Shown: positions 1 through 64,000 of the stretch, one piece after another | Layout of the letters: every line of letters begins with the position of its first letter | Numbering within the stretch: the stretch's first letter is position 1 | Assembly: GCA_037305845.1 (NCBI GenBank) | Contig: CP147778.1 | Location: 3,488,001 to 3,552,000 of the forward strand | Reading direction: 5' to 3' | Source: Candidatus Freyarchaeum deiterrae | GTDB lineage: Archaea; Asgardarchaeota; Jordiarchaeia; Jordiarchaeales; Jordiarchaeaceae | DNA: 64,000 nucleotides | The notes under the pieces: generated by a model | Told to the model about the DNA's origin: nothing | Databases searched by the model: none | The model's input: the letters and a program-made list of their open reading frames with translations, nothing else | Made by a program: the position numbers and the translations under genes

Positions 1-216
1 TTCTGGGCCGGCCTCGCCAATATGTCACACTTCTTCGGAGGATCGCTATACCGAATACTCACAGGGGTCACGCCAAACTTCCTAAACATGAATGGAATCC
101 TAGTTATAATGCTGATGTTTGGCTTCGGATTCGTGGGAGGAGTAATAGGAATCCTCGTAGCCAGCCCATTTATAAAAACCGTGAAAAAGAAAAAAGAGAG
201 AAAACTAGCGCCCTAG
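1..216 (+). CDS. 3' end of a membrane protein (probably begins before the window)
   Basis: Hydrophobic Gly-rich helix followed by a basic tail (KKKKERK); the frame is open from the window edge. Confidence 0.55.
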   Translation, partial: FWAGLANMSHFFGGSLYRILTGVTPNFLNMNGILVIMLMFGFGFVGGVIGILVASPFIKTVKKKKERKLAP

Positions 217-932
217 AGATATGATTTGGGGTCAACAATTACCCAATCACTTCCCACTTTTTTTACTTTAACCACAGGCTCGCCTCCCTCCAAGAAGGGT
301 CTCACCCTTTCCGCGTCAATAACTTCATCCTCGCCCAGAAGAATTCCCTCAGCTGAAACAACTCTAGAAACACCTATTACTTCCAGTTCACGCACCGTAA
401 GTTTCCGTGGCAGACTTCTCAGACTTTTTGGATCCTCAGGGGTTCTGCCTCCGAGTTCAAGGAACCATCCATCATTGCCAGATTGGGCGAGACCCACAGC
501 AGCTAAGGCTCCTATAACGCCCAGCCTTGTGCCCGCTACGCCCTCAAGCAGCACACCATTTTTTAAGGCTACCGTGTACGCTTCCTTCATGGTCACTATA
601 ACTTTTTGCGTCTTTCTTCCGAATTCTACTATCTCATCTTTTTTCGAGTTTGAGACTGCTACACCCGGATCACTTCCCTTAATACTCTCTTCAGCAACCA
701 TATCGTAAACCATCTGGAAAACCTTGTTAATATTATTACCATCATCCAGAATGTGAATTGCCTTAGAGCTGTTCTTACGAGTACACGGGATACGAGGATC
801 CTGGAGAAGCTGGTGCCGAGTAACACCAAGAATACTAAAGCGCTCAGAAAGCTTATTTGCAACCTTTCTAGCCAGCCTACCAGTCCCGCTCTCGTCGGGC
901 ATATCCGTATCATCAATTCCAACAAAAATCAA
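213..932 (-). CDS. TiaS N-terminal-like (DUF1743-type) protein, standalone
   Basis: IFVGIDDTD...GTG, RHQL, IPCTRKNSS, SDPGVAV and GVIGALAAVGL motifs; TTG start at 932 after a GGGGTG SD; lacks the OB/Zn domains of full TiaS. Confidence 0.75.
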   Translation of the reverse strand: MIFVGIDDTDMPDESGTGRLARKVANKLSERFSILGVTRHQLLQDPRIPCTRKNSSKAIHILDDGNNINKVFQMVYDMVAEESIKGSDPGVAVSNSKKDEIVEFGRKTQKVIVTMKEAYTVALKNGVLLEGVAGTRLGVIGALAAVGLAQSGNDGWFLELGGRTPEDPKSLRSLPRKLTVRELEVIGVSRVVSAEGILLGEDEVIDAERVRPFLEGGEPVVKVKKVGSDWVIVDPKSYL

Positions 933-976
933 AATAAAACACCCCAAAAATAAAAATAAAAAAGGGAATAAATACC

Positions 977-1612
977 TTATGCTGTGAGGTTGAAAGTAAT
1001 CGCAATTGTAAACACTGACTTAACATAATATTGTTTTGCAAAGTAATTTGGGGACCCTCCGTATCCAGTAGGTGCGCAGAATTTACATGTCCCAATATAG
1101 GTAGCAGTCCCTCCACCGCCTCCCTCAGCGTAGTCAAGTATGGGATACTGCGAAGTAATGTTTCCCAGAAGCCAATGTAAACCTCCGTATACCATTTGCC
1201 CTAGTCCGTTATCTCCTCCGGCCGCGCCCGAAACTTGTATACTCAGTTGCTTAGAGTCTGTTAGGTTCAGGGTTGTTAAGTCCAAGCTGAAAAAATAGTA
1301 TGTAATATTATTAAGCGAGGGCCCAGACTCTGGGGAACCTGTCGATCCGGATGCGAAAGTAGTGTTTTGAAGTGGGCTAAGGTCGCTCCAAGTTAATTTC
1401 TTTATTGTTGTTACTGTGTTGTTTGGGTCTGTTGCGTTTGTGACATAAAATGTTATACCGTAGGATATTGGAATACCGAAATAGGCATAGAGGACCAGAT
1501 TTGTGTTTTGTTGCTGGTTTGCGAGTGTGTTGCCATAGGAGATTGTTACTCCCCCTAGTGAGACAATTGCAATTATCCCTATTGCGGCAAGCACTATTTC
1601 TGTTCGGTTCAT
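977..1612 (-). CDS. Membrane-anchored secreted protein, weakly resembling a molybdopterin-dependent oxidoreductase-like domain
   Basis: N-terminal TM/signal and N-x-T sequons; the C-terminal KFCAP...YVKSVFTIAI resembles the end of the Oxidored_molyb fold (weak). Confidence 0.5.
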   Translation of the reverse strand: MNRTEIVLAAIGIIAIVSLGGVTISYGNTLANQQQNTNLVLYAYFGIPISYGITFYVTNATDPNNTVTTIKKLTWSDLSPLQNTTFASGSTGSPESGPSLNNITYYFFSLDLTTLNLTDSKQLSIQVSGAAGGDNGLGQMVYGGLHWLLGNITSQYPILDYAEGGGGGTATYIGTCKFCAPTGYGGSPNYFAKQYYVKSVFTIAITFNLTA

Positions 1613-1881
1613 TCTCATCACCAAACTAGAAGATGAAACGATATGCTTTTCTGAGCATGTCGATATTTAAATCTTTTGGCGGACCGAGAACTTTTAAAAA
1701 GTCGATAACACGGTTAATTTGCAAGATCAACTTTTTGGGCTGGAGCTTCCTTATTTAGTTGAGTATCGTTAATAATCGAAAAGAGAGATATAGGTGATTG
1801 GAAAAAACTCTTGCAAATGGGATTTAAATTAATCCATGATAGGGGCGTTACATTCGACAGCGCCGTCACACTTCAAGAATC

Positions 1882-2847
1882 CTAATGCTCTGCACCTTCA
1901 TAACATTTTTTTGCCTCATCATGTTTCCCAAGTTTATCTAACGCAGCACCTTTGTTGTTCCATGCCTGAACATAGTTGGGGTTTAGTCTTATCGCCTCAT
2001 CAAAGTATTTCACCGACTCATCATACTTCCCAAGAGTGAGTAATGTAAACCCTTTGTTGTTCCAGGCTGTAGCATAGTTAGGATTTAGTCTTATTGCCTC
2101 ATCAAAGCTTTTTACTGCCTCATCATACTTTTCAAGGGTGAGTAATGCAAGACCTTTGTTGTTCCAGGCCGTAGCGTCCTTGGGGTTTATTTTAATTGCC
2201 TTATGAAAGCACTTTATTGCTTCAACCTGCTTCCCAAGATTGAGCAAGTCTAGACCTTTGTTGTTCCAGGCTGTAGCGTCGTCGGGGTTTAGTCTTATTG
2301 CATCATCGAAGTATTTCACTGCCTCATCGTACTTCTCAAGAATGCCCAACGCTAAGCCTTTGTTGTTCAATGCCTGAGCATAGTTGGGGTTTAGTCTTAT
2401 TGCCTCATCGAAGTATTTCACCGACTCATCATACTTCCCAAGATTAAGCAATATGAAGCCTTTATTGTTCCAGGCTGTAGCTTCTTTGGGGTTTATTTTA
2501 ATTGCCTTATCAAAGTATTTTACTGCCTCATCATACTTCTCAAGTGTGAGTAATATGAAGCCTTTGTTGTTCCATGCCTGAGCATAGTTGGGGTTTAGTC
2601 TTATCGCCTCATTGAAACATTTTTCCGCTTCATCGTATTTTCCCAGATTACTCAATGCCACACCTTTGTTATTCCATACCCAATCCAAATTGGGGTCTAT
2701 TTTGATTGCCTCATTACAGCGGTTTATTGCCTCTTCATACTTCCTGTGATTAATTAAAGCCTTGACCTCGTTTTCCGAAATAGGTTCGGCGGATGTATTG
2801 TTTTTGCTATTCTTTCTCTTTTCAGGCATTCCCATCACTTCTTTCAC
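1882..2847 (-). CDS. Tetratricopeptide repeat protein
   Basis: About 8 tandem 34-aa repeats AWNNKGxxLxxLGKYDEAVKYFDEAIRLNP, with 102-bp DNA periodicity; the start may be the Met at 2829. Confidence 0.95.
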   Translation of the reverse strand: MKEVMGMPEKRKNSKNNTSAEPISENEVKALINHRKYEEAINRCNEAIKIDPNLDWVWNNKGVALSNLGKYDEAEKCFNEAIRLNPNYAQAWNNKGFILLTLEKYDEAVKYFDKAIKINPKEATAWNNKGFILLNLGKYDESVKYFDEAIRLNPNYAQALNNKGLALGILEKYDEAVKYFDDAIRLNPDDATAWNNKGLDLLNLGKQVEAIKCFHKAIKINPKDATAWNNKGLALLTLEKYDEAVKSFDEAIRLNPNYATAWNNKGFTLLTLGKYDESVKYFDEAIRLNPNYVQAWNNKGAALDKLGKHDEAKKCYEGAEH

Positions 2848-3046
2848 TAAAAATTTTGTTCAATAAACTCAGATATCAACATAGGAATAATAATACTTCA
2901 AGTAGAAATTATTATAAGTTCATTTTCAGTCAGTATGAAGTCTACTGGAATGTCGTGTTCTTTTTGGTTTTCAGGTAGTTGCAACTAAAACTTTTAAAGA
3001 GAAGCGTAGTGAATCTATAATCCCGTAGTTTGGATGAGCAGTGATT

Positions 3047-3370
3047 TCATAGAGTTGCTTCTACGTTTTGTTCCATCGCGTCTTGAATTATTGATGAAGT
3101 GGTTTTTATTCTTTCAAATTCTTCAGGTGTGTAGCAGAGATAATCTACGTGTTTTGGAAACCTTGCTGTTTTTAATACTTTTTCCGCTCTTTTGATAAAT
3201 GGAATACCTCTAAAAGCTTCAGAGATTATAATTACGTCGAGATCAGACTCCTCCTTTGCGTTTCCGGTTACTCTTGAACCAAAAAACAATACCCTTTCGG
3301 GCTTGATGTCTTGAACAATTCGGGGTAGAGCCTCTTTTTGAAATTTTTCTATCCAGATATCATTCACCAT
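3047..3370 (-). CDS. Minimal nucleotidyltransferase (MNT) antitoxin
   Basis: FFGSRVTG...ESDLDVIIIS motif; overlaps the HEPN gene. Confidence 0.9.
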   Translation of the reverse strand: MVNDIWIEKFQKEALPRIVQDIKPERVLFFGSRVTGNAKEESDLDVIIISEAFRGIPFIKRAEKVLKTARFPKHVDYLCYTPEEFERIKTTSSIIQDAMEQNVEATL

Positions 3371-3764
3371 CGTCTTCTTCTCCTATTGTATATCTATTTT
3401 TCAAGAGTCTAAAAATTTTTTTCGCTGATTCAACTTTTTCTTTTGCAATCTTTTTATCATATTGCTCGTAGGGAACCACATCGCTTACGTCAGGATATCT
3501 TGCAAATGTATAATCTGCTGTAAGCTCCAAAATATGCGACATTGCTTCTCCAGAAACGTTGAGTTTCTCGGCCAGCTCATCAATATAATGTATTTTGGGC
3601 ACTTTCTTATTTTCCAAAGCGAAAATAGCTTTTAATAGCTTTTCAACTGCCTGATGTGCAAGGAATGCTGCTACATCATATCCTTCAATTTCTATATTTC
3701 TCTCAGCTATCTCAAGGTCATGTAATGCTTGTTTCAACCATTTCTTTCCGATGTCTTTCGTCAT
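3360..3764 (-). CDS. HEPN domain protein
   Basis: WLKQAxxDL, AFLAHQAVEKLLKA, PKIH and ARYPD motifs; start set to MTKD. Confidence 0.9.
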   Translation of the reverse strand: MTKDIGKKWLKQALHDLEIAERNIEIEGYDVAAFLAHQAVEKLLKAIFALENKKVPKIHYIDELAEKLNVSGEAMSHILELTADYTFARYPDVSDVVPYEQYDKKIAKEKVESAKKIFRLLKNRYTIGEEDDGE

Positions 3765-4034
3765 CTCTCTACCTCTACCTTCTCTTTCCGGTCCTTCACA
3801 AAATATCCCGGCAAGGAAAACCATCCTTTTTTATAGGAGGAGAAATTGCTACCATAAAACTATTCATGTATTAAAGTGTATTAAAACGACATGGCAGTCA
3901 GTTTAATAGGGGTTATAGTTGAAGCCCTTATAAATAACTTGCTACCGAACTCGCGAGGAATATTATAAAGACCCAAAATTCGAAGACTCTTATGCCAATT
4001 GTTCAGCATGATCTTGAAGTACATGAATGATGTT

Positions 4035-4619
4035 TCAAGAAGAAATCATTATTAGCTCCTTCTCGGTCAGTATGAAGTCTACGATGATATCGTGTTCCTG
4101 TGCGAGGTTTGAGAAGTCTTCGAAAACTTGTCTTGAGTGAACTAGGGTCCCGGACAATATTTTTGGGTTTCTCTCTTTTAGGTAAGCTAGTTCCTTGTCG
4201 CCGTATCCTGAGCCCTTTCCTATGCGGTTGCCTTTTTTGTCTACCGCTACGCTTCCCACCACGGCTACGTCCACGCTTCTTGTCAACGGTTCACCATCCC
4301 CAATAAGATCCCTGATGGATACTTTCACGGGTGTTCCTGGCCTCATCATTTTGAAGCTCGTCATATGTGGGGTGGAGTAAGCCAGAATCTTGCCGTCCAT
4401 CAGAACCATGCGTCTGAAGGGTATTAGAACTCCGTCGGGAGGAGAGAAAACACACTCAGCCTTCTCATACTCTTCCAGTTTCCTAATCTGCCTGCCTGCA
4501 GCGTCGGCTCCCACAAAGTTCGGTATCCTTCCATGCGGCGGGTAGGGAAACGCGGCGATTCTTTCCTCAACCATCATATCCCACACATAATCCCGGATTT
4601 CCTTTTTACTGTTCCACAC
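4035..4619 (-). CDS. 5-formyltetrahydrofolate cyclo-ligase family protein
   Basis: KKEIRDYVW, GRIPNFVGA, GSVAVDKKGNRIGKGSGYGD and HDIIVDFILT motifs. Confidence 0.9.
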   Translation of the reverse strand: MWNSKKEIRDYVWDMMVEERIAAFPYPPHGRIPNFVGADAAGRQIRKLEEYEKAECVFSPPDGVLIPFRRMVLMDGKILAYSTPHMTSFKMMRPGTPVKVSIRDLIGDGEPLTRSVDVAVVGSVAVDKKGNRIGKGSGYGDKELAYLKERNPKILSGTLVHSRQVFEDFSNLAQEHDIIVDFILTEKELIMISS

Positions 4620-4867
4620 TAGTGGGTTCCTCCAAAAACTTGCATATCTTTCTGGCTGTTAAATATTATCATTATTGTCTTGGAGGTAGGTGTTAAAAAA
4701 TACTATCAATGCCTATGCAAGCGGTCTTTGGTTCTGTGAAGGAATGGTTTGAAGAGTAAACGTCTGCAGGATATTGAGTAGTGCTCTGTTCTGAGACCTG
4801 CGAAATAAATCTTTGGCTTCAAGAAAGAATTCAGAAAAACAAGAGGGGGATAAAAAAAAAGTAGTTC

Positions 4868-5872
4868 TTACATCTGTTTTTCTTCTGCTTTTCTTCTGAA
4901 GTTGACCGCGAAGAATAGGATTCCTAGTGCGATGATTCCCAGGCCTCCCGCGATTGATAGGAAGGGAATCGTTTTGTAGAAAAGTAGTATCAGAAGGGCT
5001 CCTGCGGCCACGTGTGCGGCTCCTAGTGTTAGTGTTTCTGCTCGGAAGCTTCTTGTGATGGGTGTTTGAGCGTTGATGATTCTGCCGTTTGATCCGTCGA
5101 TTAGTGCTTTGTAGTCTTTTCTTTTGTAGGTGTATTGGATTTCGTATATTGGAAGGTGTATGTAGTAGAGGGCTTCCTCTTTTATGTTATCGTTTCTGCT
5201 TTCGATTATTTTTACTTCTTTGCGTATTTCTCTTTCCTGTGAACCCAAAACGTTTTGGTTCAGTCTGTTCTTTACTTCGTCGTAGCTTAACTCGGAGTCT
5301 ATTATTTCTCCGTTAACGTCTTTCACGTGTTTTATGTCGAAGTATTCCTTCCCACTAACTGTGACAATGTAGTTTTTCAAGGATTCCTGGCTTTTATCTA
5401 GGCTTATCCCGATTAGGGGAATTTGGTACTCTCTTATGACCTCTCCGGTTTCCTCTTTTTTGTAGTAACTTACGTGTTCGTACCAGCCGGGTGCATCGTA
5501 TGCCGGAGTGCTAAACCTGGGCCAGTCGTCTAATCCCCGGTATGGTGTGTCCGCTGCGTATTGTCCAACCCATAGGGGATAGAATGTGAGTTTTTGGCTG
5601 TGGATGTTGGTTGCTGCCTCAAAATTTTTGGGTGCTCCCGGAACTTTGCTAATCCATGCCCCGAGTAAATTTTTGGCCTGGTCGGGCGTGTAGTGGCACC
5701 TCACGATGTAATGGTCTTTTAGTATATACTTTTTCTTTTCTTTTTTCGATACGCCGGGTTCCGCTACCATCTTTGAAACCTGTATGGCAGTGCCGCAGTA
5801 ATCACAGGTGTGAATCACGGCATCTTCGCGAACGCTTAAATCCGCACCACAATTTGGACAACTAATATCCAT
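4868..5872 (-). CDS. Zinc-ribbon membrane protein (paralogue 1)
   Basis: CPNCGA...CDYCGT, YPLW, HLPIY, two C-terminal TM helices; alternative GTG start at 5893. Confidence 0.8.
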   Translation of the reverse strand: MDISCPNCGADLSVREDAVIHTCDYCGTAIQVSKMVAEPGVSKKEKKKYILKDHYIVRCHYTPDQAKNLLGAWISKVPGAPKNFEAATNIHSQKLTFYPLWVGQYAADTPYRGLDDWPRFSTPAYDAPGWYEHVSYYKKEETGEVIREYQIPLIGISLDKSQESLKNYIVTVSGKEYFDIKHVKDVNGEIIDSELSYDEVKNRLNQNVLGSQEREIRKEVKIIESRNDNIKEEALYYIHLPIYEIQYTYKRKDYKALIDGSNGRIINAQTPITRSFRAETLTLGAAHVAAGALLILLFYKTIPFLSIAGGLGIIALGILFFAVNFRRKAEEKQM

Positions 5873-5893
5873 ATTTTTTTCCACCTTCCTCAC

Positions 5894-6907
5894 TCAATCT
5901 TTTTCTAACTGCATTCTAAAAGCTGTACGCGTCAAAACGAAGCTTAGTGCAATAGCCGCGACTCCGAGTATTATCAACAAGTTTCCTAGCCAGCCACTCA
6001 TGTTAAGGATGTTATTCAGAATTGAGAAGCCGTACTGGCCTGAAATTGCGCCGAGGATAATAAGTGACAGACCCCCGAGATAATTTGCCGCCCTCCGCCC
6101 AAGAGTTAGGGGAATTTCACCCTTCAAGATTGTGCCGGAGTCTCCTATTATTGAAACTTTGTACACCTTGTTTTTGAACTTGTATCTAACCTGCCATAAT
6201 GGCGCATGAACGTAAATGGGGTTGTACATTTCAATTTTGGAATCGCATCTAACCAGTTTATAGACTTTACTGCCTGCAATTCTCCGGTTCTCGTCTTCCA
6301 CCCAGCCATACGCTTCCCTAGATGCCTCCACGGGATTAACTTCCGCATTTATGAACTCCGCTTCAAGGCTTTTTATTTTCTCAAAGTCGAAAGCTTCGGT
6401 ACCGTCCAGCTTCAGCTTCTTCTCGAAATTATTTAACCCGTAAAAAGCAGTATGCTTCCTAGCTATGACCTTTTCTCCACCAGACCCTGCAAAATCTCCC
6501 GCCTCCTCTCTGTATATCGGAACGCTGTACGTTCTGGTGTGAGGATTACCCGCCCTGTCGTAGGTTGTACTTGTGCGTGTTACTGTGGATCTTTTTACTC
6601 CGTAATAGTGGGTGTTTGAGTTAAATGGGCAAACCCAGTAGGGAATATAGTTCAGCTTCAACTCTTCTATCACGGCCTGCTTGTCCAGTCCACGTGTAAC
6701 TCCCTCGTGTTTCTGCAAGAATTTTATTGTATTACTTTTAATTGCTTTCTCCTGCAAAGTCGGCAACATCTGATGATCCGAAACATTCTTCCCTTCAACG
6801 TCAAAAGTTGATCCACAATACTTACAAGTTATAACGACATCCTCGGGTGAAATAGCTATAATAACACCACATGTCGGACACGGCTTAGTTAACTCTTCCT
6901 TCGCCAT
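5894..6907 (-). CDS. Zinc-ribbon membrane protein (paralogue 2)
   Basis: CPTCG...CKYCGS, YIPYW, HAPLW, two C-terminal TM helices. Confidence 0.85.
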   Translation of the reverse strand: MAKEELTKPCPTCGVIIAISPEDVVITCKYCGSTFDVEGKNVSDHQMLPTLQEKAIKSNTIKFLQKHEGVTRGLDKQAVIEELKLNYIPYWVCPFNSNTHYYGVKRSTVTRTSTTYDRAGNPHTRTYSVPIYREEAGDFAGSGGEKVIARKHTAFYGLNNFEKKLKLDGTEAFDFEKIKSLEAEFINAEVNPVEASREAYGWVEDENRRIAGSKVYKLVRCDSKIEMYNPIYVHAPLWQVRYKFKNKVYKVSIIGDSGTILKGEIPLTLGRRAANYLGGLSLIILGAISGQYGFSILNNILNMSGWLGNLLIILGVAAIALSFVLTRTAFRMQLEKD

Positions 6908-7153
6908 GATAAAACCACGCTAACATTTGAACAATAAGTAATACTATCAAGTATATATTTATTCTCGGAAAAACCAACTATCCATTTTCTTAACCACAAT
7001 ATAAGAAAAAACCCGAAAAAACACTCTAGTACTTGGTTCAAAATAAAAACGCTTACTTAATACATGAACCTCTTTTTTTTCCGCCTGCTCAGCTGATTCC
7101 ATTTTCTAGAAAAAATGCTCTTTATCTATGTAACTTTCTAGGGAGCCGACTTC

Positions 7154-8173
7154 TTAGATATCTGATTTTTCCAACTGCGTTCTAAAAGCTCTAAGCGTCA
7201 AAGCGAAACTTATTACAATCGCCGCGGCTCCGAGAATCATCAACACATAGCCAGGCTCGCTACTCGTGCTAAGGACATTGTTCAGGATGGATAAGCCGTA
7301 TTGGCCTGCGAATGCTCCTGCGATAATAAGGGAAAGTCCCGCGAAGTAATTGGCAGCCCTTCGCCTGAGGGTTAGGGGAATTTCACCCTTCAAAATTGTT
7401 CCCGAGTCTCCTATTACTGATACTTTGTATACCTTATTTTTGAACTTGTATCTAACCAGCCACAACGGTACATGAACATAAATGGGAGAGTGTACTTCAA
7501 TTTTAGAATTGAACCTTACCAGCTTGATTACTCTTTCGTTTGCGATTCGCCGATTCTCATCTTCTATCCTGCCAAATGCTTCTCTCGAAGCCTCAACCGG
7601 ATTAACTTCCGCGTTTATGAATTCTGCGTTAAGGCTTTTTATTTTGTTAAAATCGAAGACCTCTATATTATCCAACTTTAATTTCTTCTCGAAATTATTG
7701 AACCCGTAAAAAGCGGTGTGCTTTCTAGCGATGATTTTTTCTCCACCAGACCTAGCAAAATCCCCCTCCTCCGGTTTATATACAAGAACCGGAATATATG
7801 GGGGCGTCGTTCCCGCCTTGCTGCCATAAACCTTTACTTTACGCGATATCACGGATTGCTTTACTCCACAATAGTGGGTATTTGAGTTAAATGGGCATAG
7901 CCAGTAGGGAATATAGTTGAGCTTCAGTTCCTCTATAACGGCTTGTTTGTACAAACTCCAAGTTACTCCCTCGTGTTTCTTTAAGAATTTCATTGTATTA
8001 CTTTTAATTGCTTTCTCTTGCAGTGTTGGCAACATTTGATGACCCGGAACATTCTTTCCTTCAATGTCAAAAGTTGATCCGCAATACTTACAGGTAATCA
8101 CCACATCTTCGGGAGAAACCGCTATCACTACACCACAAGTCGGGCACTGCTTGGTTAACTCTTCCTTTGCCAT
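7154..8173 (-). CDS. Zinc-ribbon membrane protein (paralogue 3, close duplicate of 5894-6907)
   Basis: Colinear and highly similar to paralogue 2 along its whole length. Confidence 0.85.
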   Translation of the reverse strand: MAKEELTKQCPTCGVVIAVSPEDVVITCKYCGSTFDIEGKNVPGHQMLPTLQEKAIKSNTMKFLKKHEGVTWSLYKQAVIEELKLNYIPYWLCPFNSNTHYCGVKQSVISRKVKVYGSKAGTTPPYIPVLVYKPEEGDFARSGGEKIIARKHTAFYGFNNFEKKLKLDNIEVFDFNKIKSLNAEFINAEVNPVEASREAFGRIEDENRRIANERVIKLVRFNSKIEVHSPIYVHVPLWLVRYKFKNKVYKVSVIGDSGTILKGEIPLTLRRRAANYFAGLSLIIAGAFAGQYGLSILNNVLSTSSEPGYVLMILGAAAIVISFALTLRAFRTQLEKSDI

Positions 8174-8330
8174 GAAAAAACCACATTTGCATTTGAGCTA
8201 TACGTTTACACTTTTGATATATAGTTATTTTCGCATAATTGCATTACAACCCTCTGTATATGATGAAAGCGTATACATCTTCGGGGAGAAGAAAAGCCAG
8301 GGAAAGGGTAATCTCTCCAGAATTTTAAGC

Positions 8331-9590
8331 TTAAACTAGGTCTAACCATCTTTTTAGATGTCCGATGTATTGCATTTTAATGGGGCTGATTTTTTCCTTT
8401 TTTTCTACGATTTCTATGCCTTTTTTTATTTCTAGGATTAGAGTTTCTGGATTCTTCTTGGTGTCGAGATATCTTTCTTTTAGTGTGTGAGTTTTGATTT
8501 GTGCGGTTAATTCTTTTTTTTCTTCCGATAGTTTATCGTATTCCCCTCTTTTTTCTTCTTGAAGTTTTGATTTATGGAATCTGAGTTTTCCTTTTGAATA
8601 TTCAAAAGCCTCTGATTTTAAACTATTAATTCTCTCATTCGTATTGCTCAGAGTTTCCATTAAGGAAAAGGTTTTGAAATCATCTTTGCTTGCTATCTCT
8701 CCATAGTTTGAGATTATGGTTTTCATTATGGGATATGAGAAAAGTTTTTTGAAGAGAGAAAAGTATACTCTAGGTGTGGCTCCTCCTCCCCCGGTTTCTG
8801 TAATTTTCACTCCTTTGCCTTCTATACTGTAGCATAATCCTCTAAACTTTAATAATGGATCAAGTGGGGAAGAATAGACTGAGAATACCTCCTTTCTGGC
8901 CTCTTTTGTTATTCTTTCTACGAGTTCCTTAAAGGAAAGTAGGTACTCGCTGCTTACAGTAAATCTGTCGAATCCCAAAATCCCTAGTCCCAGTAAATTT
9001 CCCGAGATTTGAGACGCATAGGAAACAAGGTGATCAATTACTCGCGGATTTAATAGTAAGTCATAATCCCCAACTAGTAAGATGGGCATGAGGTTTTTTC
9101 TTATACTCTCAGTGATTTCAAATAGCTTCATATTAAGCTCAAACCAAGAATCGTTTTCTTCCACTATTGGGAAATAGGGAGGAATACAATAGGCAAGCTT
9201 TGATTTTTTAGTTGACTTTTCTTCCATCCACATTTCCAATTCTTTCTGTTCTTTTTCCATAACGCTCTCTTGAAAGTTGACAACTTTTTCAACAAATTTT
9301 TTAAAATCAGTATCTTCTAAATTCGATATGTCTAAGTCATAGGCTTCAGCTAAGCGCTCTATTGTAATTTTATTTTCTACATCTAGAAAAATAGAGGGGT
9401 GAAAATACCAAGTTGAAGAATCAATCAAATAATCCTTGTTTGTTTTTATAAGAAGGCTTGCGAAAGAGGTTTTATAAATTTCAAGTATATGAGCTTCGGT
9501 AAACAGCAAATCATAGTACTCGGCGTTTTCGAGTGCAAGTTCGTCTTGAGGAAGATACCTTATCGCTATTATCCTCTTTTTATTAGCCAT
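8331..9590 (-). CDS. Hypothetical protein, possibly TIM-barrel/beta-protein-like
   Basis: 419-aa ORF, AT-rich, overlapping the upstream gene by 8 nt; YLID, IPPYF and GGGGATPRVY motifs; fold assignment tentative. Confidence 0.6.
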   Translation of the reverse strand: MANKKRIIAIRYLPQDELALENAEYYDLLFTEAHILEIYKTSFASLLIKTNKDYLIDSSTWYFHPSIFLDVENKITIERLAEAYDLDISNLEDTDFKKFVEKVVNFQESVMEKEQKELEMWMEEKSTKKSKLAYCIPPYFPIVEENDSWFELNMKLFEITESIRKNLMPILLVGDYDLLLNPRVIDHLVSYASQISGNLLGLGILGFDRFTVSSEYLLSFKELVERITKEARKEVFSVYSSPLDPLLKFRGLCYSIEGKGVKITETGGGGATPRVYFSLFKKLFSYPIMKTIISNYGEIASKDDFKTFSLMETLSNTNERINSLKSEAFEYSKGKLRFHKSKLQEEKRGEYDKLSEEKKELTAQIKTHTLKERYLDTKKNPETLILEIKKGIEIVEKKEKISPIKMQYIGHLKRWLDLV

Positions 9591-9924
9591 AGATAATCCT
9601 AGCTTTATTTTTATTTACTTCAATAAGCCCCACATTATAGTGCTTGAAAATTCCTATATTAGCTTCCTTTACAGCTTCATGCCAGAGTGCAACATAAGCT
9701 TTTGAGAAGAAAAAAGTATTTATGTAAGCTTGAAAGATCGCTTCCTCCCACTTGTTAACCTTGAGCTCAACGGCTACTTTTTTCTCCTCTTCCCCTATTT
9801 TAAAAAAAACGAGGTCAACTCTTTTTCGGCTCATCGGTATTCTTATCTCTCTTTCATAGGTTTTGAAGCCATTGTCCCTGAAAAGCTTAATAACTGGTTT
9901 GTAGAGAATACTTTCCCTGAGCAT
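9583..9924 (-). CDS. Small PD-(D/E)XK nuclease-fold protein
   Basis: E...RVDLV...AVELK...AIFQA...YVAL...VGLIEV pattern. Confidence 0.75.
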   Translation of the reverse strand: MLRESILYKPVIKLFRDNGFKTYEREIRIPMSRKRVDLVFFKIGEEEKKVAVELKVNKWEEAIFQAYINTFFFSKAYVALWHEAVKEANIGIFKHYNVGLIEVNKNKARIIYG

Positions 9925-9990
9925 AATTTTTATACAACGCTTACTTTAATAAGTGTTCTTCTTTATTATTCTTGGAGGTTAAGATTGAAA

Positions 9991-10578
9991 ATGGCGGCAC
10001 TATCAAGTTTAAACTTATTGGCCCTCCTATTATATGCTCAAGGAAAAGGTGGAAATAAGGGAGACCCCATAGTAGGTAAGAGGCGACTCGATAAACTCCT
10101 TTTCCTAGCCAAAATGACTTTGGAGGATATTGGGGTGGAAGTCGAGGGCGAGTTTATACCCTATAGACAGGGTGCCTACTTGTTGCAGCTTGAGGGCGTA
10201 ACCGAAACTGCTCAGTCTCTTGGACTCCTTAATATTGAAAAAGATGACGAGCTAATATACTGCATGCCAAGTGAAGGGATCAAGAAGGTTGAAAGAATAT
10301 TGCTACCGAAAATGGACGCGGAAGTACTCGAGAAAATAGAGGAGATTAAAAAGAGGTATAATAGTATTCCCGAAGACCTGCTTCTCGCGGTTACTTACCT
10401 GAAATACCCTGACTATACCATCCGTTCAGAGATAAAGAATCAGGTATTCTCTAGCCTGCTCAAATATCTTGAGGAGTTTGAGGAACTCCCAGAAAAACTT
10501 GGAATAACTAAAGAGGATGTAGAGAAACTATCCTTGGAAGCGAGGAAGAGAACATTCAAGAGGCTAGAGATTGCATGA
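9991..10578 (+). CDS. SocA/Panacea (DUF4065)/YwgA-like antitoxin-type protein
   Basis: GKRRLDKLLFL, FIPYRQGAY and TYLKYP motifs; ATG at 9991 after a GGAGG SD (the longer ORF from 9730 overlaps another gene). Confidence 0.7.
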   Translation: MAALSSLNLLALLLYAQGKGGNKGDPIVGKRRLDKLLFLAKMTLEDIGVEVEGEFIPYRQGAYLLQLEGVTETAQSLGLLNIEKDDELIYCMPSEGIKKVERILLPKMDAEVLEKIEEIKKRYNSIPEDLLLAVTYLKYPDYTIRSEIKNQVFSSLLKYLEEFEELPEKLGITKEDVEKLSLEARKRTFKRLEIA

Positions 10579-10649
10579 AAAATGTTATAGTAGACACAAA
10601 TGTTCCTTTTTTGGCCTACCTTTTAAAGGAAATGAAAAGAAAATTCTAA
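10575..10649 (+). pseudogene. Truncated PIN-domain toxin remnant
   Basis: ATGA overlap with the upstream gene; MKNVIVDTNV is a PIN N-terminus, but the frame stops after 24 aa. Confidence 0.6.
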
Positions 10650-10778
10650 TTCAAATTTTGCAAATTATGCTTATCAGAAGAGGCTAACGCCCCCTATTTC
10701 CTCTTATTTTTTATGACTGCTTTTCAATGTGGGTTTCTTATATTGGTGATTAATGATAGTTTGTCTGAAAACAGGTGA

Positions 10779-11195
10779 TTATTCATTTTTAACTGGGTCT
10801 AATATTTCGATGAAATCTATTTGCTTAAATGCTTGGTCGTGCGTCATGATTTTCTTTATATTATTTTCAGCCATTGATGCGAGAATCGTTGCATCTCTTC
10901 CACCTATGCCAACATGAGAATACTTTGCAAGTTCTTCAATCGATTTTTTTGCAAGTTTGTAGTCAAAATTCACAATTTCCATGGGGTATGAATTAAATAT
11001 ATCCATTTTCCTCTTTCCCTCTAAGGGGCCCAGATTCTTTATTAGATAGTGGGCTACCTCAATTAGAATCACGGTGTTTATAACAACTCTCTCTTTAAGT
11101 GCTCTCTCAACCTCTCTCGATACGGCTTCGTGTTCTTTTGCCGATCTATCGAAGTAGTAGCACCAGATGTTTGAGTCTACAAAGATTGTTTCCAT
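10779..11195 (-). CDS. vapC: VapC-like PIN domain toxin
   Basis: IFVDSNIW, ILIEVAH, GGRDATILA and MTHDQAF motifs. Confidence 0.9.
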   Translation of the reverse strand: METIFVDSNIWCYYFDRSAKEHEAVSREVERALKERVVINTVILIEVAHYLIKNLGPLEGKRKMDIFNSYPMEIVNFDYKLAKKSIEELAKYSHVGIGGRDATILASMAENNIKKIMTHDQAFKQIDFIEILDPVKNE

Positions 11196-11419
11196 ATCTT
11201 TTTGGCATCCAGGGGTTGTATGATAGATTTGTTGACGCAGCCCTTAAGCTCATTTGAAAACTTTTCAAGGTCAATGAGGGGCTTAATAACCACCTTTCCA
11301 TTTTCAAATTCTACTTCAACTTCTTCTCCAGGCCTGAAACCTGCCATGTCTCTTATCTCTTTGGGGATTTGTATCTTTCCTCTCTCCTCAATTTTGGCTC
11401 TACCCACTCGTATCACCAT
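11177..11419 (-). CDS. vapB: AbrB/MazE-type antitoxin
   Basis: RGKIQIPKEIRDMAGFRPGEEV; overlaps the PIN gene. Confidence 0.9.
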   Translation of the reverse strand: MVIRVGRAKIEERGKIQIPKEIRDMAGFRPGEEVEVEFENGKVVIKPLIDLEKFSNELKGCVNKSIIQPLDAKKIWKQSL

Positions 11420-11573
11420 GGGACTTTAATTCCAAAAACTATTTAAAATTTACTACTTGTAAAATTCGCGGCTTTAACGCAGTAAACTTAAATGGGGTAT
11501 CCCTTAATAGAAATAAGGAGTCCATGGGAGTTGATGACCTACGAAGAATGATAAGAAGTTTGATGCTGTCGAA

Positions 11574-11681
11574 ATGATGCGGGAGATTAGGGATAAGTTG
11601 AGCAAAGAGTTCATGAATATGAGCTATGAGGAGCAGAAAAAATACATAAGAGAAAGAATTAAGCAATCCACGGTTTCATGA
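11574..11681 (+). CDS. Small helical protein or remnant (KKFDAVEMMREIRDKLS type)
   Basis: Short ORF resembling small proteins that I recall beside PIN genes; the in-frame upstream part lacks a start. Confidence 0.35.
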   Translation: MMREIRDKLSKEFMNMSYEEQKKYIRERIKQSTVS

Positions 11682-11823
11682 AACGCTTCCAAAACATGAG
11701 TCCGGCCGAGCAAGCGGAAAAAAGCACACACACCTCCCATTTTCAGAGAAGATCTTTTTATCTGTACTATTATGTGATAATAAAAAATAAAAAATGAGGT
11801 TTGTTCAGAATCTTTCCGAAAGA

Positions 11824-12636
11824 TTACAGGTTTCTGGAGGAGTAGAAAACCCAAGCCCAGAGAATGAATGCCACGAGCATCGGCCAAAAGCCAATAATGG
11901 CTCCAAAATAAATACCGGTACTAATAATATTTGCAGCGGTGCTGTTTAGACTGATGCCAAAGCTAGTTACGGAGAAGGAGCCGATCGAGCTACCTAAAAA
12001 GAAAAATACCGCCGCTGTAATACTCAAAATTCCCGCAGCAAGGAAAGCCGAGGGCTTCTCGACCATTTCTCTCACAGATATACTAACAGAACCAAACAAT
12101 ATGAATGCGTAACCCAGTAAAAGAAAACCTATCACCATAAGGGGAAAATTGGGTATAGGCACTGGGAGAAAAGGAATAACGTAGGCAAACCCGCCACTAT
12201 TCACTTCTAACAGTGTTTGCTCATATTCTGTTGTCAGATTTACCACAAGAATAAGTATTGCCCCCGCTGAGATTCCTATGATACCTGAGATAATGCCTAC
12301 CGTGTTCACAGCCCCTCCACCAATCTTGTACACACCGTAGAAACCAAAACCAATCAGTACACTGGTCACGATGAAAAATACAGTCAATATAAGAGAGTAT
12401 ACACCGAATAAGGACCAGGACGGAAAATAAGGTATCGGATACGGAGATGAAACTGTAACACCGCCAAACTTCAGAGTTCCAAATACGCCAGAAATGTATA
12501 AACCCAAAAAAACCACATAATTACTTATTTCGGTTGAAAATGTAGAAAATATAGAAACCCATATTACCCCTATAACAGCAGTTATGGCTCCTATTATTCC
12601 TCCATCTGCACCAGCTAGTAACGCTCCTCTAGACAT
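11824..12636 (-). CDS. Multi-pass membrane protein
   Basis: About six hydrophobic Gly-rich helices; AGGTGA SD. Confidence 0.8.
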   Translation of the reverse strand: MSRGALLAGADGGIIGAITAVIGVIWVSIFSTFSTEISNYVVFLGLYISGVFGTLKFGGVTVSSPYPIPYFPSWSLFGVYSLILTVFFIVTSVLIGFGFYGVYKIGGGAVNTVGIISGIIGISAGAILILVVNLTTEYEQTLLEVNSGGFAYVIPFLPVPIPNFPLMVIGFLLLGYAFILFGSVSISVREMVEKPSAFLAAGILSITAAVFFFLGSSIGSFSVTSFGISLNSTAANIISTGIYFGAIIGFWPMLVAFILWAWVFYSSRNL

Positions 12637-12819
12637 TCTCTAATCACCTTTATCCCAAGTATTTATACTTATTCTTGCCCCTATCACGAATCTCTAACAT
12701 ATTAACTTATTTTTTGAAGCATTCAATTTTAATATGGATGCGGGTGGGATACTGTTAAAACCCGTTTTCCGTAGATTATTGTAAATACTACTGTGTCTTT
12801 GAAGTTTGGGCTGATGTTT

Positions 12820-14292
12820 ATGAGGGTTAGAATTCCTCGGTGTATGAGTTCGCAGCATCCGGATAATGTTAGGACTCCCTTTTTCGCCAGTCAGAACATC
12901 ATCGGTGGAGAGGACGAGATTAAGGAGGCTTACTATGTTTTCTCGCATCTGGGCTGTGATGAGCAGATGTGGGATATGGAGGGGAAGGAGGTTGATAACT
13001 TCGTCGTGGTGAAGCTTTTCTCGAACTATGATTACTTTTTTAAGGAGAATAAGCTGGGTGAAGATGTTTTTCTAACTCTCCGTGTGCCCAACCCCTCTAT
13101 TGAAAAGGCGGAGGGGAAGATACTGGTGGAAGCACTGGGAAGTATACCGCGTTCCTTTGATGCCTCCAAAATTTTCTATGGCGCAGACCTTACGCCGATA
13201 TTCGAGGTTATCCTGCCCATGACTCAGTCCGCTGAACAGTTGAACCGGGTCTACTTCTACTACAAGGAATTCGTGGTGGGCAAACAGAACCAATCACTCT
13301 TCAAGGGAGACATCCCGATTAAAAATTGGATAGGGGAATTTCAGCCCGAGGAGATAAACGTAATCCCATTAATTGAGGATATGCCGAGCATGCTTAAGGC
13401 GGATCAAATAGTCGGAGAATACTTGAAGGATAAGAAAGTTGACTATCAGAGGGTTTTCCTCGCGAGAAGTGACCCCGCACTAAACTACAGTCTGGTCTCA
13501 GCGGTGCTAATGAACAAAATCGCGCTCCACAAACTGGAACTACTGGAAGAAGAGTTATCCGTGGATATTTACCCCATTCTGGGAGTGGGATCCCCGCCCT
13601 TCAGGGGAGGAATGACCCCCATCTCAGAGGATAAGGTTCTGGAGGAGTACCCCAGCGTGCAAACCTTCACCCTACAGTCGGCTTTCAAATACGATTACCC
13701 CGAACAACAGGTCATGGAATCAGTTAAGAGAATAAAGGACAGGGGAAGAGGAAAAACCCAAGACGTGGATAATGAGCTGTGCCGAAAAATACTGGAGACA
13801 GTGTCCCAAGAGTACGAAAGAGAAGTAATAGATATAGCTCCCCTAATAAACCAGATAGCCCGACACATCCCCCAGAGAAGAAAAAGAAAATTACACATCG
13901 GACTCTTCGGATACTCCAGAGGCGTGGGAACAGCAGTTTTACCGAGGGCCATAACATTCTGCGCCGCACTATACTCCGTAGGCATCCCACCAGAAATCTT
14001 CGGCCTCTCCGCACTAAACGAAAAGTACAGAGAGACAGTTGCAGACATTTACAAAAGCTTCGATGAACACATCTCCCAATCTCTCCAGTATCTGAACCAA
14101 GACAACCTCAAACTACTCTACCCAAACCTGGCAGAAAAAATCCGAGAAATAGCTAAGGAATTCGAATTCGAAACCAACCAAGAACACCAAAACCTAACAA
14201 CACAGATAGTAAAACTATTCAAACAGAACGAACCAACAAAAATTGAAGAAAAAATATTGGAAGCCGGAGCCATAAGAGGATTCCTGGGATAA
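12820..14292 (+). CDS. ppcA: Archaeal-type phosphoenolpyruvate carboxylase
   Basis: IPRCMSSQHPDN, EQMWDMEGK, LTLRVPNP, FEVILPM, RVFLARSDPALNY, GSPPFRG, LPRAITF and C-terminal RGFLG. Confidence 0.96.
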   Translation: MRVRIPRCMSSQHPDNVRTPFFASQNIIGGEDEIKEAYYVFSHLGCDEQMWDMEGKEVDNFVVVKLFSNYDYFFKENKLGEDVFLTLRVPNPSIEKAEGKILVEALGSIPRSFDASKIFYGADLTPIFEVILPMTQSAEQLNRVYFYYKEFVVGKQNQSLFKGDIPIKNWIGEFQPEEINVIPLIEDMPSMLKADQIVGEYLKDKKVDYQRVFLARSDPALNYSLVSAVLMNKIALHKLELLEEELSVDIYPILGVGSPPFRGGMTPISEDKVLEEYPSVQTFTLQSAFKYDYPEQQVMESVKRIKDRGRGKTQDVDNELCRKILETVSQEYEREVIDIAPLINQIARHIPQRRKRKLHIGLFGYSRGVGTAVLPRAITFCAALYSVGIPPEIFGLSALNEKYRETVADIYKSFDEHISQSLQYLNQDNLKLLYPNLAEKIREIAKEFEFETNQEHQNLTTQIVKLFKQNEPTKIEEKILEAGAIRGFLG

Positions 14293-14476
14293 AAAACCAC
14301 CGATACCACACCGAACCACCGATAGTATCCTCCTAAAAAAGCAATTGGAGTAGAAAAAATAATTGAAAAGTGTGGAGCCCCCTTCTGTTTTTTAATCTGG
14401 GCTTAGCGCGTTACTTCTACAGAGGTTACTCTGTGTTCCACCAAGGCTTGTTCCATTTTTCAGAAGACTGAGGTAT

Positions 14477-14820
14477 AACACCAGCAATCCTCCTCCAACA
14501 CAAAATTTATTAGAACAGTAGAAAATATAATGAAAATATAACACTATTGTATATTTATCTCTTAAAAAGGTCGTTGAACGACAAACAACCGTTACCGAAA
14601 CCAATGGAACGGAACGAACGAGGAGAGAGAGGAGGAATAAAAACTGAAACAGACACTCCCACTCTTTCTCAGGTTCACAGACGATAAGCAGAAAAAGGGA
14701 AGAGGGAAACGAGGACTCCAAAACATACTAACTAACTAATAGTATTAGTATTGGAGCCTTGCCCTACACAGAAACTTAATTGTTTCTCCTATTAAAAAAA
14801 ACTAATCAAATGAAAATTGA
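14477..14820 (+). repeat. Conserved upstream element, copy 1 (promoter region plus structured leader)
   Basis: Aligns by eye with 17536-17897, 21990-22329 and 46400-46769. Confidence 0.9.
14568..14820 (+). ncRNA. Candidate structured 5' leader RNA, copy 1
   Basis: Stems CCGTT/AACGG, GAGAGAGAG/CTCTTTCTC, GAGGaCTCCA/TGGAGCCTT and AGAAAC/GTTTCT, retained in the other copies. Confidence 0.6.
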
Positions 14821-17427
14821 GTGAAAACTATGAAAAGCATCAGGCGAAATAAGAAAGCACTAAAGATAACAGCAGTCTTAGCAGCAGTTCTACTCACGGC
14901 AACAATCGTCACAGCGGTTACAGCAATCCAGAACCGGAACACTGTCCCGCTCATCAACTTATACCTGCAGGGCGTCTCGCCAAGTCCTAGCAACGCCATA
15001 ATTCAACCAAAGACTATTCCCATGAGTGGTTACAACATATTGAACGGAAGCGTCTACTATGATAGTATAACTGTGACTGCGAACAACACAGTGATAGACG
15101 GAAACGGATCCACCGTGCAGGGCTCCGGAACTGGGTACGGCTTCTACTTAAATGGAGTAAGCAACGTAACCATCTATAACGTCGCAGTTACAGGGTGGGA
15201 CTACGGCTTCTACCTATCCTCCAGCTCAAACAACAATCTTTCTGGTAACACCGCAAACAACAACGCCAACTACTACGGCTTCTACCTGTACAGTAGCTCG
15301 AACAACAATACTCTCTCGAGTAACACAGCAAACAGCAACTGGGTCGGCTTCGTCCTAGACTCCAGCTCCAACAATACTCTCTTGGGTAACACAGCACACT
15401 TCAATACTGCGGCCGGCTTCGCCCTAGGCCCCAGCTCGAACAACAATACTCTCTCGGGTAACACAGCCACAGATAGCTTAGACGTATATAGCGAAGGCTT
15501 CGGCCTAGGTTCCAGCTCGTACAATAATCTTTCGGGTAATACAGCAGAACACAACACGCGCGGCTTCTACCTGTACGGCGGCTCAAACAACAATCTTTCG
15601 GGTAACACGGCAAACGAGAACATTGGCTACCGTGATGACAGCGGCCATAATACGCCCGGCGTCGGCTTCTTTCTAACTAGTACCTTGAGCAATATTCTTT
15701 CAGGTAACACCGCTTACGACAGCCAATGGGCCGGCTTCTGGCTAACCTCTGGCTCGAACTACAATAATCTTTCGGGTAACAACGCAAATAACTGGCCCTT
15801 TACCCCCGCCGTCTACGGTTTCGAGGTAACCTCCGGCGAAACCTACCTAGTGCCCAGCTCTTACAATACTCTTTCGGGTAACACCGCAAACAACAACCAA
15901 ATGGGCTTCTACCTATACGACGGCTCGGGCAACAATAATCCGGGCAATAATCTTTCGGGTAACAACGCCACAAACAACAACAACAATGGCTTCCTCCTAG
16001 AAGGCAGCTCGAATAATAATCTTACAAATAACACCGCAAACAACAACGGCGGTAACGGCTTCGTGCTATACTCCACCGTTGACCCGGCTCACCATTGGTG
16101 GCTCAGATCCAACAACAATATTCTTTCGGGCAACACCGCAAACAACAACAACGAAGGCTTCTACGTGTACCAAAGCTTGAACAACACTCTTTTGGGTAAC
16201 AAGGCAAACAACAACAGGCATACAGGCTTCCACCTGTACGGCGGCTCAAACAACAACAATCTTTCGGGTAACAACGCTACGAACAACAACAATTACGGCT
16301 TCTATTTGGAAACTAATTCGTTTGGTAACAACCTTCCGGGTAACATCGCTTTAAACTGTACGACTGGAGGATACAACTGGAGTGGTGACTGTATCAATAA
16401 TAATTTTACGGGTAGCGTGGAGGCGTACTATCTGCGTGTGAACGTCACCGATGTTCTGGGCTCTCCTATTTCCGGCGTGGACGTTAACGTGGTGACCGAT
16501 GGAACAAGTGTGTATCGCTCGTCACACTTTGGTGGTACTGACCCCCCAACCGGCTCTAATGGTGTCACCTCCTGGATCGCGGTCGCCTACAGGACATTCA
16601 TAACAAGCGATACCATGACTGAGAACACCACCAATGCTACCGTGTACTATCAGGGTCGTCCCATCTCAGGAAGCAACCCTAGGACAGTCAACATGTCCAC
16701 ATCACAAGTGGAAACCTTCATCGTGGACACCACCCCACTCACAGTGAACATCACCTCACCCACCAATGGTACGCTGTTTAACACCGGCAGTGTTACAGCC
16801 ACTTGGACTGTTAGCGTCCCCTCGATAGTAGATCACTACGAGGTCAGAATTGAAGGAGGCAACTGGAACAACATGGGAACTAGCACCAGCAACACTTTCA
16901 GCGGTTTGTTCGACGGTTCTCACACGGTTGATGTTATGGTCTTCGACCTTGCGGGTAACAACGCTAACGCCTCAGTGTTCTTCACCGTGGACACCACCCC
17001 ACCTACGGTGAGCATTACCTCGCCCACCAATGATACGCTGTTTAACACTAGCGGTGTTACGGTCACTTGGACTGGTAGCGACGCCCTCTCGGGCATAGCT
17101 TATTTTGAGGTTAGTACTGATGGGGTTAACTGGAGCAATGTAACTACGAGTTTCAGCTATAATTTCACCGGTCTCTCAGACGGCTCTCACACCGTTGATG
17201 TTAGGGCTTGGGACCTTGCGGGTAACAACGCTAACGCTTCTGTATCCTTCACCGTGGCTTCCGTGCAACCAGGACAATCTCAGGCTATGCTTCTGGCTCT
17301 CTTGTCGTTGGCTGGAACGCTGGGAGGAGGCACCAGTCCTCTGGTTTACGCTGCCATCATTGGTGTCGTGGGCGTGGGTGTAGTGGCTGCTGGTTTGATC
17401 TACTACTTCCGAAAAGTGAACGCTTAA
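14821..17427 (+). CDS. Cell-surface parallel beta-helix (NosD/CASH-like) protein with 2 Ig-like repeats and a C-terminal TM anchor
   Basis: Signal peptide; GFYLxxSSNNxLSGNTAxxN coils; DTTP..ITSP Ig-like units; TM helix plus basic tail. Confidence 0.92.
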   Translation: MKTMKSIRRNKKALKITAVLAAVLLTATIVTAVTAIQNRNTVPLINLYLQGVSPSPSNAIIQPKTIPMSGYNILNGSVYYDSITVTANNTVIDGNGSTVQGSGTGYGFYLNGVSNVTIYNVAVTGWDYGFYLSSSSNNNLSGNTANNNANYYGFYLYSSSNNNTLSSNTANSNWVGFVLDSSSNNTLLGNTAHFNTAAGFALGPSSNNNTLSGNTATDSLDVYSEGFGLGSSSYNNLSGNTAEHNTRGFYLYGGSNNNLSGNTANENIGYRDDSGHNTPGVGFFLTSTLSNILSGNTAYDSQWAGFWLTSGSNYNNLSGNNANNWPFTPAVYGFEVTSGETYLVPSSYNTLSGNTANNNQMGFYLYDGSGNNNPGNNLSGNNATNNNNNGFLLEGSSNNNLTNNTANNNGGNGFVLYSTVDPAHHWWLRSNNNILSGNTANNNNEGFYVYQSLNNTLLGNKANNNRHTGFHLYGGSNNNNLSGNNATNNNNYGFYLETNSFGNNLPGNIALNCTTGGYNWSGDCINNNFTGSVEAYYLRVNVTDVLGSPISGVDVNVVTDGTSVYRSSHFGGTDPPTGSNGVTSWIAVAYRTFITSDTMTENTTNATVYYQGRPISGSNPRTVNMSTSQVETFIVDTTPLTVNITSPTNGTLFNTGSVTATWTVSVPSIVDHYEVRIEGGNWNNMGTSTSNTFSGLFDGSHTVDVMVFDLAGNNANASVFFTVDTTPPTVSITSPTNDTLFNTSGVTVTWTGSDALSGIAYFEVSTDGVNWSNVTTSFSYNFTGLSDGSHTVDVRAWDLAGNNANASVSFTVASVQPGQSQAMLLALLSLAGTLGGGTSPLVYAAIIGVVGVGVVAAGLIYYFRKVNA

Positions 17428-17430
17428 AAT

Positions 17431-17490
17431 GGGGGCTGGAGGGCTTTCGGCCGATTGTTCGGGGGTCTTGCCTCGGCTCCTCCTTTTTTT
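17431..17490 (+). terminator. Conserved 3' hairpin plus U-tract, copy 1
   Basis: GGGGCTG...CGGCTCC stem, CCGATTGT loop, T7 run just after the stop codon. Confidence 0.7.
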
Positions 17491-17535
17491 GTTTTAAGTA
17501 TTATTTCTTCCCTCATATACTAGGTTGGAACGGTG

Positions 17536-17897
17536 AAAACACCGGCAATCCTCCTCAAACACAAATTTTATTAGAACAGTCAAAAATATATAAAAAACAT
17601 AATAAAAATATAACACAATTTTATATTTATATCTTAAAAAGGGTCGTTGAACGACAAACAACCGTTGTTGAAACCAACGGAACGGACGAGGAGAGAGAGA
17701 GAGCAGGAATAAAAAACCGAAACAGACACTCCCCACTCTTTCTCAGGTTCACAGACGAGAAGCAGAAGAAAAAGGGAAGAGGGAAACAAGGTCTCCAAAA
17801 CATACTAACTAACTAACTAATAGTAGTAGTAGTGGAGCCTTGCCCTACGTAGAAACTTAACTGTTTCTACATAAAAAACTAATCAAATGAAAATTGA
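17536..17897 (+). repeat. Conserved upstream element, copy 2
   Basis: Same blocks as copy 1 in the same order; leader portion about 17640-17897. Confidence 0.9.
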
Positions 17898-20800
17898 GTG
17901 AAAACTATGAAAAGCATCAGGGAAAATAAGAAAGCACTAAAGATAGCAGCAGTTCTAGCAGCAATTCTCCTAACAGCAACAATCATCACAGCGGTTACAG
18001 CAGTCCAGAACCAGAACCGGAACACTATCCCGCTCATCAACGCGTACCTGATGGGCTTCTCCCCAAGCCCTAACAACGCCATCATTCTACCAAAGATGGA
18101 CGTAAATAGTAGCATCACGTTAAGCGGAGGCGTCTACACCGAACAGATAAATGTGGTAGCGAGCAACATAGTGATAGACGGAAACGGATCCACCGTGCAG
18201 GGCTTCCAACACGATTCTGGCATCATCCTAAATGGCGTAAACCACGTAACCATCTATAATGTCGAAGTCACAGGGTGGTACAGAGGCTTCGAACTAGAGT
18301 CCAGCTCTTACATTACTCTTTCGGATAACACCGCAACCGACAACTACTTTGGCTTCTACCTAGGCTCCAGCTCAAACAATACTCTTTCGGATAACACCGC
18401 ATACAATAACAACAACATAATCGGCTTCTACCTAGACTCCAGCTCGAACAATATCCTTTCGGGTAACACTGCAAACAACAATCAATTTCACGGCTTCGTC
18501 CTGTGGAATAGCCCGTACAATACTCTTTCTAGTAACACGGCAACCAACTGCGGCGCGAGCGGCTTTGTCTTGACCGGAAGCTCTTACAATATTCTTTCGG
18601 GTAACACCGCAACAAACAATCAATTTGACGGCTTCTGCCTATCCTCCAGCTCGAACAATAATACTCTTTCGGGTAACACAGCAAACAACAACGACTGGGG
18701 AGCCAGCTACAACTCCGCTGGCTTCTTACTATCCTCCAGCTCGAACAATAATACTCTTTCGGGTAACATCGCATACAATAACTGCTACTACAGCTTCTGG
18801 CTATCCTCTAGCTCTTACAATACTCTTTCAGGTAACACCGCAAACAACAACACCAACGGCGAAGGCTTCTACCTAGGCTCCAGCTCTTACAATAATCTTA
18901 CGGGTAACAATGCAAACAACAACCTCAACGGCGGCTTCATCCTAGACAGCAGCTCGTCGTACAATAATCTTTCGGGTAACATGGCAAACAACAACTACTA
19001 CGGCTTCCAACTAGGCTCCAGCTCAAACTATATTATTTCTGGCAACACCGCAAACAACAACAACATAGGCTTCTACCTGTATAATAGCGCAAACAACAAT
19101 AATCTTACGGGTAACAACGCAACCAGCAACACACAATACGGCTTCTACCTAGACACCAGCTCTAACAATACTCTTTCAGGTAACACTGCAAACAACAACG
19201 GCCACTGCGGCTTCTTCCTATCCTCCGGCTCGACCAATACTCTTTCTGATAACACAGCAAACAACAACAGCTACTACGGCTTCTGGCTAGCCTCTAGCTC
19301 GACCAATACTCTTTCTGATAACACAGCAAACAACAACAGCTACTACGGTTTTTCCCTAGATTTCAGCTCGACCAATACTCTTTCTGATAACACAGCAAAC
19401 AACAACGGCTACGACGGCTTCTTCCTATCCTCCGGCTCGACCAATATTCTTTCTGATAACACAGCAAACAACAACAGCCACTACGGCTTCTACCTAGACT
19501 CCAGCTCAGACAATAATCTTTTGGGTAATAGCGCAAACAACAACGGCTACGACGGCTTCTTCCTAACTTCCAGCTCGGGCAGCAACACTCTTTTTAATAA
19601 CACAGCAAACAGCAACAACGATGGGTTCTACATATATTCCGGCTCCAATAATATTACAAATAACACCGCAAACAACAACTACTGGGACGGCTTCCTCCTA
19701 GCCCAAGGCTCGTATAGTAATCTTTCTGATAACACTGCAAGCAACAACGGCATCGCAGGCTTCTGCCTAGCCTCCAGCTCGAACAATATTACAAATAACA
19801 CCGCAAACAACAACCACTACGGCTTCGATCTAGCCAGCAGTTCAACCTACAATACTCTTTCTGGTAACACGGCAAACAACAACACCGACTCCGGTTTCTA
19901 CATAACCGACAGTTCAACCTACAATACTCTTTCTGGTAACACGGCAAACAACAACACCGACTCCGGTTTCTACCTATCCACGAACAACAATAATCTTTCG
20001 GGCAATAATAATGCAACCAACAACAACTACGGGTTCAACTTAAAGTCCAGCTGGTACAATATTCTTTCTGGCAACACCGCAAACAACAACGCTGAGCACG
20101 GTTTCGGCTTATCCAACAGCTCTTACAATAATCTTTCCGGCAACACAGCAAACAACAACCTTCTGGGCTTCTACCTACACTACAGCTCTTACAATAATCT
20201 TTCCGGCAACACAGCAAACAACAACAGCATAAGCTTCTACTTAGACTCCAACTCCAATAATAATACTCTTTCTGGTAACACGGCAAGCAACAACACCGAC
20301 TCCGGTTTCTACATAGATCCTTCGTATAACAATGTTCTTTCGGGTAACACTATAGTGGGGTGTGGATTATTTGTGTCCGGTTCTCTTTCATCCTTAGAGT
20401 CGAATACTATTGATCAGAGTAACACTGTGAATGGAGAGACCCTCTACTACTACGTGGATGAGAGTGGTCTTTCTCCGGCAGATTTCGTAAACGCTGGTCA
20501 GGTGATACTGGTCAATTGCGCCAATTCATGGATTTCCGGACTAAACATTTCTAACACCAACGCAGGAATCCAGTTATACTACTCCAGCAACATTACAATA
20601 TCGGAGAATAACATCTCCTTTAACCAGTATGGCATTTACCTGAGTAATTCGAACAACAACATAATTTCAAACAACACAGTAACAAATAGCACCAATTATG
20701 GCTTCTGGCTCGTTTCTTCGAGCTATAATACTCTTACAAGCAACACCGCAAACAACAACAACTATGACAGCTTTAGCTTCTTCCTAAACTCCAGCTCGAA

Positions 20801-21881
20801 CAATAATATTCTTTCTGGCAACACCGCAAACAACAACCTCGGCTTTGGCTTCTTCCTAAACTCCAGCTCGAACAATAATATTCTTTCTGGCAACACCGCA
20901 AACAACAACCTCGGCTTTGGCTTCTTCCTAAACTCCAGCTCGAACAATAATATTCTTGATAACACTGCAAACGACACTGTATGCGGCTTCGTCCTACAAT
21001 CCAGCTCAAACAACAATACTCTAACGGGTAACAATGCAACCAACAACCCCTGGGACGGTTTCCAACTAAGATCCAGCTCATACAATAATCTTTCTAGCAA
21101 CACCGCAAACAACAACGACGAAGGCTTCGAAATATGCGAATACTCGAACAATAATATTCTCTCTGGCAACACCGCAAACAACAACGAAGGCGCCGGCTTC
21201 TACCTATTTATTAACTCGAACAATAATCTTTCTGGCAACATTGCTGCAAATGATCATGTATACGGCTTCCATTTGCAATATTCTTCAGGTAATATCCTCC
21301 GAGGTAACATTGCTTTAAACTGTTCACGTTTTGAAGCTGCATACGCTTGGTCAGATTCTGATTCTCCTAATAATGATTTTACGGGCAGTGTGGAGGAGAA
21401 CTATCTGTGGGTGAACGTCACTGATTCCGGGGGTCAGCCTCTGTCCGAGGCTCAGGTGCTAGTGGTTTCCAACGGAACGACGGTGATTTACGCTACGCCT
21501 TATTTCGGTGGATCAGACTCCCCAACGGGCAATGATGGTTTAACCCTGTGGTTTGCAGTCCCCTACAGGACATTTATAACAAACGAGTTTAGGACTGTGA
21601 ACAATGACACTGTTACCGTGTGGTATTCCACTCCTTCGGAGATAGCTAGTTTTCAGTTGAATCCAAGGACAGTTGACATGTCTACTTCACACCAAGAAAA
21701 CTTCACCTTGGGTTCTTGGCAACCAACACAATCTCTCATAATGCTCTCCGCTCTTCTGCTGTCGTCGGCTGGAACGCAGGGAGGCACCAGCCCGCTGGTT
21801 TACGCTGCTATCATTGGTGTCGTGGGCGTGGTGGTAGTGGCTGCTGGTTTGTTCTACTACTTCCGCAGAGTGAACACTTAA
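17898..21881 (+). CDS. Cell-surface parallel beta-helix (NosD/CASH-like) protein, long repeat form
   Basis: Dozens of 22-24-aa coils; same signal peptide and TM anchor as its paralogues; no Ig-like repeats. Confidence 0.92.
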   Translation: MKTMKSIRENKKALKIAAVLAAILLTATIITAVTAVQNQNRNTIPLINAYLMGFSPSPNNAIILPKMDVNSSITLSGGVYTEQINVVASNIVIDGNGSTVQGFQHDSGIILNGVNHVTIYNVEVTGWYRGFELESSSYITLSDNTATDNYFGFYLGSSSNNTLSDNTAYNNNNIIGFYLDSSSNNILSGNTANNNQFHGFVLWNSPYNTLSSNTATNCGASGFVLTGSSYNILSGNTATNNQFDGFCLSSSSNNNTLSGNTANNNDWGASYNSAGFLLSSSSNNNTLSGNIAYNNCYYSFWLSSSSYNTLSGNTANNNTNGEGFYLGSSSYNNLTGNNANNNLNGGFILDSSSSYNNLSGNMANNNYYGFQLGSSSNYIISGNTANNNNIGFYLYNSANNNNLTGNNATSNTQYGFYLDTSSNNTLSGNTANNNGHCGFFLSSGSTNTLSDNTANNNSYYGFWLASSSTNTLSDNTANNNSYYGFSLDFSSTNTLSDNTANNNGYDGFFLSSGSTNILSDNTANNNSHYGFYLDSSSDNNLLGNSANNNGYDGFFLTSSSGSNTLFNNTANSNNDGFYIYSGSNNITNNTANNNYWDGFLLAQGSYSNLSDNTASNNGIAGFCLASSSNNITNNTANNNHYGFDLASSSTYNTLSGNTANNNTDSGFYITDSSTYNTLSGNTANNNTDSGFYLSTNNNNLSGNNNATNNNYGFNLKSSWYNILSGNTANNNAEHGFGLSNSSYNNLSGNTANNNLLGFYLHYSSYNNLSGNTANNNSISFYLDSNSNNNTLSGNTASNNTDSGFYIDPSYNNVLSGNTIVGCGLFVSGSLSSLESNTIDQSNTVNGETLYYYVDESGLSPADFVNAGQVILVNCANSWISGLNISNTNAGIQLYYSSNITISENNISFNQYGIYLSNSNNNIISNNTVTNSTNYGFWLVSSSYNTLTSNTANNNNYDSFSFFLNSSSNNNILSGNTANNNLGFGFFLNSSSNNNILSGNTANNNLGFGFFLNSSSNNNILDNTANDTVCGFVLQSSSNNNTLTGNNATNNPWDGFQLRSSSYNNLSSNTANNNDEGFEICEYSNNNILSGNTANNNEGAGFYLFINSNNNLSGNIAANDHVYGFHLQYSSGNILRGNIALNCSRFEAAYAWSDSDSPNNDFTGSVEENYLWVNVTDSGGQPLSEAQVLVVSNGTTVIYATPYFGGSDSPTGNDGLTLWFAVPYRTFITNEFRTVNNDTVTVWYSTPSEIASFQLNPRTVDMSTSHQENFTLGSWQPTQSLIMLSALLLSSAGTQGGTSPLVYAAIIGVVGVVVVAAGLFYYFRRVNT
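20776..20957 (+). repeat. Exact 72-bp tandem repeat (x2.5) inside the beta-helix gene
   Basis: The unit GCTTCTTCCTAAACTCC... recurs at 20776, 20848 and 20920. Confidence 0.9.
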
Positions 21882-21886
21882 AAATA

Positions 21887-21945
21887 GGGGCTGGGGCCCT
21901 CGGCTGATTGTTCGGGGGTCTTGCTTCGGCTCCTTCTCTTTTTTT
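21887..21945 (+). terminator. Conserved 3' hairpin plus U-tract, copy 2
   Basis: GGCCCTCG/CGGGGGTC inner stem, CTGATTGT loop, T run. Confidence 0.7.
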
Positions 21946-21989
21946 GTTTTAAGTATTATTCTTTCTCCTATGTACTCGGTTGGAACGGT

Positions 21990-22329
21990 GAAAACACCAG
22001 AAATCCTCCTCCAACACAAAATTTATTAGAACAGCAGAAAATATATGAAAAATATACTAAAAATATAACACTATTGTATATTTATATCTTAAAAAGGGCG
22101 TTGAACGACAAACAACCGTTACCGAAACCAACGGAACGGAACGAAGGAGAGGTAGGAGGAATAAAAACTGAAACAGACACTCCCTCCTTCTCAAATTCAC
22201 AGACTAGAAGCAGAAAAAAAGGGAAGAGGGAAACAAGGACTCCAAAACATACTAAAATAAAATTGGAGCCTTGCCCTACGCAGAAACTTAACTGTTTCTA
22301 CATAAAAAAATAATCAAATGAAAATATGA
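21990..22329 (+). repeat. Conserved upstream element, copy 3
   Basis: Same blocks as copies 1 and 2; leader portion about 22095-22329. Confidence 0.9.
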
Positions 22330-25300
22330 GTGAAAACTATGAAAATCATAAGAGGAAACAAGAAAGTATTAAAGATAGCAGCAGTCCTAGCAGCAGTCCT
22401 CCTCACAGCAACAATCATCACAGCGGCTACAGCAATCCAAAACCAGAACCAAAACACTATCCCGCTCATCAACGCGTACCTGATGGGCTTCTCCCCAAGC
22501 CCTAACAACGCCATCATTCTACCAAAGATGGACGTAAATAGTAACATCACGTTAAACGGGGGCGTCTACACCGAAACGATAAATGTTCTGGCGAGCAACA
22601 TAGTGATAGACGGAAACGGGTCCACAGTGCAGGGCTTTTACCCATTTGGATTTGGCTTCAACTTAAACGGCAGAAGCTACGTAACCATTTATAACGTCAC
22701 GGTCACAGGGTGGGACTGCGGCTTCTACCTATACAACAGCTTTAATAACAATCTCACAAATAACAACGCGAACAGCACCAGTACCGGCTTCTACCTGCAA
22801 AGCAGCTCAAACAATATTCTTTCTGGTAACACGGCAAACAACAACGGATACGGCTTCTACCTAGACTCCAGCTCTTACAACAATCTCACAAATAACACCG
22901 CAAACAACAACACCTACGATGGCTTCTACCTAGGGGGCAGCTCGAACAACAATATTCTTTCGGGTAACAACGCAAACAACAACAACTACTACGGCTTCTA
23001 CCTGGGTGGTTCCAATAACAACTTTATTTACCAGAACGATTTTGAAAATAACACTTATAATGCGGTTTCTGATAGCTCAACCAATTTCTGGAACTCCCCA
23101 AGTGAAATTACCTACGTCTACAACGACAAAATTTGCACAAGCTACCTCGGCAACTACTGGAGTGACTACACGGGAAGCGACACCAACGGGGATGATATCG
23201 GAGACACACCCTACATCATCACGGGTGGAGCTCAGGACAATTATCCGCTGATGCAACCCTTTCAGAATTACCTCATTCCCATCTACGTGTGGAATGACTA
23301 CACCTTCACAGGAGACCTCGTCAATCAACCAGTAATTGTGAATGGGTCAAACATAGTGATAAACGGAAACGGCTACACCATACAAGGACCCGGAGTTGGA
23401 GTCGGTTGCGGCTTCAACTTAAATGGCGTGACCAACGTAACCATAGAAAACATCACAGTCACAGGGTGGCAATACGGCTTCTACCTAGACTCCAGCTCGA
23501 ATAATACTCTTACGGGTAACACCGCAAACAACAACACCAACACCGGCTTCTACCTGTCCTACAGCTCGTACAACAATCTCTCGAGTAACACCGCGAACAA
23601 CAACTACTACTACGGCTTCTACCTGGACCATAGCTCGTACAATACTCTCTCGGGTAACACCGCGAACAACGTCACCCTATACGTCGGCTTCTTCCTGTAC
23701 TATAGCTCGTACAATACTCTTTCGGGTAACACCGCAGACAGCAACACCTACTACGGCTTCTACCTATACGGTAGCTCTTACAATACTCTTTCGGGTAACA
23801 CCGCAAACTACAACTACTACGGATTCTACCTAGACGGTATCTCGAACAACAATACTCTTTCGGGTAACATCGCGAACAGCAACAACTACCGCGGCTTCTA
23901 CCTATGGTGGAGCTCGTATAATACTCTTTCGGGTAACACCGCAGACAGCAACACCTACTATGGCTTTGACTTATACATCAGCTCGAACAACGATCTCTCG
24001 GGTAACACCGCAAACTACAATTACTACGGCTTCCGCCTAGACTCCATCTCGGACAATAATAATCTTTCTAATAACACTGCGGACAACAACCCCGGCGTCG
24101 GTTTCTACCTGTATTCTTCGAACTATAATAACCTCTCAGGCAACACCGCGTACGGCAACGGCGACGGCTTCTACCTAGACCGCGGCTCGAGCAGCAACAA
24201 TCTTTCTAATAACACTGCAACTAACAATAATTACGGTTTCGCACTATGCGATAGCTCAAACAATAATAATCTTTCGGGTAACACGGCAGACAGCAACACT
24301 TATGAGAACGGCATCTACGGCGACGGCTTCTGCCTGAACTCTAGCTCGTATAATATTCTTTCTGATAACACCGCAAACAAAAACGGCTTTGGCTTCCACC
24401 TAAACCCCGGCTCTAACTACAATACTCTTTCGGATAACAACGCAACCAACAACTGGCAAGCTGGCTTCTGGCTATACTCCAGCTCAAACAACAATCTTTC
24501 GGGAAACATAGCCACAAACAACCACCAAGGCTTCACCCTAGCAGATAGCTCGAACAACATTCTCTTGGGCAACACCGCGAACAAAAACAGTATAGGCTTC
24601 TATCTGGCCAGCTCTTACAATACTCTTTCGGGTAACACCGCAAACAACAACGACCAAGGCTTCTATATAATCTACGGCTCTTACAATACTCTTTCGGGTA
24701 ACACCGCAAACAACAACGATGTCGCCGGGTACTACCCATGGTCCAGCGACGGTTTCTTCCTATGGTACAGCCCGTACAACAATCTTTCGAACAACACTGC
24801 AAACTACAACAAATGCGGCTTCTACCTAGCCTACAGCTCTTACAACACTCTTTCGGGAAACACTGCAACCAACAACACTTACCACGGCTTCTACCTAGAC
24901 TACAGCTCGGACAACAATATTCTTTCTGGCAACACTGCTCTAAACTGTAATACGGGATACTATTGGTCTTCCGACAGTAGTAATAATGATTTTACGGGCA
25001 GTGTTTGGGCCAACTACCTGTGTGTGAACATCACAGACCCTCTGGGGCTTCCTATTCCTGGCGCAGAGATTAACGTTGAAACCGACGGAACACCGGTATA
25101 CGCTACACCCCATTTTGGAGGTTTAAACGATACAACCGATTCGAATGGTTTAACCCCATGGATCATTGTCACCTACGAGACTGGTACAGGAATAGACCAG
25201 ATGACTTTGAACACCACCAACGTCACCGTGTACTACGCACAGTTGCCCTTCTCAAACAATTCAAGAACGGTTAGCATGTCTGCGTCACATGTAGAAACAT

Positions 25301-26517
25301 TCCAGGTGGAGACGGTGACTATCACCTCACCATCCGAGGGAGCCATACTAACCAACGCCGATGTCCTCTTAGCATGGACTAGCAGCGACAACACGGGCGT
25401 AGACCACTACGCGGTCAGAATCGACGGCGGAAACTGGACCAGTGTGGGTACGAGTCTCAGCTACAATTTCTTCGGTCTCTCAGACGGCTCTCACACCGTT
25501 GATGTGAGGGTCTTCGACCTTGCGGGTAACAACGCCACCACATCTGTGTCATTCTTCGTGGACACTACTCCGCCATCTGTGACTATCACCTCACCTACTG
25601 CGAATGAGCTGTTTAATACCACCAGTGTTACAGTGAACTGGACTGGCAGCGACGACACCGGCATAGACCACTACGAGGTTATACTTGACAGCGGTTCCTG
25701 GACTAGTGTGGGGACGAGTCTCAGCCACGTGTTCAGTGTTTCCAACGGTACTCACACCGCGTACGTTAGGGCCTTCGACCTTGTGGGTAACAGCGTCACC
25801 GGCTCTGTTTCCTTCAATGTGGACACTACTCCGCCAACTGTGACTATCACCTCACCCTCCGGGGGAGCAGTACTTCCCACCAATGTTACAGTGAACTGGA
25901 CTGGCAGCGACGACACCAGCATAGCCTACTTTGAGGCTAGGATTGACGGAAATATCTGGGTTAATGTATCCACGAGTCTCAGCCACACCTTCACCGGTGT
26001 CTCAAACGGTTCTCACACCGTTGATGTTTTAGCTTTCGACCTTGCGGGTAACAACGCCACCGGCTCTGTTTCCTTCAACGTGGACACTACTCCGCCATCT
26101 GTGACTATCACCTCACCTACTGCGAATGCGATGTTTAATACCACCAGTGTTACAGTGAACTGGACTGGCAGCGATGATACCGGCATAGACCACTACGAGG
26201 CCAGGATTGACAGCGGCTCCTGGGGCAACATGGGAACTAACACCAGCTACGTGTTCAGCAGCTTGTCCGACGGTCTTCACACAATTGATGTTATGGCCTT
26301 CGACCTTGCGGGTAACAACGCCACAGCTTCTGTATCCTTTACCGTGGCTTCCGTGCAACCAGGACAATCTCAGACAATGCTCCTGGCTCTCCTGTCGTTG
26401 GCTGGAACGCAGGGAGGAGGAACCAGTCCTCTGGTCTACGTTGCTATCATAGGTGTCGTGGGTGTGGGTGTAGTGGCTGCTGGTTTGTTCTACTACTTCC
26501 GCAGAGTGAACGCTTAA
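22330..26517 (+). CDS. Cell-surface protein with two beta-helix (NosD/CASH-like) domains, 4 Ig-like repeats and a TM anchor
   Basis: NosD-type GNYWSDYxGxDxNGDxIGDTPY cap, a second beta-helix, DTTPP Ig-like units and the conserved anchor. Confidence 0.92.
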   Translation: MKTMKIIRGNKKVLKIAAVLAAVLLTATIITAATAIQNQNQNTIPLINAYLMGFSPSPNNAIILPKMDVNSNITLNGGVYTETINVLASNIVIDGNGSTVQGFYPFGFGFNLNGRSYVTIYNVTVTGWDCGFYLYNSFNNNLTNNNANSTSTGFYLQSSSNNILSGNTANNNGYGFYLDSSSYNNLTNNTANNNTYDGFYLGGSSNNNILSGNNANNNNYYGFYLGGSNNNFIYQNDFENNTYNAVSDSSTNFWNSPSEITYVYNDKICTSYLGNYWSDYTGSDTNGDDIGDTPYIITGGAQDNYPLMQPFQNYLIPIYVWNDYTFTGDLVNQPVIVNGSNIVINGNGYTIQGPGVGVGCGFNLNGVTNVTIENITVTGWQYGFYLDSSSNNTLTGNTANNNTNTGFYLSYSSYNNLSSNTANNNYYYGFYLDHSSYNTLSGNTANNVTLYVGFFLYYSSYNTLSGNTADSNTYYGFYLYGSSYNTLSGNTANYNYYGFYLDGISNNNTLSGNIANSNNYRGFYLWWSSYNTLSGNTADSNTYYGFDLYISSNNDLSGNTANYNYYGFRLDSISDNNNLSNNTADNNPGVGFYLYSSNYNNLSGNTAYGNGDGFYLDRGSSSNNLSNNTATNNNYGFALCDSSNNNNLSGNTADSNTYENGIYGDGFCLNSSSYNILSDNTANKNGFGFHLNPGSNYNTLSDNNATNNWQAGFWLYSSSNNNLSGNIATNNHQGFTLADSSNNILLGNTANKNSIGFYLASSYNTLSGNTANNNDQGFYIIYGSYNTLSGNTANNNDVAGYYPWSSDGFFLWYSPYNNLSNNTANYNKCGFYLAYSSYNTLSGNTATNNTYHGFYLDYSSDNNILSGNTALNCNTGYYWSSDSSNNDFTGSVWANYLCVNITDPLGLPIPGAEINVETDGTPVYATPHFGGLNDTTDSNGLTPWIIVTYETGTGIDQMTLNTTNVTVYYAQLPFSNNSRTVSMSASHVETFQVETVTITSPSEGAILTNADVLLAWTSSDNTGVDHYAVRIDGGNWTSVGTSLSYNFFGLSDGSHTVDVRVFDLAGNNATTSVSFFVDTTPPSVTITSPTANELFNTTSVTVNWTGSDDTGIDHYEVILDSGSWTSVGTSLSHVFSVSNGTHTAYVRAFDLVGNSVTGSVSFNVDTTPPTVTITSPSGGAVLPTNVTVNWTGSDDTSIAYFEARIDGNIWVNVSTSLSHTFTGVSNGSHTVDVLAFDLAGNNATGSVSFNVDTTPPSVTITSPTANAMFNTTSVTVNWTGSDDTGIDHYEARIDSGSWGNMGTNTSYVFSSLSDGLHTIDVMAFDLAGNNATASVSFTVASVQPGQSQTMLLALLSLAGTQGGGTSPLVYVAIIGVVGVGVVAAGLFYYFRRVNA

Positions 26518-26520
26518 AAT

Positions 26521-26578
26521 AGGGCTAGATACCTCCTGACCGATTGTTCGGGAGTCTACTCTCAACCCTCCTTTTTTT
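26521..26578 (+). terminator. Conserved 3' hairpin plus U-tract, copy 3
   Basis: CTCCTGA/TCGGGAG inner stem, CCGATTGT loop, T7 run. Confidence 0.7.
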
Positions 26579-26846
26579 GTTTTAGATATTGGTTTCGAAT
26601 GCGACACTAGAAAATTCAGGTTAGGTTATGCAGTTTGTGAGTGGGCTTTTTTGGATTCTGTTTCTGGTTTGCTTATTGTCTTATTTTGGTGTTTATTTTA
26701 TTTGATTTGCTGGGCTGGAAATAATTGTGTTTTTTTGTTTGTTTTTCGTATTACGTGGATGTTAGCATAATTTAAATATTTTAAAGATTAAATGATTGTT
26801 TAGGTAGTACGGGTCAATTTCCAGTGGAACTTTTGGTGAAAAAACA

Positions 26847-27629
26847 ATGTACGGTATAACGGTAAAAAATTTGGGAAAAGTGCCCAAAAAAGTCAATCAC
26901 CCGATATGCATACAGGGTCTCCCTGACATAAGCAACGTGGGAACAGAGGCCGTAAAGCAGCTAGTGGAAAGACTCGAAGCCAAAAAGGTTATGGAGCTGG
27001 GGTTTAACGACCTCCCACCCATAATCATAATTAACGATGGAATCCCACACCTTCCAGTCATCCAGATACATTTCTGGAAGGATCCACAAAACAAGCAGGA
27101 CATATTTTTCGTTTCAGGCGACGACCAACCGTTGAGCTCCAGGGGAATCTACACCATCTCACAATATCTGGCGGAGCTCATGTCGAAAAATGATGTGCAG
27201 CTTATAGTAACCCTCGGCGCATACCTAGTTGAAACTTCCAGCAGAAACGATCCAGTAAAAATATACGTAGCCGCCACTCACAAGGAAAACGAACACTTGG
27301 AAAAACTCCTCAGCCTGCCCCACGCCAAACCCATGACTGAGGGAGAAATACTCGGAGCAAACGGCATGGTACCAACACTAGCAAAACAGAAATTCAACAT
27401 AGACGGAGCAATAATTCTATCCGAAACCAGTGCACAAATCGCCTCAACAGGAACCAACGATCCCAACGCCACAACGGCACTGGTTGAAACCATGAAAAAA
27501 TACTTCAACCTTCCACTAAACGGCACCCCCACAAAAACCACGAAACACTCACCACCAACCAATGAAGACAAAAAGCCCCCAAAAGTAGAACTTCCAGAAA
27601 CATACAACCAAAGCAGCTACATAGGCTGA
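26847..27629 (+). CDS. PAC2 family proteasome assembly chaperone-like protein
   Basis: IQGLPDISNVG, SGDDQP, IVTLGAY, ILGANG, LSET, DPNA motifs and a C-terminal YIG. Confidence 0.85.
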   Translation: MYGITVKNLGKVPKKVNHPICIQGLPDISNVGTEAVKQLVERLEAKKVMELGFNDLPPIIIINDGIPHLPVIQIHFWKDPQNKQDIFFVSGDDQPLSSRGIYTISQYLAELMSKNDVQLIVTLGAYLVETSSRNDPVKIYVAATHKENEHLEKLLSLPHAKPMTEGEILGANGMVPTLAKQKFNIDGAIILSETSAQIASTGTNDPNATTALVETMKKYFNLPLNGTPTKTTKHSPPTNEDKKPPKVELPETYNQSSYIG

Positions 27630-27924
27630 CCCCCCCTCAACAATACACCACCAATAACAACAACAATAACAACAATTAAAAATCACCACAAAGCAAAGCA
27701 TTCGGGGGGTTCCCAATTTTTAATTTTTCCAAATCAAACAAGGATAAAACACATGCTCATTCTATATTATACTTATGATTTCGAATCCTTTTTGATAAAC
27801 CATTACTTTTTAGTGAAACCAACTTAAAGAACTTAATCGCGTACCTTTTATTCTCTGAAGGCGTCCTATTACTATTAATATGATATCATATTATTGAATG
27901 TGTTAATAATAATGAGGCTTTAAA

Positions 27925-28119
27925 ATGAAGGATGAAACTGGTAAAAAGAAATCTGACCCGGAGAATCGAATAAGAAATGTTACCCTCTGGAGATGCACAA
28001 ACTGTGGGGGGCTCAACAGGACGGAAGAGCAACCAGAAGTATGTGAACTCTGTGGAGAGGGAAAAACATTCGAAAAAATGAAACTAAAAATCAAAACAAG
28101 TCCAACTCAAGACACTTAA
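27925..28119 (+). CDS. Small rubredoxin-like zinc-ribbon protein
   Basis: WRCTNCG...PEVCELCG...FEK. Confidence 0.7.
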   Translation: MKDETGKKKSDPENRIRNVTLWRCTNCGGLNRTEEQPEVCELCGEGKTFEKMKLKIKTSPTQDT

Positions 28120-28167
28120 AAAAAAGTAAAAAAGAAGAAAATATTGTAGGATTTAACTCAAAACATT

Positions 28168-31100
28168 TTAGGAAATTCTCTTCATGGATTTAGGTTCTTT
28201 CTTTCTCTTACCCTTACTCTCAGTTTCTGACGATGCGTCGGATTCTTCGGAATCTTGTTCTCCGCTTTCTTCTTCTGCTGCTGCTGTTGCTGCTGTTGTT
28301 GGTGCAATGCCTTCTTTGTCGCCTGAAGTTTCTTTTGGGCTTTCGACTTTTTCTGGTTCGGCTATTTTCTCTGGTTCTGGTTGTTTCAGTACTTCCCATT
28401 CTTGTTCTGTCTTTATTTCTGCTTTTTCTGGTTCTGGCGTCTTAGGTTCTTCCACTACTGTGGGTGTTTCCGCTTTTGGTTTCTCTGGTTCTTGTTCTTT
28501 AAGCCATTCATCCGGAATATTTAGTTCTGTTTCTTTTGTTTCCGATTTTTCCAGTTCTTTCGATAGTTCTGTTTCAACTTCCTCTGGTTCCGGCTCGGTT
28601 TCTTCCGCTTCTTCTGGTTTTTCTGTTCTGGCTTTCTTGGGTTTCTTTATTGGTTTCTTGAGTATTTCTTGTCTTTCTTCTGCTTCATCTATGGTTTGTA
28701 AGACTTTGGCGCTGATTTCTCCTGGCACGTTTACTGATTCTAGGAGTTTTTCGCGTTCACGTGGGGCAGCGGTCTTCAGCTCTACGGCTAGTGCGTAGGC
28801 TTCTTCTTTTTTCATTCCGGATTCTATGAGCAGTGGTAGGATGCGGTCTGCCAGTTCCATTGGGATGTATTGATCCGCTTTGGGCTCTAATCCCAGAGGG
28901 GCTAGTTCTTCACTGCGAATGTTGGTTACCACTATTTCTCTTGGTACCAGTTTAACTTCTAACTTTTCTCCACGGGTAATTTGGGCTATTAGTTCGTCGA
29001 TTCTCTTTATGATAGCGGGTATCGTTGCTCTCTTGATGAGGGCGTAGCCAGTGAACAAGGCGACGGGTATGGCTACGGCTGCTAAAGTTAGTAGGAATGT
29101 CGATACTGGAACTCTGGTGCTCGGGGTTAATGCGATCGATTTCTCCTTAATTGACACCATGAATGATATCTGCTGAGGTTCGTAGTTTGTAGCCTGAATC
29201 AGAATGGTAATCGGTATCGATGAGGGTGGCAGCCCGAAAGTTGGAACTAGAACTAAGTAGTTACCACCACCCAATTGTGAAGCACTGATCTGCTGTGTAC
29301 CTACGCTACCTGCGCCACTTGCTCCGCCGAAAACTGGTAACCCACCGGTAACCGTTACGGTTGCGTTGGGTACTGGATTTCCATTACGATCCACGTATGT
29401 AAATGAGAGGGGGGCAAAAGTCCACGAGTTTTCAATCTGAACCAAGGGGCCTGCGAAGAGATACTCTGAGGATCCGAATATTTCCGGAATAAGAGTTGCG
29501 GATGTGAATGTAGTGGGGGTTCCTTTGAGATTTAGGGTCAAATACTGGTATTGAGCAGTATAGTTGGTAAGTACCGCCTGTATTACAACGGTGTATACTC
29601 CAGATTTGAGTGTCCCGTTGGTTATTTGTCCAGAGTAGTTACCTACATTAAGGGGATCATTTAAAGCTCCGTGTATAGTAGTGTTTTCTCTTATACCCCA
29701 AGTCACGCTGGCACCTAGAACGGGGAAGCCTTGACCGGCGCGTTGGAATAGAGCGGACATGCTAATATTCTGGTCGAAAAATCCTTCAAGGCTGGTATTT
29801 GCAACTGTGAGAATGGTTGAAACGCTGCTGATAGTGAGATATATTGAGACGCTGGGTATCGAGTAATTCGCTTTGGTAGCACTTACCTGGATTATATATT
29901 GACCAGGCGTTAAATCACTCAAAGTGCCACTGGGAACCTTGAAAGCCCCAAATCCTTGATCCGTCATAGGCTCGTTTATGTGAGTTGTTCCAGGAATTGT
30001 TGAAAGCACTGTAAACGGAAACTCTGGGTCATTTAACACGGGTTGGTAGTGATGTGTTTCAGTATAGTTAACAGTGACAGGGAGTAAATCAAGATTCGGA
30101 GCCCATTCGATAGTCCAACTGGATATAAACGTAGGAATAACATTAATTTTGTTTAGCAGCAGAAATATTGCGATAGGCGACGGATTCTGATTATTTACAA
30201 CATCACTGGGTATTGCGAACACGGTTATGGTGTAGCTTGTATTACCCGAAAGTCCCACTAAAGTAGTGTTGAAATTAGCATTGTATAAACCCGTAGTTCC
30301 CGTGCTGGTCATGTTGATACTGCGGTTGAATCCATTAGAATCAGAAATATTGAAGCCTATCAACTGCGCATCTATGCCGATACCAGTAATACTGTTATTA
30401 AACCAAACATTGAAGCTTACATTGTCCGACCAAAACATGCCAAGTATTTGGGTTCCATTTACGCATTGCAGGTAGGTTGGTTTAGCGGTAAGGCTGAAGC
30501 TCAAATGAATCTGTAACGCTAGGGGCCCGGTCATATTTATGGGCTGGCTGACATTTAGTCCAGTTGTTTTGTTGACAATATTTTGGATACCATAGGGTGT
30601 CCCACCGGCAGTTACGTTTATGTTTAACTGTTGGTTTGCCCAAGCGTAGAATGAACAGTTTGCGAAGTATCGGTTAACATCCTGTGAGATAGGGGTGTAT
30701 AACACATTTGTGTAATTTAATGTCACGTTTGCATTCTGGACTAGGTTGGTAGTACTGTCATAGACTTCGAGGTAAATGCTAGTGATATTCATAGCTATGG
30801 TAATGCTGGTTATGGGTGCTGTGAAGTTATCTTGGGTATTCCATCTTATGGCTTGACTTGAATAGTTCCAGTAAGAGGGGGTTGGGTTTACGTATGCCTG
30901 TATCCCGTACTGGCTTGAGTTAGAGCTCTCGTATAGTGGGAAAGAGATTTGTCCCAGGGAGTTTGTGAGTCCTGATGTGTTGTATCCTGTTGGGGCTCCT
31001 GAATTATAGTCATTATAGACTGTTACATTTACTCCAAGTATGGGATTTCCGAAGTTGTCGGTAACGTTAACCTGTAGTGGGAAGATTTTCCTAATCTCGT

Positions 31101-32436
31101 TGCCAGAAACGCATGTCACATTGTGGTTCACTTGATTCCAAGTGTTTGCCGCTTGGCTGACTCCTCCAGTCAGACCCACGATGTAGTATTGGAAGGGTAT
31201 CTGTATGAAATGTTCACCGGAGTTTCTCATGTCGTTTCTGACACCGAAGGATGAGACTCCACTGTCAAAACCCGTGCCGTACTCCATACTAGTACTATTT
31301 GCTGTGTCTCTCGGCCACTGTGAAGAGCCGAGAAAACCTAAACCGATCCCATCGTTACGTACCAGAGCCATGTAGTTCTGAGGCTGTGTTCCCGCTTTAG
31401 CCTCGACAAAAGGAATGCTCGTGGCTATTCCGAGATTGTTATTGTCCACGTAGAAATTCCACGAACTATCTACAGATGTAACCGCAAAATCGTATATTGG
31501 AACAGCGTTAGAGTTTATACTGAAGGGAGTACAGTTCTGGATCTGAATTGCAACTATGCCTGTGTAAGCGTAGAAGGTGTAAGTCTTGTTCATTGGCCCA
31601 TAGCTTCCTCCAACTGTGAAGATATCTGTGCTGGTCTTGCTAATCGTGACAATAGCTCTTATGGGTCCGTTTTCAATGACATTGATAGTCCAATTGAGTG
31701 TATTGCCCAAGCCAAACCGTCCGTTATCATCAGCATCTATACGGTCTATTCCTTTGTGCACTCCACTCGTTGGGATGGTTTCAACTCCGTTTATCTGGAA
31801 CGATTGGAATGACGCGTCATTATCGTATGTTAAATCAGCTGAGTAAGACTGATAGTAGCCACTTATTACACCTGTACTAAAACTGAAAGTACTACTACTA
31901 GTTACGGTGATGCTGAGGTTGCTTGGTTCTGGCTCAGGTGCTCCAAAGGTACTATTATAGTAGAGGTAGTATGTTGACGTTCCACTCTTTGTTACATTAA
32001 CTGGGAAAAGCAGGTCGCAGCTCCTAAGGTAACCGTCACCGTAATATGTTGCGTTTGAAATTTGGCTGGGTAATTTTACCCAACTGGCTGTGGTGCTGTT
32101 GTAGTAGGTTAGCTTGGTGCTGTTTTTATTACAGTTTCCATCCAAGAAGTTCATGTATACACTTGCTGGTGCGTTCACTCTGTCTGTGTATCCCGGCTCG
32201 GTTACGTTTATTTCCTGTCTGAATGTGTAAGTGTAATTCCACCAGAGGTTTGGTTGTGGTTGCGGGTTGGCTTTTGAGGTTACCACGTTTGGCGCTTGTA
32301 TACTGGTGAGAGTGTTAGGTTGGGGTGTGAATGCCGTTTGGTTGTTTTGTAGTATGAGGGGTATAGCAATTACTATGAGAAACGCTAGGATAATCACTAA
32401 TCCTAAAATGTATTTCCTCTTGTTAGTATTGAACAT
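28168..32436 (-). CDS. Large single-pass cell-surface protein (DUF2341-like N-domain, beta-rich Ig-like body, acidic cytoplasmic tail)
   Basis: N-terminal TM; WWNYTYTFRQEINV motif; many sequons; TM near aa 1120-1140; IPAIIKRID cytoplasmic motif; E/K/P-rich tail. Confidence 0.85.
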   Translation of the reverse strand: MFNTNKRKYILGLVIILAFLIVIAIPLILQNNQTAFTPQPNTLTSIQAPNVVTSKANPQPQPNLWWNYTYTFRQEINVTEPGYTDRVNAPASVYMNFLDGNCNKNSTKLTYYNSTTASWVKLPSQISNATYYGDGYLRSCDLLFPVNVTKSGTSTYYLYYNSTFGAPEPEPSNLSITVTSSSTFSFSTGVISGYYQSYSADLTYDNDASFQSFQINGVETIPTSGVHKGIDRIDADDNGRFGLGNTLNWTINVIENGPIRAIVTISKTSTDIFTVGGSYGPMNKTYTFYAYTGIVAIQIQNCTPFSINSNAVPIYDFAVTSVDSSWNFYVDNNNLGIATSIPFVEAKAGTQPQNYMALVRNDGIGLGFLGSSQWPRDTANSTSMEYGTGFDSGVSSFGVRNDMRNSGEHFIQIPFQYYIVGLTGGVSQAANTWNQVNHNVTCVSGNEIRKIFPLQVNVTDNFGNPILGVNVTVYNDYNSGAPTGYNTSGLTNSLGQISFPLYESSNSSQYGIQAYVNPTPSYWNYSSQAIRWNTQDNFTAPITSITIAMNITSIYLEVYDSTTNLVQNANVTLNYTNVLYTPISQDVNRYFANCSFYAWANQQLNINVTAGGTPYGIQNIVNKTTGLNVSQPINMTGPLALQIHLSFSLTAKPTYLQCVNGTQILGMFWSDNVSFNVWFNNSITGIGIDAQLIGFNISDSNGFNRSINMTSTGTTGLYNANFNTTLVGLSGNTSYTITVFAIPSDVVNNQNPSPIAIFLLLNKINVIPTFISSWTIEWAPNLDLLPVTVNYTETHHYQPVLNDPEFPFTVLSTIPGTTHINEPMTDQGFGAFKVPSGTLSDLTPGQYIIQVSATKANYSIPSVSIYLTISSVSTILTVANTSLEGFFDQNISMSALFQRAGQGFPVLGASVTWGIRENTTIHGALNDPLNVGNYSGQITNGTLKSGVYTVVIQAVLTNYTAQYQYLTLNLKGTPTTFTSATLIPEIFGSSEYLFAGPLVQIENSWTFAPLSFTYVDRNGNPVPNATVTVTGGLPVFGGASGAGSVGTQQISASQLGGGNYLVLVPTFGLPPSSIPITILIQATNYEPQQISFMVSIKEKSIALTPSTRVPVSTFLLTLAAVAIPVALFTGYALIKRATIPAIIKRIDELIAQITRGEKLEVKLVPREIVVTNIRSEELAPLGLEPKADQYIPMELADRILPLLIESGMKKEEAYALAVELKTAAPREREKLLESVNVPGEISAKVLQTIDEAEERQEILKKPIKKPKKARTEKPEEAEETEPEPEEVETELSKELEKSETKETELNIPDEWLKEQEPEKPKAETPTVVEEPKTPEPEKAEIKTEQEWEVLKQPEPEKIAEPEKVESPKETSGDKEGIAPTTAATAAAEEESGEQDSEESDASSETESKGKRKKEPKSMKRIS

Positions 32437-32938
32437 TTACTATACCTCATGCAAAGAAAGGCGAATAACGTCACAACTTTTAGTGAATCGCTTTCCTTTC
32501 ATTTCCTTTCTTTTTCTGCTCACTCGTTTGAAGTATTGCTCTTAATGCTACTCTCCGAATACTAGAGAACTCGGAGATTTCTTTCAGTCGTTCGCTTTCC
32601 TTGAAAATTCTTTACTTTTTTTGATAATTGGTTGTCGTTACTAATAATTTGTTCATCTTTTACCTATATTCCTTTCTATTTTCTAATATTTATCAGAAAA
32701 ATATGGTTATTTTACTAAAAAAATATCCACTAAAATGGTATAATATAATTATTAAAATAATAATGAAAGTTACATGAAACGAGAACCCTAAAGCATCCTT
32801 TATCTTAATAAATTAGAAAGTAGGAAACCCCTCTGAAAGAAACAGTTTTGTAAAGCGCTGTTAGCAGAAAGAAGTTTTCGGTTAACGCCCTATACCGCGT
32901 ATTCGTTGATTAGAAAAAATAAAAAAATGAGTTGAGGA

Positions 32939-34984
32939 TTATTCTTTGAATTTGTCCAGTTTTTCAATGAGGCTTACTAGTTCTTTCTGAAGTTTTTCCC
33001 TGAGCTCTATATCCTGAGAAGTTATTGTGCCCTTAAGCTCTTTGTTTTGCAGCTCCTCTATTTGCGTTCTTACCTCTAGGAACTGGTTCTGGATATTTTG
33101 CATCTTCTCCAAGTCTTTCGGTGTCAACTTCTTCTCCAGCAAGGAGGGTGCCCTTGATATGAATAAACCGGCGTAGATGTAGTCTTTCTGAACCTTGTCG
33201 TACTTGGCCTCTGTCTTATACCGCTCAATGATGTACTTCTTGAAATCCATTTCACCCGAATCATACCGGGACTTCAGTTCCTCAAGCTTCGCCCCATAAT
33301 TGTTAACGTCTTTCTGCAGGTTATTCTTATTCCTCGCCAATTTTTCTATCTTCTGTTTCTGAAGCCTTTGCACCTCATCCAAACTAATTAAAGACCCTAA
33401 AATAGAGGGAAAGGCTTCACTAAACTGGGTTACTCTGCCCTTCCAGCCTTCCAGTTCCTTATGATATTGTTGCTCGACGTTTATGAGAAACTCGTGCAGT
33501 TTGCTTCTAATCCAGAATTCCTCATTAAGACCTAACTCGCCCGCAATACAGGTAGCAGTGAGCATTTTTGTCTCCTCACGGATGAATGTCCCGAACTCTG
33601 TCCCCAGCCTCTTCATGCCTCCAACCTTCATCTCCGCTAGAAATGACTTGACCGCTGACATGAACCCGGAAACAAGTACGACGTCCTGCTCCATAGAAAT
33701 GAAGTCTAAAGACCAGATCATAGTACTAGTAGAAGTGTGGTCGACAATGATGCTCTCCATATTCCTCATGGCATTTATGGGAATCCTTCTCTTCTTTTCC
33801 TCGAGATAAAGAGAAGCTCCTGACACTGCGGCGACGCCTATAATGCCAATAGTCAAAAAGATGTTGTTCTGTCCTTGAGTTTGGAAAATTGAACCCAGCA
33901 TATAGCCCTCAAGAAGAGTTGTCATAATAATGCTCGCATAAAGATTTGCACCATAAACAAAAACATCAGCAGAAAAGTTAACAGTACTAAACCAAGTGGA
34001 GGTAAAATTGAAAACTAGGATACTCGAAGAACCAAAACCTCCTGTGATATTACAAGTACCCGTTCCTCCAGTAGAACCTAGTATCGAATTTCCATTAACT
34101 TGTAAGCTTATGTTTGAAGGAAAAGGCAACCCGGACCCAGTTAAATTGGTGGCACTTAGATACACTCTGGTAGAAAAATCGGTGTCGTTCAGTGCCGTTA
34201 CCACCAGTGGTGTTACAGAGGTAACATTGTAAGCTGAATAATTACCACTAGTATCAACAGTGTAACCCCAGTTCAAAAATTGACTAGAAAGAGATGTGTT
34301 CTGGGCTGCAACTACAAAAAATGTTCCGTTGTCGGTATTATTTGGATACAAAGGCACCACTCCACCAAATCCATGTACACCACTTGTTATATCTATTGTT
34401 TTCCATGTGTTGTTTGCCTGACTTGTAAAGTCGTAAGTTAACCAAGTAGTGATGTTTGTGCCCGGTTCAATACTAGACGTGGTCGAGTTCCAAGTCGCAT
34501 TGTAAATTGAAAAATACATAAAGAGAGTTTTAGTGCTCGGAGAGCCCATATTTTTAACAGCAATTAGGTACAAGCTAACATTATACAGATAACAAGGTTG
34601 GTTATCAATGTTAAAGGACATCGCGTACGTGGAATTCCACAAAGACACCGTACTTCCCGGAGATTCAGCTATTCCAATAGTGCTGTTAGGAGCAGTTATG
34701 CCTGATAAACTGAAATTCACACTGTCAACCTGCGGCACACCCGATAGTTCAACCACTAAAGGAGAACTAGTGTTCAAATTAGGATAAGAGCTAAAAAATA
34801 TTGTATCTTTAGCGTATACTGACGAACTATGTAAAGTTAAACCACTATTCGCAAATTTATAATCCGCCAAGTTTAACAGTGGCCCAGTCGAAGCGTTGGA
34901 AAAACATAAAGCCAAAGGCACCATTAGAGGAACCACTAGAATCAATATGCAGAGAACTATCAGAATAAACCTTCTTCTATCCAA
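32939..34984 (-). CDS. Single-pass membrane protein with a cytoplasmic longin-like domain and coiled coil
   Basis: Signal peptide, glycosylated ectodomain, TM, then LVSGFMSAVKSF...KLHEF..VEQQY..L..WKG.VTQF. Confidence 0.8.
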   Translation of the reverse strand: MDRRRFILIVLCILILVVPLMVPLALCFSNASTGPLLNLADYKFANSGLTLHSSSVYAKDTIFFSSYPNLNTSSPLVVELSGVPQVDSVNFSLSGITAPNSTIGIAESPGSTVSLWNSTYAMSFNIDNQPCYLYNVSLYLIAVKNMGSPSTKTLFMYFSIYNATWNSTTSSIEPGTNITTWLTYDFTSQANNTWKTIDITSGVHGFGGVVPLYPNNTDNGTFFVVAAQNTSLSSQFLNWGYTVDTSGNYSAYNVTSVTPLVVTALNDTDFSTRVYLSATNLTGSGLPFPSNISLQVNGNSILGSTGGTGTCNITGGFGSSSILVFNFTSTWFSTVNFSADVFVYGANLYASIIMTTLLEGYMLGSIFQTQGQNNIFLTIGIIGVAAVSGASLYLEEKKRRIPINAMRNMESIIVDHTSTSTMIWSLDFISMEQDVVLVSGFMSAVKSFLAEMKVGGMKRLGTEFGTFIREETKMLTATCIAGELGLNEEFWIRSKLHEFLINVEQQYHKELEGWKGRVTQFSEAFPSILGSLISLDEVQRLQKQKIEKLARNKNNLQKDVNNYGAKLEELKSRYDSGEMDFKKYIIERYKTEAKYDKVQKDYIYAGLFISRAPSLLEKKLTPKDLEKMQNIQNQFLEVRTQIEELQNKELKGTITSQDIELREKLQKELVSLIEKLDKFKE

Positions 34985-35239
34985 GTTTATTCGCTCCTCA
35001 GCCTTTCATCCACTCACAACTTTGATATATATATGATAATGAGACATATATAATTCTTTTTTAAGTTCGCAGACACTGAAAAAGGCTTTTTATAATTACT
35101 GAAAATTAAGAAGAAAACCAAAATCCATGTTAAACTGTTTATTCCACCCTAATAACAATCCATCACCAAAAAAAGAACTTAGATAAACCTCAAACCAAGA
35201 CAAAATCATTCCATAAAAAAAAATAAAAGTTAAAGATTA

Positions 35240-38137
35240 TTATTTCTTTAGTTTTTCCAGCTTCTCTATAAGAGACACTAACTCCGACTGCAGCTTATCC
35301 CTACGCTTATGATCCTTCTCTGTAATCTTACCCTCTAGCTCTTTCCTTCGCAGCTCCTCAATTTCCATCCTGAGTTTAAGGAAATTCTCCTGAATCTTCT
35401 CCACGTCCTCAGTGGCTTCCGGCTTAACCTTCTTCGCCTTCGTCGTGGGCGGCACCCTTGACAAGAAGAGGCTGACCCGAATGTATTCCTTCTGAACCAT
35501 GTCATATTCCGGATCTATCTCAGCCGTTCCCGCTTCAAATTCCGCCTTACTGATTTCCTTAGCTTCAAATTGCTTATTTAGAGTCTCCAGTTGAGAACCC
35601 AGATTATTGAGTTCACCTTGAAGCTTCGCTTTCTCGTTCTCCAGCTTCAAAATTCTTTGTTTATGAAGCTCCTCAGCCTTCTCAAGATCTATCACCGAAG
35701 CCAGAATCGTTGGGAATGACTTTCTGAAAGGCGCAACATCACCATTCCATTTCTCAAGCGTCTCAAAGTGTTGCTGCTCAGCCGTGGAAACGAAGTCACG
35801 CAGCTTCTGCCTAATCCAGTTCTCCTCCGCTGGAGTGTTACCACCAGTGATACAGGTAATGGTCAGAAGAACACTGTCCTCTCTGATAAACGTTCCAAAC
35901 TCGGTCTCAAGCTTCCTAAGACCACCCTTCATCATCTCACCCATGAACGACTTAACCGCCGACATGAATCCAGAAACCAGAGTCACATCCTGCTCCATCT
36001 TGATAAAGTCGAACGCCCACAAAGTAGCACCAGTAGGAATATGATCCACGATAATATTCTCAAGACTAGACAACGCCGCAGAAGGAATCCCTCTTCTCTT
36101 GCCCGCCACAAAGCCAACAGCAACCACAGCAACGACAGCACCCACCAACCCGATCACAAGAAGCATACTGCCCATGTTTGGGCCCGACTGGGAGGCCCCC
36201 AACAGGAGAGCAGCAAGACTATTACTGGGAGCTGGCGGAGGCACACCATAGAGAATAGTAATCCCACCAGAAGTCGGATTACCAAAGTAGACACCACCAT
36301 CAACTGTCACATTAACAGTATAGGAACTATTAGAAGGAAAAGTGACACGTAATGTGTAGACTCCACTGCCATTCTCGACCGACGAGTTAATATGAGCACT
36401 CCCACTAACACTAAAGTTAGCTAGAGCGATACCTGCGATTCCCTCATTTATATCGGTTCTATTAAATCCCACTGTTATGTTAGCAAGCTGATTAAAGTCA
36501 GCATAACTGTCATGACTTAATACGGTCAAACTAGTTAGCGCAGAGTTATTCACTTGGAAACTACCTATTTCCCTGTAACCGACCTCAACGCTTGAGTTAA
36601 AGAAAACCGTAAAGTTGTAGTTTCCAAAGGAGGTAATATTTTTCTGAACATCAAGTGGGAACCAGAAAGAGCTAGTAGTAGTGCCAGAAGTTGCGTTAGT
36701 GAATCTTAGTAATGGTGTTGAATTGTAAATGGAGAGATTGGCATTCCAGCTATTACTGATAGTTGTGTTGAGAGCTATGTTAATGGTTAAGTTGTCAGGC
36801 ACGATAGCCCCTATATTTGTAACGTTATGACCTTGATTCATTACGGAAATGTTTGTAATATAGTTGGGTGCGTTGCACTGCAAAGTCCAAGTACCATTAG
36901 TTGCCTCAAATACAAGAGGACGAGGGAAGGAAATATAATTACTCTGTGTTACGTTAAAAGCGTAAGAAGTTGCATTCTGCCAATCGAAGGGAATAGTCAC
37001 ATTTACATAGTTATGAACAATCGTAGAGTTAGCAGGGAAACCATTCCCAGAACCTGTTGAAACATCCACTGTAACAGTCCAATTAGCAACGGAAGTGGTA
37101 TCAACCTGATAATTGGTAGTAGCGTTAATGTTTTTGCCGTAAGTTACATTCCAAAAAGTAACATTGTAAGTAACTGTAGACATCCAAGTGGTTGTAACAT
37201 TAAAGAAGATAAAACCAGACGAAGGTGTGATGTTGAGATACATCGTATACATACCTTCTCCCACATTGCTCGTATTCGAAACAGACGTACCATTAATATT
37301 TAATGATATATCAGTGGGGTAAACGCTCTGAGGGTTTGTTTGATTACTAGCACTAACGCTAACATTTAGCGTTAAATCAAGTGGATGGCCAGTTGCGGTC
37401 CAAGTTGGACCATTCCACCAAGCATACCCTTTTGGTGTATATCCTCCACTGGGGTTTCCAACCGCATTCCAATTGCCATTAAGAAGGTCTCCCGCTCCGT
37501 TTCTCTCAATCGTTATGAAAAATGTGTGATTGAAGGTATCACTATCGTTTAAAAGAATGTGACTAAAAGGAATGTCCTTCAAATATGTACCTGTGGTCAA
37601 TGATACATTCAAAACAGCTGGACCTCTTTGAAGATTTGGTATAGGAAAACCTGTACCGTTGTTTTGAGCATTATATACTCGGAGGTTTGCAGTCCCACTA
37701 AACAAAATAGTCAAATTTAAGATAGCAGAATCAAGGTATGCTGTTGGATTTGTTATCTGAAAGGACATAGCCGTTGAGGTAAGCGATATTTGCCAAGAAT
37801 CGTTCGATGCAGTATTAGTACTTATGATTGTGCAGTTCGGGGCGGTGATGTCTTCAAGTGTTATGTTTGCGTATGTTATGTTCCAATTTTGGGGGCAGGG
37901 TATATTGAAGCCTGTTGTTGTATCGTTTATCGTATTGGGGGAGGCTGTATTATTTGTTTGATTGAGGATTGTTGGTATTTGACCACCTATCCCACTGGGG
38001 GACTTTGCTATTGGGTTGCTGGAGGGGTAACTCGTATTGGTAAATAGGAGGGGATTGTTGTATGTCATTATTATGGCTGCGAGGGGTAATAATGCTATAA
38101 GAATTAGGACGATTATTATTGCAGCTTTTCTTTTCAT
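35240..38137 (-). CDS. Single-pass membrane protein with a cytoplasmic longin-like domain and coiled coil (paralogue)
   Basis: Same cytoplasmic module as 32939-34984, with a longer ectodomain. Confidence 0.8.
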   Translation of the reverse strand: MKRKAAIIIVLILIALLPLAAIIMTYNNPLLFTNTSYPSSNPIAKSPSGIGGQIPTILNQTNNTASPNTINDTTTGFNIPCPQNWNITYANITLEDITAPNCTIISTNTASNDSWQISLTSTAMSFQITNPTAYLDSAILNLTILFSGTANLRVYNAQNNGTGFPIPNLQRGPAVLNVSLTTGTYLKDIPFSHILLNDSDTFNHTFFITIERNGAGDLLNGNWNAVGNPSGGYTPKGYAWWNGPTWTATGHPLDLTLNVSVSASNQTNPQSVYPTDISLNINGTSVSNTSNVGEGMYTMYLNITPSSGFIFFNVTTTWMSTVTYNVTFWNVTYGKNINATTNYQVDTTSVANWTVTVDVSTGSGNGFPANSTIVHNYVNVTIPFDWQNATSYAFNVTQSNYISFPRPLVFEATNGTWTLQCNAPNYITNISVMNQGHNVTNIGAIVPDNLTINIALNTTISNSWNANLSIYNSTPLLRFTNATSGTTTSSFWFPLDVQKNITSFGNYNFTVFFNSSVEVGYREIGSFQVNNSALTSLTVLSHDSYADFNQLANITVGFNRTDINEGIAGIALANFSVSGSAHINSSVENGSGVYTLRVTFPSNSSYTVNVTVDGGVYFGNPTSGGITILYGVPPPAPSNSLAALLLGASQSGPNMGSMLLVIGLVGAVVAVVAVGFVAGKRRGIPSAALSSLENIIVDHIPTGATLWAFDFIKMEQDVTLVSGFMSAVKSFMGEMMKGGLRKLETEFGTFIREDSVLLTITCITGGNTPAEENWIRQKLRDFVSTAEQQHFETLEKWNGDVAPFRKSFPTILASVIDLEKAEELHKQRILKLENEKAKLQGELNNLGSQLETLNKQFEAKEISKAEFEAGTAEIDPEYDMVQKEYIRVSLFLSRVPPTTKAKKVKPEATEDVEKIQENFLKLRMEIEELRRKELEGKITEKDHKRRDKLQSELVSLIEKLEKLKK

Positions 38138-38538
38138 TAAATCCCGCCTACTTTAACTATTTTTTCGCGAATTCTGTGGATTATAATTATTTATTATTGT
38201 TGTTACTATGTTTTCTTTTTCTATCACTGTAATTTTCCTTAAGAAGAATTTTTTGTATTTTGTTTGTTATTACTTAAGTATTGTTTTCTGTAATATTTAA
38301 TTCTTCTTTTGCGATTTTCACATTTCCGCCTAAAATTTTCTTATCTTATAAGATTGTTATGGTATCTCATTAATAAATCTAATTCTCACATGTCTTTAGA
38401 TGATGTTCCATGACTCGTTACGATTTTTGATATACGCGTTGTGCAGTGAAACATCAAAAAACTAAATAGCTACCGTACTATAACGGCTTTAATAGGAAGT
38501 GTTAACCTACTCAATACTTGGATTTAGGAGAGGTTTTG

Positions 38539-38908
38539 ATGCCGTTCGATCCGTTAGAGTTGGCGTTGAAAACGGAGGAAATTGTTCTGCGAGGGGAGAG
38601 GCGAAAAAGGAGAGCGATGTAGATGTCCTTTTGATAGTAAAGGATAAAAAAATCGAGAAAGAAATTGTCGGGATAGCTGTTGATGCCCTGCTTATGCAGA
38701 GAGAATACGTCTCACCAAAAACTTTGACTGAAGGAGAGTTTGATGCATTGAAAAACACGGTTTTCATTAGGAACGTTTTCAGACAGGGAGGGTATTGTAA
38801 TTGTTGGATGAGGTTGTTGATGAGCTGATAAAGAGGGCTGAAGGGAGGCTAGAAGCGTCGGAATATCTTTTGATAGGAGGATACCGCATTAGGGTTGGAA
38901 CCCCTTAA
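38539..38908 (+). pseudogene. Chimeric remnant: radical SAM 5' end fused to an MNT fragment, followed by a truncated HEPN
   Basis: 38539-38597 encodes MPFDPLELALKTEEIVLRGE (cf. 41752); another frame gives ARGEAKKESDVDVL; 38804-38908 gives MDEVVDELIKRAEGRLEASEYLL and then breaks off. Confidence 0.75.
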
Positions 38909-38959
38909 ATTCAATTTTGCAAACGTAGCTAACTACCTAACAGAAGGGGATAATGAATA

Positions 38960-39361
38960 ATGGCGGAACGTTCAACTGGAGTAATAGTTGGTGGCATAAT
39001 AGCACTGATTGGCGCTGTTTTAGGACTCTTTGGATGGTACGTACTTACTGGTATGGCATCTGCAGCTAGCATGAGCACATTATACTTCCTGGTTAGTCCA
39101 ATCGCGGGTCTCGTGGCGTGGTTCACTACGCCCGCTGTTGATGCTCTTCTCCCATTGCTTGTCTTGGGCGGATATATTTTGGCAATTATATTCTCAATCG
39201 TGCTAATTTCAGGGAGGAGAATGAGAGTTGCAGCAATTTTAATCATTATCGCGGGTATACTCTCAATTCACCCTATATTCTATGGCGTATGGTTGTGGGT
39301 AATCCCTGGTGTCCTTGAACTAGTTGGTCCTGTTATTCCTTTAGCGAAGGGTGCGTGGTAA
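38960..39361 (+). CDS. Small multi-pass membrane protein
   Basis: Four to five hydrophobic segments; SD-like AGGGGA. Confidence 0.75.
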   Translation: MAERSTGVIVGGIIALIGAVLGLFGWYVLTGMASAASMSTLYFLVSPIAGLVAWFTTPAVDALLPLLVLGGYILAIIFSIVLISGRRMRVAAILIIIAGILSIHPIFYGVWLWVIPGVLELVGPVIPLAKGAW

Positions 39362-39543
39362 AAAAAAGAGCAGCAATCTCTTTACCCGAAAACTTTTTTT
39401 ATTTTTATTTTTAAACTTCTTATCAGTTTCAGTTGGGTACGGCAGACCCGGAACGCGGCTAGTGTCCAGATGCATGGAATGGGTTCCTAGTGGGCAATCC
39501 TAGTATTTTTCTTTGCTTGGGCTAAGGGAGATTATGTCTTAGA

Positions 39544-39777
39544 TTATTTCTTTTCCATTAATTCCATGAATTCTTCCTTCGTTAAACCAGCTTGTTTGAT
39601 GATGGCCACCAACAAGCCCTTTTTTATTTCTCTGTGGTCTGGAATCACTATCCTCGTGTAGGGTGGCTTATTCAACTTCAGAACTATGTGGCTTCCTCTC
39701 TTATGGTGAACCTTGAAGCCGATTTTAGCTAGGATTTTTACGACTTTTCTACCCGATAAGACAGGAAGTTTACTCAT
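39544..39777 (-). CDS. hicA: HicA toxin
   Basis: MSKLPVLSG...GF...RGSHIVL...IPDH.EIKKGLL. Confidence 0.92.
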   Translation of the reverse strand: MSKLPVLSGRKVVKILAKIGFKVHHKRGSHIVLKLNKPPYTRIVIPDHREIKKGLLVAIIKQAGLTKEEFMELMEKK

Positions 39778-40000
39778 AGACTTTCACTAAGGTTACTTCA
39801 GGCTTTGTATCAACTGGCACTGGCAAGCCGTCCTTCTTAAGGCTCTCGATATAAGCTTCTATGGCTTCCTTGATGTTCGCCAAAGCTTCCTCTCTTGTAT
39901 CTCCCTGAGAGAAGCATCCTGGAAGCGTGGGGCAGAAAGCCACATAACCCTTTCCCTCTACGTCAGGCTCTAAAACGACGACGAACTCCGTTCTAATCAC
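39770..40000 (-). CDS. hicB: HicB antitoxin
   Basis: GYVAFCPTLPGCFSQGDTREEALANIKEAI. Confidence 0.92.
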   Translation of the reverse strand: MIRTEFVVVLEPDVEGKGYVAFCPTLPGCFSQGDTREEALANIKEAIEAYIESLKKDGLPVPVDTKPEVTLVKVYE

Positions 40001-40184
40001 CGGTAGTACTATTATTTGAAGTACCTTTTAAAGGGTTCTCTAGGGAAACTAATACGTGCTCAGAGAAGTTTAATGAAATCTTGCCCCAGATTTTTAGTGA
40101 TATTAATTTTGAGGAAAATGCGTTAAAGAAGAAGATTCGAGGCAAAAGCAAGAGAAAAACAGGGCTCTGAAACTTCTTCAGTAA

Positions 40185-40370
40185 GTGGATTCTTCCGCTG
40201 ATTTCCTTTCGTTCAACCAGCAGCTTTTTACCACTATCGTTTTTTCCTTGTTTGCCACGATGTTTGCGGTAATACCTATAATAATTGGAGGACTAGGTAT
40301 CTTCCAACTCGGCTCTCTCTTCATAATCGTTATCGTCTATGGGGTAGGAGCGATTATACACTTGAGGTGA
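40185..40370 (+). CDS. Small membrane protein or gene fragment
   Basis: Two hydrophobic helices; poor start context. Confidence 0.3.
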   Translation: MDSSADFLSFNQQLFTTIVFSLFATMFAVIPIIIGGLGIFQLGSLFIIVIVYGVGAIIHLR

Positions 40371-40724
40371 GAAGAAGAAATAGAAAGGCGGGAGTAAGAC
40401 CTTAAAACCATTTACAAAAGTATACCCCCAGAGTAGAGTAAGATTTCTTGAACACAAAAAACCAAAACAATATTCTCCTTCCCTATTACATTTTTTAGTA
40501 TTATTTTTTCTCTCTTTTGCTAAGAAGACGCTACGTCGAAGGGGAAGCGAACAATTTTCGTCGCTTTTTCCAAGAGCAGTGTAGCTAATCGCCAACGATT
40601 TAATTTAGTAAGGGGCCTGTTAATAGTATTATTATTTTATTGCAACTATTTTACACCAGGACGGCCATGGGGGACAAAGTTTTTTAGAGCCGCTTTTCTT
40701 TCGATTACCATAAGGTGGTTTTGT

Positions 40725-41231
40725 TTGAAATTTGGGGTTGAGTCTATTCCTCAGGGAGAGTATCGGAGGACGGTTCGTAGGCTCACCGAGCTTTTGAGCG
40801 CGAGGTTTGGGGAGAAACTGGTCTCTATTGTTATTTTCGGCTCCGTTGCTCGAGGTGAGGCGCGAAGGGAAAGTGATATAGATGTGCTTGTGGTGTGTGA
40901 GGATTTTGAGAAATCCATGCGCAGAACCGACAAACTGGTCGACATCATACTGCAACTATGGGAGGAAGAGAAGAAAGCTCCGGAGGAGCAGGTCTGGATT
41001 GAGTTTTATCCCCTCCGTCCGGAAGAAGCGGAGAAAAACCGCCCAATCTACCTAGACATGATTGAGGACGGAGTCATAATACTTGACAGAAACGGTTTTA
41101 TGGAAAACGTTTTGAAAAGATTGGAGAAAAGGCTCAAAGAACTCGGGTCGAAAAAGGTTTACCTCCCAGATGGTTCCTGGTACTGGATTCTTAAACCAAC
41201 AATAGAGATGGGAGAGATTCTGGAAATATGA
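40725..41231 (+). CDS. Nucleotidyltransferase (MNT) antitoxin
   Basis: IFGSVARGEARRESDIDVLVV; C-terminal WYWILKP. Confidence 0.9.
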   Translation: MKFGVESIPQGEYRRTVRRLTELLSARFGEKLVSIVIFGSVARGEARRESDIDVLVVCEDFEKSMRRTDKLVDIILQLWEEEKKAPEEQVWIEFYPLRPEEAEKNRPIYLDMIEDGVIILDRNGFMENVLKRLEKRLKELGSKKVYLPDGSWYWILKPTIEMGEILEI

Positions 41232-41689
41232 ACAACGAGGAAATATTCAGATCATATCTTAGAGACAGTGAGTACTCCTTGCAAGAAGCAAAAAATGCGC
41301 TAAAGGAAGGAGTGTTTCATAGGGCTGTTAGAAGATCTCAGGAATCGGTGGAGCTAGTAATAAAGGGAACCTTAAGATTACTCGGACTGGACTACCCTAG
41401 GAAACACGAGGTGGGCAGCTTGCTTGAAACAGCTGTCAAAAATATGAGTCTTCCACAGGAGATAGCAAGTGCCTTACCAGAAATAAAGAAAATAAGCGCT
41501 AAGCTGTCACTCAAACGTGGACCTGCATTTTATGGTGATGAAGAGGCACTTAAAACCCCTGAACAACTATATACTAAGAAGGATGCAGAAGAGGGCATCA
41601 AGGATGCGGAATATACTATAAAGATTTGTAAAGATATCCAAACATTGTGGAAAAAACAACTAAAACTAAAAACAGGGAAACAAGCGTAG
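41228..41689 (+). CDS. HEPN domain protein
   Basis: AVRRSQESVEL, YPRKHEV and RGPAFYGDE motifs; ATGA overlap with the MNT gene. Confidence 0.9.
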   Translation: MNNEEIFRSYLRDSEYSLQEAKNALKEGVFHRAVRRSQESVELVIKGTLRLLGLDYPRKHEVGSLLETAVKNMSLPQEIASALPEIKKISAKLSLKRGPAFYGDEEALKTPEQLYTKKDAEEGIKDAEYTIKICKDIQTLWKKQLKLKTGKQA

Positions 41690-41751
41690 CAGAACGCCTT
41701 AAAGGAGAAGGGATTATCCTGCAACAATCTTGAGTTATGAAGGTGATCTAA

Positions 41752-42480
41752 ATGCCGTTTGACCCGCTAGAGTTGGCTTTGAAAACGGAGGAAGTTGTTC
41801 TGCGTGGGGATAGCAGGAGGTATTATCGTTTTAGGGGTGGTCATTGGTATGGGGGGATTGCTACTGCGGATTGTTGTGGGTGTCCTCTGCGGTGTGTTTT
41901 CTGCTGGGGTGCTGAGGCCCGGGATGATCCTAAGAGGTATGGTGGTGAGTTTTATACTCCGGAGGAGGTTTTCCGGAATTTGACCCGGGTAGCGAAGAAG
42001 AGGGGGTACAGGTTGCTTAGGCTTAGTGGGAATGAGCCGACTTTGGGGAGGGAGCATCTTTTCAGGATTCTGGAGTTGGTTGACCGGACGGGTTACACTT
42101 TTGTTTTGGAGACTTCGGGGATACTGCTGGATGGGGATTACGTTAAGCGGTTGTCCGAGTTTGAGAATGTTCATGTTAGGGTTTCTCTGAAGGGGGCTTG
42201 TGAGGAGGAGTTCTCAAAGCTTACCGGTGCTAAACCTGAGGGTTTTCAATTGCAGTTGAGGGCTTTGAAGAATCTGGTGGATTACGGGGTTTCGTGTAAT
42301 GCGGCGGTGATGTCGTCTTTTAGTACGGCGGAAAACATGCGGGGGTTGGTAGGCTGGCTTTCCGTGTTAAGTGAGGACTTAGCTTCAAACCTTGAGAATG
42401 AGACGGTGATTCTTTATCCTAAGGTGAAGAAGCAGTTGGCACAAGCGGGAATAGAACCGTTCACTAGCTGTTCTCCATAA
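41752..42480 (+). CDS. Radical SAM protein
   Basis: CCGCPLRCVFC (CxxxCxxC), SGNEPT, LETSG and RVSLKG motifs. Confidence 0.92.
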   Translation: MPFDPLELALKTEEVVLRGDSRRYYRFRGGHWYGGIATADCCGCPLRCVFCWGAEARDDPKRYGGEFYTPEEVFRNLTRVAKKRGYRLLRLSGNEPTLGREHLFRILELVDRTGYTFVLETSGILLDGDYVKRLSEFENVHVRVSLKGACEEEFSKLTGAKPEGFQLQLRALKNLVDYGVSCNAAVMSSFSTAENMRGLVGWLSVLSEDLASNLENETVILYPKVKKQLAQAGIEPFTSCSP

Positions 42481-42758
42481 AGGGAGAGCGCATCGTAGTG
42501 TAGCGCAGCGTGTTTCTTAATTATAAAGAATTTATCATGGTTTACGCTTCTAATGGTTTTAAGGAGACTAACTTTTACTCTTTTTTGGCTCGTGTAGTAG
42601 AAATCTAGTATTTTTTGGGGTATGTTTTCTGAACTGAAAGGTTTATTAAATTGGTGGGCAAAAAGTTATAAGGAATATCACAACATCGGTTTTTGGTATC
42701 TAAAATAATTAAAAATATGGTGGAAGAATCGGTATTAAGATTCTTGGAGGAAATTTGA

Positions 42759-43934
42759 ATGAAGGAACCAGTAATTGTTAGTTATGTGAGAACTGCTATT
42801 TCTAGGTCACGTCCCAAAGAGCCGGAAAGGGATGTCTTTAACAGTGTGCGTTCCGACGAATTGGCCGTGATAGTAATTAAAGAGGCTATAAAGAGAGCCG
42901 GAATAGATGTGAAGAACATTGATGAGTGCATTTTCGGGTGCGCTAATCAAACTGGAGAACAATTCATGTACGGTGGCCGAAATCCAACTCTTGAAGCGCA
43001 GCTTCCGTTTGAGGTCTCTGCTTTGGCTTGTGACCGACAGTGTGCTTCTGCAATGTCTTCAATACACATTGCTGCCATGGAGATTATGACTGGCTTTTCA
43101 GATGTGGTCTTAGCGGGCGGAGTTGAACACATGACCCATATACCCATGGGAATGGGAGCTAATCCTAACATGAAACTTATACAGCAGGAGAAGAGATTCG
43201 ACTGGGGGACCGCCGTGAACATGGGGTTAACAGCCGAGAAGCTATCGAAAGAAGCAGGGATTACCAGACAGGTGCAGGACGAGTGGTCTGCGCGCAGTCA
43301 CCAGCGCGCTGCACAAGCGCAGACTGATGGATTCTTCAAGGATGAGATTATACCAGTTGAGGTGACTATGGCTGACGGGAAGAAACAGGTAATCGACAGC
43401 GACCAGAGCGTAAGAGCTGATACAACCGTAGAGAAACTCGCTACTCTGCCACCAGCCTTTACAAAGGACGGCATTATCACCGCCGGCAACTCTTCACCAT
43501 TGAACGCAGCTGCCGCTTGTATGCTGTTGATGAGCAAAGAGGCAGCGAAGAAATACGGCTTGGAACCTATGGCAACCATTAAATCTTTAGGGTGGGCGGG
43601 AGTCGACCCGAGTGTCATGGGTAAGGGACCAGTACCCTCAAGTAAGAAAGCGTTGAAAGCCGCAAAACTCACCCCGAAGGACATTGACTTCTGGGAAATA
43701 AACGAAGCCTTCGCGGTAGTGGCACTCTACGCCATACAGCAACTAAAAATCGACCCCGAGAAAGTAAACATTCACGGCGGAGGCGTCGCACTCGGACACC
43801 CACTAGGCATGTCTGGAACCAGAGTAACAGGCACCCTAGCTCGAATTCTACAAGAGCAAGGCGGCAAATACGGATTAGCAACTCTATGCGTTGGTGGAGG
43901 CCAAGGAGCCGCCACAATACTCGAAAAAGATTAA
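42759..43934 (+). CDS. Acetyl-CoA C-acetyl/acyltransferase (thiolase)
   Basis: RQCASA, NEAF, GHPLG and LCVGGGQG catalytic motifs are intact. Confidence 0.95.
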   Translation: MKEPVIVSYVRTAISRSRPKEPERDVFNSVRSDELAVIVIKEAIKRAGIDVKNIDECIFGCANQTGEQFMYGGRNPTLEAQLPFEVSALACDRQCASAMSSIHIAAMEIMTGFSDVVLAGGVEHMTHIPMGMGANPNMKLIQQEKRFDWGTAVNMGLTAEKLSKEAGITRQVQDEWSARSHQRAAQAQTDGFFKDEIIPVEVTMADGKKQVIDSDQSVRADTTVEKLATLPPAFTKDGIITAGNSSPLNAAAACMLLMSKEAAKKYGLEPMATIKSLGWAGVDPSVMGKGPVPSSKKALKAAKLTPKDIDFWEINEAFAVVALYAIQQLKIDPEKVNIHGGGVALGHPLGMSGTRVTGTLARILQEQGGKYGLATLCVGGGQGAATILEKD

Positions 43935-44124
43935 ACAAGGGACAACCAACCAAATCGAGTCCCCTGCCATATCTTTTCATTTTTTTAATTTTTTTCAAAA
44001 CGATTTTTGCCAGTAAAGATTATTTGTGTGTGTTAAAAAAGAATATAAGAAGAGCAGTCTCCAGAATTCTATAGTTGACCCAATTTTTGTTTTTTTCGGG
44101 ATGGAGTAATGGAGGTAGATTTTC

Positions 44125-45291
44125 TTGCGAGAAGCGGTTATCGTGGATTATTTGAGAACCCCTATCTCTAAGGCTGACCCTCAAAAGGATTTTTACAAGA
44201 ACATGCGTGCGGACGACCTCTGCGCTCTGGTTATCAGGAATCTGGTTGAAAGAACTGGTGTGAGGGCGGAGGAGATAGAGGAGTGCATTATTGGGTGCTC
44301 CAATCAGGGAGGCGAACAGTGGACCTATGGGGGTAGAATAGTCAGTCTAATGGCGGGTTTACCCTTCTCCGTGGCTGCTTTGGGGGTTGAGCGTCAGGGT
44401 GCCTCGTCACTTGAGTCGGTGTCTATAGCTGCGATGCAAATAGTGCAGGGCTACGCGGACATAACTGTTGCAGCGGGAATGGAGCACATGCTTCATATAC
44501 CCGTAGGTTCCGGTGTGGACCCCAGTCTTCAATTTGTGAACATGAAGTCCTTTGACGCGATACTAGCTTTGAGTATGGGTTTATCCGCGGAAAAACTCGC
44601 TCATGATTTTGGGATATCTAGAAAGGAAATGGACAAGTTTTCGCTTCAAAGCCACATGAGAGCCGTTAAAGCTAGGAAAGAAGGATTCTTCAAGGAGGAA
44701 ATACTACCCGTGGAAACCATTCTGGACGACGGAACAAAACTGGTTGTGGACTATGACCAGAACGTTAGGGAGGATACCACCCTTGAAAAAATCGGGGCTC
44801 TGCCTCCAGCATTTAAAGAGGACGGATTAATAACCGCGGGGAACTCCACGTCCCTGAACGATGGTGCGGCAGCAGCTATTCTAATGTCGAAAGAAAAAGC
44901 CGAAGAGTACAATCTCAAACCGCTGGCAACAGTGAGGTCCATGGGGTGGGCTGGTGTAGACCCCACTATATTTGGATATGGAGACATACCTGCGTGTAGG
45001 AAGGTTTTGGAGAGGGCGAAACTAAATGTGGGGGAAATTGATTTCTGGGAGATAAACGAAATATTCGCCGTAATCGTTCTGGCCGCCATCAAGGAACTGG
45101 GGCTAGATCAGAAAAGAGTCAACGTGAAGGGCGGAGCCATAGCTCTAGGGCACCCTACCGGAATGAGCGGCGTAAGAATTGTAGGAACCCTAGCAAGAAT
45201 TCTAGGTAAAGAGAATGGAAGATATGGAATAGCGTCATCCGCAGCTGGCGGAGGACAAGGGCAAGCAATACTGCTCGAAAAGGAGGCTTAA
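44125..45291 (+). CDS. Thiolase-family paralogue lacking both catalytic cysteines
   Basis: Full-length thiolase alignment, but the motifs read RQGASS, NEIF, GHPTG and SAAGGGQG. Confidence 0.9.
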   Translation: MREAVIVDYLRTPISKADPQKDFYKNMRADDLCALVIRNLVERTGVRAEEIEECIIGCSNQGGEQWTYGGRIVSLMAGLPFSVAALGVERQGASSLESVSIAAMQIVQGYADITVAAGMEHMLHIPVGSGVDPSLQFVNMKSFDAILALSMGLSAEKLAHDFGISRKEMDKFSLQSHMRAVKARKEGFFKEEILPVETILDDGTKLVVDYDQNVREDTTLEKIGALPPAFKEDGLITAGNSTSLNDGAAAAILMSKEKAEEYNLKPLATVRSMGWAGVDPTIFGYGDIPACRKVLERAKLNVGEIDFWEINEIFAVIVLAAIKELGLDQKRVNVKGGAIALGHPTGMSGVRIVGTLARILGKENGRYGIASSAAGGGQGQAILLEKEA

Positions 45292-45510
45292 TCATTTTCT
45301 TGACATTCTAATCAGATAAAAATCCTCATTTTCGTCCACAATTTCTAATTTCAAATTTATCTCCGGGCACAGCTTATACAGGAAATCGACATTAAAAGTA
45401 ATCCATTTGAATTTAGAGCTTCTGTTGTTTTTCCATTCAAAATATCTTTCATCAATAATATACTCATTGCCAAAATATTTTCTCACAGTAGGAGTATAAT
45501 GCTTCACCAA
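45292..45510 (-). pseudogene. Possible 3' fragment of a gene (methyltransferase-like C-terminus, uncertain)
   Basis: Protein-like AT-rich ORF with an upstream in-frame stop and no clear start. Confidence 0.25.
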
Positions 45511-45570
45511 AAAACTCCATAGAATTTTTCACAATCCCTCATCCCAGTCCTATAAACGCTGGTTAAGCTC

Positions 45571-46245
45571 TCAGATCTTTATATCTGGTTTATTAGTAAC
45601 TACCCCATCCACACCCAGCATGATAAGGTTTTCAATCGTCGGAGGCTCATCCACAGTCCACGCATAGATTTTCAAGCCATGCTCATGGACTTCTTCAACC
45701 ATCTCCCAAGTAATGTATCCATGAAAAGCACAGAGATTCTCAGCTCCCGCGTCAAGTGCTAGCCTACTGGGATTAATAGGAGCCCCTCGAAAGATTACAC
45801 CAGTCTTAACTTCTGGATTTAGCTCCTTAACTCTTTTCACGCTTCTGTGGATAAAGGAGGTGACCAAAACGTTATCCAGCATATCATATTTCTCCACTAT
45901 TTCTAAAACCCGCTCCTCTATCCCAGCGATTTTCAACTCTATGACTAGTAACGCTTTGCCTTTAACCAGCTCAAGAACTTCTTCGAGAAGAGGTATCTTT
46001 TCCCCTTTACCCGCGTCCAGGCTCCTTATTTCTAGCAATGACATATCTCTCAATTTCCCAGTCCCATTAGTGGTTCGGTCCACGGTATCGTCATGAAAAA
46101 CCACAATGTTTCCCTCTATACTAGACCGAACATCGATCTCCACTCCATCCACACCGAAATCCAGTGCCCTCTTAATGGCTTTCAGAGTGTTTTCAGGCTC
46201 GTAGAAACTCGCACCTCTATGAGCAATAAGCAAAGCTTTTTTCAT
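45571..46245 (-). CDS. Glycerophosphodiester phosphodiesterase
   Basis: IAHRGAS..PENT, EIDV, HD.TVDRTT, IELK, WTVD and GVDGVVTNKP motifs. Confidence 0.95.
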   Translation of the reverse strand: MKKALLIAHRGASFYEPENTLKAIKRALDFGVDGVEIDVRSSIEGNIVVFHDDTVDRTTNGTGKLRDMSLLEIRSLDAGKGEKIPLLEEVLELVKGKALLVIELKIAGIEERVLEIVEKYDMLDNVLVTSFIHRSVKRVKELNPEVKTGVIFRGAPINPSRLALDAGAENLCAFHGYITWEMVEEVHEHGLKIYAWTVDEPPTIENLIMLGVDGVVTNKPDIKI

Positions 46246-46399
46246 AGTAAACCAGAAAACTCAAGGAGGTTATATACATAGCCCCAAAATTTCAGCATTT
46301 TCTAAACATATTTTCTAAGATTGGAGTTAAGTTTGGGAAGTCTTCAACCAGGCTGTTCCTTCTTCAATGCAGCCAGTTAAACTATGAGAACACGTGTCC

Positions 46400-46769
46400 C
46401 CCCTCCCCCGACAATAACAAAATTTATTAGAAGGTTCAAAGGTACATATAAAAAAATAATTAAAATGTATAAAAATATAATAGTGTTGTATAAATAAAAT
46501 TTGTATGTAAACTATTTAAAGGAAAAGCCATTCCAAAAAAAGGGCGTTGAATAGCTAACTAAAAACCGTTAACGATACGGGTAATACGGGAGAAGAGAAG
46601 AGAGGAGGAATAAACTGAAACAGACAATTCGCCTTTTCTGCAGTTCCAGACTAGAAGTAAAAGAGAGGGAAACAAGGACTCCAAAACATACTAACTAAAA
46701 TTGGAGCCTTGCCCTACGTAGAAACTTTACTGTTTCTACAACCTAAAAAAAACTAACCATAAAAACTGA
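46400..46769 (+). repeat. Conserved upstream element, copy 4 (most diverged)
   Basis: Retains ACAAAATTTATTAGAA, GGGCGTTGAA, CTGAAACAGAC, GGGAAACAAGGACTCC..GGAGCCTTGCCC and GTAGAAAC..GTTTCTAC; leader portion about 46541-46769. Confidence 0.85.
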
Positions 46770-48881
46770 GTGAAAAACATGAGAAACATCAGAGCAAATA
46801 AAAAGGCACTAAAGATAGCAGCAGTTCTACTCACGGCAGCAACAATCCTCACAGCGGTTGCCAATACCCAAAGCCAGAGCCAAAGCCAAAACGTGTATCC
46901 GTTCATCAGCTTATACCTGCAGGGCGTCAACCCGCCAAGTCCCAACAACGCCATCGTTCTACCAAAGGCTGACATAGGTACTAGCGTCACATTTGACCAC
47001 GATTACACTGAAACGATAAATGTGACCGCGGACAACATAGTGATAGACGGAGCCGGACACTCTGTAACAGGCCCCGGATCATCCGGGATCGGCTTCAACT
47101 TGACCGGCAGAAATAACGTGACCATAAAGAACGTCAATGTCAATGGGTGGCAGTACGGCTTCTACCTGTACCAAAGCTCGAACAACAACATCATAAATAA
47201 CACAGCAAACAACAACACAAACAGCTACGGCTTCGCCCTACTCTCCGGTTCGAACAACACTCTTACAAATAACACCGCCACAAACAACACCTACGGCTTC
47301 GAAATATCCTCCGGCTCTAACAACAACAATCTTACAAATAACACCGCCACAAACAACAACTTCGGCTTCCACCTATACTTCAGCTCTAACAACAATAATC
47401 TTACGGGTAACACCGCAAACAACAACTCTCAATTCGGCTTCTTCCTAGACACCAGCCCCACCAACAATAATCTTATAAATAACACAGCAAAAAACAACGG
47501 TGCTGGCTTCGGCCTATCCTCCGGCTCTAACAACAATAATCTTACGGGTAACACCGTAAACAACAACTACTACGGCTTCTACCTATACTCCAGCTCTAAC
47601 AACAACATCATAAATAACACAGCAAACAACAACACAAACGGCTACGGCTTCTACATACGCTACAACTCGAACAACAACACTCTTACGGGTAACACCGCAA
47701 ACAACAACACAAACGGCTTCTACCTAAACTCCAGCTCCAACTACAACAATATCATAAATAACACCGCAACATACAACACCAACAACGGCTTCTACCTAAA
47801 CTCCAGCTCGAACAACAATAATCTTACTGGTAACATTGCAAACAGCAACACCAACGACGCCGGCTTCTACCTATTCTCCAGCTCAAACAATACTCTTTCT
47901 GGTAACAACGCAACCAGCAACACCATCTACGGCTTCTACCTAGACTCCAGCTCCAACAACAACATTCTTACAAATAACAACGCAAACAACAACGCCCACT
48001 TCGGCTTCATCCTAGACTCCAGCCCCACCAACAATACTCTTACGGGTAACACCGCAACCAACAACTCAAACGGCGGATTCTACCTACACTACAGCTCGAA
48101 CAACACTCTTACAAATAACAACGCAACCAACAACGGCTACGGCTTCTTTCTACAATACATCTCAAACAACAATACTCTTTTGGGTAACACCGCAAACAAC
48201 AACACAAACGGCTTCTACCTATGGTTCAGCTCGGACAACAACACTCTTACGGGTAACACCGCAACCAACAACTACTATGGCTTTTATTTGAGGGATGCGT
48301 CTACGGGTAATAACCTCCTAGGTAATACTGCTTTAAACTGTACTGCTACAGGGTATAACTGGACTGCTGACTGTATCAATAATAATTTTACGGGTAGCGT
48401 GGAGAAGTACTATTTGCGTATAAGCGTCGTCGATCTTCTGGGCTCTCCTATTCCGGGTGCAGATGTTTTGGTTGTGACCGATGGAAGAATTGTGTATTGG
48501 ACCTCACACTTTATTGTTACACTCCCCATAAGCCCCCCAACCGACTCTAATGGTGTCACCCCCTGGATTGCGGTCCTCTACCGAACGTTCACAACAAACC
48601 AGTCCATGACTATGAACACCACCAATGTTACCGTGTACTATCAGGGAATCTCCGTCTCGGGAAGCAACCCTAGGACGGCTAACATGTCCACATCACACGT
48701 GGAAACGTTCCAGGTGGCGACGATGACTGCAACGTCTCTAGCGTTTTCCTCATTGATGCTGTCTAATTTGCAGGGAGGAGGAGGCACCAGTCCGCTGGTT
48801 TACGCTGCTATCATAGGTGTCTTGGGCGTGGTTGTAGTAGCAGGTGGTTTGATCTACTACTTCCGCAGAGTGAAAACTTGA
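46770..48881 (+). CDS. Cell-surface parallel beta-helix (NosD/CASH-like) protein, short form
   Basis: Same signal peptide, coils and GGGTSPLVYAAIIG anchor as the 14.8-26.5 kb paralogues. Confidence 0.92.
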   Translation: MKNMRNIRANKKALKIAAVLLTAATILTAVANTQSQSQSQNVYPFISLYLQGVNPPSPNNAIVLPKADIGTSVTFDHDYTETINVTADNIVIDGAGHSVTGPGSSGIGFNLTGRNNVTIKNVNVNGWQYGFYLYQSSNNNIINNTANNNTNSYGFALLSGSNNTLTNNTATNNTYGFEISSGSNNNNLTNNTATNNNFGFHLYFSSNNNNLTGNTANNNSQFGFFLDTSPTNNNLINNTAKNNGAGFGLSSGSNNNNLTGNTVNNNYYGFYLYSSSNNNIINNTANNNTNGYGFYIRYNSNNNTLTGNTANNNTNGFYLNSSSNYNNIINNTATYNTNNGFYLNSSSNNNNLTGNIANSNTNDAGFYLFSSSNNTLSGNNATSNTIYGFYLDSSSNNNILTNNNANNNAHFGFILDSSPTNNTLTGNTATNNSNGGFYLHYSSNNTLTNNNATNNGYGFFLQYISNNNTLLGNTANNNTNGFYLWFSSDNNTLTGNTATNNYYGFYLRDASTGNNLLGNTALNCTATGYNWTADCINNNFTGSVEKYYLRISVVDLLGSPIPGADVLVVTDGRIVYWTSHFIVTLPISPPTDSNGVTPWIAVLYRTFTTNQSMTMNTTNVTVYYQGISVSGSNPRTANMSTSHVETFQVATMTATSLAFSSLMLSNLQGGGGTSPLVYAAIIGVLGVVVVAGGLIYYFRRVKT

Positions 48882-48886
48882 AATGC

Positions 48887-48945
48887 GAGTCAGAGGACTC
48901 TTGACCGATTATTCGGCAGTCTTGCCCTCGGCTCCTCCTTTTTTT
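48887..48945 (+). terminator. Conserved 3' hairpin plus U-tract, copy 4
   Basis: GACT...AGTC stem, CCGATTAT loop, CGGCTCCTCC followed by a T7 run. Confidence 0.65.
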
Positions 48946-49602
48946 ATTTAAGTATTATTGGTGTCGAAAGCGGTATTAGAAAAATTATACGGTCTGTGTG
49001 AGTTACGATTCTGTTTTGGCTTTCTGATTTTCTTTTTGGTATACCAGTAGATAGATTCACGAAAAAAGGAGGCATGCTTGTTTAATAATTTTTTATCTAT
49101 GCGCATTTAAAAACTAATAAACTAATTATATTGATTTAAAATTGGAAAGATATTTTCTACAAAAAGAAAAATGTTAGATAGGTAGACTATGATTACTAAA
49201 AATTTTATTTTAAAAAAAGGGGGGTAGCAGATTTTTTATTCGACTGCATTTGAGAGGACTACTGCTTTAACCCCCTTTTTAGGAGGACGATTAAAACTTT
49301 TAAAAGGTTCCTGATACCTCTCTCTCAGTTTTTTTAGATTTTCTCTATTTGAAGAGGTTTTGTCTTTCGAATGGGAGCAAATAATTAAAAAAAATTATGC
49401 GCTCTCCATGTGTTTTGTATTTGCCTTTATTAATTATTTAAATTTTGGTGTTAAGTAATGATGACCATTAATGATGACGAGTGATGATGATTACGCGGCA
49501 TCAAGTAGTCTATAGGTTAATGATATGAGAGAGATTGAGAGGGTGACATTATTGCTCGATGTAGATTTGAAAAATTAGAACCAGCAGGTGGAGTCGACTT
49601 CT

Positions 49603-50280
49603 TTATTCTATAATTTCGATAGAAATATCTGCAAAGGATTCATCTTTTTTGTCAGATATTTTCAAAGTTACAACATCACATTTTGCAGTTCTTTTAAAAT
49701 ATCTTGAAATCACTGTTTCAACAACGCCACAAAGTACATAAAATAGATATGAACAATCGTCGAGATCCTCTAAGAAAGAGGATTTTTTGAATCGATAGAG
49801 GGCTTTGTTTCCTTTTTCATTAAGTTCTACGATTTTTATCTCAGTTTGGAGCTGAAATGGGTCCTGAATATTGAATGTATCTCCAAACAGTTCTAGGAAA
49901 TTCCTGTTGGTTAGACTAGAATCAATCACTTCGGGAAAACGAAAATTAAAATATTTGCCAAACTCACTGCCTATTTTTTTGAAGTTTTGTTCCTGATTTG
50001 GAAAATATCTTTTAAGTCCTGATAGAATTTCTTTACTGAAATTTACCATCCTTTCCCGTGGTAAGTATTTTCTTTCGGCCGAGAGGTATAAATTGTATGC
50101 TCCGATTCTTTTGCTAATTACCTTTTTTTTAGCTTCCAGACTGGCGACATATTTTGAAACGGTGTTTCTCGAAGCCTGAATACCACTCATAATACTCGCA
50201 ATTGTTAAACCCTGTGGATTGCTCTGTATGTAATCCAGAATTTTATCCTCGTAATATATTTTACCATTATTTTTTGGAAT
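49603..50280 (-). CDS. Winged-HTH plus V4R-like domain regulator
   Basis: KILDYIQSNPQGLTIASI...SRNTVSKYV HTH upstream of the called ATG (50190); FYVLCGVVE V4R-like C-domain; ATT start proposed. Confidence 0.7.
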   Translation of the reverse strand: MPKNNGKIYYEDKILDYIQSNPQGLTIASIMSGIQASRNTVSKYVASLEAKKKVISKRIGAYNLYLSAERKYLPRERMVNFSKEILSGLKRYFPNQEQNFKKIGSEFGKYFNFRFPEVIDSSLTNRNFLELFGDTFNIQDPFQLQTEIKIVELNEKGNKALYRFKKSSFLEDLDDCSYLFYVLCGVVETVISRYFKRTAKCDVVTLKISDKKDESFADISIEIIE

Positions 50281-50558
50281 TGTTAATTCACCCTCTTCTA
50301 TTTTCCCTATGTTTTATATATTGGCTTCAATATAACCCCAAAAGGAATAAAGAAATCCTTACATATATATTGATTACGATTGCGATTATATATGTAATGC
50401 TTATGATTAAATGTGGGCGTTTAGAAAAATGATGTAAAATCTCTTCTCCAGTGGACCCTGATCACATCTAGTCCTTTGAGCTGCTCGACCGCAATGTCGC
50501 GCGCCACGGGCACATTCATTTTTGATATTCGGAAAAGGGGGGGCGATTTTCTGAGGCG

Positions 50559-50972
50559 TTAGTGGGTTGTCCCTATCGCCTGTATGATTACTTTGCGTGT
50601 TCTGGGTCCGTCGAGTTCCAGGTGGAGGATTCTCTGCCAGGTGCCCAGTTCTAGTTTTCCGTCATCTACGGGTATGGTTACCGCGTTTTTGGCGAAGGCC
50701 GCCGCTATGTGAGCCGCAGCATTAGTGTCAATTCTGTCATGGTCATAATCCGCCCTACTGAAGACCTCCTGCACCCATCTCTTAATATCATTGAGCAAAC
50801 CCCTTTCAGCCTCATTAACCAATATAGCGGCAGTAGTGTGAAGAGTGTAAACAAAAGCAATCCCCTCCCTTATTCTAAAACCATCCACAATAGATTGAAC
50901 CTCACCAGTTATATCCTTCAACTCAATCCTCTCACTAGTTTTAACCTCAAACTGTTTAGAGAATAACTCCAT
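50559..50972 (-). CDS. yjbQ: YjbQ/UPF0047 (secondary thiamine-phosphate synthase-like) protein
   Basis: HTTAAILVNE, YDHD..DTNAAAHI, LGTWQ and ELDGPR motifs. Confidence 0.92.
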   Translation of the reverse strand: MELFSKQFEVKTSERIELKDITGEVQSIVDGFRIREGIAFVYTLHTTAAILVNEAERGLLNDIKRWVQEVFSRADYDHDRIDTNAAAHIAAAFAKNAVTIPVDDGKLELGTWQRILHLELDGPRTRKVIIQAIGTTH

Positions 50973-51131
50973 CCGTACACCTCCAAAACCAAAACCACAA
51001 ATACAAAACTCAAACCCATACCCTATTTATTCTCGTCACCCCACTACCCTTTATCTCAAGCTTTTAAATAGTTTCTTCAACCAATAATACTCAAAACACC
51101 CAAAGAAACAAACAAATAGACTTACAAACAA

Positions 51132-51217
51132 CCCCCCCTCCTCCGATTCTAGGGGTAGAGGGTAGGGGTGGGGATACACAAGGGGAGGGGAAGGGGCATA
51201 GGGGTGGGGGGGAGGAG
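51132..51217 (+). other. G-quadruplex-like G-run cluster preceded by a C tract
   Basis: Nine runs of 3 or more G within about 62 nt of an AT-rich intergenic region. Confidence 0.6.
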
Positions 51218-51325
51218 ATACGTTTAATTCTTGTTATTTTGTTTGGGAACTTTTTAAATATTGGACTGCCTTGAGTATAAGTATATTTGTAGAATTGTTT
51301 TGAAAATTTTTAGGATGTATTTTTG

Positions 51326-51407
51326 ATGGTGACTGAAGGATTCGCGGTTATGAAGTGTCCCCATTGCTAGGACAATAATAGCCGTAGAAAAGTTTTCCGG
51401 ATCTTAA
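51326..51407 (+). pseudogene. Deleted/nonsense copy of the 52302 zinc-finger gene
   Basis: MVTEGFAVMKCPHC then TAG, joined to an IAVEKFSG tail. Confidence 0.8.
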
Positions 51408-51674
51408 CCAGTTAACAGTGAAGAACTAGAAAGATTAATTTCCTCATTTTTCAAATATTGAAATCCAAAAAACGATTAAAAATGTAGAGGGGGGTAGACG
51501 CTGAATTTACCTTTCTAAGGGCGAGGGATAAGGACAGAGTAGCCGAATCATGCCGCAAATCTTTTCGTGTTACTAGGCTTAACCAAAGATAGAAGCCATC
51601 GTCCCGCCGATTGATGGTGATAGGAGAAATGTCTTTAATATGAAACTGATTATATTCAGTTGGAGGTATTTAAA

Positions 51675-51896
51675 GTGAAGAAATTGCGTCTGCCGATAAT
51701 TATTGAGATGGACGAGGATGGATATTACATTGCAAGCTGCCCGATGTTTAGGGGTTGTCATTCTTATGGAGAAACTATAGATGAGGCGTTGAAAAATATA
51801 AGGGAAGTTATAGACATGTGCCTTGAGGAGACAAAGCTTGAGGATCTCAACGAGTTCATAGAGTTTAGGGAGCTGGAAGTAGTCCGGAATGTCTAA
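51675..51896 (+). CDS. hicB: HicB antitoxin
   Basis: DEDGYYIASCP...GCHSYGETIDEALKNIREVI; GTG start after GGAGG. Confidence 0.9.
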   Translation: MKKLRLPIIIEMDEDGYYIASCPMFRGCHSYGETIDEALKNIREVIDMCLEETKLEDLNEFIEFRELEVVRNV

Positions 51897-52134
51897 GCTT
51901 CCCACAATTAAAGGCAGAGAGCTTTTAAAGCTTTTAGAATCTTTGGGTTTTAGTGTCACCAGAACGAGGGGTTCCCATGTTAGGATGAGATCGGAGGATG
52001 GGAGGGTAACCACGGTTCCTGTGCATGGAAACAAAGATATACCTAAAGGGCTTCTGCGTAAAATAATAAGAGAAGATCTGGAGATAAGCTTGGAAGAATT
52101 TTTAGAGTTATACTCAAGATACAAAGGAAAATGA
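51889..52134 (+). CDS. hicA: HicA toxin
   Basis: MSKLP...GF...RGSH...VPVHGNKDIPKGLL. Confidence 0.92.
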   Translation: MSKLPTIKGRELLKLLESLGFSVTRTRGSHVRMRSEDGRVTTVPVHGNKDIPKGLLRKIIREDLEISLEEFLELYSRYKGK

Positions 52135-52301
52135 AAGAGATGACTGACGCTTGGTCTAACATAGCTTACACATTACGCTCTCAGCCCTTACTTCGAGTCA
52201 TTGCTCTGTTTATTTTAGTTTTGGGATTTATTAAAATAGTGGAAAAACCGTATATATATTTGAAAAAATTGGGCTTTTAAAATTTTTAGGGTGTATTTCT
52301 G

Positions 52302-52493
52302 ATGGTGACTGAAGGATTTGCGGTTATGAAGTGTCCCCATTGCCAGGAGAATATTGGTATTTACTACGTTATGAGTTTGAAGAAGAAAACGGATAAAGTC
52401 ATGTATGATACGGGTTTTACCTGTCCCAGCTGTAATAATCAGGTGGTCTTGGAAATAAGCAAGATAGCTGTAGAAAAGTTCACTGGTTTTTGA
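52302..52493 (+). CDS. Small zinc-finger protein
   Basis: CPHC...CPSC; GGGTG SD. Confidence 0.75.
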   Translation: MVTEGFAVMKCPHCQENIGIYYVMSLKKKTDKVMYDTGFTCPSCNNQVVLEISKIAVEKFTGF

Positions 52494-52561
52494 CCAACTA
52501 TTAGAGTAGAGGACAAAAAATGTGAGGTATAAAGATTGACAAAATCCTAAAAATACTAGTT

Positions 52562-52858
52562 ATGGGGTACCTTCTCTTTTATGTAGCAATTATTTTCCTC
52601 ATCTTCGTAAACATGCCATTAAGCAACAACCCTCTTAATAATATGTTAGACATAACGGTGATCGCCGTTTCATCTCAATCACCGGGCTTGATTCTATTTT
52701 TTATGTTTTACAAAGAAAGTCAGCCGAATATCACATTTATTGTCTTCATTGCTGTGTTTGTTGTTAATCTGGTTATGGTTGGGTTACTACGTGTTTACCT
52801 CATTCATTCTAGGAATAAGAGGATAAAACGTTCCGCCACGGCTAAAGGAAACGCATAA
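52562..52858 (+). CDS. Small membrane protein
   Basis: Hydrophobic segments and a basic tail. Confidence 0.5.
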   Translation: MGYLLFYVAIIFLIFVNMPLSNNPLNNMLDITVIAVSSQSPGLILFFMFYKESQPNITFIVFIAVFVVNLVMVGLLRVYLIHSRNKRIKRSATAKGNA

Positions 52859-52996
52859 ACTTTTTTACTAACTGCACCCAGTAAAATGTATTATCAACTC
52901 GTTGAATTTATCATATCAAGTGTCTATTCTGGAAACTGAAAAATACAAAACAAAAATTCCTCTAATCATTCGAGAAGTATAAATTGGTGAAAGAAA

Positions 52997-53482
52997 ATGG
53001 TTTATGTGGATAAACCGAAGCCTAGCAAAGGTTACCTCATATATTTTATACTAGGATGTTTGGTTTTTCCGCCCGCACTCTTAATGCTTACTATTATTCT
53101 TACTATTGAGTTCACAAACCCCATTTTCCCGAATCCACCTTTAATACTGCTTGTTGACTTTTCTTTTTATGTCGTTTTGTCAATTATCTTCTTTGGAATA
53201 ATGGTTCACGCAATGTACAATACAGAGTACCGGATTGAGAACGGAAAACTTTGGTTGAAATTTGGGTCTGCAAGAAAGGAAAGTGTGTCATTGGACGAAA
53301 TAAGGGGTATCGAAAAAGTGGAGTTTATTAGAGGAAACTGGCAGCTTCGCTTCCACAATAAATCTTACTGCAACCGATTCAAAAATGGAATACGCATAAT
53401 CACTGAGAAGAGCACATATTGGGTCAGCCCCGAAGATAATGAAAGATTCGTTTCGAAATTAGGATTAAAGATTAGTAGCTAA
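52997..53482 (+). CDS. Membrane protein with a bacterial-PH-like domain
   Basis: Two TM helices, then TEYRIENGKL...LDEIRGIE...YWVSPEDNERFV. Confidence 0.75.
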   Translation: MVYVDKPKPSKGYLIYFILGCLVFPPALLMLTIILTIEFTNPIFPNPPLILLVDFSFYVVLSIIFFGIMVHAMYNTEYRIENGKLWLKFGSARKESVSLDEIRGIEKVEFIRGNWQLRFHNKSYCNRFKNGIRIITEKSTYWVSPEDNERFVSKLGLKISS

Positions 53483-53688
53483 ATTAAAAACGATTAACGA
53501 CTAAATGCGGCTCTGAGATTTAATGAGTGTTTTCGTATTATCTGTAGAACCGTTCTTCATCTACAACCCTGAGGGGGCAGGAGGACTTCTAACGCATTTT
53601 GTTATTCTGGTATGTTTAGGCAAGGCGGGGGCACTCCAGCTACATCCTTCTCGAATATTCCAAATAACCCTTTACAGTTCTTTCTGGG

Positions 53689-54264
53689 TTATTTTATTTT
53701 TGCAGGCTTATAGACAAGTAAAACATTCCCTGAATTAAATGTCTTTGTTTTCAAAAGTTTAAGATTAATTCTGTCCTTGACGTCTTTGAATAATGGTTTG
53801 CCGTCGCCTAAAATAACAGGATTCACTATAATCAGATATTCATCAATTAAGCCAAGTTGCGTAAAAGTTGATACAATGCTGCCACTACCGTATATCACCA
53901 TGTCCTTTCCGGGCTGTTGTTTCATTTTCGCGATTTCTTCCGGAATAACCTCTTTAACCAGCTTGGCATTTTTCCATTCAACTTTTTCCAGTGTCTTTGA
54001 AAAAACAATTTTGGTTTTATTATTTATTTGGTGGGCAATTTCAAGGTCGCTCTTTGAAGTTGATGGGTTCGTAGCCGCGGCAGGCCAATAACTTTCAAAA
54101 AGTTGGTAAGTCACTCGGCCGAATAAAATAGTATCGACCGTATTTAGTATACTGATGGCATATTGGTTAAATTCTTCATCCACGTTATGCCAATCTATTT
54201 CTCTGTTTGGTCCTTCAAAGTAGCCATCAAGGGATACCATTTCTGATGCAATTATTTTTCTCAT
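53689..54264 (-). CDS. Dihydrofolate reductase/RibD C-terminal family protein
   Basis: MVSLDGY, FGRVTY, YGSGS and LIDEY...PVILGDGKPLF motifs. Confidence 0.92.
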   Translation of the reverse strand: MRKIIASEMVSLDGYFEGPNREIDWHNVDEEFNQYAISILNTVDTILFGRVTYQLFESYWPAAATNPSTSKSDLEIAHQINNKTKIVFSKTLEKVEWKNAKLVKEVIPEEIAKMKQQPGKDMVIYGSGSIVSTFTQLGLIDEYLIIVNPVILGDGKPLFKDVKDRINLKLLKTKTFNSGNVLLVYKPAKIK

Positions 54265-54291
54265 ATAATTCCCTCATGTAACAGGCATGGT

Positions 54292-54684
54292 TTAAAATGC
54301 CCCGTCCTTATTTGGCGAATCAGCTGGCACTGGCTCGCCGATGTCCCACAATTCTACAATCTTATCACCTTGGAAGCGGAACAAGTGCACAGTTATGTAC
54401 TCTGCCTCGCCTGGACTTGGTAAGATGTGACAGTGTACGGCGACCAAGGCGTCATCGCCGAGCACGTGTTTGACTATGAGCTGTTTGTTTGGAAACTGAA
54501 CGTTATCCTCGATCATTGCCTTTTCCAGTGCAGGAAAACCTGTGGGAAAGTGTGGATTGTGGTGTTTACCTCCAAAGTCTACGTATGTCTGATAAGCCTT
54601 TTCAACCTGGCCCGCCACTACCAGTTGCAGAAATTGCACCGCCGCTTGTTTGTGGTCAAGGTTTTTAACATTTCTGTGCTTCAT
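54292..54684 (-). CDS. SnoaL/NTF2-like protein
   Basis: HHNP, DDALVAVH and HLFRFQGDKIVELWD; start set to MKHR after AGGTGG. Confidence 0.85.
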   Translation of the reverse strand: MKHRNVKNLDHKQAAVQFLQLVVAGQVEKAYQTYVDFGGKHHNPHFPTGFPALEKAMIEDNVQFPNKQLIVKHVLGDDALVAVHCHILPSPGEAEYITVHLFRFQGDKIVELWDIGEPVPADSPNKDGAF

Positions 54685-54745
54685 GAAACCACCTGATGAC
54701 CTATTCATTCTAATACTTAATAAAACATTGCATTTTAGAATAGTA

Positions 54746-54949
54746 TAGGATGTAATCGGAGGATGGGAGAGCAACTACTGTTCCTGTGCATGGAAACAAG
54801 GATATACCTAAAGGGCTTCTGCGTAAAATAATCAGAGAAGATTTGGAGATAAGCTTAGAAGAATTTTTAGAGTTATACTCATGATACAAAAGAAAATGAA
54901 AGAGATGACCGACGCTTGGTTAGACGTAGAAAAGTTCACCGGTTTTTAG
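54746..54949 (+). pseudogene. Duplicated hicA 3' half joined to a zinc-finger gene tail
   Basis: Near-copy of 51981-52154 followed by a copy of 52470-52493. Confidence 0.85.
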
Positions 54950-55196
54950 CCCGTTGTCCGAGAGTTTCTAAAGTCAGTTTTTCCATCTCTATCAGGTCAA
55001 AGACTCCCTTTTTTTGTCTGTCTTGAGATTTTTTATTAAACTCGGTTACCATAATATTCCTTCTCTCAGCTTAAAGAGAAGAAACTTGATATAAGAGATT
55101 ATTGTTATACATAAGATTATTATTGTTATTTTCGAACCATGAGAGAAATGGTTACCAAATTGATCAATAAAAAAACAGGAAGAGAGGTTTATAGTA

Positions 55197-57266
55197 ATGG
55201 AGAAGAAGAGCAAGGTGGTAATGAATAAGAAGAGTAAGATGGTTTGGCCAGCTGGATCGACGGATCCAATGTACAATCGGCCGTATGTGGATATAGACGA
55301 GTGGCGGGACCAACCGGTTCGCCATCGTTATGTCCATGGAGGGTTCGAAGGTACCGAATGTCGGTTCTCCTTCTACTTCCCGCCGGAGGAACTTTACGAA
55401 GGACGGTTCTTCCAACCGCTCATGGCGGTTTCGGGCACAGAGAATGCTGCAACTATGCCTGCGATGCTGAGCTTTATGATAGCGGACACCGTTCCCTTCG
55501 CTACTGCAAGTGGCGGCTACCTCGTGGAGTCAAACCAGGGCAAGACGGTCATGTTCCCTGACAAGGATAACACCACCATCACCGGCTTTCGAGCCAGTGC
55601 CGCAGTGGCCCGGTACTCGCGGGTGGTGGCCGCCGAGATGTACGGCGAGCACCGTCCCTATGGCTATGTCTACGGCGGCAGCGGCGGGGCCTACAAGACA
55701 ATCGCCTGTTTTGAGAACTGCATCAACGTCTGGGACGGCGCAGTACCATTCGTTATGGGATCACCCATAAGCATCCCCAACGTATTCACGGTGCAGGCTC
55801 ATGCCATGCGAGTGCTGCGGGACAAGTTCCCCGCCATCGTTGAAGCATTGGAGCCTGGCGGCAGCGGTGACATGTATAGCGGACTAACCACCGAGCAGCG
55901 TGAAGCACTCGCCGAGGTAACTCGGATGGGGTTTCCACCAAAGGCGTGGTTCAACGTAGCAAAGATCGCTATTGGGTACACAGGAGTCTTCGCCTCCCTC
56001 ATCGACAACATGTTCGATTGGGATCCCGAGTATTTCAAGGACTTCTGGACTGTTCCGGGCTACCTCGGTGCGAACCCTCCCGAGTCCCTCTTACGCGCCC
56101 GGGTTCAGCACAAGACGACCATCAGTAAGGTGATAATGGCCAGTGAGGCTGCTAAGATGGGTGTGCCATTGACGATGCCAGCGAAACTCGGTGACAGCAA
56201 GACGGAGTTACCGGCTATGCTCCAGCTCGAGAGTATACCGGAAGGAAGTCTCCAAGGAGTCGCCATGACCCTTATGAGCGGTGAGGCCGCTGGGCACACG
56301 CTCCACATCGCCGGAGCGTTCGGCAACCTACTGTTTATTGGGTTCGGCGAGGCGCACTTCCAGGCGCTGACTAAAATCAAGGTCGGCGACGAAGTGGAGC
56401 TCGACAACGCGAATTATCTCGCCGTCCAGACCTATCATCGCCACCAAGTACCGTCGCCTGACTACTATGTCTGGGACCAATTCCGGGCCGCGGGTAAACC
56501 GATCTACCCACAGCGACCCGTTCCGGTGAGCCCACGCTATATGCGGTACGCCGCCGGCTCCATACCGACCGGTCGGTTCGCAGGGAAAATGATCGTGGTT
56601 CAGTCGCTGATGGACGAAGCCGCCATCCCCTGGCAGGCGGACTGGTACCGCACGCTCGTGAAGGCCGCGCTGGGGCCGCGTCTCGATGACAACTACAGGC
56701 TCTGGTTCACCGAAAATGCTATGCACACGACACAGACCGCCTTGCCGACCGATCCCCGGCCGGTGGCGACAACCCGCGTCATCAGCTATGTTGGCGTCGT
56801 GGAGCAAGGGCTGCGTGATCTGAGCGCCTGGGTCGAGAAGGGCTTGGCGCCCCCTGCGAGCACCGTCTACAAGGTGGTGGACGGTCAAGTGCAGGTGCCG
56901 CCGACGGCCGCGGAGCGTAAGGGCATCCAGCCTGTGGTTATGCTGAATGCGAATGGCGGCGCGCTCGCCAAGGTCGCGGTCGACGAGACCGTTGAGTTCT
57001 CCGCGGTCATCGAGGTGCCGCAGGGCGCGGGCACGGTGGTGGCTGCGGAATGGGACTTCGAGGGCGCAGGTGACTATCCGCTCGTCGAGCAGTTCGACGA
57101 CACCAACACGTCGATGACTTGTGTGACCCTGAAGACCACCTATGCCTTCTCCAAGCCCGGCACCTACTTCCCGGCGCTGCGAGCCACCTCGCAACGACAA
57201 GGTGACTTCAAAACCCGAATTGCTCGCATCCGGAACATTGGTAGGGTGCGGGTTGTCGTCCGGTAG
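55197..57266 (+). CDS. Alpha/beta hydrolase (tannase/feruloyl esterase-like) with a C-terminal PKD-like domain
   Basis: YVYGGSGG nucleophile elbow, MDE and NAMH candidate triad residues, WDFEGAG...YFPALR; visibly GC-rich. Confidence 0.75.
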   Translation: MEKKSKVVMNKKSKMVWPAGSTDPMYNRPYVDIDEWRDQPVRHRYVHGGFEGTECRFSFYFPPEELYEGRFFQPLMAVSGTENAATMPAMLSFMIADTVPFATASGGYLVESNQGKTVMFPDKDNTTITGFRASAAVARYSRVVAAEMYGEHRPYGYVYGGSGGAYKTIACFENCINVWDGAVPFVMGSPISIPNVFTVQAHAMRVLRDKFPAIVEALEPGGSGDMYSGLTTEQREALAEVTRMGFPPKAWFNVAKIAIGYTGVFASLIDNMFDWDPEYFKDFWTVPGYLGANPPESLLRARVQHKTTISKVIMASEAAKMGVPLTMPAKLGDSKTELPAMLQLESIPEGSLQGVAMTLMSGEAAGHTLHIAGAFGNLLFIGFGEAHFQALTKIKVGDEVELDNANYLAVQTYHRHQVPSPDYYVWDQFRAAGKPIYPQRPVPVSPRYMRYAAGSIPTGRFAGKMIVVQSLMDEAAIPWQADWYRTLVKAALGPRLDDNYRLWFTENAMHTTQTALPTDPRPVATTRVISYVGVVEQGLRDLSAWVEKGLAPPASTVYKVVDGQVQVPPTAAERKGIQPVVMLNANGGALAKVAVDETVEFSAVIEVPQGAGTVVAAEWDFEGAGDYPLVEQFDDTNTSMTCVTLKTTYAFSKPGTYFPALRATSQRQGDFKTRIARIRNIGRVRVVVR

Positions 57267-57318
57267 GACAAGCGACGGTTCGAACGCGTAGTCCCTTGTG
57301 GCGCGCTGAGTTCATTCG

Positions 57319-57345
57319 GTTTTCATCCGCGTCTGGGATGAAAAC
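57319..57345. repeat. Perfect 10-bp inverted repeat
   Basis: GTTTTCATCC-N7-GGATGAAAAC. Confidence 0.7.
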
Positions 57346-57776
57346 ACATTATCCCTTTTTGGGTAAGGCATCTGCACTACTCCAACTTGCTTAGCCTGGA
57401 GAGAATCAACCACCTCACCGATGCACTCCTTCCTATACGCACCGCCAAGGAATCGAGTGTTCTCATTCAAAACTACTTACTACTTTTGTACCTAATAGTC
57501 TGGTACGGTAAAATCGTGGAATAGCTCACTATACCTTAGAATAGTTTTTCAGCCACGGAGATTGAAAGCTCTTTTTTCAACCCTTCTATTTAGCCGGAAA
57601 TTTAAACTTGCAAAGGCAGTTCTCCAGATTTTAATGTTTTCTTAGGTAGAAGTTTTTAAATATTATGGACTGGTTATTAGTGTTTGTTGAATCGATTTAC
57701 GAGCTCGGGGCGCTATCAGTCCATCTCAGAAGAGGATTTTGAAATAAATGTTCCTTGGATTTGAAATAAATTAAAG

Positions 57777-58397
57777 GTGAGGAATTTGAAGTTTGTGGCT
57801 TTAGGTGATATTCACAGTAATTTGGAAGCTGCGGAAAATTCTAGAAGTTACATTGAGGAGAAGAGACCGGCTGCGGTGCTGGTTTGTGGTGATGTAACAA
57901 CCTCCGGGGGTAAAAGGGAGGTGCAGAGAATCATTGAAACTTTGGCGGTAGGCAATATTCCGGTTTTGTATGTTTGGGGGAATATGGATAGGGTGGAGCC
58001 TGATTTTCAGGTTCAGGGTGTTAATGCGATTTGCCTTCATGGTAAGAAGAGCGTGTTTGGTGATGTTGAACTTGTTGGGCTTAGTGGCAACGCTTGGGGT
58101 TACGGTTTTCTCAGCGATATTGAAAAGTCGGATAAGCCCTTAATATTGGTGTCACATGAGCCACCGGAAAATGTTTTGGACAAGACTTGGAGCGGAAGCC
58201 ACGCCGGTGATCCCCAGATAAGAAGTTTCATAGAGAGGGTTCAACCGGAATTAATGGTTTGTGGGCACATTCATGAGGCCCGTGGGGAGGATAAAATCGG
58301 CAAAACCATAGTGTGTAATGTGGGAAAACTGGGGGATGGAAACATACTGACCATAGATATTAACGGTGAGGTAGTGGTGAAGAGAGACAAAATCTAA
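57777..58397 (+). CDS. Metallophosphoesterase (Icc-like)
   Basis: DIH, GD, GNMD, SHEPP and GHIHE motifs. Confidence 0.93.
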   Translation: MRNLKFVALGDIHSNLEAAENSRSYIEEKRPAAVLVCGDVTTSGGKREVQRIIETLAVGNIPVLYVWGNMDRVEPDFQVQGVNAICLHGKKSVFGDVELVGLSGNAWGYGFLSDIEKSDKPLILVSHEPPENVLDKTWSGSHAGDPQIRSFIERVQPELMVCGHIHEARGEDKIGKTIVCNVGKLGDGNILTIDINGEVVVKRDKI

Positions 58398-58462
58398 TTT
58401 AATTTAATCTGAGTAAGTGTCTGTCTGTCCTGATTCGGCTTGGCTTGAAAAAACTTTCATTT

Positions 58463-59692
58463 TTAGTTGTCGCAGCCTATTATCATTGGTATTTTTGGGG
58501 GCTTGTACCTAATCTTTGCTGAGACCTCTTTGGTCTGGTTTTCCATTGTGAGTGAACTTATGAGGTACATGGTGTTTAGTAGGTCCATTTCTTCTCGGGT
58601 TTTAAGCTGGCCTAGTAGTTCTTCCAGTTCGAGCGCATTTTTTTCCTCATCGAAAATGGAGAAGAATAGTTCCGATACCTTATCTACATCTAACGCTTCA
58701 TTTCCGTTGTTTCTTTCTGCGTTTTTTGCGTATTTTTCTACTACGTATGTGAAATCGATTTCGAGAGAGTTTTCTGTTTCGCGAACTGGGATTTTTGCAA
58801 ACAAGTTGTAGCCGCTTAGTAGGCAGAGGGGAATTCCGTCTTTTCTCATTACGAGTATTCCGATTTCGAAGGGTGAGAGTGGGAAGGTGTACGCGGCTTG
58901 GACTTCTTGCTTCTTTAGGAATTCTAATTTCTTCAAATCCTCGATTCCCTTGCTTGAGAATTTGGAGGCTCTAGTTATGGTGTCAATGGTCATGGTAACG
59001 CTGTCGATGTTCAGGGTTTCGGTTATTGCTTGGCAAATCTGGATGCAGGTTGATGCGGCGTCAAACTCCAGCTGTGTTGCATTATTGCAGGGGGATAGTT
59101 TACACTCTTCTTCGCCCAGTTCGCAGTTTGCGACGAGGTGGAATAAGCTGTAGGCTCTCGATATGAGGAAGTTGATGCCCTCTTTCTCAGCATATTTTTT
59201 ATAAAACTGGAACAGTTCGTAAACATCAAGCATTAGGGAATCTGAATCGATATAGTGGGGGATATTCAGCACGCTTTTACCTAGAAGTATTTCGATTCTT
59301 CCATCCCCCTTATCCAGATTAACAACCAAATTCATTTGCAGCGTTCTTCCATCGAGGAGAACCTTAAGAGGTAACAACTTACTGAACTTTGACTCCAAGA
59401 TATCACTTAGGCTTCTATAAGTGCACTCGGTTTCCCCCTCGTTTTTAAACCGTTCATCATAGTAATCGGTACACTTCAAAATTTCGTGGTCAGCCTTTTC
59501 CGAAAGGTTGTTACTCTTACCCAGAAATACGTATTTATCCTCCACTCTTTTAACATACTGCTTCAATTGAAGCAACATAACTATACGCAGGAGTTTTTCA
59601 CTATCAAGACCCGATTCTTCCAGCAAATTCTCCCAAATAAGCTCTCTTTTAGACTTTAACAATAGGTAAACCGTTATCATATCCTTGTTCAT
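58463..59692 (-). CDS. Hypothetical protein, possible N-terminal winged helix
   Basis: 409-aa ORF with a GAGGTGG SD; no recognised catalytic motif. Confidence 0.7.
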   Translation of the reverse strand: MNKDMITVYLLLKSKRELIWENLLEESGLDSEKLLRIVMLLQLKQYVKRVEDKYVFLGKSNNLSEKADHEILKCTDYYDERFKNEGETECTYRSLSDILESKFSKLLPLKVLLDGRTLQMNLVVNLDKGDGRIEILLGKSVLNIPHYIDSDSLMLDVYELFQFYKKYAEKEGINFLISRAYSLFHLVANCELGEEECKLSPCNNATQLEFDAASTCIQICQAITETLNIDSVTMTIDTITRASKFSSKGIEDLKKLEFLKKQEVQAAYTFPLSPFEIGILVMRKDGIPLCLLSGYNLFAKIPVRETENSLEIDFTYVVEKYAKNAERNNGNEALDVDKVSELFFSIFDEEKNALELEELLGQLKTREEMDLLNTMYLISSLTMENQTKEVSAKIRYKPPKIPMIIGCDN

Positions 59693-60051
59693 TTGTCCCA
59701 GCCACCTCTCTCCAAAATAGTGCCTTCAAACTAGGCGTGCCAGAATTATTTAAAAAGAATTTACCCGTTGCTTCGGGGTTCTGTAATACGGTACAAAAGT
59801 GGAAAATAATACTTATTTCGTGTGAGCCCCAAAGCATGCACATCCACCTTGGGATAATAGGAAACAGGGACACCTTAAAAAAATTTTGACATGTTTCTTT
59901 AAAATTTGTGTAATGAGTATCAACTAGTACACGTTATCGGGAAACCATGCCCCACATTCGATACTTGTCTAATAAAAATCAGTGTAGAATAATCCAGCGT
60001 TTATAGACTTGGAAAGAGTAAGTAAGTGTTTCGTTTAAGCGGTCCAATTCT

Positions 60052-60723
60052 TCAGCTCAGCTGTTCACCGCAAATCGGGCAAAAATACGAACCGGAAGGC
60101 ATTTCTTTTCCACACTTCGGGCAATGCAAAACCGCTTCTTTCACAATCTTCCGATTTGAATCGGTGCTCCACTTGAAAGGCTTTGCCTTCTCTTTAAACT
60201 CCCCCATAAGCTCCTTAATTTCATCCGCCCGGCGAAATTCTTTAGCGCCGATGTAAGCCTCAACCAGAGAGGTGTAAGAATCAATAACCTTAGAAATTAG
60301 GTTCTCATTAGCGGTTAGCTCAAAGTCTTCAAGAAACTCTCTCAAGTCCTCTATCCACTCCTCAGCATCTTCGTATTCCCTGTTATCGATACACTGGGAA
60401 ATTCTGCGAAAATAGGCGTCTGAAATTCGGGTAGCACTTTCCTCCTCAATAGGCAAATCGGTGCTATCAAGAAAATCCCCGAGGTCTTCCATCGTTATCA
60501 TGGCATCATCGTACTCATAGTTCTCAATGTAATCTGAAATTGCATTAGTAAAGGCTTCCAAAACTGGGGTGGCGATATTAAAATCGACACTCGCTCCCTT
60601 CCTCCTCAACCTTCTTATTTGAGCCAGAAGACTAGGCAGCTTATCGTACCTATCCTCATTAATAAAATTAGCAATTTGTTTAATCAGTTTCGCAAGCTCA
60701 TAATCATCATCAGAGCTGTCCAT
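60052..60723 (-). CDS. Helical-repeat protein with a C-terminal zinc ribbon
   Basis: Three ~43-aa acidic repeats (EYDDA/EYEDA/EFRRA); CPKCG...FCPICG; ATG after GGAGG. Confidence 0.8.
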   Translation of the reverse strand: MDSSDDDYELAKLIKQIANFINEDRYDKLPSLLAQIRRLRRKGASVDFNIATPVLEAFTNAISDYIENYEYDDAMITMEDLGDFLDSTDLPIEEESATRISDAYFRRISQCIDNREYEDAEEWIEDLREFLEDFELTANENLISKVIDSYTSLVEAYIGAKEFRRADEIKELMGEFKEKAKPFKWSTDSNRKIVKEAVLHCPKCGKEMPSGSYFCPICGEQLS

Positions 60724-61048
60724 GCTTTCATCCGCCTCCAATGTATAATATATTTGTCAACTGTCACCTACTTAAACTAATGCGAAGTATTCTCATACAC
60801 AATGAATATATCTGAGAATAAAAAGAATTCCAAAAATTTAAAGTATACTAATCCTGCAACCAAACTTTTTTTATTAAATGCTTGGTGTTCTGTTTATAAA
60901 GTGGTGGATGTAATCCTTTGAGAGTTATGGTTGTCAATTGCACGTTACCAGTATCAAGTAGCCTAGCAAAGCGATTTTTATACCCCCGGGTTTCGGTGGC
61001 ATGCTCCGTCATATTAGCTTAGCCTACCTACAGCCTTCTCAGGTTGAG

Positions 61049-61591
61049 CTAGTGTTCGTGTCCACCCTTTCCTTCCTCGTCATGTTCCTCGCTACCCTTC
61101 ACGCTTGCGTACAGGTGATGCGAATACAAGACAAAACCCAGATAAGCCTGCACGTACTCTCTTGCAGCAGTCACATTGTTTACGTCGTAATTCTTCTTAG
61201 CCATGGCATTTTTGAACCTTTCTTGCAGTTCCTCTTCTACGGAATGCGAAATGAGATCTATCACTTCTTTTGCATTTCCTTTTTCTATAGCCTTTTCCGC
61301 CCTTGGAACTATAGGACCCCAATCCAGCCCAGCGGGTTTCAACCCAGTATAAGATGCGCCTTCTCCTTCTCTGTGCAGACGTACAGCGGTTTCAAAGAAC
61401 CAATAATCAGCGAGCTCAGCAGCATCCTTATCCTGTTTTCTTACACGAAGAGCTTTTTGAAAAGCCTTCTTCAATTCGGCTTCAGCCTTTTTCGGCACCC
61501 AGGGAAGTATCAGGTTAACATTACCTGCTTCCAAAGCCATTTTCGCAGCCTTAACAACCGGTCCATCCATCGTATCACAATGTGGTGGCAT
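61049..61591 (-). CDS. DUF6448-like protein
   Basis: HCDTMDGPVV, FFETAVRLHREGEGASYTGLKP and AREYVQAY motifs; His-rich tail. Confidence 0.8.
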   Translation of the reverse strand: MPPHCDTMDGPVVKAAKMALEAGNVNLILPWVPKKAEAELKKAFQKALRVRKQDKDAAELADYWFFETAVRLHREGEGASYTGLKPAGLDWGPIVPRAEKAIEKGNAKEVIDLISHSVEEELQERFKNAMAKKNYDVNNVTAAREYVQAYLGFVLYSHHLYASVKGSEEHDEEGKGGHEH

Positions 61592-61856
61592 CCACTCACC
61601 TCAAGATAAAAATCTCATAGCTTCTCATTTAAAAATTTTATTCATTTTCTTGTGTTTTATTTAATAATTATTTCTTTTTCCTTTTGCCACCCGAAAATGT
61701 TTTGTCAGAAATAGAATCAACCTGTTTTCCATTGATTACGGTAACTCCCTTACGGGTGGTCTCCGAGAGAAATCTTTCAATTGACACACTTAGAATGCCA
61801 TAAACACCCATGAAATAGTTTTCCGAAACTGCAAGATCTACCTCATCCAAAAAATA

Positions 61857-61886
61857 AGTAAAACTTAAATGTAAGGAAGTCTTACT
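61857..61886 (+). promoter_or_regulatory. Inverted-repeat operator overlapping the vapBC promoter
   Basis: AGTAAAACTT-N10-AAGTCTTACT, 7 nt before the ATG. Confidence 0.6.
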
Positions 61887-61893
61887 AAAAGGT

Positions 61894-62118
61894 ATGATTC
61901 TTGGCAAAGTTAGTGAAAAAGGACAGATAGTAATACCAAAAGAGATCCGAGACAAGTTCAACATAAAGCCGGGAGACACTATAGCCTTCAAAATGATAGA
62001 CGGAAAAGTAATCATTGAGAAGATAATTGAAAAAAGAACAAAGGACATTTTGAAAGCTGGCAAACCGGTTGAACCAAGCGTTGAATTCCAAAGAAAGCTC
62101 CGGGAGGAGTGGGAGTGA
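61894..62118 (+). CDS. vapB: AbrB/MazE-type antitoxin
   Basis: KVSEKGQIVIPKEIRDKFNIKPGD. Confidence 0.92.
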   Translation: MILGKVSEKGQIVIPKEIRDKFNIKPGDTIAFKMIDGKVIIEKIIEKRTKDILKAGKPVEPSVEFQRKLREEWE

Positions 62119-62534
62119 GGGTCTGCCTTGATACAAACGTATTCATCGCTATTAAGAACAAGGAAAACGATTCTCAACACTGCGAGAGAATACTTGACGC
62201 TATAGAAGATAAAGAAATAGAAGGAGTAATTTCGACTATTACCATTGCAGAAACACTAGTAGGATTCTATTGGAATAAAGAAGAGAAAGAAGCAGAACAC
62301 TTTTTAGTACAAATTCTTCAGAATTACCATGTGTTGCCAGTTGATATTGAAGTATCCGAGAAAGCTGCGAGGCTCAGGGCTCAACAGGGAATTAAACTTC
62401 CCGACGCAGTTATCATGGCTACAACCATAATCACCGACGCAGACTACTTGATAACTAAGGATGATGCACTAAAAAAGAAAATAGGAATCAAATCCCTAAC
62501 TCCCCAAGAATTTGCAAGCAAATATCTGAAATAA
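62115..62534 (+). CDS. vapC: VapC-like PIN toxin
   Basis: LDTNVF, TIAE, LPDAVI and LITKD motifs; GTGA overlap. Confidence 0.92.
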   Translation: MRVCLDTNVFIAIKNKENDSQHCERILDAIEDKEIEGVISTITIAETLVGFYWNKEEKEAEHFLVQILQNYHVLPVDIEVSEKAARLRAQQGIKLPDAVIMATTIITDADYLITKDDALKKKIGIKSLTPQEFASKYLK

Positions 62535-62727
62535 TTAACCGTTAATCCTTCATCCATTTGAACCATTTATTTACATAATAACTGCACTTATACTGCTACT
62601 CTCTTAGATTATAACTTTCGATTCGCGTTCAACGACTTTTCATTTATTGTTTATTCTTTTTTCTTTTTTTTATGATAGGATATGATTCTTCGTTTAGTGC
62701 TTCCATTTTTTGGAGTCTAACATTATT

Positions 62728-62757
62728 AGTAGGATTTAAGTAAGCCAAAGTCTTACT
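62728..62757 (+). promoter_or_regulatory. Inverted-repeat operator overlapping the second vapBC promoter
   Basis: AGTAGGATTT-N10-AAGTCTTACT, 7 nt before the ATG. Confidence 0.6.
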
Positions 62758-62764
62758 TAAAAGT

Positions 62765-63010
62765 ATGAAAGTAAAGACATCTTCAAAGGGACAGGTAGTT
62801 ATTCCTAAAGAGATAAGGGAGAAACTGGGTATTAAGCCAGGTACAATTCTAAACATTAAGGCTGAGGAAAGAAGAGTGATACTTGAGTTAGCTCCAGAAG
62901 CGCCGGACGTATTTGTTGAGGCTGGCGAAATTGCGGAGCAAAGTTTGAGAGAATCTAAGGCGAGCAGTGACAAGGCAGAGAGACTTCTGAGGGATCTTGG
63001 TGTCAGCTAA
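62765..63010 (+). CDS. vapB: AbrB/MazE-type antitoxin
   Basis: SSKGQVVIPKEIREKLGIKPG. Confidence 0.92.
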   Translation: MKVKTSSKGQVVIPKEIREKLGIKPGTILNIKAEERRVILELAPEAPDVFVEAGEIAEQSLRESKASSDKAERLLRDLGVS

Positions 63011-63440
63011 GGTTTCAATTGACACAGGGGTTTTCACAGAGTACATTGATGTCAAGGGATCCTTCCATAAACTCGCCAAAGCTCTCTTTGACTCCCTTTA
63101 CATGATAGAGGTGTTTTTACCAGGAGTTATTCTTGCGGAAACCTGTTATGTCGCGGCGAGAATCTACAAAATCTTGGGATTAGGTCAATATTTTGAAAGA
63201 GCATTGAAACTTGTTGAGTGGCTCAGTGCACATCCGTCAATCAAAGTGGTTCGTAGCTTCGACTTGGATGTGGAAGCTGCAAAAATCAAAACACACTACA
63301 ACGTAGCCTTAACTGACTGCTACATCTTAGCAGTTTCAAAAATTAGGGACTGTACGGCGATATTCCGAAAGAGGGAAAAGGAGATGCCGCCCAGCATAGA
63401 AAAAGACTTCAACATTCTATTTCTTGAAGACTATGCATAA
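62997..63440 (+). CDS. vapC: VapC-like PIN toxin
   Basis: IDTGVF, ILAETCYV, ALTDC and FRKREKE motifs. Confidence 0.88.
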   Translation: MVSAKVSIDTGVFTEYIDVKGSFHKLAKALFDSLYMIEVFLPGVILAETCYVAARIYKILGLGQYFERALKLVEWLSAHPSIKVVRSFDLDVEAAKIKTHYNVALTDCYILAVSKIRDCTAIFRKREKEMPPSIEKDFNILFLEDYA

Positions 63441-63604
63441 TTATTGGTTCTATCGTATACCTATCTATAAGAGGATTAGTGTCACTTAAACTGTGCACTT
63501 ATAAGGCTACTCTCTTTAGGTTTGAGGAAAGAAAAATGGAGCAGTACTCGTACAAACAGAACATTTTAAGAGTCATATTGGTGGATGTATTTTGGTGAAA
63601 TAAT

Positions 63605-63784
63605 ATGCGGAGCGTTTCTCACCAAGTTGAATTAAGCGAGGAAGAGATAGAAATAATGGTTGGAACTCTGAGATACGCATTAGAATACTGTCCAGTCGAA
63701 AGCATAAGTCACAAAGTAGACATAACTAATGAAAAAATTGAAGATTTAATCGCAAAGCTGGAAAAAGCATTAAAGCCACGATAA
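63605..63784 (+). CDS. Small hypothetical protein (59 aa, below the ORF track cutoff)
   Basis: GGTGA SD; MRSVSHQVELSEEEIEIMVGTLRYALEYCP...KLEKALKPR. Confidence 0.6.
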   Translation: MRSVSHQVELSEEEIEIMVGTLRYALEYCPVESISHKVDITNEKIEDLIAKLEKALKPR

Positions 63785-64000
63785 CCGACTCCGTTTTTTG
63801 AGTTTTTCTTAAAGTTTTTAGAAGAAGGAAAGCTAATTGTTCGTTTGAATACCAAAAATAGCTCTAAAAAAGTTACTGAACTGAAAGCCACAACAGTGAG
63901 ATGCAGAACGCATCGCTCTCACCCCGAAAAGAAGCGTTCAATAAAGCTTCCTTCTCGACCTTTCAGTGGTTTAGTTTTACCTTCAAATTGAACATTTTTG

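Follow-up and report, generated by a model that had tools for sequence, protein, structure and literature searches.

A conserved two-hairpin module in a probable mRNA leader precedes surface and secreted protein genes in one lineage of Asgard archaea

The window considered here, a stretch of 64,000 nucleotides, is part of the genome of Candidatus Freyarchaeum deiterrae (G000 below), which is a single contig of 3,576,204 bp; a complete 'Freyarchaeia' genome of 3.58 Mbp has been described from California wetland soil (PMC11291895). Four genes in the window encode large NosD/right-handed beta-helix proteins, some with Ig-like domains, and each gene is preceded by a copy of a common leader. The initial annotation had reported these four copies, and their places were confirmed: they can be aligned over the whole length with a mean column identity of 82%, far above chance, and the ordered blocks listed for them were all found in the four copies. 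A TATA-like block lies upstream of each leader, and the 3' part of the leader carries two hairpins, H1 and H2. The features are listed below, with the coordinates of the window and the strand in brackets.

14498..14516 (+): BRE/TATA-like block of copy 1, candidate distal promoter, about 332 nt 5' of the ATG, kept in 7 of 7 G000 copies
14566..14829 (+): leader of copy 1, 264 nt, A 42%, T 19%, fold z-score -5.7 on the + strand
14704..14764 (+): H1 of copy 1, with an outer GGG/CCC, an AAA bulge, 5 bp, one bulged base and 5 bp
14721-14751: loop of H1 of copy 1, 31 nt, of CTAA/TAG-type simple repeats
14770..14787 (+): H2 of copy 1, AGAAAC/GTTTCT with a 6-nt loop
14818..14824 (+): Shine-Dalgarno-like TGAGTGA of copy 1, which includes the GTG of the initial annotation
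14830..17427 (+): gene of copy 1, NosD/beta-helix and Big_7 surface protein, from the ATG
17557..17577 (+): TATA-like block of copy 2
17638..17906 (+): leader of copy 2, 269 nt
17781..17845 (+): H1 of copy 2, with a 35-nt loop (17798-17832)
17849..17870 (+): H2 of copy 2, 8 bp
22014..22032 (+): TATA-like block of copy 3
22093..22338 (+): leader of copy 3, 246 nt
22228..22276 (+): H1 of copy 3
22280..22301 (+): H2 of copy 3
46414..46432 (+): TATA-like block of copy 4
46539..46778 (+): leader of copy 4, 240 nt, a more divergent subtype, nearest to the copies of other species
46667..46714 (+): H1 of copy 4, the best match to the covariance models R1 and R2 described below
46718..46739 (+): H2 of copy 4, 8 bp

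BLAST of copy 1 against its own genome brought the near-full leader copies in G000 to seven, the three outside the window each lying 5' of a long ORF with the same N-terminus, and the core H1 was found before four more G000 genes besides these seven. The copy 5' of the gene at G000:480042 was left out of the counts because its H1-like pairing is ambiguous, and a genome scan for GGGAAAC followed by a hairpin was set aside as too permissive. The homology unit exceeds the borders that had been drawn for the leader, as it reaches from about -350, where the conserved TATA-like block lies, to about +800 in the coding sequence. A further conserved block is present upstream of the TATA-like block, at the start of the leader homology unit.

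According to a signal-peptide HMM, about 18 genes in G000 carry one common signal peptide, and H1 precedes 11 of these. Among the 11 are the gene of a secreted glucose/sorbosone dehydrogenase (GSDH), whose orthologue in the related genome G002 has H1 as well, and the gene of an Ig-rich surface protein (both found with model R2), which suggests that the element follows the signal-peptide class and not the beta-helix as such. Thus, the tie to beta-helix surface genes proposed in the initial annotation holds for all four copies in the window, but it is loosened by the GSDH and Ig-rich genes that have H1 and by several family members that are without it. The two GSDH sites (G000:C1:884791-884831 and G002:C413:16681-16720; loci L341 and L363) keep the upper stem of H1 by U-G and U-A pairs.

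The upstream regions of the signal-peptide family fall into three types. Type A, with seven genes, is the form that had been described from the window. Type B, with two genes, has a 5' half wholly unlike that of type A but the same 3' module, and type C, which is without the H1/H2 module, has a TATA block of the same kind at about -160. A type B gene (about 947 aa), the fifth gene of the family, begins 339 nt past the end of the window; its leader at G000:C1:3552229-3552338 (L313:530-639) combines the different 5' half with the same H1/H2, and the pairing of H1 is kept there via a shifted bulge. Members of type C were seen at L338:430-700 and as G000 genes at 3415961(-), 3436797(+) and 867460(+). 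L338, contig C80 of G002 and, in part, the gene at 3415961 share a separate hairpin, GCACTC/GAGTGC, before which stands the word GTTGAA that also opens the type A leader.

The leaders had been taken to end at a GTG start codon. This GTG sits inside the Shine-Dalgarno (SD)-like TGAGTGA and is not kept in relatives, being absent from the copies of other species, whereas an ATG (or TTG/GTG) 9 nt downstream of it is kept in all relatives. Together these observations point to the ATGs at 14830, 17907, 22339 and 46779 as the most likely gene starts, and the start codons of the family should be moved accordingly, to 9 nt beyond the GTG. The SD-like site is conserved 5-6 nt 5' of the ATG, TGAGTGA can pair with the 16S 3' end of the genome, GGATCACCTCCT, and SD motifs are strongly enriched at -15..-6 genome-wide. 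Two 16S 3' ends are present in G000, at about 1,806,504 and 1,836,142. The initial annotation was right in finding no conserved ORF in the leader, since the open frames differ among the copies on both strands, and control by a leader peptide or uORF was rejected because the frames differ between copies and the indels are not multiples of three. A mini-ORF of four codons overlaps the SD-like site at 14810-14824 and 17887-17901, with three codons in copy 3 (22318-22333); it is also seen in the L002 copy and is missing from the remaining copies.

The description of the leader as conserved and structured applies to its 3' module, whereas half of the stems proposed for it failed and the covariation is modest. 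The module consists of H1 (outer GGG/CCC, AAA bulge, 5-bp stem, one bulged base, 5-bp stem) and H2 (6-8 bp), which were the last two of the proposed stems and hold also in the wider set of sequences. The loop varies from 5 to 36 nt in H1 and from 4 to 8 nt in H2, with the stems intact throughout. Short simple repeats (CTAA-type, TAG/AGT-type) make up part of the H1 loops, the number of repeats differs among paralogues, and such repeats were seen also in L006 and L002. Of the other stems, CCGTT/AACGG is missing in copy c6 and in the loci L331 and L337, and the purine/pyrimidine stem, which lies in low-complexity sequence, is formed by all type A copies but with a register that shifts between them. 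The palindrome GTCGTT/AACGAC was rejected as a conserved feature, as it is confined to the copies c1-c3, at the 5' end. With nine copies, RNAalifold gave a near-zero covariation term.

Across the alignments of the module, 92-94% of the paired cells can pair. In a plain MAFFT alignment 93.7% of the cells pair and three pairs (five cells) are changed on both sides, a cell count that was reached by 5 of 500 shuffles. A 19-sequence alignment that was fitted to the model, and is thereby biased towards structure, has 92.8% pairing and both-sided changes in six pairs (eight cells), which none of 500 shuffles reached, and pairing in it falls to 35-55% when the partner columns are slid. For H1 alone in 23 sequences, three pairs and five cells are changed, the cell count being reached by 10 of 500 shuffles. 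One of the changes is from A-U to G-C in H2 of one G002 lineage (three G002 copies), with a G-U intermediate in copy c7; two pairs are changed in the copy of G005, and L137, a metagenome contig, has a change in the uppermost pair of H1. The shifted bulge of the type B copy beyond the window and the changes in the GSDH and Ig-rich copies look compensatory as well, partly as judged by eye. Independent compensatory events are nevertheless few, roughly five, and the stem sequence is conserved beyond what pairing alone needs. Compared with dinucleotide shuffles, whole leaders have z-scores from -1.5 to -5.7 on the + strand, those of the reverse strand being slightly weaker. G-U and A-C departures from pairing are of similar frequency in the first set (6 and 8) and number about 12 and 6 by a hand tally with the later copies; these counts do not settle the strand or whether the element acts as RNA or DNA.

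The clearest mark of selection is the difference between stems and their surroundings. In the 16-sequence alignment of the module, stem columns are 89% identical, compared with 43-58% for loops, linker and flanks (49% elsewhere overall). As a neutral yardstick we used the four-fold sites of the PEP carboxylase orthologue, which are 57% identical between G000 and G002, 56% between G000 and G005 and 44% between G002 and G005. The sequence upstream of the GSDH orthologue pair has diverged, and only islands of it are kept; H1, at about -95, is one of them, and the others are a TATA-like block at about -255, some short blocks and the SD region. Since the stems lie above synonymous identity and H1 persists as an island in the GSDH pair, the comparison shows that the H1/H2 stems are under purifying selection, with far weaker constraint on the remainder of the leader. 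Divergence equal to that of synonymous sites, which the initial annotation had named as an argument against the element, is thus not what the stems display, whereas between subgroups the leader as a whole does match the four-fold sites (68-76% and 62-79% identity, respectively).

That match is one of the reasons to consider that the likeness of the copies could come from recent duplication and gene conversion of mosaic surface-gene 5' ends, with the leader itself functionless. The homology unit, in which promoter and leader are joined by some 800 nt from the beginning of the coding sequence, is in line with such a history, as is the loss or decay of the hairpins in some copies. Over the first 270 or so codons (14830-15640, 17907-, 22339- and 46779-), the three codon positions are conserved to about the same degree (about 0.7-0.8 each), as expected under recombination and diversifying change; the N-termini thus evolve under little amino-acid purifying selection or by mosaic recombination. 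In the four closest paralogous copies, leader identity (89-93%) exceeds that at the four-fold sites of the coding sequence next to it (59-76%), and gene conversion may add to the likeness of these copies. However, we consider a functionless leader quite improbable, because conservation is patchy in the way that selection predicts, with the stems so far above the loops, because the conservation of the stems spans species with about 57% synonymous-site identity, and because the single-copy GSDH orthologue pair keeps H1 despite its diverged flanks. The alignments lead us to regard the element as a real, selected and lineage-specific control element.

The module does not accompany every member of the family. 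H1/H2 are missing or decayed in p599k, in the G004 copy and in L336 and L337, which suggests that the element is dispensable for some genes. Before the family member at G000:C1:599650-599915 (L349; about 1289 aa), the 3' arm of H2 alone is left, right after a TATA-like word; by comparison with the other copies this leader has been truncated, and the hairpins would be dispensable for this gene if it is expressed. When 11 genomes of the order were searched with two covariance models, R1 for H1 and H2 together and R2 for H1 alone, matches came from G000, G002 and G005 only. A GC-rich structured region about 15.7 kb before the window was hit by neither model and was judged to be unrelated. Among 400 genomes of the phylum that were scanned for a pattern, only G000 and G002 had real matches, the other 398 being at background. 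Retrieval guided by the proteins brought in further copies, from three assemblies or metagenomes that are Jordarchaeaceae-like (L331, L334, L337), together with one strongly decayed relative (L336). Exact-pattern scans of metagenome and genome collections returned mostly chance matches in gut bacteria, and only L137 and Ca. Jordarchaeum contigs were real after a filter for the partner arm. Within the searched set the element was found only in one genus-level lineage, which is Jordarchaeum-like, and it appears to be confined to it.

Whether H1 and H2 act in an mRNA depends on where transcription starts. The BRE/TATA-like block is conserved in all seven G000 copies (7/7) and between the GSDH orthologues. 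The homologous block of the hairpin-less relative L338 reads as canonical TTTATATA, and the second subtype, type B, has canonical BRE/TATA motifs about 260 nt upstream. The distal TATA motifs are the best of all, and their conservation spans subtypes and species. Between the promoter block and the ATG, A is exceptionally frequent and T exceptionally scarce on the sense strand, with an AT skew of +0.3 to +0.6 compared with about +0.06 upstream of genes genome-wide, and no T run of five or more is present in the four leaders of the window. The excess of A over T together with the lack of such runs would suit a region that is transcribed and kept free of archaeal termination signals, and the conserved SD implies that the mRNA has at least some leader. 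Judged from these sequence features, the element is probably an mRNA leader.

Read the other way, control could lie in the DNA, with transcription-factor sites and promoter architecture accounting for the conservation and transcription starting between H2 and the SD, so that H1 and H2 would never be in the mRNA. The stems are conserved as sequence (89%), and the G-U and A-C departures do not favour RNA. A-rich, TATA-like stretches are found also between H2 and the SD, 25-45 nt before the latter, and in this genome TATA-like words 5' of genes have a weak and broad rise only at about -30 to -60, by which most leaders seem short. Conserved blocks and palindromes lie also upstream of the distal TATA block, which makes control by transcription factors likely whichever reading holds. 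Against a purely DNA-level element, the arms of H1 stand 5 to 36 nt apart, which can be tolerated by a hairpin but not by a dimeric DNA-binding protein, the both-sided changes preserve pairing, and the strong A-over-T skew of the sense strand extends across the entire region. In addition, the best TATA motifs are distal and conserved as described above, and the A-rich spacer before the SD varies by about 30 nt in length and is nearly free of T in some copies. We therefore find it unlikely that the hairpins act only as DNA, although we rate this reading above the other alternatives. Conserved palindromic words, GGAATTCC-like and TAATTGAATTA-like, lie 5' of the TATA box of type B and are candidate transcription-factor sites; they are located at L013:1290-1400 and in G000 at about 3552030-3552080 and 621900-621960. 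With ARAGORN, nine tRNA genes were found in G000, which is too few for a promoter consensus and fits the heavily intron-split tRNAs reported for the lineage.

In the Logan contigs of an ONT cDNA run of a metatranscriptome, with a depth of about 2, parts of the coding regions of genes 1 and 2 are covered; at this depth the contigs do not reach the leader and give no evidence either way. One contig has a 23-nt loose end that has no match to the window and is joined at 14837, 7 nt inside the ORF. We take this loose end to be the ONT strand-switch primer, so that the contig derives from a truncated or cleaved molecule and 14837 is unusable as a transcription start. The RNA 5' end at this position could be a cleavage product, a result of decay or an artefact.

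The element belongs to no known class, as had been suspected: the whole window gave no match to Rfam 15 at gathering thresholds, and a permissive Rfam search around copy 1 returned chance matches only (11-19 bits compared with thresholds of 39-75, E at least 0.24). The initial annotation had proposed a riboswitch, an attenuator or a protein-binding RNA. The first of these does not fit what was found, since the core is two independent simple hairpins, with a variable H1 loop and no junction, in front of surface genes in one lineage, and the NosD/beta-helix, GSDH and Ig-rich genes have in common a signal peptide and not a metabolite. The element is very probably not a riboswitch, and a new riboswitch class is unlikely. 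More broadly, the leader could switch between exclusive pairings that hide or free the ribosome-binding site. RNAalifold offered an alternative pairing of a 5' AGGGC with the GCCCT that otherwise closes H1, and in about 11 of 17 copies no other segment of the leader pairs better with the SD region than its single pyrimidine tract. However, such a tract is a natural partner of any purine-rich SD. Sequestration of the SD by the tract was rejected, as cognate duplexes were no better than non-cognate ones in a swap test and the duplexes in G000 are weak (-5 to -8 kcal/mol); the test revealed no matching of the tracts to their own SD, and for G000 copies the pairing with a foreign SD was the stronger one. 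With no Rfam family, no conserved multi-helix junction and a freely variable H1 loop, with a 5' half that is wholly different between the two subtypes, with downstream genes that share a cellular destination rather than a metabolite, and with an occurrence in one genus-level lineage only, a switch of either kind, riboswitch or exclusive pairings, is hardly credible. A kink-turn that would bind L7Ae was also considered and rejected, because the AAA bulge in H1 is followed by C-G and A-U pairs and not by tandem sheared G-A.

A leader could also be terminated prematurely or processed. Each leader is poor in T apart from one T3-T5 tract; transcription could end at this T-containing pyrimidine tract, or the RNA could be cut near the start codon, with H1 and H2 guiding a nuclease or a pause. 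Leader T tracts, however, are shorter than efficient archaeal terminators, and H2 is followed by an A run and not by a U run. The proposal of an attenuator or intrinsic terminator was not borne out for the same reason, the leaders in the window being without T runs of five or more. As to cleavage, a cut at 20-30 nt 5' of the start codon is common in long archaeal 5' UTRs, and the mRNA is stabilised and activated by it (PMC5499594). Taken together, a leader that serves processing or attenuation seems doubtful to us.

The reading that we prefer is a shared structured 5' UTR cassette in which H1 and H2 serve as a post-transcriptional handle, by protein binding or message protection, and we give it about an even chance of being correct. 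In this model, a cassette of promoter, leader and signal peptide would head the genes of secreted and surface proteins in Freyarchaeia (Jordarchaeum-like Asgard archaea). Transcription would most likely start at the conserved TATA-like promoter 230-330 nt 5' of the start codon and would yield a long, A-rich and U-poor 5' UTR, with H1 and H2 lying 35-130 nt before the ATG. After H2 an unstructured A-rich spacer would follow, and then an exposed SD site. The hairpins would form a common handle on the mRNA that is bound by a protein or protects the message, and in this way many costly envelope genes could be handled jointly. A bolder proposal is that H1 is an RNA address that couples the mRNAs of exported proteins to the membrane or secretion machinery, or sets their joint translation, via a dedicated factor. 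H1 could bind such a factor, as it travels with one signal peptide across unrelated beta-helix, GSDH and Ig-rich proteins, but this proposal is a long shot.

Constant 5' ends in a family of variable surface proteins are known from the vlp/vsp genes of Mycoplasma, in which the promoter, the 5' UTR and part of the signal peptide are near constant, in contrast to a mosaic and rapidly evolving mature protein. The present family resembles them as a multigene surface family with constant 5' ends. In Mycoplasma these ends serve phase or antigenic variation by promoter repeats or recombination; here, in contrast, there is a hairpin pair with compensatory changes, and no switching mechanism was seen. 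Structured 5' UTRs of S-layer genes, such as slpA of Lactobacillaceae, have been credited with mRNA stability and high expression (review PMC10221546). Those bacterial leaders have in common with ours a long leader with stable stem-loops, an envelope protein and an exposed ribosome-binding site, the hairpins and the free A-rich SD being predictions in our case. Unlike them, the element is archaeal, has no homology to them in sequence or structure and is common to many paralogous and non-paralogous genes instead of one. In the methanogens Methanolobus psychrophilus and Methanosarcina mazei, structured leaders of 100-200 nt act after transcription, and long archaeal leaders are not rare, so that the premise of the initial annotation that archaeal 5' UTRs are usually short fails for several methanogens (PMC5499594). 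The methanogen leaders are gene-specific and have mapped transcription starts and cleavage sites, whereas here one motif, defined from sequence, stands before many genes. The cis-regulatory families of Rfam, archaeal riboswitches included, are alike in their position 5' of the coding sequence and in having a predicted structure, but none scored above threshold. By these comparisons the element appears to be homologous to none of the S-layer, methanogen or variable-surface systems, and the S-layer and methanogen leaders would be its nearest counterparts in function.

Most Asgard archaea cannot be grown, and to our knowledge, from a literature search that was not aimed at this question, no cis-acting RNA elements have been described in them. 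The motif, two hairpins of about 80 nt in all, is short, defined, testable and under selection. It marks genes for envelope and secreted proteins and thus offers a handle on the co-ordination of the cell surface, a marker for annotation and a bait for the factor that reads the motif. Even if it were plain promoter DNA, it would be a clear regulon signature, and if the RNA address proposed for H1 is true, it would be a signal for sorting, or for a regulon, that acts at the level of the mRNA in an archaeon closely related to eukaryotes.
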